NCBI RefSeq assembly: GCF_022814865.1
Contig: NZ_JAKVRD010000003.1
Coordinates: forward strand, 1 to 32,000
Origin: Shimia aestuarii
GTDB taxonomy: Bacteria; Pseudomonadota; Alphaproteobacteria; Rhodobacterales; Rhodobacteraceae
Length of the DNA stretch: 32,000 nucleotides
Direction of reading: 5' to 3'
Below are positions 1 through 32,000 of this stretch, in pieces (positions within the stretch are counted from its first letter, which is position 1; each line of letters opens with the position of its first letter). The notes under the pieces are model-generated. The model was given only the letters and a program-made list of their open reading frames with translations. It was not told where the DNA came from and made no database searches. The translations under genes were made by a program, and so were the position numbers.

Positions 1-47
1 CCCCTCGCCGCCCCAATCCCGTTAGGCTCTCCCCAAACGGAGGCCCC

Positions 48-533
48 ATGCCGAAACTGCTGATCGTCTATCATTCCCGCACCGGCGGAAGCCGTCAGAT
101 GGCGGAGGCCGCCTACGCGGCCGCCAAGGAGGAGGTCGACACGACCCTCCTCAGGGCCGAGGACGCGAACCCCGACGATCTCCTGTCTGCGGATGGCTAT
201 ATCTTCTGCGGCCCCGAGAACCTCGCAGCCCTGTCCGGCGCGATGAAGGAGTTCTTTGACCGCTGTTACTACCCGGTCTTGGGCCGCATCGAAGGCCGCC
301 CCTATGCGCTGATGATTTGTGCCGGCTCCGATGGTGAAAACGCCAAGCGCCAACTGGCCCGCATCGCCACCGGCTGGCGCCTCAAGGAAGTTCAGCCCGG
401 TTTCATCATCAACACCGCCGCCCAGACCCCCGAGGCCATCCTTGCCGAGAAAACCCTCCCCGAGGAGGCCCTCGCCCAATGCCGCGAGCTTGGTCAGGCG
501 CTCGGCGCGGGGCTGGCCATGGGCGCGTTCTGA
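48..533 (+). CDS. Flavodoxin-like / NAD(P)H-dependent FMN oxidoreductase family protein
   Basis: 161-aa ORF starting at ATG 48. N-terminal KLLIVYHSRTGGSRQMAE resembles the flavodoxin/WrbA-type FMN phosphate-binding loop. The 3' end overlaps the convergent neighbour by 40 nt. Family call is from motif memory only. Confidence 0.65.
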   Translation: MPKLLIVYHSRTGGSRQMAEAAYAAAKEEVDTTLLRAEDANPDDLLSADGYIFCGPENLAALSGAMKEFFDRCYYPVLGRIEGRPYALMICAGSDGENAKRQLARIATGWRLKEVQPGFIINTAAQTPEAILAEKTLPEEALAQCRELGQALGAGLAMGAF

Positions 534-1276
534 TCCGCCATCATATTTTCGCGCGCCACCACAAAAGTATGGATCGAAAATACCGCCACGCCCGTTTCCG
601 GCAGACGCAGGATGCTTTGCTTCTCGCACCTGAAATAGGGGCCGCTTTCGCCGGGTGAGACCCGCCTCGGCTCCTTGGCCGAGCGCGGTTGATGTAGCTC
701 TGGATCATCATACCAAAGCGCATTGAACCGCCACAGGGGCCGCTCCGGACGCACCCCGTCAAAGAGCCGCTGCACCCGCCGCGCAATATCCTCGGTATAC
801 TCGGGCACCGGCGCATGGATGCCGACGAGCGGCTGCAAGAACTTCTCCGCCAGCGTCCAGCTTGCCGGGAAACACAAGACCGCCCCGATCAACACATGCT
901 CTTCGCCGCGCTTTTCAAGCAGACAGAAATCCTCCTGCACAAGCCGCCCCAACGTGCCGAGAGGGTCGTCCCAATCAATCGCAACCCTTCGCCCATCCGG
1001 ACAGATGACCTGCGCCCCGGCCTCGATGAAATCCGCCCGCGCGTCCAACGCGGCCAACACGGTCTCAAGCAATTCCCGCGCCGCAGGACGCGCGCGCTCG
1101 TCCAGCGCAAGCACCGTCGCGCGCCGCCCCTCCAACAACGCCTCACGCCGCGCCATCTGCCCGTCATAGGCCTCGTCGATGACAATCCAATCCGTCGGCT
1201 CCAGCGGTGAAATCCCCGGCAAGCGCGCCTCGGACAGCGCCTCAAAGGGGATCGTCGTCTGTAATATCTCGCTCAT
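494..1276 (-). CDS. DUF3445 family protein (heme-dependent oxidative N-demethylase alpha-subunit-like)
   Basis: 260-aa ORF starting at ATG 1276. LGRLVQEDFCLLEK and CFPASW segments resemble the DUF3445 family as I remember it. Divergent from dddP across a 125-bp spacer. Confidence 0.55.
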   Translation of the reverse strand: MSEILQTTIPFEALSEARLPGISPLEPTDWIVIDEAYDGQMARREALLEGRRATVLALDERARPAARELLETVLAALDARADFIEAGAQVICPDGRRVAIDWDDPLGTLGRLVQEDFCLLEKRGEEHVLIGAVLCFPASWTLAEKFLQPLVGIHAPVPEYTEDIARRVQRLFDGVRPERPLWRFNALWYDDPELHQPRSAKEPRRVSPGESGPYFRCEKQSILRLPETGVAVFSIHTFVVARENMMADQNAPMASPAPSA

Positions 1277-1401
1277 GGTCCGGACCCTAGCACCGCCAAA
1301 ATCCGGTCACAGCCGAAAAAAGACATGAACCACGTCGCAAACGGATAGGATCGCCGGCAAATCGCGCGCCACCCTTCTCGCGACCCAGAGGAGGACTGGC
1401 C

Positions 1402-2745
1402 ATGCGCGATCATTACCGTGACATCCGCAAGATCGACCCGACCCAAGGCGAGCGCACGCGCGACAATACCCCGAACGACATGAACCGTGTCGAGATCGGC
1501 CCGACGCGCCTCGCGCTCGCAGAATGGGACGCGGCGGGGCTGGTGCTGCCCGATCTTCAGGCGATGCGCCGCTACCGCTGGGAACGGCTGACCAATCATA
1601 TCGTCGAGCGCGGCTATGCGGGCCTACTGATGTTCGACCCGCTCAACATCCGCTACGCCACCGACTCGACCAATATGCAGCTCTGGAACACCCATAACCC
1701 CTTCCGCGCCCTGCTCCTGTGCGCCGATGGCTACATGGTGATCTGGGACTACAAGAACTCGCCCTTCCTGTCGGAATTCAACCCGCTCGTGCGCGAAGCC
1801 CGTTCCGGTGCCGACCTGTTCTATTTCGACCGTGGCGACAAGATCGACATCGCCGCCGATACGTTCTCCAACGAGGTCCGCCAGATCCTCGCCGAACATA
1901 GCCCCGGCAACACGCGCCTCGCCGTCGACAAGATCATGATCCACGGGCTTCGCGCCCTCAAGGCGCAAGGCTTTGAGATCATGGAGGGCGAAGAAGTGAC
2001 CGAGAAGGCCCGCTCCGTCAAAGGCCCCGACGAAATCCTCGCCATGCGCTGCGCCTCGCATGCCTGCGAAACGGCGGTTGCCGCGATGGAACACGCCGCC
2101 CGCAGCGGCGTGCCGCGCGGCGAGATGAGCGAGGATGATATCTGGGCCGTGCTGCACGCCGAAAACATCCGCCGCGGCGGCGAATGGATCGAGACCCGCC
2201 TCCTGACTTCCGGCCCCCGCACCAACCCGTGGTTTCAGGAATGCGGCCCCCGCATTGTCCAGAACAACGAGATCGTCGCCTTCGATACCGATCTCGTCGG
2301 CTCTTATGGCATCTGCGTCGACATCTCGCGCACATGGTGGATCGGGGATCAGGCCCCCCGCCCCGACATGATCTATGCCATGCAACATGCCCATGAGCAC
2401 ATCATGACCAACATGGAGCTTCTGAAACCCGGCGTGAACATGCAAGACATCTCCCGCGCCTGTCACCGCCTCGACGACCAGTTTCAGGATCAGAAATACG
2501 GCTGCATGATGCATGGGGTGGGCCTGTGCGATGAATGGCCCCTGATCGCCTATCCCGACCGCATGGTCGAAGGCGCGTTCGATTACGAGTTGGAGCCCGG
2601 AATGGTGCTCTGCGTCGAGGTGCTCGCCGGCGCCGTGGGCGGCGACTTCTCGATCAAACTCGAGGATCAAGTGCTGATTACCGAGACCGGCCACGAGAAC
2701 CTGACGCAATACCCGTTCGATCCCCGTCTCATGGGCGATGCCTAG
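1402..2745 (+). CDS. dddP: Dimethylsulfoniopropionate (DMSP) lyase DddP, M24 metallopeptidase fold
   Basis: 447 aa. Close colinear resemblance from residue 1 to roseobacter DddP as I recall it (RKIDP..., DNTPND, MFDPLNIRYATDSTNMQLWNTHNPFRA, ETRLLTSGPRTNPWFQECGPRI). M24 pita-bread metal-ligand motifs are visible (FDTDL, CVDISR, MHGVG, CVE, KLEDQ). SD GAGGAGG at 1389-1395. Confidence 0.85.
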   Translation: MRDHYRDIRKIDPTQGERTRDNTPNDMNRVEIGPTRLALAEWDAAGLVLPDLQAMRRYRWERLTNHIVERGYAGLLMFDPLNIRYATDSTNMQLWNTHNPFRALLLCADGYMVIWDYKNSPFLSEFNPLVREARSGADLFYFDRGDKIDIAADTFSNEVRQILAEHSPGNTRLAVDKIMIHGLRALKAQGFEIMEGEEVTEKARSVKGPDEILAMRCASHACETAVAAMEHAARSGVPRGEMSEDDIWAVLHAENIRRGGEWIETRLLTSGPRTNPWFQECGPRIVQNNEIVAFDTDLVGSYGICVDISRTWWIGDQAPRPDMIYAMQHAHEHIMTNMELLKPGVNMQDISRACHRLDDQFQDQKYGCMMHGVGLCDEWPLIAYPDRMVEGAFDYELEPGMVLCVEVLAGAVGGDFSIKLEDQVLITETGHENLTQYPFDPRLMGDA

Positions 2746-2799
2746 CCGGGTGGCGGTCACCTTCTGGCAAACTCTGTGAACCAAAGCGGGCGTTTCGGC

Positions 2800-2841
2800 G
2801 CACCGACGCAATACCGACGTGATACCGACGCGATACAGATC
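2800..2841 (+). repeat. Four direct repeats phased at 11 bp (gCACCGACG / ATACCGACG / ATACCGACG / ATACAGATc), copy A of a dispersed element
   Basis: Unit starts at 2800, 2811, 2822 and 2833, exactly 11 bp apart. Shares a 13-bp string (gcaataccgacgt) and a 14-bp string (gacgcgatacagat) with the array at 27793-27834. Confidence 0.85.
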
Positions 2842-2964
2842 GCCGCAGAACGCCTTTTTTGCAGGTCTTTCGCCACCGTGCGCGCCCGGCACCTTGCCCA
2901 CAGGCCCCCTTCGGTCTAAACCGCGCGCAACAGGTCCACGCACACAATACGGAAAGCCCGAGAC

Positions 2965-4266
2965 ATGATCCCTCGCTATGCCCGCCCCGAAATGGTCGCC
3001 ATCTGGTCGCCGGAAACCAAGTTCAAAATCTGGTACGAGATCGAGGCCCACGCCTGCGACGCACAGGCCGCGCTTGGCGTGATCCCGAAGGAAAACGCCG
3101 AGGCCGTCTGGAAAGCCAAGGACGTGGAATTCGACGTCGCCCGGATCGACGAGATCGAAGCCGTGACCAAGCATGACGTGATCGCCTTCCTCACCCATCT
3201 CGCCGAACATGTCGGCAGCGAAGAGGCCCGCTTTGTCCATCAGGGCATGACCTCCTCGGACGTGCTCGACACCTGCCTCAATGTGCAGCTGGTGCGCGCC
3301 GCCGACATCCTGCTCGCCGATCTCGACAAGGTGCTCGCCGCCCTCAAGACCCGCGCCATGGAACACAAGATGACGGTCCGCGTCGGCCGCTCCCACGGCA
3401 TCCACGCCGAACCGACCACCATGGGCCTCACCTTCGCGCGTTTCTATGCCGAAATGGACCGCAACAAGGCGCGCCTGCAACAAGCCCGCGACGAGGTTGC
3501 CACCGGCGCGATCTCCGGCGCAGTCGGCACGTTTGCCAACATCGACCCGGCGGTCGAAGAACACGTCTGCAAGGAAATGGGCCTCTCGCCCGAGCCGATC
3601 TCGACGCAAGTGATCCCGCGCGACCGCCACGCCATGTTCTTTGCCGTGCTCGGCGTCATCGCATCCTCGATCGAGAATATCGCCATCGAAATCCGCCACA
3701 TGCAGCGCACCGAAGTCCTTGAAGGCGCAGAGTTTTTCTCGATGGGCCAGAAAGGCTCTTCGGCGATGCCGCACAAGAAGAACCCGGTTCTGACCGAGAA
3801 CCTCACCGGCCTTGCCCGCCTCGTGCGGATGACGGTGATCCCGGCGATGGAGAACGTCGCCCTCTGGCACGAACGTGACATCTCGCACTCCTCGGTCGAG
3901 CGCGGCATTGGCCCGGACGCCACCGTGACGCTCGACTTCGCGCTGAACCGCCTTGCCGGTGTGGTCGAGAAGATGCTGATCTTCCCCGAGAACATGCTCG
4001 ACAACATGAACAAATTCCCGGGCCTCGTCATGTCACAGCGCGTCCTCCTTGCCCTGACCCAAGCCGGCGTGAGCCGCGAAGACGCCTATTCCATGGTTCA
4101 GCGTAACGCCCTCAAGGTCTGGGAAGAGCGCGTCGATTTCCAAGAGCAACTGCTCGCGGATGAGGACGTGGTGAAGGCGCTCGGTGTCGATGGCATCAAG
4201 GCGAAATTCGACATGGACTATCATACGAAACACGTCGATACGATCTTCAAGCGCGTGTTCGGCTAA
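2965..4266 (+). CDS. purB: Adenylosuccinate lyase
   Basis: 433 aa. MIPRYARPEM..IWSPE N-terminus and the fumarate-lyase signature GSSAMPHKKNP are typical of PurB. Confidence 0.95.
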   Translation: MIPRYARPEMVAIWSPETKFKIWYEIEAHACDAQAALGVIPKENAEAVWKAKDVEFDVARIDEIEAVTKHDVIAFLTHLAEHVGSEEARFVHQGMTSSDVLDTCLNVQLVRAADILLADLDKVLAALKTRAMEHKMTVRVGRSHGIHAEPTTMGLTFARFYAEMDRNKARLQQARDEVATGAISGAVGTFANIDPAVEEHVCKEMGLSPEPISTQVIPRDRHAMFFAVLGVIASSIENIAIEIRHMQRTEVLEGAEFFSMGQKGSSAMPHKKNPVLTENLTGLARLVRMTVIPAMENVALWHERDISHSSVERGIGPDATVTLDFALNRLAGVVEKMLIFPENMLDNMNKFPGLVMSQRVLLALTQAGVSREDAYSMVQRNALKVWEERVDFQEQLLADEDVVKALGVDGIKAKFDMDYHTKHVDTIFKRVFG

Positions 4267-4293
4267 GCCCGACAGACGTCACTGAACAACAAG

Positions 4294-4321
4294 GCCGACC
4301 TGTCCCGCAGGTCGGCTTTTT
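4294..4321 (+). terminator. Rho-independent terminator of purB
   Basis: 9-bp perfect stem gccgacctg (4294-4302) / caggtcggc (4308-4316), 5-nt loop, then TTTTT (4317-4321). Lies 28 nt after the purB stop. Confidence 0.8.
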
Positions 4322-4327
4322 CATGCC

Positions 4328-5080
4328 TCATGCGGGGCGAAGACCTTCGGGCAGGAACTTGGCGTCCCAGTCCTGCATCCGCGCCGCATTGCCCTTCTCC
4401 ATCGCCTCTGCGAAGGGCGCGCCGCGTTTTCCGAACACATGCGCCAAGAGGATCTTGGGCGCATCGACCATCTCGGCCCGCGCCATCTCGGCATCGGTCG
4501 CGCCGCGATGCAAACCGCGAATATCCATCATCACCACGTCGCCCGCCTTGATGTCGAGCTGTGTATCCCGCTGCGCCCGCGCCAATTCGTCCAGCGCCGC
4601 ATCGTCAAGCGGCGACGGCGCGCGATGCGATCCTTTCACAAACCGCAAGCTCTTGCCATCTTGCAAGTAAATCAAAGCCTTGAGGCACTCTCCTCGTGTC
4701 GATGCCCACGGGTCCACACCGTCCAGAAACCGCGCATAGGGCCCGCGCAGCAAATCCGTATGCCAGTGTTGAGAGCGATTGATCGTGATATCGCTCAGCC
4801 CGATGGGCGCGTATGCTCCCGGACCAAAATAAGCATCGAGGAACCCGTTGATTGCATCGCAGTGCTGAAACGCCTGATCCACCCCGGCAAAGGCGTCGAA
4901 GCGGTGAAACCCGGCAAGGTGCTGCGAGTGGTCGATGTCGCGCGTCTGGCCCATGAGGCCACGTTGCCTAAGGCAGGTGTCGCGCAGCGCTGCGATCTTC
5001 TCCGCATCAAGCGCCCCGCTCAGAACACACACGCCCTCCGCATCAAGTTCTGCAACTTGTGCCCCTGCGTCTTGCAACAT
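4328..5080 (-). CDS. Phytanoyl-CoA dioxygenase (PhyH)-like Fe(II)/2-oxoglutarate oxygenase
   Basis: About 250 aa. HWHTD (HxD) plus a downstream His (RGLHRG) fits a 2-His-1-carboxylate triad in a PhyH-like arrangement. The ORF-track start at 5083 is GTG; the adjacent ATG at 5080 is the more likely start. Confidence 0.65.
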   Translation of the reverse strand: MLQDAGAQVAELDAEGVCVLSGALDAEKIAALRDTCLRQRGLMGQTRDIDHSQHLAGFHRFDAFAGVDQAFQHCDAINGFLDAYFGPGAYAPIGLSDITINRSQHWHTDLLRGPYARFLDGVDPWASTRGECLKALIYLQDGKSLRFVKGSHRAPSPLDDAALDELARAQRDTQLDIKAGDVVMMDIRGLHRGATDAEMARAEMVDAPKILLAHVFGKRGAPFAEAMEKGNAARMQDWDAKFLPEGLRPA

Positions 5081-5156
5081 CACCGTCTAACCCCTTCTTG
5101 TCACATTGAAATTCGCACCTGCGAAAACGAAACCCGACCACAGTCCAGCGCCTGGT

Positions 5157-5912
5157 TCAAGGCAAGATCTTTGATCTCAGCCGCGTCACAATCCCCGGCT
5201 CGCTCCAAAGCCGTCCGGACTCCCAGATTTTCACGTAGTGATTGGAATGCCCCTTCACCATCTCGTCGATACAGCAATCGCGGTCCTTGTTGCGGATGGC
5301 GACGATCTCGCCACCAGGTAGGATCTTGGCGATCTGATTGCGCCCGCCTGCGTCCTTGCCAAGCGACCGCGAGTCCCCGAACGCCACACGCGGCCAATCC
5401 TCGCCTTCGCAAAGCACCCGGCCGAACATGAACGGCCCCGTCGGATCTAGCGGATGCTGCCCGTAATAGAGCGCCTTGTGATGCGCCACGATCCGATCAA
5501 TGGCTCGGGCAAGCTGCGGCGCGCCCGCGCGGGCACAGATCATGCCATTGCTCGTCGCCCAAGACGGATGCCCCGCGATATCTCGAAAGGCGATCATATC
5601 CTTGTCCTTCGGAAGCGCCATGGGACGCAGATGAAAATAGGACAAATCCGAATACACCCCGCCATAGTGATACAGCAGGCAAAGCCGGGCGAGATCGGCC
5701 TTGAAGGCAAACGCCGTCAGCGCCGTATAGGCTTCGAGAACCTCCTTTGGGTACTCATCCGCCAGAAACTGAAGCAACTCTTCCTCGCCATAGCGCACAT
5801 AGTCCGCCTCTGGATAGGTCGCCTTGAGCGAGACGATATTGCGATTGAGGTCGGGCGAGAACCTGTCTTCCGTGACGGGTTTGTCCGAGATCAGAATTTG
5901 AAAGACCCGCAT
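5157..5912 (-). CDS. Glycosyltransferase, DXD sugar-binding-region family (OCH1/Gly_transf_sug-like)
   Basis: 251 aa from ATG 5912, preceded by an AGGGAAG SD; the 25-codon upstream extension in the track is unlikely. KADLARLCLLYHYGGVYSDLS matches the family motif (aDllR...GGiYlDlD), except that the second Asp is Ser. Confidence 0.6.
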   Translation of the reverse strand: MRVFQILISDKPVTEDRFSPDLNRNIVSLKATYPEADYVRYGEEELLQFLADEYPKEVLEAYTALTAFAFKADLARLCLLYHYGGVYSDLSYFHLRPMALPKDKDMIAFRDIAGHPSWATSNGMICARAGAPQLARAIDRIVAHHKALYYGQHPLDPTGPFMFGRVLCEGEDWPRVAFGDSRSLGKDAGGRNQIAKILPGGEIVAIRNKDRDCCIDEMVKGHSNHYVKIWESGRLWSEPGIVTRLRSKILP

Positions 5913-6086
5913 ATGTCTTCCCTTTCTTGCCGTCGAACCCAAAAGGCCCGCAGCCCCACTATGCCGGGCGCAGACCCGGCAATGCAACTCGGTGACGGGA
6001 TTGGTTCTGACGGAAATGTGAAACGCCCCGACTGGCCCGCCCCAAGCGGCCCGCTACATGCGCAATAATATTCACAGGAGACTCCG

Positions 6087-6272
6087 ATGACACGCCTTGC
6101 CCTGATTGCCACGCTTGCCAGCCTCCCCGCCATCGCCCAGGCCCAATTGCTGCCCAAGGGCCATTTCAGCACTTTGACGATCTTCTCGGATGAGAACCGT
6201 GAGAACTGTAATGATGGCTACTACTGGGATGCCGAAGAGAAAACCTGCGTCGCAGATACCCTGCGCCGGTAG
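6087..6272 (+). CDS. Small secreted protein (61 aa) with a C-x2-G-x2-WD-x3-K-x-CVA motif
   Basis: AGGAG SD 6 nt upstream of the ATG. Signal peptide MTRLALIATLASLPAIAQA|Q. The Cys motif and the upstream tcacagga RBS region are both shared with the next gene. Confidence 0.5.
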   Translation: MTRLALIATLASLPAIAQAQLLPKGHFSTLTIFSDENRENCNDGYYWDAEEKTCVADTLRR

Positions 6273-6355
6273 CTTTTCCCCGCGAAGCGTCCTCGCTTGA
6301 CGTCGCTCTACGCCCCCAAATAGCATCCCAACATCCCTCTCTCACAGGACACCCC

Positions 6356-6898
6356 ATGCTACACAAATCCCTAGTGATCGCCGCAACCTGTCTTGCACTT
6401 CCCATGGCCGCCCTTGCCGCAGGCTCCGACAGTTTCTCGCCGCCAAAGCCAACGCAGACCACGAAGGACTGCAAGAAAGGCGAGGTCTGGGATCCTGCCA
6501 AGAAGAAATGCGTCGCGCCGCGTGAATCGCGCCTCTCTGATGATGTGCTCTATGGTGCGGTGCGCGAATATGCTTACGCCGGGCAATATGAGACCGCCCA
6601 AGCGATCCTTGCCGCGATGTCCGACCAAAGCGATGATCGCGTCCTGACCTATTGGGGCTTTACGCACCGCAAACTTGGCAACCGCGCGCTTGGTATGAGC
6701 TTCTACAACAAGGCGCTCAAGACCAATCCCGATAACCTTCTGGTGCGCTCTTATATGGGGCAATCCTTTGTCGAGTCTGGCCAGATCTCCTTCGCCAAGG
6801 CGCAACTGCGCGAAATCCGCGCCCGTGGCGGGCAAGATACATGGGCTGAGACCGCCCTCGCCACGGCGATCCGCTCAGGTTCGACCTACAGCTACTAA
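6356..6898 (+). CDS. Secreted TPR-like repeat protein
   Basis: 180 aa. Signal peptide MLHKSLVIAATCLALPMAALA|AG. Helical repeat segments (YAYAGQYETAQAIL, LGMSFYNKALKTNPDN, MGQSFVESGQISFAKAQL) look TPR-like. Confidence 0.6.
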   Translation: MLHKSLVIAATCLALPMAALAAGSDSFSPPKPTQTTKDCKKGEVWDPAKKKCVAPRESRLSDDVLYGAVREYAYAGQYETAQAILAAMSDQSDDRVLTYWGFTHRKLGNRALGMSFYNKALKTNPDNLLVRSYMGQSFVESGQISFAKAQLREIRARGGQDTWAETALATAIRSGSTYSY

Positions 6899-6952
6899 GG
6901 GTTTCTTCACCCTTGGTGGGTTAACTGCCTCCGACCGGAAAGGAGGTAGCCC

Positions 6953-8026
6953 ATGCCGAGTGAGACCGCACCAATTCCCCTGGCCGCCCCGCGGCCGGGC
7001 GCCCTCCCTTCTGCCCACCTCTCCCGCCGCCAGAAAGCCGCGATCATCGTGCGCTTCCTGCTGAACGAAGGCGCCGATGTCTCGCTCTCCGACCTCCCCG
7101 ACGATATGCAGGCCGACCTGACCAAACTCATGGGCGACATGCGCTATATCGACCGCGAAACGCTGGCCGAGGTGGTGCTTGAATTTGCGGGCGAGTTGGA
7201 GGCCGTGGGCCTAACCTTTCCTGCCGGGATCGGCGGGGCGCTCTCTGCGCTTGAAGGGCGGATCTCACCGTTGACCGCCGCGCGCCTTCGCAAAGAGGCC
7301 GGGGTGCGGCAGGCGGGCGATCCCTGGCAACGGCTGCGGGCGCTCTCTACGGAGCAACTGACCGAAATATGCGACCGGGAGAGCACAGAAGTCGCCGCCG
7401 TCATGCTGGCCAAGCTCGACGTGAGCCGCGCCGCCGAACTTCTCGGAGAATTGCCCGGCGAGAAGGCCCGCCGCATCACCTATGCCATGTCCCTCACCGG
7501 CGCCGTGACCCCGGACGCGGTGGACCGGATTGGCCTCTCGCTCGTCGCGCAACTTGACGACACACCGCCCCGCGCCTTCGCTGACGATCCTTCTTCGCGC
7601 GTCGGCGCGATCCTGAACTACTCCCGTTCAACAACCCGCGATGACGTGCTTACTGGCCTAGACGAGGCCGACGCCGCCTTTGCCGAGGCCGTGCGCAAGG
7701 CGATCTTCACCTTCCCTGACATCCCCGCTCGGCTCAGTCCGCGCGATGTGCCCCGCGTGATCCGCGACGTGGATCAGGCCCGCCTCATCGCCGCCCTTGG
7801 GGCGGCCATTGCCCCCGAAACGTCGCCGGTCGCCGCCTTTCTCCTCGACAACATGTCGAGCCGAATGGCCGATCAACTGCGCGAAGAGGTTGAAGAGCGC
7901 GGCCGCGTCCCGCCGCCCGAGGGCGAAGCCGCCATGGCCGAAATCGTCGGCGCGATCCGTGCTCTGGCAGATGCGGGCGAGATCACGCTGCGCAACCCCG
8001 ACGACGAGGACGCCGACACCGCTTAA
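6953..8026 (+). CDS. fliG: FliG-like flagellar motor switch protein homolog (orphan)
   Basis: 357 aa. The C-terminal DNMSSRMADQLREEVEERGRVPPPEGEAAMAEIVGAIRALADAGEI matches the FliG_C signature (MSxRaAxxLrEdxExxGpV...eaAqxeIv...R.L...GEI). Strong SD AAGGAGG at 6940-6946. No other flagellar genes in the window. Confidence 0.7.
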   Translation: MPSETAPIPLAAPRPGALPSAHLSRRQKAAIIVRFLLNEGADVSLSDLPDDMQADLTKLMGDMRYIDRETLAEVVLEFAGELEAVGLTFPAGIGGALSALEGRISPLTAARLRKEAGVRQAGDPWQRLRALSTEQLTEICDRESTEVAAVMLAKLDVSRAAELLGELPGEKARRITYAMSLTGAVTPDAVDRIGLSLVAQLDDTPPRAFADDPSSRVGAILNYSRSTTRDDVLTGLDEADAAFAEAVRKAIFTFPDIPARLSPRDVPRVIRDVDQARLIAALGAAIAPETSPVAAFLLDNMSSRMADQLREEVEERGRVPPPEGEAAMAEIVGAIRALADAGEITLRNPDDEDADTA

Positions 8027-8065
8027 CAGTTTACAGGCCGCGCGCCCCGGCATAGGGAAGAGGCC

Positions 8066-8923
8066 ATGAAGAGCCTCTCACCCAACGCGCGCGCCATCCT
8101 GCTGATGATCTGCGCCATCCTGTTCTTTTCTCTGATGGATGCCACCGCCAAGGCGCTCGCGCCACGTATCGGCGTGATGCAGGCGCTCTGGACGCGCTAC
8201 GCGGGGCAAACATTGATCGTCCTGATCCTCGTCGCACGGCACATACCCGGCGTGCTCAAGACGCGCTATCCGAAACTGCAACTCATGCGCTCCGTCTTCC
8301 TGATGTGCGCAACCTTCTGTTTTTTCACCGGGATTACCCATATCGGTTTGGCCGAGGCGACCGCGATCATGGATGTGAATCCCGTCCTCATCACCCTTGG
8401 CGCGGCACTCTTCCTGCATGAACGGCTCGGGCCGCGGCGCATCGCCGGGATTGCCGTGTCGCTCGTCGGGGCGCTGATCGTGATCCGCCCTGGCACCGAT
8501 GTCTTCTCGCCTTACGCGGTCTACCCACTCGGCGCTGCCCTGTTCTATTCAGGCTACGCCCTCGCCACCCGGTTTGTCGGCAAAGATGAAAACGTCTGGA
8601 CCTCGATGCTCTACACCGCGCTCTTTGGCGCCATCGTGCTTTCGGCGATTGTCCTGCCCGACTGGCAGACCCCCGACATGACCGCGCTTGGCCTGATGGG
8701 TCTTCTCGTGGCGTTCGGCACCCTGTCGCAACTCTTGCTGATCCGCGCGCTCTCTGAGGGCGAAGCAAGCCTTCTCGCCCCCTTCGCCTATACCGGCCTG
8801 ATCTTTGCCACGGTCTGGGGTCTCATCTTCTATGGCGAAGTCCCCGATCTCTGGACGATTGTCGGCGCGCTTGTGATTGCCGGTGCCGGGACATATGTCT
8901 GGCACCGCGAAACCTTCCGCTAG
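8066..8923 (+). CDS. DMT superfamily (EamA-type) transporter
   Basis: 285 aa with about 10 hydrophobic segments. N-terminal LLMICAILFFSLMDATAKAL is typical of EamA/RhaT-type permeases. Confidence 0.85.
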   Translation: MKSLSPNARAILLMICAILFFSLMDATAKALAPRIGVMQALWTRYAGQTLIVLILVARHIPGVLKTRYPKLQLMRSVFLMCATFCFFTGITHIGLAEATAIMDVNPVLITLGAALFLHERLGPRRIAGIAVSLVGALIVIRPGTDVFSPYAVYPLGAALFYSGYALATRFVGKDENVWTSMLYTALFGAIVLSAIVLPDWQTPDMTALGLMGLLVAFGTLSQLLLIRALSEGEASLLAPFAYTGLIFATVWGLIFYGEVPDLWTIVGALVIAGAGTYVWHRETFR

Positions 8924-8937
8924 GCCCGGTCCCGCAT

Positions 8938-9858
8938 ATGTCCGATCCCATCCAAAGCCCAAAGGGCAGCCGCACCGATTATCTGAGCAACCTTGTCCTG
9001 CGCGGGGCGATCCGCGGTGCGCTCGCCCTTCCTTACGAGACGCGCGTGCGCCTCATGGGCTGGCTTGTGGCTAAGGTGATCGCACCGATCGCAGGCTATC
9101 GCCGCCGCATCCGCGAGAACCTCGCCCATACCTGCCCAGAGCTGCCGCAGGCCGAGGTCGACAGGCTCTGCCACGCGGTGCCTGACAATGTCGGCCGCAC
9201 CCTGATCGAAATCTATTCCGGCCCCGAGTTTGTCGCCCGCGCCATCGAGGCCCCGATCGAGGGCCCCGGCCTTGCCCGGCTCGAAGCTGCCCGCGCCGAG
9301 GGCCGACCGGTGATCCTCGTCACCGGCCACATGGGCAATTACGACGCCGTGCGCGCCAACCTGATCCATCGCGGCTACAACATGGGCGCGCTGTATCGGC
9401 GCATGTCGAACCCCTATTTCAATGCCCACTACGTGCGCTCCATCTCGCGCATCGGTACGCCACTTTTTGAGCAAGGCCGCAAGGGGATGATCGAGATGGT
9501 GCGCCATATCCGGGCCGGCGGCATCCTCGGCATCCTCACCGATCTCTACGTGCAGGACGGCGAAGCGCTCGACTTTTTCGGTCAGAAGGCCCGCACCTCC
9601 CTCGTCACGGCCGAGCTCGCGCTCAAGTTCAACGCCGCGCTGATCCCGGTTTACGGACTACGCGATCCTGACGGTTTCGGATTTCGCATCGTGGCGCAGG
9701 ATGAAATCCCCCATTCCGATCCCATCACCATGACGCAAGCCGTCAATGACGGGCTGGAAAGCCTCGTGCGGGAGAACATGGATCAATGGTTCTGGATTCA
9801 CCGCCGCTGGAAATACGCCGACATCGACCTACGAAAGAAGCCCGGCGCCTCGTCCTGA
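8938..9858 (+). CDS. Lipid A biosynthesis lauroyl/lysophospholipid acyltransferase family protein (LpxL/HtrB-like)
   Basis: 306 aa. The H(x)4D acyltransferase motif is present as VTGHMGNYD. Overall layout resembles the LpxL/MsbB family (C-terminal QWFWIHRRWK). Confidence 0.8.
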   Translation: MSDPIQSPKGSRTDYLSNLVLRGAIRGALALPYETRVRLMGWLVAKVIAPIAGYRRRIRENLAHTCPELPQAEVDRLCHAVPDNVGRTLIEIYSGPEFVARAIEAPIEGPGLARLEAARAEGRPVILVTGHMGNYDAVRANLIHRGYNMGALYRRMSNPYFNAHYVRSISRIGTPLFEQGRKGMIEMVRHIRAGGILGILTDLYVQDGEALDFFGQKARTSLVTAELALKFNAALIPVYGLRDPDGFGFRIVAQDEIPHSDPITMTQAVNDGLESLVRENMDQWFWIHRRWKYADIDLRKKPGASS

Positions 9859-9860
9859 GG

Positions 9861-10562
9861 CTACTCAATCCGGTCCGCAGCAAAGATCGGGCCATTGCCC
9901 TTGCCCTGCACCAGAGCGACCACAGGCGCATCGCCTGCCGCCGGGGCTTCGATTTGCAACGGCGCACGTCCGTCCCATTCCGCCACCACGTGCCAATCCG
10001 TCACGATATTGGCATAGACGAGCTTGCGCCCCGCATTCTCACCGCGCTTGATCGCCACTTCGTCTTCTGGCTCATAGCGCACCAGATGCACGACCATCGC
10101 CCCCGGTGTCTCGCTGGCGCTCGCCTTGATTTCAACCCGGCCGCCGACACGCTTGAGATTAACGCGCACCGCAGAGGGCGCTGCACGATGCGACTTCAAC
10201 AGCGCTTTGACTTCCTTGGGGTGATTGCCGACGACATGATCGCGTCCTCCGACTATGATCTGCGGCGTATAGACCATCCGATGCCCCGACGCGCGCGCAT
10301 ATTGCTTCTGGCGCTTGGTAAAGGCGGGGTTGGCGAAATTGTCTTTCCAGCCAAGGTAGTCCCAGTAATCCACATGCAATGCGAGGGCGATCACATCCTC
10401 CCGCCCCGCAAGCTCCTTCGCGAAATAGGCATCCGCTGGCGGGCACGAAGAACACCCCTGCGAGGTGAAAAGCTCGACCACAACAGGCCCGGACTGCGCC
10501 GTTGCCATGCTGCCCGCGAGCGCGAGCCAACCGAATGTCATAAGTGCGAAAAGTGATTTCAT
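9861..10562 (-). CDS. DUF1223 domain-containing secreted protein (thioredoxin-like, CxxC)
   Basis: 233 aa from ATG 10562. Signal peptide MKSLFALMTFGWLALAGSMATA. VVELFTSQGCSSCPPAD and ALHVDYWDYLGW are characteristic of DUF1223. The 18-codon upstream extension in the track is rejected. Confidence 0.8.
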   Translation of the reverse strand: MKSLFALMTFGWLALAGSMATAQSGPVVVELFTSQGCSSCPPADAYFAKELAGREDVIALALHVDYWDYLGWKDNFANPAFTKRQKQYARASGHRMVYTPQIIVGGRDHVVGNHPKEVKALLKSHRAAPSAVRVNLKRVGGRVEIKASASETPGAMVVHLVRYEPEDEVAIKRGENAGRKLVYANIVTDWHVVAEWDGRAPLQIEAPAAGDAPVVALVQGKGNGPIFAADRIE

Positions 10563-10670
10563 TGTGGTGGCGCCCCTTGCCTGAACGCTGATGAAACTAG
10601 GCTCACAGCGCCACAAAGGCCAATAAAGGTTTCGCGAGCGCTATGTTACAAAGACGCATCCGAAAAACAT

Positions 10671-10704
10671 GAAAAAGGGGCCTCACGGATCGCCGCGAGG
10701 CCCC
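10671..10704 (-). terminator. Rho-independent terminator of acnB
   Basis: On the minus strand: 12-bp stem (ggggcctcgcgg / ccgtgaggcccc, one mismatch), 4-nt loop, then CTTTTTC. Lies 38 nt after the acnB stop. Confidence 0.75.
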
Positions 10705-10741
10705 TTCTATACGCGGCTCTGCCCGTCACCGGGCCGCCATC

Positions 10742-13531
10742 TTAGAAGTGCACCGAACGCGCGCCTTCCGGCTTGGCAAGCGGCGGAGCGAACTTGGTGA
10801 GATCGATGCCTTCCACGGCGGCCTTGTACTCGTCCATGTTGGGCGTGCGGCCAAGGATCGCCGACAGAACGACAACCGGGGTCGACGCCAGAAGCGACTC
10901 GCCCTTCTTCTCGGCGCTGTCTTCCACGACGCGGCCCTGGAACAGGCGCGTAGAGGTGGCAAGCACTGTGTCGCCCTTCGCGGCTTTCTCCTGGTTGCCC
11001 ATGCAGAGGTTACAGCCGGGACGCTCAAGGTAGAGAATGTTCTCATACTCGGTGCGCGCCTGCGATTTCGGGAAGAGATCGTCGAACTCAAAGCCCGAGT
11101 AGCGCTCAAGGATTTCCCAATCGCCCTCTTCCTTCAACTCGTCGATGATGTTGTAGGTCGGCGCAGCAACAACGAGCGGCGCCTTGAATTCGACCTTACC
11201 GGCGGTCTTCTCGAGGTTCTTGAGCATCTGGGCAACGATCTTCATGTCCCCCTTGTGCACCATGCACGAGCCGACAAACCCAAGATCAACCTTCTTCTCG
11301 GCACCGTAGAACGATACCGGGCGGATGGTGTCATGCGTGTAGCGTTTGGAGACATCAGCGTTGTTGACATCCGGGTCCGCGATCATCGGTTCGGTGATCT
11401 CGTCGAGATCAACAACAACCTCGGCGAAGTATTTCGCGTTGGCATCCGGGGTCAGCGCCGGCTTTTCGCCCGACTTGATCTCGGCGATGCGCTTGTCGGC
11501 CTTGTCGATCAGGCCCTGAAGCGTCCCCGCGGCGTTGTCCATGCCCTTGTCGATCATCACCTGAATGCGCGATTTCGCCAGTTCGAGCGACCCGATAAGC
11601 GTTTCATCATTGGAAATACAGATCGAGGCCTTCGCCTTCATTTCTGCGGTCCAGTCGGTGAAGGTAAACGCTTGGTCCGCCAGAAGCGTGCCGATGTGCA
11701 CTTCGATGATACGGCCTTGGAAGACGTTGTCGCCATGCTGCTTGAGCATTTGCGCCTGCGTGGCGTGCACCACATCGCGGAAATCGAGGTGATCAGCCAT
11801 CGCGCCCTTGAAGGTGACCTTGACGGATTCCGGGATCGGCATCGTTGCTTCGCCGGTCGCCAGCGCTAGCGCCACAGTCCCCGAGTCCGCGCCAAAGGCC
11901 ACGCCCTTGGACATACGCGTGTGGCTGTCGCCACCAATGATGATATCCCAATCATCCACGGTGATATCGTTCAGCACCTTGTGGATCACGTCGGTCATCG
12001 CGTGATATTCGCCCTTCGGGTCACGCGCGGTGATGAGGCCGAACTTGTTCATGAACGCCATCAGGCGCGGAATGTTGGCTTGGGCCTTTTTGTCCCAGAC
12101 CGACGCCGTGTGACAGCCAGACTGATAGCCGACATCCACGGAAGGCGAAATCACCGTCGCGGCCATCGCCTCAAGCTCCTGCGCCGTCATCGGGCCGGTG
12201 GTGTCCTGCGACCCGACCACGTTCACCTGCACCCGCACGTCCGATCCGGCATGAAGCGTCTTGCCGGGCGTCGTGCCACGTGCGTTCTTGTTAAAGATCT
12301 TCTCAACAGCGGTCAGGCCCTGATCTGCCACCGAGACTTCCTGAGACGGCGCATAGGCCGATTTCAATTCCTGCCCAAGCGCTTCAGCGGCGAATGTCTG
12401 CAGCTTCTTGCCGAAGACCACGGCATAAGACCCGCCCGCCTTGATGAATTCAACCTTCTGCGCCGTGAGGGACGCCGAGATATCGACGAGCGCATTGCCT
12501 TCGGCATCGTAGAGCGTCTTGTCCTTGGTGTTGATGGTCAGCACCTTACCGGTTTCGACCGAATAGACCTGCTCAAGCACCGGATCGCCATTGGCATCGA
12601 GAACCGGCTTGCCGTCCTCACCGATCTTCTTGACCCAGTTCTTGAGGTCAATGCCGATACCGCCGGTGACGCCCACGGTGGTGAGGAAGATCGGCGAGAT
12701 GCCGTTCGTGCCCGCCACAACCGGTGCGATGTTGACGAAAGGCACATAGGGCGAGGCCTTTTTGCCGGTCCAGAGTGCAACGTTGTTCACGCCCGACATC
12801 CGCGACGAGCCGACGCCCATCGTACCTTTTTCCGCGATGAGCATGACGCGCGCATCCGGGTTGGCCTTTTGAAGCGCCTGAATTTCTTCCTGTGCCTCGG
12901 GGGTGATCATGCATTTGCCGTGCAGTTCACGGTCCGAACGCGAATGCGCCTGGTTGCCGGGGCTGAGGAGGTCGGTCGAAATATCGCCCTCTGCGGCGAT
13001 ATAGGTGACGACCTTGATCTCGTCCTCAACCTCGGGAAGCTTGGTGAAGAACTCCGCCTTGGCATAGCTTTCAAGAATATCCTTGGCGACCGCGTTGCCG
13101 GCCGTGTTGGCCTCGGCAAGGCGTTCCATATCGGCCTCGTAGAGGAACACTTGGGTCTTCAGAACCTCGGCCGCCTGCCCCGCAAGCGCCGCATCCTCGC
13201 CAAGCGCAATGTCAAGAAGCACTGCGATCGACGGCCCGCCCTTCATGTGCGACAGCAGCTCGAAGGCGAATTCCGGCGTGATCTCTGCCACTGCCTCATT
13301 GCCAAGGATAATCTCCTTGAGAAACGCCGCCTTCACACCTGCCGCGCTCGTGGTGCCGGGCAGCGTGTTGTAGATGAAGAACTCAAGCGAGTCCGCGCGG
13401 TCGGCATGGCCCGTGTCCTTGATCTGCGCAATCAGCTCCTCGACCAGCGCGCCATCGTCGATGGGTTTCGGATGCAGACCCTCTGCTTTGCGGGTCTCGA
13501 TCTCGGTTAGGTAGTCGGTGTACAGGCTCAT
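10742..13531 (-). CDS. acnB: Bifunctional aconitate hydratase 2 / 2-methylisocitrate dehydratase
   Basis: 929 aa. N-terminal AcnB HEAT-like/swivel region (MSLYTDYLTEIETRKAEGLHPKPI), Fe-S ligand segments (GGDSHTRM, GCNLCMGN) and length are typical of AcnB. Confidence 0.95.
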   Translation of the reverse strand: MSLYTDYLTEIETRKAEGLHPKPIDDGALVEELIAQIKDTGHADRADSLEFFIYNTLPGTTSAAGVKAAFLKEIILGNEAVAEITPEFAFELLSHMKGGPSIAVLLDIALGEDAALAGQAAEVLKTQVFLYEADMERLAEANTAGNAVAKDILESYAKAEFFTKLPEVEDEIKVVTYIAAEGDISTDLLSPGNQAHSRSDRELHGKCMITPEAQEEIQALQKANPDARVMLIAEKGTMGVGSSRMSGVNNVALWTGKKASPYVPFVNIAPVVAGTNGISPIFLTTVGVTGGIGIDLKNWVKKIGEDGKPVLDANGDPVLEQVYSVETGKVLTINTKDKTLYDAEGNALVDISASLTAQKVEFIKAGGSYAVVFGKKLQTFAAEALGQELKSAYAPSQEVSVADQGLTAVEKIFNKNARGTTPGKTLHAGSDVRVQVNVVGSQDTTGPMTAQELEAMAATVISPSVDVGYQSGCHTASVWDKKAQANIPRLMAFMNKFGLITARDPKGEYHAMTDVIHKVLNDITVDDWDIIIGGDSHTRMSKGVAFGADSGTVALALATGEATMPIPESVKVTFKGAMADHLDFRDVVHATQAQMLKQHGDNVFQGRIIEVHIGTLLADQAFTFTDWTAEMKAKASICISNDETLIGSLELAKSRIQVMIDKGMDNAAGTLQGLIDKADKRIAEIKSGEKPALTPDANAKYFAEVVVDLDEITEPMIADPDVNNADVSKRYTHDTIRPVSFYGAEKKVDLGFVGSCMVHKGDMKIVAQMLKNLEKTAGKVEFKAPLVVAAPTYNIIDELKEEGDWEILERYSGFEFDDLFPKSQARTEYENILYLERPGCNLCMGNQEKAAKGDTVLATSTRLFQGRVVEDSAEKKGESLLASTPVVVLSAILGRTPNMDEYKAAVEGIDLTKFAPPLAKPEGARSVHF

Positions 13532-13859
13532 GACATTCCCTACGGTCTAGTGTCTGAAAAACTGGAAAGTCAGGCGGCCCAAACCGGAGCGTGCCGACTC
13601 TCGAAATGCAATTGTATGCCGCTGTATACCAACTCCATTTTGGTTGCAAGACATGCGGCGTTTTCCTTCATGTCTCACAAGTCGCCGCAAAGCGCACCTC
13701 CTGATCGCCCCAAGCCCGGAATTATTTCTCCCAAGCCTCCAATCAGGGTGGCCGCGCCCTGCGGGATCGCTTTTAATGTGCTAAGAACTGCTTATATGCC
13801 AATTGGCAGCGGCAAGGCCGCCGTTGCTTGATGCCACGTTGATTCGGAGGTATTTTTCC

Positions 13860-16607
<2,748 letters not shown>

Positions 16608-16628
16608 CCCCCTCCAACACACAGAAAA

Positions 16629-16655
16629 GCCCCGCCACGCCCGGCGGGGCTTTTT
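16629..16655 (+). terminator. Rho-independent terminator of acnA
   Basis: 8-bp GC stem gccccgcc (16629-16636) / ggcggggc (16643-16650), 6-nt loop, then TTTTT. Lies 22 nt after the acnA stop. Confidence 0.85.
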
Positions 16656-16742
16656 CGTTTCCCCCGATGTCGCTGCTTTGGTGACTCCGAGCAGACCTTC
16701 CGCCTTGGGCTTTGCCACGCAAAGACCAAGGCTCAAACAAGC

Positions 16743-16763
16743 GTGGCCCCGAACAGGGGCCAC
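16743..16763 (-). terminator. Probable terminator of the ccm operon
   Basis: 8-bp stem gtggcccc / ggggccac with a 5-nt loop, 29 nt downstream of the ccmG stop. The minus-strand tail is only GCTTGTTTG, a weak U-run. Confidence 0.5.
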
Positions 16764-16791
16764 TCCACTGACTACCAGTTTTCCGCGAAGA

Positions 16792-17337
16792 TCAGTCCGC
16801 CAGCGCCTCTGCCACGATTGGGCCAATCGTCGTCTCGATCACCCGGCTGGTGATCGGCCCGGCAAAGCGATAGAGCACCGTGCCGTCCTCATCGATGACA
16901 AAGGTCTCAGGCGCGCCATAGACGCCCCAATCGATCTTGGTCCGCGTCGTCGACGCTTCGCCGAGCGTGGTGAACGGGTTGCCCTCTTCGGCAAGGTATT
17001 TCTCCGCCTTAGCCTTGGTGTCGTCGAAATTCACACCATGAAGCGTCACCGGCAAAATGTCCTCAATGACCAAAAGCGTCGGATGCTCCGCCCGACAGGC
17101 AACGCACCACGTGCCCCAGAAATTCACCAGTTTGATCCCCGGCCCCTGTAGAACCTCATCAGTGAGGAGCTCTGTCCCCGACAAGGGTTGAAGCCCCTCC
17201 ACGGTCGGCACCTGTTTCCCGATAAGCATCGAGGGTAAGGCATCCGGGTCATCCCGGTTCATACCGATGAAGAACAACGCCGCAAGGCCCGCAAAAATCG
17301 CAGGCGGGGCAATCATCAGGGGCGAGATCTTAGCCAC
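16792..17337 (-). CDS. ccmG: Thiol:disulfide interchange protein CcmG/DsbE (HelX) for cytochrome c maturation
   Basis: N-terminal membrane anchor, thioredoxin motif NFWGTWCVACRAEHP, and GVYGAPETFVID. I chose the GTG at 17337, which overlaps the ccmD stop. ATG 17316 and the track start 17370 are alternatives. Confidence 0.88.
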   Translation of the reverse strand: MAKISPLMIAPPAIFAGLAALFFIGMNRDDPDALPSMLIGKQVPTVEGLQPLSGTELLTDEVLQGPGIKLVNFWGTWCVACRAEHPTLLVIEDILPVTLHGVNFDDTKAKAEKYLAEEGNPFTTLGEASTTRTKIDWGVYGAPETFVIDEDGTVLYRFAGPITSRVIETTIGPIVAEALAD

Positions 17338-17479
17338 GACGGCGATCCTCCAGTTTCTGCAACTCCGCACGCGCCTTTTTCGCGGCGCGCAGGCTCATCA
17401 CCACAAGCACGACCAACAAGAGGATCGACACCACATAGGACGACAGGACCGCGTCCGCGTATTTCCCAAGATCCGGCAT
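17330..17479 (-). CDS. ccmD: Heme exporter protein CcmD (HelD), 49 aa; absent from the supplied ORF track
   Basis: Hand translation gives MPDLGKYADAVLSSYVVSILLLVVLVVMSLRAAKKARAELQKLEDRRRG*. One TM helix plus a basic tail is typical of CcmD. Its ATG overlaps the ccmC stop (ATGA) and its stop overlaps the ccmG GTG. Confidence 0.8.
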   Translation of the reverse strand: MPDLGKYADAVLSSYVVSILLLVVLVVMSLRAAKKARAELQKLEDRRRG

Positions 17480-18210
17480 CATCCGAGTCTCTCCCGAGCG
17501 AGCAGCGCCTTCGTGCGCCGCTTATAGATTTCCGTTCGCGTGCGCAGGAACACAAGCGCGATGAACAACAAGATAAACCCGGCAATCGAAATATAAAGCG
17601 GGGTCGAGAACACATCCGCCACGTTCTCTTCCTTATCAAGCGAAAGGGACGCCCCCTGATGCAGCCCCTGGTTCCAGAAGTTGACCGCGTAGCGGCTCAG
17701 GATCGCAAAGACCGACCCCACAATACAAAGAACCGCCGTCAGATCCGCCGCCGTATCCGGGTTATCAATCGCCTCCCAAAGGGCCATGTAGCCAAGGTAG
17801 AACAGGAACAGGATCAGGAACGAGGTCAGACGCGGATCCCATTCCCACCACGTGCCCCACATCGGTTGACCCCAGATCGCCCCGGTGGCAAGCGCAATCA
17901 CCGTCATGATCGCCCCCACCGGCGCCGCTGCCTTGGCCGCAAGCGCCGAAACATGGTGCCGCCGGATGAGCCAGACAAGCGAGGTGACAAGCATCATGAA
18001 CCACACGTTGATCGCCATAAGGGCGGCCGGTACGTGAATATAGATGATCTTCACGGTCGATCCCTGCCGATAATCATCCGGCGTAAAGAAGAACCCCCAG
18101 ACCAGCCCGGCAACAAGAGTCACGGTCGCGAGAATGGACACCCACGGCAGAACGGTTTCCGCGGTGCGGATGAACTTGACCGGATTCGCATATTCCCAGA
18201 GTGATGCCAT
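17479..18210 (-). CDS. ccmC: Heme exporter protein CcmC (HelC)
   Basis: 243 aa from ATG 18210, with an AGGAG SD upstream. Tryptophan-rich WGQPMWGTWWEWDPRL motif diagnostic of CcmC. The 26-codon upstream extension is rejected. Confidence 0.92.
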   Translation of the reverse strand: MASLWEYANPVKFIRTAETVLPWVSILATVTLVAGLVWGFFFTPDDYRQGSTVKIIYIHVPAALMAINVWFMMLVTSLVWLIRRHHVSALAAKAAAPVGAIMTVIALATGAIWGQPMWGTWWEWDPRLTSFLILFLFYLGYMALWEAIDNPDTAADLTAVLCIVGSVFAILSRYAVNFWNQGLHQGASLSLDKEENVADVFSTPLYISIAGFILLFIALVFLRTRTEIYKRRTKALLARERLG

Positions 18211-18314
18211 ATCGTCTCCTAACGCTCCTTTGCGCCTCTTGCATCTCACATGACAGTGAGCCGCCCCGGCGTCCCTGATCCGGATCAAATGATGCGGATC
18301 GCATTTACGTTTCC

Positions 18315-18971
18315 CTACCGAAGATTGACCCGAAGCACCAAGGCGCTGGCAAAGGGCAGCAAGGCAATGGTGCCAAAGGTGATCCCGCCCAACATCAAGA
18401 GCGGTGTCGTCGTGCTCAAGCCTTCAATCCCACGCCGCGCCACTTCCGAGCCAAAGATGAGCGTCGGCACATAGAGCGGCAGCACGAGCAGCGACAGAAG
18501 CAGCCCGCCCCGCTTGAGACCCACCGTCAACGCCGCGCCAAACGTGCCAATCACCGAAAGCGCCGGTGTCCCGATAAGGAGCGAAAGCACCACCCAGGTG
18601 TGGCCTTGATCCGGCAGGTGCAGCAGCACGCCAAAGATCGGCGCCGCAAGGCAAAGCGGCAAGCCCGTCGTCACCCAATGCGCCAGCGCCTTGACTGATA
18701 CCACGCCCTCCATCGGCAAAGGCGAGGTCGCCAGAAGGTCGAGAGAGCCATCCTCCCAATCAAGGGCGAAAATCCGGTCAAGCGACAACAGGCAGGCCAA
18801 AAGCGCGCCAAGCCAAAGAATGCCCGGCGCGATCTTGGCCAGAAGCGTGCTCTCCGGCCCGACGCCAAACGGCACAAGCACCGTCACGATGAGGAAAAAG
18901 GCAAGGCCAAGCCCAAAGCCCCCGCCTGCGCGCATCGCAAGACGCAGATCCCGCATCAAAAGGGCAATCAT
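18315..18971 (-). CDS. ccmB: Heme exporter membrane protein CcmB (HelB)
   Basis: 218 aa, polytopic. [13 protein letters not shown] and the overall profile are typical of CcmB. Its ATG overlaps the ccmA stop (ATGA). Confidence 0.9.
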
Positions 18972-19597
18972 AAGAAGCCCTCATCGAAATCGCTCGAGAA
19001 CGCATCGTGGTTCGAGGTCGCCTTGGCGCGGTATGGGCCGACATCGAACACATCTGCCTCAAGACCAAGATCGATATGCGTCGCGATAAGGGCGCTGCCC
19101 CCGCCTGCAAGATGGGCGCGCACGGCATCCGCAAAAAGCGCGACCGACTCCACATCGAGCGAGACGGTCGGTTCATCCAAGATCCAGATCGGCCGCCCGG
19201 TGACGAGTAGCCGCGCAAGGCCAAGACGGCGTTTCTGACCCGCCGAAAGCCCGCCCGCCGGACGGTCAATCAACTCACGTAAACGAAACCCGTCAAGCGC
19301 CGCGTCGATCTCCTTGGTGCCGAACACATCGGCCCAGAACAAGAGGTTCTCGCGCACGCTCAGCGTCGCCTTGAGCCCGTCGCTATGGGCCGCATAGGCC
19401 ATGCTCTCAGGATCGGCCGTCACCGTGCCGCGCACCGGCGGCTGGAGCCCCGCGACCGTGCGCAGAAGCGTGGTTTTGCCAACCCCGTTCGGCCCGCGCA
19501 ACACGAGCGCACGCCCCGGTGCGAGCGTGAAGTTAAGCCCCTCCAGCACCGGGATACCGCCGCGAGAAATGGTCAGGTCTGTCACCGTCAAAGTCAT
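18968..19597 (-). CDS. ccmA: Heme ABC exporter ATP-binding protein CcmA (HelA)
   Basis: 209 aa. Walker [13 protein letters not shown] signature LSAGQKRRL, Walker B IWILDEP. Confidence 0.92.
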
Positions 19598-19670
19598 GGC
19601 ATTCGCTTACCCCATCGCGCCCCCTGACAAAAGGGAAATGCTTGGACCGGGAAGCGATGTCGCAGGGCGC

Positions 19671-20036
19671 TCAGTCCGCCGCCCCCACTGGCAGGACCAC
19701 CGCCGCCACGCGCCGCCCCTCCGAGACCAGCACGTTATAGGTTCGGCAGGCCGAGGCCGAGGCCATCGGTTCAACCCCGATCCCTGCCGCCTCGAGCGGC
19801 TCTTTGAACGTCGCCGGGATCGGCGCCATGGTCTCTCCCGTCCCCATCAGGATCACATCGACCTTCCCCCCGAGCGCAAGGACACTGTCCAGATCGTCAT
19901 AACCCTGCCAACTGCGCGCGCCGGTCGCATGAATGATCGCGCCGCCCTCGATGATCTCGCCGCCAACGCGGAAGAACCCCGGCCCATAGCCTTCGATCGG
20001 CACGGCCTCGTCATACTGCACTTCGCTCATTTTCAT
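19671..20036 (-). CDS. Mth938-like domain protein (DUF498, NDUFAF3-related)
   Basis: About 121 aa. Segments YGPGFFRVGG, DVILMGTGE and ACRTYNVLVSEGRRVAA resemble the Mth938/DUF498 family. The track start at 20042 is TTG; ATG 20036 sits 8 nt after GGAGGA and is preferred. Confidence 0.6.
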   Translation of the reverse strand: MKMSEVQYDEAVPIEGYGPGFFRVGGEIIEGGAIIHATGARSWQGYDDLDSVLALGGKVDVILMGTGETMAPIPATFKEPLEAAGIGVEPMASASACRTYNVLVSEGRRVAAVVLPVGAAD

Positions 20037-20038
20037 GT

Positions 20039-20800
20039 TCAATGTCCTCCCGACAGGAACGGCAATCCGCCAATCGCCGAGGCGGCAATCATGGCATAGG
20101 CCACCCAGCGATAAAGGGTCTCGCGCGCTGGGTCAAAGATCCGCGCCCCAAGGAGATTGCCAAGGATGTTCGGCACCGCGAGCGCCACTCCAAGAAGCAC
20201 CGGCGTCAGCGTCAGCCGATCTTGCAGCGCCAGAACCCCCATGAGCAACACGTCATACCCCAACAGGTAGATCATCGTATTGGCCCGCACCACACGCGCG
20301 CCATGCGGGCTGGCCATGTAAAATAGGATCACCGGCGGCCCCGGCAGGCCCGCCGCGCCGCCAAGGAACCCTGCCGCACCGCCAATCCCGTAGACCATGG
20401 GCCGCGTGACCATCCCCTGATACCGCAGCCCAAGAACCAAGGCCGCAAGCATCCCAAGGGCGAGGAAAGACACACCATAGCGAAACACCGCCGGATCGAC
20501 CGCGTAAAGCACCATAAGGCCAATGGGCAGCGCCACCAACGTCCCGGCCCAAAGCCGCATGACATCGCGCGGATGTCCATTGCGCCACGCCGACGGGGCG
20601 TTTGGAAGCGGGCCGAACATATCCATGACCGCCAGCGTCAGGATGGCCCAGATCGGATCAATGAACCGCCCCGCGAGGGGCAGGTAGATCAACGCGGTGC
20701 CAAAGCCTGAAAACCCTCGCACCGTCCCGGCGACAAAGGCCGCAAGGATAAGCCAGGGCAGCCCCTCGACCGAGGCCACCCCACCAAGAAGATCAGGCAT
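20039..20800 (-). CDS. TSUP family (TauE/SafE-like) anion exporter
   Basis: About 253 aa with about 8 TM segments. Gly-rich repeated motifs (GFSGFGTALIYLP, GIGGAAGFLGGAAGLPGPP) are typical of TauE/SafE. ATG 20800 is preferred over the TTG at 20803 and lies inside the last 8 nt of secF. Confidence 0.8.
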   Translation of the reverse strand: MPDLLGGVASVEGLPWLILAAFVAGTVRGFSGFGTALIYLPLAGRFIDPIWAILTLAVMDMFGPLPNAPSAWRNGHPRDVMRLWAGTLVALPIGLMVLYAVDPAVFRYGVSFLALGMLAALVLGLRYQGMVTRPMVYGIGGAAGFLGGAAGLPGPPVILFYMASPHGARVVRANTMIYLLGYDVLLMGVLALQDRLTLTPVLLGVALAVPNILGNLLGARIFDPARETLYRWVAYAMIAASAIGGLPFLSGGH

Positions 20801-21761
20801 CAATATTGGCGAACTGGTTGCCCGAGGTGTTCGAGGGCTTGGACCAATCGCGCTTCACGCCGAGTTTGAGAAGCACTGCCGAGGCCACAAAGACCGAGGA
20901 ATACGTCCCCACAATCACGCCCCAGATCATCGCGAAGACAAAGCCGCGGATCACGTCGCCGCCAAGCACGAAGAGCGAGATCAGCGCCAGAAGCGTCGTC
21001 ACCGAGGTCATCACCGTCCGGCTCAGAGTCTCGTTGATCGAGAGGTTGAGAACCTCTTTGAGCTCCATCTTCTTATACTTGCGCAGGTTCTCCCGCACCC
21101 GGTCGAACACAACCACGGTATCGTTGAGCGAATAGCCCACGATGGTCAAAAGCGCCGCGATAATCGCAAGGTCAAAGCGGATCTGAAGCTCCGAGAAAAC
21201 ACCGATGGTCAACACCACGTCATGCACAAGTGCGGCCACCGCGCCGAGCGCGAACTGCCACTCAAAGCGCAGCCAGATATAGATCAGGACCGCACCAATC
21301 GCGAGAAGCACCGCGACCACGGCTGTCTGGATCAACTCGCCCGAAACCTTCGGACCAACCGATTCCACCGAGACAAAGCTGATATCCGGCACCACACCCC
21401 GAAGCGCGGATTCGATCTGCTGGATCACGTCGGCCGTCACCGATTCCTGCCCATCCTGAGCCTGAATACGGATCATCGTGACATTCTGGTTTTCGTCGAA
21501 ATTGGGATCGAACACTTCCGTGATCGTCACATCGCCAAGCTCAAGCGGCGCGATCGCGTCTCGGTAAACCCCGACATCCACGCTTTGCGCACTCTCGGTG
21601 CGGATCGTCGTGCCACCGCGAAAGTCGATGCCGTAGTTGAGCCCTTGGACGAAAAAGCTCACCAGCGCGAGCACCATCAGAAACCCCGAGATGCCAAGCC
21701 AAAGCGCAGGCCGGCTGAAGAAATCCCATTTGGTCTCTTGCGGAACGAGTCTCAAACGCAT
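20793..21761 (-). CDS. secF: Protein translocase subunit SecF
   Basis: 322 aa. LNYGIDFRGGT, the SecDF TM bundle and YSLNDTVVVFDRVREN are typical. Starts 3 nt after the secD stop. Confidence 0.95.
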   Translation of the reverse strand: MRLRLVPQETKWDFFSRPALWLGISGFLMVLALVSFFVQGLNYGIDFRGGTTIRTESAQSVDVGVYRDAIAPLELGDVTITEVFDPNFDENQNVTMIRIQAQDGQESVTADVIQQIESALRGVVPDISFVSVESVGPKVSGELIQTAVVAVLLAIGAVLIYIWLRFEWQFALGAVAALVHDVVLTIGVFSELQIRFDLAIIAALLTIVGYSLNDTVVVFDRVRENLRKYKKMELKEVLNLSINETLSRTVMTSVTTLLALISLFVLGGDVIRGFVFAMIWGVIVGTYSSVFVASAVLLKLGVKRDWSKPSNTSGNQFANIDA

Positions 21762-21764
21762 GGC

Positions 21765-23426
21765 TTATACCTCGATTGTCTTGGGTCGGCGGCGTTCGTA
21801 CCAGATCACGATCATCAGGCGCGTCACGTAGATCGCCGTGAAGACCGAGGTCACGATGCCGAGGCCGAGGGTGATGGCAAAGCCGCGCACCGGGCCGGAG
21901 CCCACAGCGAACAGGATGGCCGCAGTGATGAAGGTGGTGATATTGGCGTCGACAATCGCCGAAAGCGCCTTTTCATAGCCAAGGTCGATGGCCCGCGCCG
22001 GACCCCGCCCCGCCTTGCTCTCTTCGCGGATACGCTCAAAGACAAGCACGTTGGCATCCACCGCCATACCGATGGTGAGGACGATCCCCGCGATCCCCGG
22101 CAGGGTCAGCGTCGCGCCGACAAGGCTCAGAAGACCAAAGATCAGACCCACGTTGAGGATCAGTGCGATATTGGCGAAAAGACCAAAGGTGCCGTAGCTG
22201 AGGAACATAAAGACGAGGACCGCGGCAAAGGCCACGATACACGCGACCTTACCCGCCTCGATGCTGTCTTGGCCAAGCTCGGGGCCAATCGTGCGCTCTT
22301 CGAGGAACTCAAGCCCCGCCGGAAGCGCACCCGCGCGCAGCAGAACAGCAAGATTGGTGGATTCTTCGACGGTGAAGTTGCCGGTAATGATCCCCGAGCC
22401 GCCCGGAATATGCGACTGGATGACCGGCGCCGACACCACCTCGCCGTCAAGCACGATGGCAAAGGGCGATCCGATGTTCTCGGCGGTGTAGTCGCCAAAC
22501 TTGCGCGCGCCCCCGACATTGAACCGGAACGACACCGCAGGACGGCCATTCTGGTCAAAGGACGGCTGTGCATCGACAAGCTCATCGCCCGTCACGACTG
22601 GCGCGCTCTCCACCGAGTAGAAAACGCCCTCTTGGTCGAGCGCCGGGACGATCTCATTGCCCGGTCCGGGGTTTGCCTCGGCATCCGCGCCGCGCCCGAC
22701 AACCGGGTGGAAGGTCAACTGTGCCGTGGTGCCGATGATTTCCTTAAGTTCCGCCGCAGAGCCAATGCCCGGCACTTGGATCAGGATACGATCTGCACCC
22801 TGTCGCTGGATGGTCGGCTCACGGGTGCCAACCTCGTCGATCCGGCGCCGAATGATCTCGAGCGCCTGACGCACGGTCTGTTCGTCCGTGGCAAGTTTCT
22901 CGGCTTCCGAAAGTTCGACGATAATATCCGCACCCTCGACACGAACGGTGATATCCGACTGTCCCGCCGCCGCGACAGAGGCCACGGGCCGCGCAAGGCC
23001 ACGGACAAGCGACGCCGCCTGTTGCACCTGGTCGGGCTTGGAAATCCGCACCCGCATGATGCCGGGGGCCGAGTCCTGAAGACGGATGGTGCCGATGGTG
23101 GCCCGCTCTTCGCGCAGAAGATCACGCACTTCGGGCCACATGGACTTGATCCGCGTGTCATAGACATCCGCGACCTTCACCTCTGCGAGAAGATGCGCCC
23201 CGCCCCGAAGGTCGAGGCCAAGATTGACAAGGCCCGATGGAAGGAACGATGGCCAAAGCGCCGCCTGCTCCTCCAACCCGTTGCCGCTATAGCCAAGCTC
23301 AAGCGCGGCCACGGCGTCATTGCTCGCCTCGACCCTTTCGTAGAACGCGTTCGGCGTCGCAAGAAGCAAGCCGATCGCACAAGTGGCCCAGATCAGGACC
23401 CGTTTCCAAAGGTCGATTTGCAGCAT
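21765..23426 (-). CDS. secD: Protein translocase subunit SecD
   Basis: 553 aa. [12 protein letters not shown], a periplasmic P1 domain and the C-terminal TM bundle with [17 protein letters not shown]. Confidence 0.95.
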
Positions 23427-23451
23427 CGTCAGAACCCTGTCAGCAGGAGAT

Positions 23452-23736
23452 TTATTCGGCGCTCGCCGGTTCGGTCTTGCTCAGGACTTGGGCAATGGTC
23501 GACTTGACCACACGCACCTTGACGCCCTCGGCCAGTTCGACTTCGATTTCATTGTCGTCCTTGACCTTCGCCACCTTGCCGATGAGACCGCCTTGCGTGA
23601 CGACCTGATCGCCCCGGCGCAGGGCCTCGACCATTTTCTGATGGTCTTTCATTTTCTTCTGCTGCGGACGGATGAGCAGGAAATACATGATCCCGAAGAT
23701 CAGGATAAGCGGCAGAAACTGGCCGAATTGTTCCAT
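23452..23736 (-). CDS. yajC: Preprotein translocase subunit YajC
   Basis: 94 aa from ATG 23736 (SD GAGGAA). [26 protein letters not shown] and [14 protein letters not shown] are canonical YajC. The 56-codon upstream extension in the track is rejected. Confidence 0.92.
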
Positions 23737-23949
23737 GTGGGTGTTCCTCGTTTGCGTGCGGGGCCACCCCCCGCCAAGTCGCAGGGAACCTATGAGGCAT
23801 TGGGCGCACTTGCAAGGCGGGAACGGTCCCGAAAATGTCCCAATCGAGAGAGTTTTGCGCCCGAGCCGCCAGAGCCGCTTACGATCCGGCAAAAAATGCG
23901 CCATAAGCTGGCTCTGAAAAGTGATTCACCATCGATAGGACGAAGACCC

Positions 23950-25242
23950 ATGCACGACATCCGAGCGATCCGCGAAAACCCGGCCGATTTCGACGCCGCC
24001 CTCGCCCGCCGCGGGGCCGCGCCCTTGTCGTCCGAGATCCTCGCCCTCGACGCCGAGCGCCGCGCCAAGATCCAAGCCGCCGAAGAGGCGCAGTCCGATC
24101 AGAAGAAGGCCGCCAAAGACGTCGGTGCCGCCAAGGCGAGCGGTGATGAAGCCGAGTTCGAGCGCCTGCGCGCCCTCGTGGGCGAGAAAAAGGCCGAGGT
24201 TGCCGCGATGCAGACCGAAGCGAAAGAGCTCGATCAAAAGCTCACCGACATGCTCATGGGCATCCCCAACCTGCCCTTTGCCGACACGCCCGATGGCGAA
24301 GACGAGAATGACAATGTCGAAATCAAACGCTGGGGCACCCCGGCCGTTTTCTCCTTCGCGCCCAAGGAACATTTTGACCTCGACGGGGTCAAGCCGGGCA
24401 TGGACTTTGAGACCGCCGCGAAACTCTCCGGCTCGCGCTTCGTCGTCCTTTCCGGCGCCGTTGCCCGCATCCACCGCGCCCTCGCGCAGTTCATGATCAA
24501 CACCCATGTCGACGAAAACGGCCTGCAAGAAACCTGGACCCCGGTCCTCGTAAAGCCGGACATGATGTATGGCACAGGGCAACTGCCAAAATTCGGCGAG
24601 GATTCCTATCAGACCACCAATGGCTGGTGGCTGGTGCCGACCGCCGAAGTGACGCTGACCAATATCATCAACGGCGAGACCGTAGACGAGGCAACCCTGC
24701 CCCACCGCTACGTCGCCCATACCCAATGCTTCCGCTCCGAGGCGGGCAGCGCAGGCCGCGACACCTCCGGCATGCTGCGCCAGCACCAGTTCGAGAAGGT
24801 CGAGATGGTCTCGGTGACCCACCCGGACAAGAGCCGCGAAGAACTGGACCGCATGACCGCCTGCGCCGAGGGTATCCTTGAACGCCTCGGCCTGCCCTAT
24901 CGCACTGTCGCCCTGTGCACCGGCGACATCGGCTTCGGCGCACAGCGCACCCATGATATCGAGGTCTGGCTCCCCGGTCAGGACACCTACCGCGAGATTT
25001 CCTCGGTCTCTGTCTGCGGCGACTTTCAGGCCCGCCGCATGAACGCCCGCTTCAAACCGGCGGGCGGCGGCAAGCCGGAGTTTGTCCATACGCTGAACGG
25101 CTCTGGCCTCGCCGTGGGCCGCTGCCTTATCGCGGTGCTGGAAAACGGCCAGCGCGAGGACGGCTCGGTCGCCCTTCCCGAAGTGCTGCACCCCTATCTT
25201 GGCGGCAAGTCGGTCCTGACGGCGGACGGCACCCTCGCCTGA
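23950..25242 (+). CDS. serS: Seryl-tRNA synthetase
   Basis: 430 aa from ATG 23950. [11 protein letters not shown], an N-terminal coiled-coil arm and class II motifs ([36 protein letters not shown]). The long upstream extension (track start 23383) is antisense to secD/yajC and is rejected. Confidence 0.95.
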
Positions 25243-25270
25243 TCCCTTTTCGTCAGGCCACACCGCCCTA

Positions 25271-25299
25271 TCTCTTGCCATGAGTCACATGGCAAGAGG
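25271..25299 (+). promoter_or_regulatory. Hairpin between serS and the next gene; its 3' arm contains that gene's SD
   Basis: 11-bp perfect stem ctcttgccatg (25272-25282) / catggcaagag (25288-25298) with a 5-nt loop. AAGAGGA (25294-25300) is the SD for ATG 25308. No U-run follows. Confidence 0.4.
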
Positions 25300-25307
25300 A
25301 CACCCCC

Positions 25308-26021
25308 ATGGAACGTATGAAAGCCATCTTCGTAGTGACAGCGGCGCTCGCCTTCCTGCTGTCGCCGCTCTCCACCTCTGGCTTTAACGGTTTCACCGCC
25401 GATCAGTTCCCCATCCCCCAGACCGATCCCCCCGTTCAGCCCGCGGGCTATGCCTTCTCGATCTGGGGCGTGATCTATCTCTGGCTCATGGCGGGGGCGC
25501 TCTTCGGTCTCTTCAAGCGCGACCGGGCCCGCGACTGGACCACTATGCGCTGGCCGTTGATTCTGTCACTGGTGGTCGGCGCCGCTTGGATCCCGGCGGC
25601 AAATATGGATCCGGTCGCCGCCACCGCGATGATCTGGATCATGCTTGGCGCGGGGCTGGCCGCGCTGGCCCGTGCCGGGCGCTCTGACCATTTCTGGCTG
25701 CGCGCCCCCATCGGTCTCTATACCGGCTGGCTGACCGCGGCCTCCTGCGTCGCAACAGGGCTCGTCCTCGCCGGGCATGGCCTCCTCTCAGAACAAATCG
25801 CGGCACTTGCAATGATCGCCCTCGCCCTTCTCCTCGCGCTCTGGGTCCAAACCCGCGTCGCCGACACCCCCGAATATGGCCTCGCCGTGATCTGGGCCAC
25901 GGTCGGCATCCTCGTGGACAATGTCTCGCCGCTGAACGGTGCCGTGGTCGCGCTCTGCGGCCTTGGCCTCCCGCTCCTTGCATGGCCCGTACTGCGCGCC
26001 TTGGACAACTTGCGCCGCTGA
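25308..26021 (+). CDS. Integral membrane protein, possibly TspO/MBR-related
   Basis: 237 aa with about 6 hydrophobic segments. PAGYAFSIWGVIYLWL resembles a motif I associate with TspO-like tryptophan-rich membrane proteins. The CDS call is solid; the functional call is weak. Confidence 0.55.
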   Translation: MERMKAIFVVTAALAFLLSPLSTSGFNGFTADQFPIPQTDPPVQPAGYAFSIWGVIYLWLMAGALFGLFKRDRARDWTTMRWPLILSLVVGAAWIPAANMDPVAATAMIWIMLGAGLAALARAGRSDHFWLRAPIGLYTGWLTAASCVATGLVLAGHGLLSEQIAALAMIALALLLALWVQTRVADTPEYGLAVIWATVGILVDNVSPLNGAVVALCGLGLPLLAWPVLRALDNLRR

Positions 26022-26075
26022 TCCGGTCGCACTGGCGCCCCGAAAAGGCGCCAACATGACCTAAGACAAGGCGCG

Positions 26076-26115
26076 CCCTCCGCTTTCGCAGTACAATCTA
26101 CGAGCGAAAGGAGGG
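26076..26115 (+). promoter_or_regulatory. Leader hairpin pairing with the SD of the first gene of the orphan operon
   Basis: ccctcc (26076-26081) pairs with ggaggg (26110-26115) and tttcg (26084-26088) pairs with cgaaa (26105-26109), with a 2-nt bulge. AAGGAGGG is the SD for ATG 26120. Confidence 0.35.
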
Positions 26116-26119
26116 TGTT

Positions 26120-26443
26120 ATGAGCTACTTGAGAGTAACCAACCTATCCCGCATCAGCGCCGAAATCGAAGGGCGTTCGGGCGACCTTTCCGAAATCATC
26201 TACCTTGCGGAAGACGAACAGAAGGCGCTGCCGTTATGGCGCTTTCTGGCGGTGCAAAGCGTTGAGCCCGGTGTGTTGCGGCTCGAGCTTCACCTGCCCG
26301 GCAAAGGTGCCCGGCTCGACATGTATCGCATCTCGGAAAACCGGACCCTACGCCAGCGAAGCTTGATCGGCCCACGCAAACGCCGGCTGAGCCTGCGCAA
26401 GGATGAGATGCTGATGCTTATTCCCACCGGCGAATTTGAATGA
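26120..26443 (+). CDS. Hypothetical protein, no recognisable family (orphan operon gene 1)
   Basis: 107 aa. Very strong SD AAGGAGG 5 nt upstream. No signal peptide or TM segment. Basic patch GPRKRRLSLRK. Module-like start LRVTNLS and end KDEMLMLIP. Confidence 0.6.
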   Translation: MSYLRVTNLSRISAEIEGRSGDLSEIIYLAEDEQKALPLWRFLAVQSVEPGVLRLELHLPGKGARLDMYRISENRTLRQRSLIGPRKRRLSLRKDEMLMLIPTGEFE

Positions 26444-26462
26444 CTTCATAAGGAGACACACC

Positions 26463-27014
26463 ATGACTGAACATTTCGACATTTCCAAAATCGACGTAGA
26501 CGACCTTTATGGACAACTCGAAGCAGGTTTGGCCAAGCTGGATATTGCCAAGATGGCCGCGATTGCCGCGCAAGAGGCCAAGGAACGCCACTTGCACAGC
26601 TCCCTTGAGATCCGCAACATCGACCCGACAGGGCATCTTCTCGGCCTGCATATCGACTTCTCCGGCAAACAGGCCCGGCTGCGCATTCCGCCGCATGGCG
26701 CCCAGACCGTGCAGAACTTCAGCTTCCTGACCATGTGGTATATCCGCCTGCATCAGGATCCGCCGGTCAAACTGACCAACCGGGCGCACAACGCCTGCTT
26801 CTACGAGGTCAACCTCCTGCGCACCAATGGGCAGAACATCCAACAGCAGTTCCTCAACCCACATGTTGGCGCCTCCCATATCTATGATCTCGACGTGGGC
26901 GACCGCTTGATCGTGGTTCCGGTCAGCATGAACCAATACTTGCTGCGCCATGCCAACCACATCCACTGGGCCACCCCGGAGGACGATACCCTGATGGCCA
27001 GCGAAGAAGAGTGA
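26463..27014 (+). CDS. Hypothetical protein, no recognisable family (orphan operon gene 2)
   Basis: 183 aa from ATG 26463, with SD AAGGAG at 26450-26455; the track start 26436 is rejected. Third codon positions are mostly G/C in this frame. A helical N-terminus is followed by two module-like segments (LEIRNID..., VKLTNRA...GDRLIVVP). Confidence 0.6.
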   Translation: MTEHFDISKIDVDDLYGQLEAGLAKLDIAKMAAIAAQEAKERHLHSSLEIRNIDPTGHLLGLHIDFSGKQARLRIPPHGAQTVQNFSFLTMWYIRLHQDPPVKLTNRAHNACFYEVNLLRTNGQNIQQQFLNPHVGASHIYDLDVGDRLIVVPVSMNQYLLRHANHIHWATPEDDTLMASEEE

Positions 27015-27017
27015 TCC

Positions 27018-27740
27018 ATGTTACGGACAAAGGTTGAGATCACCAACCATAGCGGGGCGGGCACGGTCATCGTTGCCCGCTTCGAAACCAGCGCCGAGAC
27101 CGCGGGCAATCTGATGCTCGCCGGAGGCAGCAGCCAGATCTTCGAGAAGTTCGATCGCCTCACCATCACCGCCGCAAATGAGGGCGTGCCGGGGCGGTTG
27201 CGCCTGCTCAATCACGACGCGGCGGATGTCGTCCTGCGTCACATGACCAAAAGCGGCAATGTCGACGAAGACCGCATCCCCGGCAACGGGTTTGCAGATG
27301 TGGTTGTTGCTGGCGGGGATCAGATATTCCTCTCCGAGGCCCTCCCCGACCTGATCTTCCCCGAGCGCCCGATCCTGCACATGGCGATCCTGCGCCCCCA
27401 GCCGGGGCCGATCTTTGCCCCCAATCAAAAGCCCGCTGGCTTCTATGTCGATCTCGCTTGGCATCACCCGGACGAAGGCAGCGATCGCTTGCTCGGCTTC
27501 AATCTCTACCGTGCCGTCTACAAGGGCAACTATCCGATGGGCCAGCACCCCCTGAACGGTGCCCCACAGATCGGCACATCCGCACAGGTCGAAGACGTGA
27601 TCCCGCCCTACCCCTATAACCACCGCTACGCGATCATGGCGGTGAGCCGCGATGGCATCGAAAGCCTCTACTCCAACGTCCGCATCCTCGATTCCAATAC
27701 CCGCACCGATCTATTCGACGCCGGTTTCATCTGTCTCTGA
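27018..27740 (+). CDS. Hypothetical protein with C-terminal FN3-like domain (orphan operon gene 3)
   Basis: 240 aa. Its ATG lies 3 nt after the gene 2 stop. N-terminal modules VEITNHS...GRLRLL and ...GGDQIFLS. The C-terminal LAWHHP...GFNLYRAV...HRYAIMAVSRDGIESLYSNV follows the FN3 strand pattern (W, GYxVYR, YxYxVxAV, GxES). Confidence 0.6.
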   Translation: MLRTKVEITNHSGAGTVIVARFETSAETAGNLMLAGGSSQIFEKFDRLTITAANEGVPGRLRLLNHDAADVVLRHMTKSGNVDEDRIPGNGFADVVVAGGDQIFLSEALPDLIFPERPILHMAILRPQPGPIFAPNQKPAGFYVDLAWHHPDEGSDRLLGFNLYRAVYKGNYPMGQHPLNGAPQIGTSAQVEDVIPPYPYNHRYAIMAVSRDGIESLYSNVRILDSNTRTDLFDAGFICL

Positions 27741-27792
27741 CGGTCTTGTGGAGGATCAGCCGCTGTTAAGGTTTGACGGTTCGACGCGCCCC

Positions 27793-27834
27793 GCACGGAC
27801 GCGATACAGATGCAATACCGACGTAATACCGACG
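27793..27834 (+). repeat. Four direct repeats phased at 11 bp (GCACGGACG / ATACAGATG / ATACCGACG / ATACCGACG), copy B of the dispersed element
   Basis: Unit starts at 27793, 27804, 27815 and 27826, exactly 11 bp apart. Same units as 2800-2841 but in a permuted order. Lies between convergent gene ends. Confidence 0.85.
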
Positions 27835-27854
27835 TGGCATTTCGGGGTTAACCC

Positions 27855-28853
27855 CTACGCCTTCATCGCCTCCGCACCGGGCGAATGCGCAGGGAACGGA
27901 ACAAGCCGCTGGCGCTCCTCATCCCAGAGCTTGAGCGTGAAACTCCTAAGCGCTTCGGGCCACCGGATCACCCTGAGACCATACGCCTCGCGTATCTCCC
28001 GATGACAGCGGCGCAGGTTGTAATGCGGTATGCGGGCGTTGAAATGATGGATGTCGTGATAGGCGATATTGGCCGACCCAAGATCCATCCACCACCCAAG
28101 ATCAAGCGCCGACGCCCCCTCAAGCGCCGCCACGCGCGGATTGAGCGACGGCTTGCGATCCCAATGCGTGTCCTCGAAATTATGCTGTAGATAGACGAGG
28201 AAAACGCCAATCATCCCGCCCACAAAGCCCCAACCGAGCCACACAAGAACCCCTGTCCATCCCGCTGAAAAATATAGAAAAGAGACCCAGGCGGCCAGTG
28301 CGAGATTGTGCAACGCCAGCCCCCGAAGCCCGATCTCTGCGGCATTCTTCGGCCAGCGGTAGCGGATGAAATAGGTGAACGCCGATCCCAGCGGAATAAG
28401 GATGAACGGGTTGCGATAAAGCCGATAGAAAAGCCGCGTCGTCCAATCCGCCGCCTGCCATTCCGCGACGGTCATCGTATGCACTTCGCCCGTGTCGCGC
28501 TCCTCAAGATTGCCGACATGGGAATGGTGCAGATTATGATTGTGCCGCATGATCGTGAACGGTGCCATCGACCATACAGAAAGCACATGCCCCGCCGCGA
28601 CATTCATCCAACGCTTCGAAAAAAGCGTCCCGTGCCCGGCATCGTGCTGCAACACGTAGAGCCGCACCGCCGCAAAAGCGCTTATAACGCCCGCGGGAAC
28701 GAAGATAAGCCACTGATCCACATGGAAAATCGCCAGATAGAGCGATAGGAAATAAGCGCCGAACGTGCCGAAGAAACTCGCCGCGCCGATCCTGTCATCC
28801 TGTACCGTATAGGCCTTTAAACGCTCGCGAATATCCATCGCACCCCCGCTCAC
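27855..28853 (-). CDS. Membrane fatty acid desaturase (three His-box di-iron family)
   Basis: 332 aa. His boxes HDAGHG, HNHNLHH and HDIHHF, with TM segments between them. The track start 28853 is GTG; ATG 28838 (MDIRERL) is an equally plausible start. Confidence 0.85.
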   Translation of the reverse strand: MSGGAMDIRERLKAYTVQDDRIGAASFFGTFGAYFLSLYLAIFHVDQWLIFVPAGVISAFAAVRLYVLQHDAGHGTLFSKRWMNVAAGHVLSVWSMAPFTIMRHNHNLHHSHVGNLEERDTGEVHTMTVAEWQAADWTTRLFYRLYRNPFILIPLGSAFTYFIRYRWPKNAAEIGLRGLALHNLALAAWVSFLYFSAGWTGVLVWLGWGFVGGMIGVFLVYLQHNFEDTHWDRKPSLNPRVAALEGASALDLGWWMDLGSANIAYHDIHHFNARIPHYNLRRCHREIREAYGLRVIRWPEALRSFTLKLWDEERQRLVPFPAHSPGAEAMKA

Positions 28854-28947
28854 ACACCCCCGTTGGGACCATGAAACGCAGGCGTAACAGCCACATGACA
28901 GGACGCCTGCGCTGCGGAGTATAGCGCATAACGCTCAACGCGTGAAT

Positions 28948-30411
28948 TCAGTCCGACGACCGCCCCTTGAGGTGCTTGCGAAGGCGCGACGGCGTAGACT
29001 TCTTCTTGCCCTTATAGGGGTTCTGATCCCCCTGCCCGCGCATATAAAGCCGGATCGGCGTTCCAGGCATATCAAAGTCTTCGCGCAACCCATTGACAAG
29101 ATAGCGGGAATAGCTCTCCGGAACCTTGTCTGGATGGGAGCACATGACAACAAAACCCGGCGGGCGTGTCTTGGCTTGGGTCATGTAGCGCAGCTTGATC
29201 CGCTTGCCTTGCGGCGCAGGCGGCGGGTGCTGTTCAAGCATCCCCGTGAGCCAACGGTTCAGATGCGAGGTCGGCACCCGGCGGTTCCACACATCATAAG
29301 CACGCAGGATCGCATCATGTAGGCGATCAAGCCCCCGTCCCGTCTTGGCAGACACAGTGATGAGCGGCGCGCCCCGCAACTGCGGCAGAAGACGTGTGAA
29401 CGCCTCCTTAAGGTCGCGCAATTTCTGCTGTTTTTCGTCCTCGACGTCCCACTTATTGACCGCCACAACAACGGCCCGCCCCTCGCGCTCGGCAAGGTCC
29501 GCGATACGCAAATCCTGTTGCTCGAACGGGATCGCCGCGTCGAGAAGCACCACCACCACTTCGGCGAATTTCACCGCGCGCAGGCCATCGGACACCGAGA
29601 GCTTCTCGACCTTGTCCTGCACCTTGGCTTTCTTACGCATCCCCGCCGTGTCGAAGATCCGCACCGGCGTCTCGTTCCATTCGGTCCGCAACGAGATCGC
29701 ATCTCGGGTGATTCCGGCTTCCGGCCCGGTCAAGAGACGGTCTTCGCCGATGATCTTGTTGATAAGCGTCGATTTGCCTGCGTTCGGCCGGCCCACAACC
29801 GCAATTTGCAAGGGTTTCGAGGCGGTTGGCTGTGGAGTCTCATCTTCCTCGTGCTCGCTGTCTTCCTCGAGCGCGATGTCAACCTCGGGCGCATGGACCT
29901 CTGCGGCTTCGCTGAATTTGTCAGCCACCGGCATCAATTGCGCATAAAGATCGTTGAGACCTTCGCCATGTTCTGCCGAAAGGCGGATCGGTTCTCCAAG
30001 GCCAAGCGAATAAGCTTCGATCACACCCGCATCCGCTGCCGCCCCCTCGCCCTTGTTGGCGGCAAGGATCACATGCGCTGACCGTTTACGCAGGATCTCG
30101 GCAAAAACCATATCGGTCGGCGTCACACCTGCCCGCGCATCAATCATGAAAAGACAGATATCGGCCATATCCACGGCCCGTTCGGTCAGGCGGCGCATCC
30201 GCCCCTGAAGGCTGTCATCGGTGGCATCCTCAAGGCCAGCCGTGTCGATCACCGTAAAGCGCAGATCGCCAAGCTTGGCCTCGCCTTCACGTAGGTCACG
30301 CGTGACCCCCGGCTGGTCGTCAACCAGCGCGAGCTTCTTGCCCACAAGGCGATTGAACAGGGTGGATTTGCCCACATTGGGCCGCCCCACGATGGCGAGA
30401 GTGAAACTCAT
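28948..30411 (-). CDS. der: Ribosome biogenesis GTPase Der (EngA)
   Basis: 487 aa with two tandem GTPase domains (GRPNVGKST with DTAG, then GRPNAGKST with DTAG and NKWD) and a C-terminal KH-like domain with a basic tail. Confidence 0.95.
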
Positions 30412-30459
30412 CTTGTGCCTCCGACACGTCAGAAGACGCCCCGATATACCATTTCCGGA

Positions 30460-31767
30460 TCAACGGAAAGCGTGCAATTGCCCTTTGCCACCGACGACAT
30501 ACAGCACACCACCCGCCACAACCGGGTTGGAGCTTGCACCGCCCGGGATCTCGACGGAATGCACCAATTCGCCCGAGGTCGCGTCAAAGCTGCGCAAGAC
30601 ACCATCCGAGGACGCCACGATCAGGCGGCCACCGGCAAGGATCGGACCATAATGCGAGAAGATCGCGGATTGCTTCTTGGGACGATCCTTGACGAAGAGC
30701 GGCAGATCCACGGCCCAGACCGGGCTCCCGTCACGTGCGTTCAGGCGGATGATCTGGTTCTTGTCATTCACAAGGAACACCGATCCCCCGACCGGCCAGA
30801 CCGGACCAAGCGAGCCTTGCTCCGCGGTCCACTTGCGCTCGCCCGTCTCGGTTTCCAAGGCCACAAGACGGCCAGAGTGGTTCGCGACATAGACCACGCT
30901 CCCGTCGATCACGGGATCGCCGGAAATATCGCCGATCTTGTTCGCGGCACGGCCAAGGCGTTCCCCAGCGACGCCTGCATCCCAGAGACGCAAGCCGCCA
31001 CGGCGGAAGGTGGCCTGAACCTCGCCCGAGCCGAACGGGAAGATCGCGACACGCTCATTCACCGCGGGCGCTGCCGGGCTCTGAACATTGGCGACATCGG
31101 GGATTGAGTTGATTTGCCAGACGACTTTGCCGGACTTGACGTCCAGCGCCCAGCCCTTGTCATCGCCGGACACAAGGTAAACGAGGTTCCCGTAGACCGT
31201 GGGAGAGCCATTGCCGATCGCACCAAGGCGTTGCTCCCAAAGGACGGTGCCGTCCTTGGGATTGACCGCTTCAAGCCGTCCAAACCCGGTGGTGACGAAA
31301 AGCGCGCCCGCCCCGTAAGCCAGCCCGCCGCCCGACGCATCGTCGGATTTGTCCCCTTCTGGGGTGAGGTCACGGGTCCAGATAAGCTCGCCACTGGTCG
31401 AGACCGCGGCCAACTGGCCTTCCGAATCCATCGTGTAGATGCGCCCATCGGCGACAACCGGATCGGCGGTGATGCGATTGCGCTTGGCATTCCCGGCGCC
31501 GATATTCGCAGTCCAGGCCAAGGCCGGTGTCTGCGAGAGAGCCGCATTGGAGACACGGAAGGACGGCGAACCGATCCGGTGCGTCCATTCTGCATTTCGG
31601 GATTGTCCCGGAAGACGAATGGCGCGGGTCTCATTGACGATCTCCGTCGCCTTGGCTTCGTCGCCGCGCAGGTTCTCGCGCTTGCCGGGTAGAATGAATT
31701 CCCGCTCCGAACAGCCTGCAATCACAGCTGCACCGACCAATGCCAAAATCAAATTCTGTCGTTTCAC
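30460..31767 (-). CDS. bamB: Outer membrane protein assembly factor BamB (PQQ-like beta-propeller lipoprotein)
   Basis: 435 aa with a GTG start. Lipoprotein signal with lipobox VIAGC. Repeated beta-propeller blades (G.V...D..G.L.A....G...W). The conserved bamB-der adjacency supports the call. Confidence 0.85.
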   Translation of the reverse strand: MKRQNLILALVGAAVIAGCSEREFILPGKRENLRGDEAKATEIVNETRAIRLPGQSRNAEWTHRIGSPSFRVSNAALSQTPALAWTANIGAGNAKRNRITADPVVADGRIYTMDSEGQLAAVSTSGELIWTRDLTPEGDKSDDASGGGLAYGAGALFVTTGFGRLEAVNPKDGTVLWEQRLGAIGNGSPTVYGNLVYLVSGDDKGWALDVKSGKVVWQINSIPDVANVQSPAAPAVNERVAIFPFGSGEVQATFRRGGLRLWDAGVAGERLGRAANKIGDISGDPVIDGSVVYVANHSGRLVALETETGERKWTAEQGSLGPVWPVGGSVFLVNDKNQIIRLNARDGSPVWAVDLPLFVKDRPKKQSAIFSHYGPILAGGRLIVASSDGVLRSFDATSGELVHSVEIPGGASSNPVVAGGVLYVVGGKGQLHAFR

Positions 31768-31792
31768 TGCCCAGGCCCTCGCCGCTTGTCTG

Positions 31793-32000
31793 TTACTGGT
31801 TCGCCGCCTGTGGCGTACCGCCTAGCGCTACAATCAACTGAGATGCGCGTCGACGCAAGCCCGCCGTGACCGCAGCATCTGCAATCACGCCCTGAAGGCG
31901 CTCAATCGCGGCCTCCGCATTGCCGTCTTCGATATCCACGAGCGCAAGTTGTTCCTCTGCCAGAAGCGCCAGCGGCGCGCCGGGCGTCGCGAGCGACTCA
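31793..32000 (-). CDS. YfgM-like tetratricopeptide-repeat protein, C-terminal fragment (gene runs off the window)
   Basis: Hand translation of the minus strand gives ...ESLATPGAPLALLAEEQLALVDIEDGNAEAAIERLQGVIADAAVTAGLRRRASQLIVALGGTPQAANQ*, with TAA at 31795-31793. The position upstream of bamB matches the conserved yfgM-bamB-der arrangement. Confidence 0.6.
   Translation of the reverse strand, partial: ESLATPGAPLALLAEEQLALVDIEDGNAEAAIERLQGVIADAAVTAGLRRRASQLIVALGGTPQAANQ

Follow-up and report, generated by a model that had tools for sequence, protein, structure and literature searches.

An intergenic family of 11-bp-phased direct-repeat arrays oriented with replication in marine Rhodobacterales

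How replication forks are controlled and terminated outside the Tus system of enterobacteria and the RTP system of Bacillus is a long-standing question, and we know of no polar, site-specific element in Alphaproteobacteria. In Tus-Ter (Enterobacterales) and RTP-Ter (Bacillus), each chromosome carries a few short sites, single sequences of 23-30 bp that all have the same orientation relative to the passing fork, and the eukaryotic polar fork barriers RTS1 of S. pombe and Sal-box/TTF-I of the rDNA are direct-repeat arrays. Direct repeats at 11-bp phasing can also be found in the boxes of OmpR/PhoB-type regulators (Pho box, tor boxes, ArcA repeats), which combine a 7-bp core with a 4-bp A/T-ended linker in two to five units, four of them in the pstS or torC promoters. 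The low-affinity DnaA arrays of E. coli oriC, StbA stbDR of R388 and the ParR parC iterons of R1 are built from a 9-bp site and a 2-bp gap; their sites, all in the same orientation and in sets of four or five, carry cooperative oligomers next to bendable A/T-rich DNA and, at origins, near adenine-methylation sites. Plasmid iterons usually have 17-22-bp units beside rep genes or origins of plasmids or chromids. Finally, REP/BIME, RIME, MITEs and the miniature derivatives of IS200/IS605 are dispersed intergenic elements, often located at gene 3' ends, and a strong replication-strand bias is a hallmark of single-strand and TnsE-type mobile elements.

Two arrays with features of several of these systems are present in the window, i.e., the whole 32,000-nucleotide stretch of Shimia aestuarii DNA that was analysed. 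Copy A (2800..2841, + strand) consists of four 9-mers at 11-bp phasing, GCACCGACG-ca-ATACCGACG-tg-ATACCGACG-cg-ATACAGATC, with units starting at 2800, 2811, 2822 and 2833 in the order X-P-P-Q. Copy B (27793..27834, + strand), GCACGGACG-cg-ATACAGATG-ca-ATACCGACG-ta-ATACCGACG, has the order X-Q-P-P. The core ACCGAC is invariant across the units of both 42-bp arrays, which also have in common a 13-mer (gcaataccgacgt, 2808-2820 and 27812-27824) and a 14-mer (gacgcgatacagat, 2827-2840 and 27798-27811). A preliminary description had presented the two copies as a genuine dispersed element with permuted unit order, and its 9-mers, phasing, coordinates, unit orders and both shared strings were all recovered exactly. 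The distances that it gave agree closely as well: copy A starts 54 nt past the dddP stop codon (2745) and copy B 52 nt past the stop codon of a 240-aa ORF (27740), for 53-55 nt claimed, and 123 nt separate the end of copy A from the purB ATG (2965), for about 125 bp. Both arrays are reported by Tandem Repeats Finder with a period of 11, and they form the top-ranked direct-repeat family of the window in a repeat search. The exact array 9-mer occurs four times in the window, always inside the two arrays, and the two-unit pattern with at most two mismatches has four matches versus 0.00 expected (100 shuffles); together with the cross-genome matches described below, this rules out chance or a simple tandem repeat.

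The arrays belong to a sparsely distributed family of intergenic DNA sites, which is conserved in many marine Rhodobacterales. The cross-genome pattern search called for in the preliminary description, carried out as an exact search for two adjacent units in a 596-Gb collection, returned at least 117 loci, 113 of which belong to Rhodobacterales, for about 17 matches expected by chance according to our own estimate. Unit counts were taken from 119 pattern-matching arrays, namely the 117 listed loci and those of the window, eight two-unit matches being set aside later; four units are present in 75 of these matches listed, three in 26 and five in 10. In the 74 four-unit arrays among the matches listed, the unit logo is a 7-bp core ACCGACG followed by a 4-bp linker YR-AT, with ACCGAC conserved at 93-100% and the linker starting with Y-R. 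The first unit of the arrays among the matches listed is distinct (GCACCGACG), and within the same 74 arrays the architecture of copy A is the commonest (xPPx, 29/74), that of copy B being found in 19 (xxPP). Array density is about one per 0.5-1 Mb, and approximately 0.87 Mb of DNA flanking the listed loci contained only one additional array, a copy number that is low and comparable to that of known fork-trap sites. Orthologous arrays are kept while the remaining intergenic sequence diverges, and the array sequence is thus under selective constraint. A phage association was examined and discarded: among five viral-contig matches only one resembles a true array, and this one probably belongs to flanking host sequence.

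The unit logo has the 7+4 layout seen in OmpR/PhoB boxes, in support of the protein-binding direct-repeat geometry recognized earlier in the two window copies. The arrays could accordingly be read as the operator of an OmpR/PhoB-type response regulator, or of a similar transcription factor, with a dispersed regulon in which purB would be one of the targets, through copy A. While the 11-bp phasing, the conserved core with its A/T-ended linker, the four units (equivalent to two tandem "boxes") and a per-genome copy number suited to a small regulon all speak for such an operator, we regard it as distinctly unlikely, since known alphaproteobacterial direct-repeat motifs do not match the array and further points against it come from gene context and orientation (see below). 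No described box is known to match the core ACCGACG, from which LexA (GTTC-N7-GTTC) and the Pho box both differ. The CenR motif TGA-N8-TGA (PMC9275681) coincides with the array only when the variable linker is TG, and was rejected. No description of the core was found in the literature by sequence or keywords, in agreement with the earlier statement that no described motif carries it.

Regarding the arrays of DnaA, StbA and ParR, the arithmetic is identical, 9+2 with four units, and adjacent A/T-rich DNA and methylation sites add to the likeness. However, in a direct comparison ATACCGACG matches the DnaA box TTATCCACA at only 5/9 positions, so that a DnaA-box array was ruled out on sequence, and the arrays studied here are dispersed on the chromosome, neither at an origin nor beside partition or rep genes. 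Plasmid-type iterons, which the preliminary description had also evoked, do not fit either: the units are 11 bp long, several arrays are present per genome, many of them on megabase-scale chromosomal contigs, and no rep-type protein was found among 125 neighbours of the listed loci.

The arrays are almost always intergenic and can be found in all four gene-orientation contexts beside unrelated housekeeping genes. Among 87 classified listed arrays, 34 lie in ++, 23 in +-, 16 in -- and 14 in -+ contexts, a near-random distribution of intergenic types in which the arrays between convergent genes (23/87, 26%) are located where there is no promoter. No fixed promoter position and no coherent regulon or functional theme emerged from the listed loci, unlike what is expected of an OmpR/PhoB-type operator: neighbours of 109 listed arrays are unrelated (138/168 singletons), 125 neighbour proteins span 177 Pfam families, and no candidate binder gene recurs among them. 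A purine regulon was considered, given purB and the IMPDH and PNP families among the neighbours, and dismissed, since there is one true guaB only and the remaining IMPDH-family neighbours are FMN dehydrogenases. The sole trend is that the upstream gene is on the array strand in 66% of cases (59/90 listed) versus 50-61% at other gene positions. Many listed arrays begin 5-40 nt past the stop codon of a same-strand gene. Over all listed arrays with an upstream same-strand gene, the distance to it has a median of 88 nt (quartiles 44-214), which makes the matching offset of about 53 nt in the window a coincidence. Some listed arrays (L002, L010, L045, L048, L055, L083) are followed after 10-35 nt by a same-strand ribosome-binding site and ATG, as would suit an operator.

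At the window loci, the array region of copy A does not align with Shimia sp. SDUM112013, although the purB promoter/leader region (2893..2964, + strand), which is separate from the array, is conserved with it, and no array was found downstream of dddP in three dddP-carrying relatives. Mixed gene contexts, unrelated neighbours and absence 3' of dddP argue against a purB or dddP activator or a cargo element. The two functions proposed in the preliminary description, an upstream activator of purB and a dddP- or cargo-linked 3' element that dddP orthologues would carry at the same offset, were accordingly not retained, and the same observations weigh against the response-regulator operator. Rather than switching purB or dddP, the arrays probably serve as replication-linked binding sites for a protein.

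Array orientation follows the direction of replication, not the neighbouring genes. In 91/102 listed loci, ATACCGACG reads on the C-rich lagging strand, whichever strand the genes occupy: measured over the 8-kb locus, GC skew on the array strand is negative in these 91 (mean over the listed loci -0.075, binomial p = 8e-17), and AT skew is positive in 76/102. GC skew is negative with genes of either strand (-0.061 and -0.098) and therefore reflects replication rather than transcription. The proportion of negative loci among those listed is 28/30 with both flanking modules (described below), 31/32 with one and 33/41 with none. In the window, both arrays are on the + strand, whose GC skew is -0.05 to -0.13 throughout. 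For a response-regulator operator, such tracking of replication (p ~1e-16) in the listed loci, with the adjacent gene followed at most weakly, is unexpected.

Uniform orientation relative to the local replication direction is the behaviour of fork-trap sites, and the arrays resemble those of Tus-Ter and RTP-Ter in being short, apparently few per chromosome, predicted to be bound by a protein and mostly in one orientation relative to the fork (91/102 listed loci). Opposite-orientation arrays bracket a convergent skew switch within 170 kb on one contig of Roseovarius atlanticus and within 192 kb on one contig of Salinihabitans flavidus. Their direct-repeat structure is that of RTS1 and of the Sal-box/TTF-I barriers. 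Differences are nevertheless clear: the arrays have no sequence similarity to the Ter sites of Tus or RTP, no Tus or RTP homologue is implicated, 11-bp repeats with methylation sites alongside replace a single site, and the arrays are not confined to terminus regions, a pair in Shimia aestuarii (0.61 and 1.23 Mb, one contig) bracketing a divergent, origin-type switch. Our preferred, still tentative reading, to which we would give somewhat less than an even chance, is that the arrays provide a platform for head-to-tail protein binding, constrained in its orientation by replication, that acts as a polar Ter-like pause site or as a replication-coupled switch.

Replication polarity may also be the trace of an insertion mode and not of a present role, if the arrays are relics or cis-sites of a mobile element whose insertion has a fixed orientation with respect to replication, e.g., by lagging-strand-template transposition (IS200/IS605 and miniature derivatives) or a Tn7/TnsE-like pathway. 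The strand bias of the listed loci is indeed that of IS200/IS605-type elements, at each of the two window loci some Shimia species have the array and others lack it, as a mobile element would also explain, relatives carry other genes at the site of copy A, and copy B marks the boundary of a 2.6-kb insertion of orphan genes. The latter comprises four orphan ORFs (25308..27740, + strand) inserted, relative to two Shimia species, between serS and a fatty-acid desaturase gene, with copy B at their 3' boundary. These ORFs have no Pfam, NCBIfam or PADLOC match, and a defence system or known family was rejected on these grounds; nor are they translocated versions of the small genes that relatives carry beside dddP, with which no homology was found. 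In addition, a related contig ends inside an array (L129), a typical behaviour of assemblers at repeats, and the TTAAC flanking some arrays on both sides might represent a target or cleavage motif.

Against mobility, no transposase or integrase was found in 125 neighbour proteins of the listed loci and no tRNA is adjacent; an att site of an integrative element was discarded for the same reasons and because GC differs by only 0.3-0.7% across the arrays, i.e., without compositional asymmetry. Neither terminal inverted repeats, palindromic units (the GTTAAC hexamer is the only palindrome) nor near-identical copies, which together with target-site duplication mark MITEs or REPs, could be found, and same-genome copies have different flanks and share motif modules only, not full-length identity; compared with REP/BIME, RIME and MITEs, which are likewise intergenic and dispersed, the copies are tens-fold fewer. 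Flank-to-flank pairing (-8.57 vs. -8.32 kcal/mol in the control, p = 0.77) and fold z-scores (+0.68, +1.20, -0.70 and +0.48 for two strands of both copies) reveal no conserved hairpin or folded bottom strand of the IS200/IS605 or integron attC type. Conservation does not stop at the TTAACs but continues outwards, with CCGCGCGCC to their left and GATTCG to their right, so that they are not simple target duplications. Orthologous arrays persist while their flanks randomise, copy number is very low, and gene content varies at these loci anyway, a trypsin-like gene and an MFS gene differing too. On balance, a mobile origin appears unlikely.

An RNA-level element, whether a small RNA gene or a 3' or 5' UTR module in which the repeats, as single strands, would sequester a complementary RNA or an RNA-binding protein, seems very improbable. 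With its low self-complementarity the repeat would stay single-stranded, the start of many listed arrays shortly after a same-strand stop codon would suit a 3' UTR module, and highly expressed RNA genes are typically co-oriented with replication, which would apply here if the G-rich strand gives rise to the transcript. However, no Rfam family was detected at the gathering or permissive threshold, no conserved promoter or intrinsic terminator is present, structure does not exceed shuffled controls on either strand, and both orientations with respect to the adjacent genes are seen among the listed arrays. The tract following the array is A-rich and not T-rich in about 30% of listed arrays, which is incompatible with a U-tail. 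Promoter and terminator consensus scans at both window loci gave nothing relevant, and sigma-70, sigma-54 or ECF-type promoters sought by eye in the right flank were inconsistent across its two spacing classes.

Beyond the units themselves, a scaffold of about 120 bp can be found around approximately 30-45% of the arrays among the matches listed, with GTTAAC about 25 bp off on each side, phased A/T tracts and YGATTCG at +35, while more than half of these arrays, copy A included, are without flanking modules. In the listed arrays, A/T peaks are located at +6/7, +16/17 and +27/28, A/T reaching 78-85% at +6/+7 in genomes of about 62% GC, and the tract at +5 to +8 is a T-tract in 45 and an A-tract in 19. 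The intergenic background of GTTAAC is low, at 0.19 per kb; around the listed arrays its peaks are found at -25/-26 on the left and, on the right, at +14/15 or +25-27, giving TTAA-to-TTAA distance classes of 80-82, 92-94 and 102-104 bp. The left-flank consensus of the family is cacCGCgCGccc.GTTAACC, and GTTAAC(C) at these fixed distances sometimes takes the form of TTAACCAAT or TTAACCATG. GANTC, mostly as (C/T)GATTCG, is present in 34/109 listed arrays, at +33 to +37 in 26 and at +44 to +46 in 8.

The two window copies illustrate this variability. Copy A is an "array-only" member, without GTTAAC or GANTC, its T6 tract (2855..2860, +14 to +19 from the array end) coinciding with the second phased A/T position of the family (+15 to +18). 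Copy B has a degenerate left module, GTTAAg (27765..27770, with TTAA at -27 from the array start versus -25/-26 for GTTAAC in the family), the first phased A/T tract (ATTT, 27839..27842, +5 to +8 from the array end) and a palindromic right GTTAAC (27847..27852) of the "short" spacing class, with TTAAC at +14, which overlaps the last bases before the desaturase stop codon. GANTC is absent from both window copies; 3' of copy B it is missing because the desaturase coding sequence starts there.

The flanking modules resemble elements of the alphaproteobacterial cell cycle. As judged from sequence, the right-flank (C/T)GATTCG at its fixed +35 position would be a GcrA/CcrM-type site, since it fits the extended context YGAKTCK of the GcrA consensus (TGATTCG/YGAKTCK; PMC4647560). 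On the same basis, GTTAAC(C) on both sides may correspond to the CtrA half-site TTAACCAT; in the flanks of listed arrays a full CtrA box TTAA-N7-TTAAC is not formed, only the TTAAC half being conserved, with GTTT/GGTT or an A-tract 11 bp upstream. In the family these are accessory modules, found in less than half of the arrays among the matches listed. A relation of GATTCG...GTTAA to dif/XerCD was rejected, order and spacing being different and no dif-like site occurring in any listed 8-kb locus.

Taken as a protein-binding platform, the array would be bound as double-stranded DNA by a putative sequence-specific protein, about four protomers (two head-to-tail dimers) being placed on one helix face, each reading the 7-bp core ACCGACG with the 4-bp YR-AT linker separating the cores. 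In a third to half of cases the platform would be set in a bent scaffold of about 120 bp, whose A/T tracts continue the 10.5-11-bp phase and which carries GTTAAC about 25 bp away on each side and a predicted high-affinity GcrA/CcrM-type methylation site, YGATTCG, at +35. Direct repeats imply an asymmetric complex, and the orientation of the arrays by fork movement and not by genes makes a polar interaction with the replisome the most likely. Membership of a family, architecture, sequence constraint, a gene-independent intergenic location and replication polarity are observed; the binding, its stoichiometry and any effect on the fork we infer. The array may act as a Ter-like one-way pause or barrier held in its permissive orientation or, alternatively, as a replication-coupled switch timed by hemimethylation. 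A bolder version, which we consider improbable but worth stating, is a replication-direction-sensing system of Rhodobacterales, unrelated to Tus/RTP, in which one-way fork pause or barrier sites made of four head-to-tail proteins would be wired to the cell-cycle machinery of Alphaproteobacteria by way of neighbouring GcrA/CcrM methylation and CtrA-like sites.

With regards to fork control, the family provides a concrete, sequence-defined candidate that is short, conserved, oriented with replication and present in apparently few copies per genome, and that is physically associated with motifs from the GcrA/CcrM/CtrA circuit of the cell cycle. If the bolder version is true, Alphaproteobacteria would have in the arrays their first defined fork trap or replication-coupled epigenetic switch. 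If the function differs, e.g., chromosome organisation or an unusual mobile-element footprint, the arrays would remain a novel feature of roseobacter genome architecture, being intergenic, oriented according to replication and under purifying selection across genera. They would also be of practical use for telling replichore orientation in draft genomes and MAGs.

About 10% of the listed loci break the skew rule. Arrays located 10-30 nt before the start codon of a gene on their own strand are over-represented among them (L010, L024, L045, L048, L107), which counts in favour of the response-regulator operator and hints at a second, gene-linked use of the arrays. With regard to local structure, the array as the loop of a terminator-like hairpin was considered and rejected, as it is not a feature of the family and is no better than shuffles (z = +0.68). 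The idea had come from copy A, where an apparent enclosing stem, GGCGTT..GGCG / CGCC..AACGCC, can be seen at 2789-2854, followed by T6.

Two 42-bp arrays, each of four 9-mers at 11-bp phasing, can be found on the + strand of the window. Copy A (2800-2841), between dddP and purB, reads GCACCGACG-ca-ATACCGACG-tg-ATACCGACG-cg-ATACAGATC, and copy B (27793-27834), between a set of orphan ORFs and a fatty-acid desaturase gene, reads GCACGGACG-cg-ATACAGATG-ca-ATACCGACG-ta-ATACCGACG. Re-reading of the sequence matches both arrays of the preliminary description exactly and confirms the 13-mer and 14-mer common to both copies, the distance to the preceding stop codon (52-54 nt) and the location of copy A 123 nt upstream of the purB ATG. 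In the window, the exact 9-mer is confined to the two arrays, the two-unit pattern with at most two mismatches gives 4 matches vs 0.00 expected in shuffles, and the 11-bp period was found by Tandem Repeats Finder and by a direct-repeat search alike. With the array excluded, the intergenic regions of copies A and B gave no convincing alignment. The DNA is assigned to Shimia aestuarii by its DddP, which shows 100% identity to protein P0001.

Further copies, for which a search had been proposed, do occur elsewhere. Exact search of one genome per species (596 Gb) with the pattern ATACCGACG-NN-ATACCGACG yielded at least 117 loci, where about 17 matches are expected by chance according to our own arithmetic. 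Among the matches listed, 113/117 belong to Rhodobacterales, including Roseovarius (32), Pseudooceanicola (9), Silicimonas (7), Shimia (5) and Salinihabitans (5), and the four others are unlike arrays; in these matches together with the window, arrays have four units in 75 cases, three in 26 and five in 10. Salinihabitans flavidus and one Roseovarius MAG have at least five strict matches each. Relaxed scans and a profile-HMM applied to about 0.9 Mb of fetched DNA recovered the seeded array of the viral contig L119, the partial array of the metagenomic locus L129 and, in genome loci, a single extra array (a second copy in locus L033), so that arrays are sparse, which implies a handful per genome. 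The logo displays an invariant ACCGAC core, a Y-R linker followed by AT, and a distinctive first unit, GCACCGACG. A frequent variant unit, ATRCAGAC, ends the array in the X-P-P-Q order of copy A and takes the second place in the X-Q-P-P order of copy B. The unit order is indeed permuted between the two copies, yet, as the place of the variant unit differs across the family, this is ordinary family variation. Orthologous loci (L049/L054, L016/L097 and L013/L053, the last two having the odd first unit ACACCG in common) keep their arrays while nearby intergenic sequence diverges, which indicates that purifying selection acts on the array. A different repeat, made of inverted and direct GGTATACCGACGGTAT-like units, is present in two phage contigs of about 53% GC that are related to each other, L120 (4107-4200) and L121; the ATACCGACG string is common to it and the arrays, and their architecture is not.

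Regarding gene context, calls from a GC3-based caller validated on the window place nearly all arrays in intergenic regions, in every gene-orientation context (++ 34, +- 23, -- 16, -+ 14). The flanking proteins are unrelated (138/168 are singletons in an all-against-all BLAST), 125 of the flanking proteins span 177 Pfam families, and the neighbours are everyday housekeeping and metabolic genes, with no enrichment of integrases, transposases or response regulators; no tRNA gene was found adjoining an array. The upstream gene lies on the array strand (the strand reading ATACCGACG) in 66% of cases, other ranks in 50-61%. Winged-helix response regulators have the same site geometry as the arrays, and a conventional regulon operator would be a reading in keeping with that geometry; set beside such a variety of neighbours, we consider it unlikely. 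The more specific proposal of a purB activator is not supported, since Shimia sp. SDUM112013 shares the purB promoter/leader (~2893-2964) with the window and not the array segment, and since arrays occur in all orientation contexts. A dddP- or cargo-linked flank fares no better: 3' of dddP there is no array in Shimia sp. SDUM112013, S. thalassica or Pelagimonas, where other genes come before purB, and array neighbours are unrelated. In comparison with the relatives' loci L123-L126, a purB promoter-like stretch, CCTTGCC-N17-TCTAAACCGCGCGCAAC, is conserved (window 2746-2964), and dddP directly adjoins purB only in the window genome; a NUDIX gene and three small ORFs separate them in SDUM112013, and an alpha/beta-hydrolase-OsmC fusion gene follows dddP in S. 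thalassica and Pelagimonas.

At the site of copy B, serS and the desaturase gene are convergent neighbours in S. thalassica and SDUM112013, separated by a plain bidirectional terminator, and in the window they have between them the array and four co-directional orphan ORFs (25308-27740; 237, 107, 192 and 240 aa) without match in Pfam, NCBIfam or PADLOC. L129 comes from a closer relative, whose desaturase is 76% identical; here TTAAC and GATTCG accompany an array placed right after the desaturase gene, and the contig end falls inside the array (7032-7054); arrays may break short-read assemblies and thus be under-counted in MAGs. A trypsin-like serine protease gene between serS and yajC in the loci L127 (8439-9092) and L128 (8498-9151) of two Shimia relatives appears missing in the window at ~23427-23950, and between der and the desaturase gene SDUM112013 has an additional gene for an MFS transporter. 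Several nearby points differ in gene content, so adjacency of the array to an indel is weak evidence.

The arrays often lie in a common scaffold, as seen when all loci are anchored on the array (positions -n and +n being distances from its start and end). On the left, CCGCGCGCC is followed by GTTAAC with a TTAAC peak at -25/-26; on the right, G/C at +2 to +4 is followed by an A/T tract at +5 to +8 (T-rich in 45 arrays, A-rich in 19), further A/T peaks at +16/17 and +27/28, GTTAAC at +14/15 or +25-27, and GANTC, mostly (C/T)GATTCG, at +33 to +37 in 26 arrays and +44 to +46 in 8. TTAA-to-TTAA spacings fall into classes of 80-82, 92-94 and 102-104 bp, hence helical phase is preserved. In copy B, the left module is degenerate (GTTAAg, TTAA at -27), and the right side has an ATTT tract followed by GTTAAC at +13 to +18; copy A, an array without flank modules, shows a T6 tract at +14 to +19. 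Given the low GTTAAC background (0.19 per kb intergenic, 0.03 per kb coding), the hexamer is at least 40-fold enriched next to arrays. Across all fetched Rhodobacterales loci, the coding value is about 4-fold below the ~0.125 per kb that we estimate from base composition, which might come from restriction-modification of the HpaI type or from some other reader of the site. The (C/T)GATTCG motif equals the top GcrA/CcrM motif of Caulobacter, TGATTCG / YGAKTCK (PMC4647560). TTAACC resembles a CtrA half-site, and no full CtrA box is formed at the array flanks. The CenR motif TGA-N8-TGA was rejected, its overlap being limited to the variable linker.

The interchangeability of A- and T-tracts, together with phasing, points to a feature of duplex DNA, probably bending or wrapping, and not to an RNA tail. 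That the array acts as an RNA element is very improbable: Rfam search gave no match, promoter or terminator consensus scans found none, flank-to-flank pairing did not exceed mismatched-pair controls (p = 0.77), and folding of arrays did not exceed shuffles on either strand.

Array orientation is only weakly related to neighbouring genes, in contrast to replication. GC skew of the 8-kb locus, taken on the array strand, is negative in 91/102 (mean -0.075; t = -12.6; binomial p = 8e-17), and AT skew is positive in 76/102. GC skew is negative whether the genes lie on the array strand (-0.061) or on the opposite one (-0.098), so that it follows the replication strand and not the coding strand; motif base composition alone would, by our own estimate, bias chance matches by at most ~1.6:1, vs 8:1 observed. 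The rule holds in 28/30 loci with both flank modules, 31/32 with one and 33/41 with none. Read from its negative skew, the array strand is the lagging (C-rich) strand, and a fork meets the GANTC/GTTAAC side, then the A/T tracts, then the array. Both copies are on the + strand of the window, where the skew is negative all along (-0.05 to -0.13); it follows that the window belongs entirely to a single replichore and that + is the lagging strand there. In the window, secDF, der and bamB are leading-strand genes, and serS, purB and dddP are lagging-strand genes. Opposed pairs of arrays bracket a convergent skew switch within 170 kb in Roseovarius atlanticus and 192 kb in S. flavidus, and in S. aestuarii the switch enclosed by one pair (at 0.61 and 1.23 Mb) is divergent; no dif-like sequence was found in any of the 8-kb loci. 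Such polarity could also be the footprint of the insertion polarity of a single-strand or Tn7-like mobile element, which seems rather improbable: arrays have no inverted termini, and copies within a genome lack full-length identity. Phage association is not meaningful.

The best-supported reading, which we hold tentatively, is a protein-binding platform on duplex DNA whose orientation is constrained by replication. Four head-to-tail sites would lie on one helical face, often within a bent scaffold bearing cell-cycle methylation and CtrA-like motifs; the data show that the arrays exist, how they are built, that they are constrained, that they do not depend on genes and that they are polar, and binding, its stoichiometry and any effect on forks are what we infer. 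The weak DnaA arrays of oriC, StbA and ParR are 9+2 cooperative arrays with a like geometry. An asymmetric head-to-tail complex would look as expected for a polar obstacle to the replisome, and the arrays recall fork-trap sites in being few per genome, uniform in polarity and, around skew switches, present as opposed pairs; within the same frame, a replication-coupled, hemimethylation-timed switch could be envisaged. That the platform is a true fork barrier or such a switch is doubtful. Literature searches found no description of the element and we know of none that combines these properties; the functions proposed for it are predictions.

The ~10% of arrays that break the polarity rule are enriched for arrays located 10-30 nt upstream of a same-strand ATG, and these gene-proximal arrays may represent a separate gene-linked use of the same repeat. 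Rule-breaking arrays 10-30 nt before a same-strand RBS and ATG are found in L010, L024, L045, L048 and L107, and the genes downstream of them include those for a chorismate mutase, a glutamine-synthetase-like protein, a lipoamide dehydrogenase and an ABC ATPase. In locus L007 (~211-252, reverse strand), the array is within a coding region, its opposite strand encoding the N-terminal part of a signal peptide, MNGTSVLRRYRVGIAAVLFALAGPAMA... In loci L009 and L079, an ORF called 310-375 nt 3' of the array is composed like a spurious frame in an rRNA gene; both arrays may thus sit just upstream of rRNA operons.

What the first reader, a model, noticed from the sequence alone, without database searches (positions are those of the whole stretch)
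26076..27740. Orphan three-gene operon of unassignable, signal-less, beta-rich proteins with a shared module and an FN3-like tail
Seen directly:
- Three + strand ORFs (107, 183 and 240 aa) are packed with gaps of 19 nt and 3 nt.
- Genes 1 and 2 have the strongest SD sequences in the window (AAGGAGG, AAGGAG).
- Third codon positions are mostly G/C in the called frames.
- None of the three shows a signal peptide, a TM helix, or any catalytic or nucleotide-binding motif I can recognise. I can assign none of them to a family.

A short pattern recurs four times across the three proteins. Module starts are LRVTNLS (P1), LEIRNID and VKLTNRA (P2) and VEITNHS (P3). Module ends are KDEMLMLIP (P1), GDRLIVVP (P2) and GDQIFLS (P3). 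P1 and the N-terminal half of P3 also share G.LRL.L. This suggests about four diverged copies of one roughly 100-aa beta-sandwich-like module spread over three genes (inference).

The P3 C-terminus follows the FN3 strand pattern.

Spot G+C counts on 26461-26640 gave 26, 35 and 35 per 60 nt. A P3 line (27541-27600) gave 39/60. So the 5' part looks patchily AT-richer than its neighbours.

The cluster sits among conserved housekeeping genes (serS upstream, der/bamB downstream). It is bracketed by a leader hairpin that pairs with the SD and by the 11-bp phased repeat array. It is the most plausible accessory or novel unit in this window. Its function is unknown.
Basis: partly seen in the sequence, partly recalled or inferred. 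Interest (0 to 1): 0.75.

Follow-up and report, generated by a model that had tools for sequence, protein, structure and literature searches.

The report
Rare low-oxygen three-gene beta-sandwich cassette
Three tightly packed genes encode related small beta-sandwich proteins that belong to no described family, travel together as a unit in a few Alphaproteobacteria, and in most of those genomes sit behind an FNR/FixK-type low-oxygen promoter; what they do is unknown.

Summary
The three + strand genes are real: P1 26120-26443, P2 26463-27014, P3 27018-27740. Pfam, NCBIfam, PADLOC and PHROGs give no significant hit. A P2 profile finds only 3 clusters among 1.84 billion representative proteins.

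The triad always occurs as a unit, in the same order and with similar sizes, in about 12 distinct loci. The named hosts are Shimia, Polymorphum, Afifella, Hoeflea, Ciceribacter and Rhizobium. The neighbouring genes differ between genera.

Profile comparison shows one shared module of about 105 aa per protein. Scores are 42, 36 and 25 against a shuffled null of 11±2. AlphaFold models give a 10-strand sandwich in P2 and P3. P3 also carries a real FN3 domain.

New here: every perfect TTGAY-N4-RTCAA (FNR/FixK) box in about 200 kb of loci lies 47-72 nt upstream of a P1 gene (9 of 12 loci). A -10-like hexamer follows at class II spacing (P = 4e-7). The window itself has a degenerate box (8/10), an exact-spaced TACAAT and a hairpin that sequesters the ribosome-binding site.

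Best reading: a new, self-contained, low-oxygen-induced operon whose paralogous subunits form a binding complex. The biochemical function is unresolved. G+C content is not anomalous.

The parts
26056..26069 (.). Degenerate Crp/Fnr-type box ATGACCTAAGACAA. It matches 8 of the 10 specified positions of TTGAY-N4-RTCAA, with one mismatch per half-site. Its centre is 57.5 nt upstream of the P1 ATG.
   Evidence: It occupies the same position as the perfect boxes of 9 other loci, whose centres lie 47-72 nt upstream of the P1 start. The chance of an 8/10 or better match is about 0.11 per 100 nt, or about 0.02 within the homologous 19-nt position range.
26092..26097 (+). -10-like hexamer TACAAT (5/6). 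It starts exactly 36 nt after the box start, the class II spacing for a box centred at -41.5. The predicted transcription start is about 26104.
   Evidence: Eight of 10 loci have an A2/T6 hexamer at this spacing, against a background frequency of 0.10 (binomial P 3.7e-7). The transcription start itself is an inference.
26075..26116 (+). Leader hairpin whose 3' arm contains the P1 ribosome-binding site. Its 5' arm (26075-26089) lies upstream of the predicted transcription start.
   Evidence: MFE -29.3 kcal/mol, z -2.7, 2 of 200 shuffles fold as well. It is not conserved in other loci.
26108..26114 (+). Shine-Dalgarno AAGGAGG of P1.
26120..26443 (+). P1, 107 aa. It is the bare beta-sandwich module and the fastest-evolving of the three (23-46% identity to orthologues).
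   Evidence: hhalign of P1 3-105 against the P3 N-domain 5-110 gives probability 92%, E 5e-7, score 41.7. The shuffled null is 10.8±2.2.
26450..26455 (+). Shine-Dalgarno AAGGAG of P2.
26463..27014 (+). P2, 183 aa. It is the most conserved subunit (57-67% identity to the orthologues compared, 36-67% across the 24-sequence family). It has 30 invariant positions in 24 sequences, many of them polar (N52, D54, H58, D65, N85, T90, D99, Q127, N132, Y141, R148).
   Evidence: AlphaFold model with pLDDT 85.6.
26463..26597 (+). P2 residues 1-45: N-terminal extension with two helices (12-20 and 28-42).
26598..26930 (+). P2 residues 46-156: a single 10-strand module, from 'LEIRN' to 'GDRLIVVP'.
   Evidence: Against the P3 N-domain: probability 79%, score 35.6, null 11.3±1.9.
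27018..27740 (+). P3, 240 aa: module, then FN3 domain, then conserved tail.
27018..27347 (+). P3 residues 1-110: 10-strand module paralogous to P1 and to the P2 core.
27363..27695 (+). P3 residues 116-226: 7-strand FN3-like domain. It carries W148 (strand B), Y164 (strand C) and Y204-x3-A208...G213 (strand F and the FG loop).
   Evidence: AlphaFold secondary structure. Foldseek hits to tandem FN3 proteins, probability about 1.0. Weak profile hits to FN3 chains in the PDB. UniRef names the P. gilvum orthologue 'Fibronectin type-III domain-containing protein'.
27696..27737 (+). P3 residues 227-240: conserved C-terminal tail (…T…L.DAG.I..). It is modelled with low confidence and is a candidate docking peptide.
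   Evidence: Conservation. pLDDT below 50. The docking role is an inference.

Best explanation
This is a self-contained three-gene cassette found in a handful of Alphaproteobacteria.

The three proteins are paralogues built on one Ig-like beta-sandwich module of about 105 residues and 10 strands:
- P1 is the bare module.
- P2 is the module with an N-terminal helical extension and a short C-terminal extension.
- P3 is the module fused to an FN3 domain and a conserved flexible tail.

The cassette carries its own class II promoter for a Crp/Fnr-family activator (FnrL/FnrN/FixK type). The proteins should therefore be made when oxygen is scarce, or possibly when nitric oxide is present.

In the Shimia window the activator box is weakened (8/10) but the -10 element is near-consensus. 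A hairpin that hides the P1 ribosome-binding site would form only in transcripts reading through from the upstream gene. It would not form in the transcript that starts at the cassette's own promoter.

Inferred:
- The three subunits are made in matched amounts. The genes are tightly packed, with a fixed order and near-coupled translation.
- They assemble in the cytoplasm into a hetero-oligomer that works by binding something (scaffold, adaptor or chaperone-like) rather than by recognisable catalysis.
- The highly conserved P2 is the functional core.
- P3 supplies interaction surfaces through its FN3 domain and tail.
- P1 is a fast-evolving cap or adaptor.

Shown: gene reality, the paralogy, the folds, the synteny, the rarity, and the promoter motif across loci.

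Inferred: oxygen regulation in this window, complex formation, cytoplasmic location, and a non-catalytic role.
For: Genes are real.
- Orthologues exist in different orders, with dN/dS of about 0.25-0.45 for P2 and P3.

The triad is a unit.
- Proteins of 105-126, 173-186 and 239-247 aa occur in the same order in every locus examined. These include Polymorphum, Afifella, Ciceribacter, Hoeflea, a Rhizobium MAG and several metagenome contigs.
- The neighbours differ between genera.

The family is new and rare.
- Four profile libraries give no significant hit.
- Profile searches of PDB sequences find nothing natural.
- There are 24 P2 clusters among 5.8 billion proteins.
- There are 3 clusters among 1.84 billion representatives.
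- It occurs in 5 of 185,579 species genomes.
- There are no copies in phage, plasmid or IMG/VR collections.

Paralogy.
- hhalign scores are 41.7, 35.6 and 25.0, end to end and in one register. The column-shuffled null is about 11±2 with a maximum of 17.
- MAFFT aligns all three families in the same register.
- P2 and the P3 N-domain both model as 10 strands in about 105 residues.

FN3.

Promoter.
- All perfect TTGAY-N4-RTCAA matches in the loci examined lie 47-72 nt upstream of a P1 start. They are found in 9 of 12 distinct loci.
- The half-sites are invariant while the spacers and flanks vary.
- A -10-like hexamer sits at class II spacing in 8 of 10 loci (P 3.7e-7).
- The consensus and its link to oxygen are documented for alphaproteobacterial FnrL, FnrN and FixK (PMC2908626, PMC4999443).

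Window-specific: 8/10 box, TACAAT at the exact spacing, and the hairpin.
Against: - No expression, binding or localisation data exist.
- The window's own box is only 8/10, with chance of about 0.02 at the homologous position. Afifella and one metagenome lineage lack a box.
- Crp/Fnr-type boxes do not say which family member binds (O2-sensing FnrL/FnrN, FixK, or NO-sensing Dnr/NnrR types).
- Complex formation was not modelled.
- P2 has many invariant polar residues, which would also fit an unrecognised enzyme or small-ligand site.
- Ig-like and FN3 domains are usually extracellular in bacteria, which sits awkwardly with a cytoplasmic role.
Confidence: 0.45

Rival explanations
1. P2 is a new enzyme or small-ligand or metal-binding protein. 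Its active site would be built from invariant polar loop residues. P1 and P3 would be accessory or regulatory paralogues, and the operon would perform a specific chemical task under low oxygen.
For: P2 is far more constrained than P1 or P3. It is 57-67% identical to the orthologues compared in other genera. Thirty positions are invariant in 24 sequences, including N52, D54, H58, D65, N85, D99, Q127, N132, Y141 and R148. P1 is only 23-46% identical.
Against: There is no match to any catalytic family or motif. The fold matches are to non-catalytic Ig-like sandwiches. No cofactor or substrate-pathway genes are conserved next to the triad.
Confidence: 0.2
2. The proteins are exported by a non-classical route and form a surface or extracellular structure, such as an adhesin or a fibre built from Ig-like subunits.
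For: In bacteria Ig-like and FN3 domains are mostly extracellular. The P2 model's best TM-score matches in the PDB are to the Streptococcus pyogenes major pilin (TM 0.40). The P3 model matches adhesins and tandem FN3 proteins.
Against: No signal peptide, lipobox, Tat motif or LPXTG is present in any orthologue. No secretion, usher, sortase or transporter gene is conserved nearby. The pilin matches are weak and generic.
Confidence: 0.15
3. It is an anti-phage defence or other conflict cassette that spreads horizontally.
For: Its distribution is very patchy, with different neighbourhoods in every genus. One copy sits next to a tRNA-Leu gene and one sits near IS elements.
Against: PADLOC gives no hit. 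None of the three proteins matches any catalytic family, and no defence genes are seen alongside. An FNR-type promoter is not typical of defence systems. There are no copies on plasmids, phages or viral contigs. G+C and GC3 are host-like.
Confidence: 0.07
4. It is a remnant or moron of phage origin, for example a structural or decoration protein set.
For: The best structural match of the P2 model in BFVD is an uncharacterised 124-aa protein of Caulobacter phage Sansa (E 1e-5, TM 0.71 on the target, rmsd 3.0 Å).
Against: There is no sequence similarity to any candidate Sansa protein. tblastn finds nothing in 50,697 phage records or in IMG/VR. No phage genes flank any copy.
Confidence: 0.04
5. 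The + strand ORFs are chance ORFs in G+C-rich DNA, and the long - strand ORFs (26418-26966, 27021-27623) are the real genes or nothing is coding.
For: Long overlapping ORFs exist on the - strand, as expected in DNA with about 60% G+C.
Against: The + strand proteins are conserved in other genera with third-position-biased divergence. They have strong ribosome-binding sites and confident AlphaFold models.
Confidence: 0.01

Closest known systems
Fibronectin type III (FN3) domains, e.g. Pfam PF00041 and the tandem FN3 of PTPRD, integrin beta-4, neogenin and titin
   Same: P3 residues 116-226 model as a 7-strand sandwich. They carry the hallmark Trp (strand B), Tyr (strand C) and Tyr...Ala...Gly (strand F and the FG loop). 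Foldseek matches tandem FN3 proteins with probability about 1.0, and profile hits to FN3 chains fall on this stretch.
   Different: The Pfam fn3 model gives no hit even at E<=10. The domain sits in a signal-less small protein behind a new N-terminal module, not in an extracellular enzyme or receptor.
Generic Ig-like beta-sandwich domains (Gram-positive pilin CnaB-type domains, macroglobulin domains, de novo designed immunoglobulins 8bl3/8bl6)
   Same: The shared module has an all-beta sandwich fold. The only PDB sequence-profile hits are to idealised designed Ig domains. Foldseek hits are to Ig-like sandwiches.
   Different: The module has 10 short strands in about 105 residues. TM-scores are at most 0.4. 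There is no sequence relationship to any natural family. There are no isopeptide, sortase or signal features.
Members of alphaproteobacterial FnrL/FnrN/FixK regulons with class II promoters (e.g. ccoNOQP/fixNOQP, hemN)
   Same: A TTGAT-N4-ATCAA-type palindrome is followed by a -10 element at the spacing expected for a site centred at -41.5 (consensus from PMC2908626 and PMC4999443).
   Different: The known core regulon encodes respiratory and haem functions. This triad has no recognisable redox, haem or respiratory feature and is not in the published regulon reconstructions I consulted. In the window itself the box is degenerate.
Uncharacterised 124-aa protein A0A0K1LLS1 of Caulobacter phage Sansa
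   Same: It is the best single-domain structural match to the P2 module (E 1e-5, TM 0.71 normalised to the phage protein, rmsd 3.0 Å). Its host is an alphaproteobacterium.
   Different: Identity is 13% with no profile similarity. The likely gene (CPT_Sansa53) has a lipoprotein-like N-terminus. It is a single gene, not a triad, and its function is also unknown.

Membership tests
FN3 domain (fibronectin type III fold) | Seven-strand beta-sandwich of about 90-110 residues | tested here: met
   The AlphaFold model of P3 has strands at 119-127, 142-149, 158-169, 172-178, 188-193, 202-210 and 219-223.
FN3 domain (fibronectin type III fold) | Structural superposition on solved FN3 domains | tested here: met
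   Foldseek against the PDB matches PTPRD FN4-6, fibronectin 10-12, integrin beta-4, neogenin and titin, with probability 0.99-1.0 and E 1e-4 to 3e-3. TM-scores are low because the two-domain orientation differs.
FN3 domain (fibronectin type III fold) | Hallmark core residues: Trp in strand B, Tyr in strand C, and the tyrosine-corner Y...A...G in strand F | tested here: met
   W148, Y164, Y204, A208 and G213 are invariant in the four-sequence alignment of the closest orthologues. Y164 is replaced by R or W in two more distant P3 orthologues.
FN3 domain (fibronectin type III fold) | Significant match to the Pfam fn3 profile | tested here: not met
   No Pfam family at E<=10. There are only weak hmmsearch hits to FN3 chains in the PDB, at E 0.5-1.8.
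Crp/Fnr (FnrL/FnrN/FixK) regulon, class II activated promoter | Palindromic TTGAT-N4-ATCAA-type box upstream of the operon | tested here: inconclusive
   Nine of 12 distinct loci of the family have a perfect TTGAY-N4-RTCAA box, and no perfect box occurs elsewhere in about 200 kb. The window itself has only an 8/10 match at the homologous position.
Crp/Fnr (FnrL/FnrN/FixK) regulon, class II activated promoter | Box centred near -41.5, i.e. a -10 hexamer starting about 29.5 nt from the box centre | tested here: met
   Eight of 10 loci have an A2/T6 hexamer at box start +35 to +37. The window has TACAAT at exactly +36. Binomial P 3.7e-7. Transcription starts are not mapped.
Crp/Fnr (FnrL/FnrN/FixK) regulon, class II activated promoter | Regulator binding and oxygen-dependent transcription | not testable with these tools
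   This needs ChIP or EMSA, and RNA measurements under oxic and microoxic growth.
Known anti-phage defence systems (PADLOC) | Match of at least one component to a defence-system profile | tested here: not met
   No hit at E<=10 for all three proteins.
Secreted pilins and adhesins (chaperone-usher or sortase-assembled) | N-terminal signal peptide, sortase LPXTG motif, or dedicated assembly genes nearby | tested here: not met
   No signal peptide or LPXTG appears in any orthologue sequence. No usher, chaperone or sortase gene occurs in any neighbourhood.
Small heat-shock proteins and other cytoplasmic beta-sandwich chaperones (HSP20/alpha-crystallin, CS/p23) | Profile match to HSP20 or CS domains, or a structural match to them | tested here: not met
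   There is no Pfam or NCBIfam hit. None appears among the top 50 Foldseek PDB hits.
Phage protein families (PHROGs) | Significant match to a PHROG profile, or a copy in phage genomes | tested here: not met
   The only PHROG hit has E 0.36. tblastn against phages and a scan of IMG/VR find nothing.

The most novel reading that the evidence does not exclude
The triad is a previously unrecognised cytoplasmic machine. Three paralogous Ig-like subunits, one of them carrying an FN3 domain, would assemble into a defined hetero-oligomer made specifically under oxygen limitation through FnrL/FnrN/FixK. Its function would have no counterpart among known low-oxygen responses. That would make it a new protein family, a new module architecture and a new physiological role.
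Probability: 0.3. Interest if true: 0.7.

Novelty: categorically new. Interest (0 to 1): 0.52.

Why it matters
If the reading holds, this is a compact three-protein system that no library describes and that comes with a built-in clue to when it is used, namely low oxygen.

- It would add an unknown function to FnrL/FnrN/FixK regulons, which are otherwise dominated by respiratory and haem genes.
- It would give an unusual example of Ig-like and FN3 domains working inside the bacterial cytoplasm.
- It would give a clean case of a heteromer built by gene duplication into three separate genes.

It is small and easy to test: three genes, soluble proteins and cultivable hosts such as Shimia sp. FJ5 and Polymorphum gilvum.

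The caveat is that 'new' is established here by exclusion. The folds are common, the function is unknown, and the family is so rare that its general importance may be small.

Tried and rejected
- **Four-module model.** The two halves of P2 show no similarity to each other (probability 0.2%). Rejected in favour of one module per protein.
- **Compositional island.** G+C is at the 13th percentile and GC3 is host-like. Rejected.
- **RNA element in the leader or nearby.** Rfam finds nothing at E<=1 in 25500-28500. The hairpin over the ribosome-binding site is not conserved in other loci.
- **Sigma-70 promoter and terminator scan.** It found nothing. The class II architecture was found only by anchoring on the box.
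- **Phage Sansa lead.** The structural match is real, but there is no sequence similarity to candidate genes and they have no annotated function. Dead end.
- **Charge pattern.** A basic P1 as a nucleic-acid binder was considered, but pI varies from 4.9 to 11 among orthologues. Rejected.
- **Conserved fourth gene.** None was found in any of the neighbourhoods across genera.
- **Vehicles.** There are no copies in plasmid, phage or IMG/VR collections.
- **Literature.** No paper mentions the P. gilvum accessions.
Full report
**1. The observation**

The window carries three + strand ORFs:
- P1, 26120-26443, 107 aa
- P2, 26463-27014, 183 aa
- P3, 27018-27740, 240 aa

They are separated by 19 nt and 3 nt. 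AAGGAGG (26108-26114) and AAGGAG (26450-26455) precede P1 and P2. No longer in-frame version exists that could add a signal peptide. GC3 is 0.70-0.78.

Pfam, NCBIfam and PADLOC return nothing at E<=10. PHROGs returns one meaningless hit at E 0.36. So the descriptive core of the finding is correct.

Three details are not:
- The triad's G+C (0.591) is at the 13th percentile of equal-sized stretches of the window (0.614±0.019). The der and desaturase genes downstream are just as low.
- The downstream '11-bp phased repeat array' is two copies of AATACCGACGT at 27814-27835.
- The module count is wrong (section 4).

**2. The genes are real and form a unit**

The source is Shimia sp. FJ5 or a near-identical strain. 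All contigs that carry the identical P2 show the same serS - orf237 - triad - desaturase - der - bamB order.

P3 has only three other relatives among 5.8 billion clusters: Polymorphum gilvum, Afifella pfennigii and one metagenome contig, at 51-57% identity. Profile searches find 24 P2 clusters and 6 P1 clusters.

In every locus I could read, the three genes occur together. They keep the same order and have similar sizes (105-126, 173-186 and 239-247 aa). The loci are:
- P. gilvum (L001)
- Afifella (L002)
- Ciceribacter lividus (L004)
- two Hoeflea genomes (L011, L012)
- a Rhizobium MAG (L015)
- metagenome contigs L003, L005, L007, L009 and L017-L020

The flanking genes differ between genera:
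- P. gilvum: PGI and cobalt transport
- Afifella: Na/H exchanger and acyl-CoA dehydrogenase
- Ciceribacter: AraC and CopG
- L005: PQQ dehydrogenase and IS elements
- L007: flagellar genes
- L009: tRNA-Leu and trigger factor
- Hoeflea: penicillin amidase and an ECF sigma factor

Divergence is biased to third codon positions. For P2 and P3, dN/dS is about 0.25-0.45, although dS is near saturation. The long - strand ORFs are therefore the usual by-product of G+C-rich DNA.

**3. Rarity and isolation**

- A pattern scan of one genome for each of 185,579 species found the P2 gene in five genomes, all Hyphomicrobiales.
- An exhaustive HMMER search of 1.84 billion representative proteins with the 24-sequence P2 profile found three clusters and no distant relatives.
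- tblastn against 50,697 phage records and 72,556 plasmids found nothing. A scan of IMG/VR also found nothing.
- No paper in the library mentions the P. gilvum accessions.

**4. One shared module, three copies**

I built 8-sequence family alignments from the loci and compared the profiles with hhalign:
- P1 (3-105) aligns with the P3 N-terminal domain (5-110) at probability 92%, E 5e-7, score 41.7.
- The P2 core (46-154) aligns with the P3 N-terminal domain (4-107) at probability 79%, score 35.6.
- P1 aligns with the P2 core over its full length at score 25.0.

Sixty column-shuffled controls per pair gave 10.8-11.3 ± 2, with a maximum of 17.3. Reversed profiles scored 10-14.

MAFFT aligns all three families end to end in the same register. 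The shared landmarks are 'h-x-I-x-N' at strand 1, 'G..Q..h..F..hT', 'h-R-L-x-N' in the middle, and '(G)D/E-x-L-h-h-h-P' at the end.

P2's second 'start' (VKLTN) is the mid-module motif, which is also present in P3 (LRLLN). The P3 C-terminal half is unrelated to the module.

**5. Structures**

The P2 model comes from a 24-sequence alignment and has pLDDT 85.6. It has two N-terminal helices (12-20 and 28-42), ten strands between residues 47 and 154, and short C-terminal helices.

The P3 model comes from four sequences and has pLDDT 77.7. It has ten strands at 5-107, a seven-strand domain at 119-223, and a low-confidence tail at 227-240 that is nevertheless conserved.

Foldseek against the PDB:
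- P3 matches tandem FN3 and macroglobulin-domain proteins at probability about 1.0. These include PTPRD FN4-6, fibronectin 10-12, integrin beta-4, neogenin, titin and complement C3.
- P2 matches only generic Ig-like sandwiches. The best TM-score is 0.40, to the S. pyogenes pilin.

Profile searches of PDB sequences give weak FN3 hits on P3 residues 122-207. For the combined module profile they give only de novo designed immunoglobulins.

The FN3 call is also backed by hallmark residues (W148, Y164, Y204...A208...G213) and by UniRef's name for the P. gilvum protein. The Pfam fn3 model itself does not hit.

In BFVD the P2 model matches a 124-aa uncharacterised protein of Caulobacter phage Sansa (E 1e-5, TM 0.71). 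I found no sequence similarity to the candidate Sansa genes and no functional annotation for them.

**6. A conserved low-oxygen-type promoter (new)**

The regions upstream of P1 contain a 14-bp palindrome. All perfect matches to TTGAY-N4-RTCAA in the loci and window examined lie 47-72 nt upstream of a P1 start. They occur in nine of twelve distinct loci:
- TTGATTGAAATCAA in P. gilvum
- TTGATTTCAATCAA in Ciceribacter and in the Rhizobium MAG
- TTGACAATTGTCAA in L005
- TTGACTTGTATCAA in L007
- TTGATGTCCGTCAA and TTGACGCCCGTCAA in the two Hoeflea genomes
- TTGACGTACATCAA and TTGACGTAAATCAA in L019 and L020

The half-sites are invariant while the spacer and flanks vary. That is the signature of a protein-binding site.

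This is the canonical FNR-type target. TTGAT-N4-ATCAA was validated by ChIP for Rhodobacter sphaeroides FnrL (PMC2908626). FnrN and FixK recognise TTGANCNNGATCAANG (PMC4999443).

Anchoring on the box, eight of ten loci have a -10-like hexamer with A at position 2 and T at position 6. It starts 35-37 nt after the box start. The background frequency is 0.10, giving binomial P 3.7e-7. From established knowledge of class II FNR and FixK promoters, this is the spacing expected for a site centred at -41.5. It implies leaders of 13-31 nt.

The promoter travels with the three genes into different neighbourhoods, so the cassette is a transcriptionally self-contained unit.

**7. The window's own control region**

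Shimia lacks a perfect box. It has the following:
- ATGACCTAAGACAA at 26056-26069, which is 8/10 with one mismatch per half-site. It sits at the homologous position, where chance is about 0.02.
- The best -10 of all loci, TACAAT at 26092-26097, at exactly the class II spacing.

The predicted transcription start is near 26104, four nt before the ribosome-binding site.

Its 5' arm lies upstream of the predicted start.

My inference is that the hairpin silences P1 translation only on transcripts reading through from the upstream gene, 98 nt away. The promoter's own transcript would keep the ribosome-binding site free. Afifella and the L009 lineage have no recognisable box, so control has diverged in some hosts.

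**8. What it most likely does**

Shown:
- three paralogous Ig-like modules in three genes that are always together and tightly packed
- no export signals
- no catalytic signature
- a Crp/Fnr-type promoter

Inferred: a soluble hetero-oligomer made under oxygen limitation that acts by binding.
- P2 would be the conserved core (30 invariant positions in 24 sequences, many polar).
- P3 would contribute the FN3 domain and a conserved flexible tail as docking surfaces.
- P1 would be a fast-evolving adaptor.

I put 0.45 on this package. The parts carry different weights:

| Claim | Confidence |
|---|---|
| The genes are real | >0.95 |
| The three modules are paralogous | about 0.9 |
| Crp/Fnr control across the family | about 0.85 |
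| Crp/Fnr control in this window | about 0.5 |
| Hetero-oligomer formation | about 0.5 |
| Non-catalytic role | about 0.4 |

Rivals:
- P2 is an unrecognised enzyme or ligand binder (0.2).
- The proteins form a structure exported by a non-classical route (0.15).
- It is a defence or conflict cassette (0.07).
- It is a phage remnant (0.04).
- It is not coding (0.01).

**9. Novelty and verdict**

No defining feature of any characterised family other than the FN3 fold of the P3 tail is met. The module, the three-gene architecture and the family are undescribed, so by exclusion it falls outside known kinds.

The folds themselves are ordinary. The function is unknown and the family is extremely rare. 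Uncharacterised small operons are also common in bacterial genomes.

The conserved low-oxygen promoter and the clean paralogue architecture make it an unusually tractable unknown.

Noticed in passing
window 27814-27835: A perfect two-copy tandem repeat of AATACCGACGT lies in the convergent intergenic region between P3 and the fatty-acid desaturase gene (27855-28853, - strand). It is only two copies, not an array.
   Followed up: partly
window 25308-26021 (+): This 237-aa hydrophobic, Trp-rich predicted membrane protein lies directly upstream of the triad on the same strand, 98 nt away. It has no Pfam hit at E<=0.01. It may read through into the triad leader.
   Followed up: partly
L009 5421-5504 (and L010): In this metagenome lineage the triad lies about 110 nt downstream of a tRNA-Leu gene. 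A Hint_2-domain gene lies on the other side of the tRNA. This locus has no FNR-type box.
   Followed up: partly
L005 8533-10959: Several IS and transposase fragments (HTH_Tnp_1, rve) lie 1.2 kb downstream of the triad in this metagenome contig.
   Followed up: no
L016 (Caulobacter phage Sansa KT001913) 37603-37977: CPT_Sansa53 is a 124-aa protein with a lipoprotein-like N-terminus and a beta-rich body. It sits between two terminators after the lysis cassette, and the depositors annotated it 'o-spanin?????'. It is probably the BFVD entry A0A0K1LLS1 that matches the P2 module structurally. Its sequence ends in a 'GGDKRIFSL' motif that resembles the module end.
   Followed up: partly
window 26048-26074: A short GGCGC...GCGCC stem brackets the degenerate FNR-type box in the minimum-free-energy fold of the leader. 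Its significance is unknown.
   Followed up: no
L002 7045-7425: The Afifella P1 gene is called with a 19-residue N-terminal extension (126 aa against about 108). The true start is probably the internal Met. The upstream region holds a different palindrome (CTTGAGCTGCAAG) instead of an FNR-type box.
   Followed up: no
PDB entries 8bl6, 8bl3, 7skn: The only PDB sequences hit by the combined module profile are de novo designed immunoglobulin domains (E 0.003-0.14). This suggests the module has an unusually 'idealised' beta-sandwich sequence pattern.
   Followed up: no
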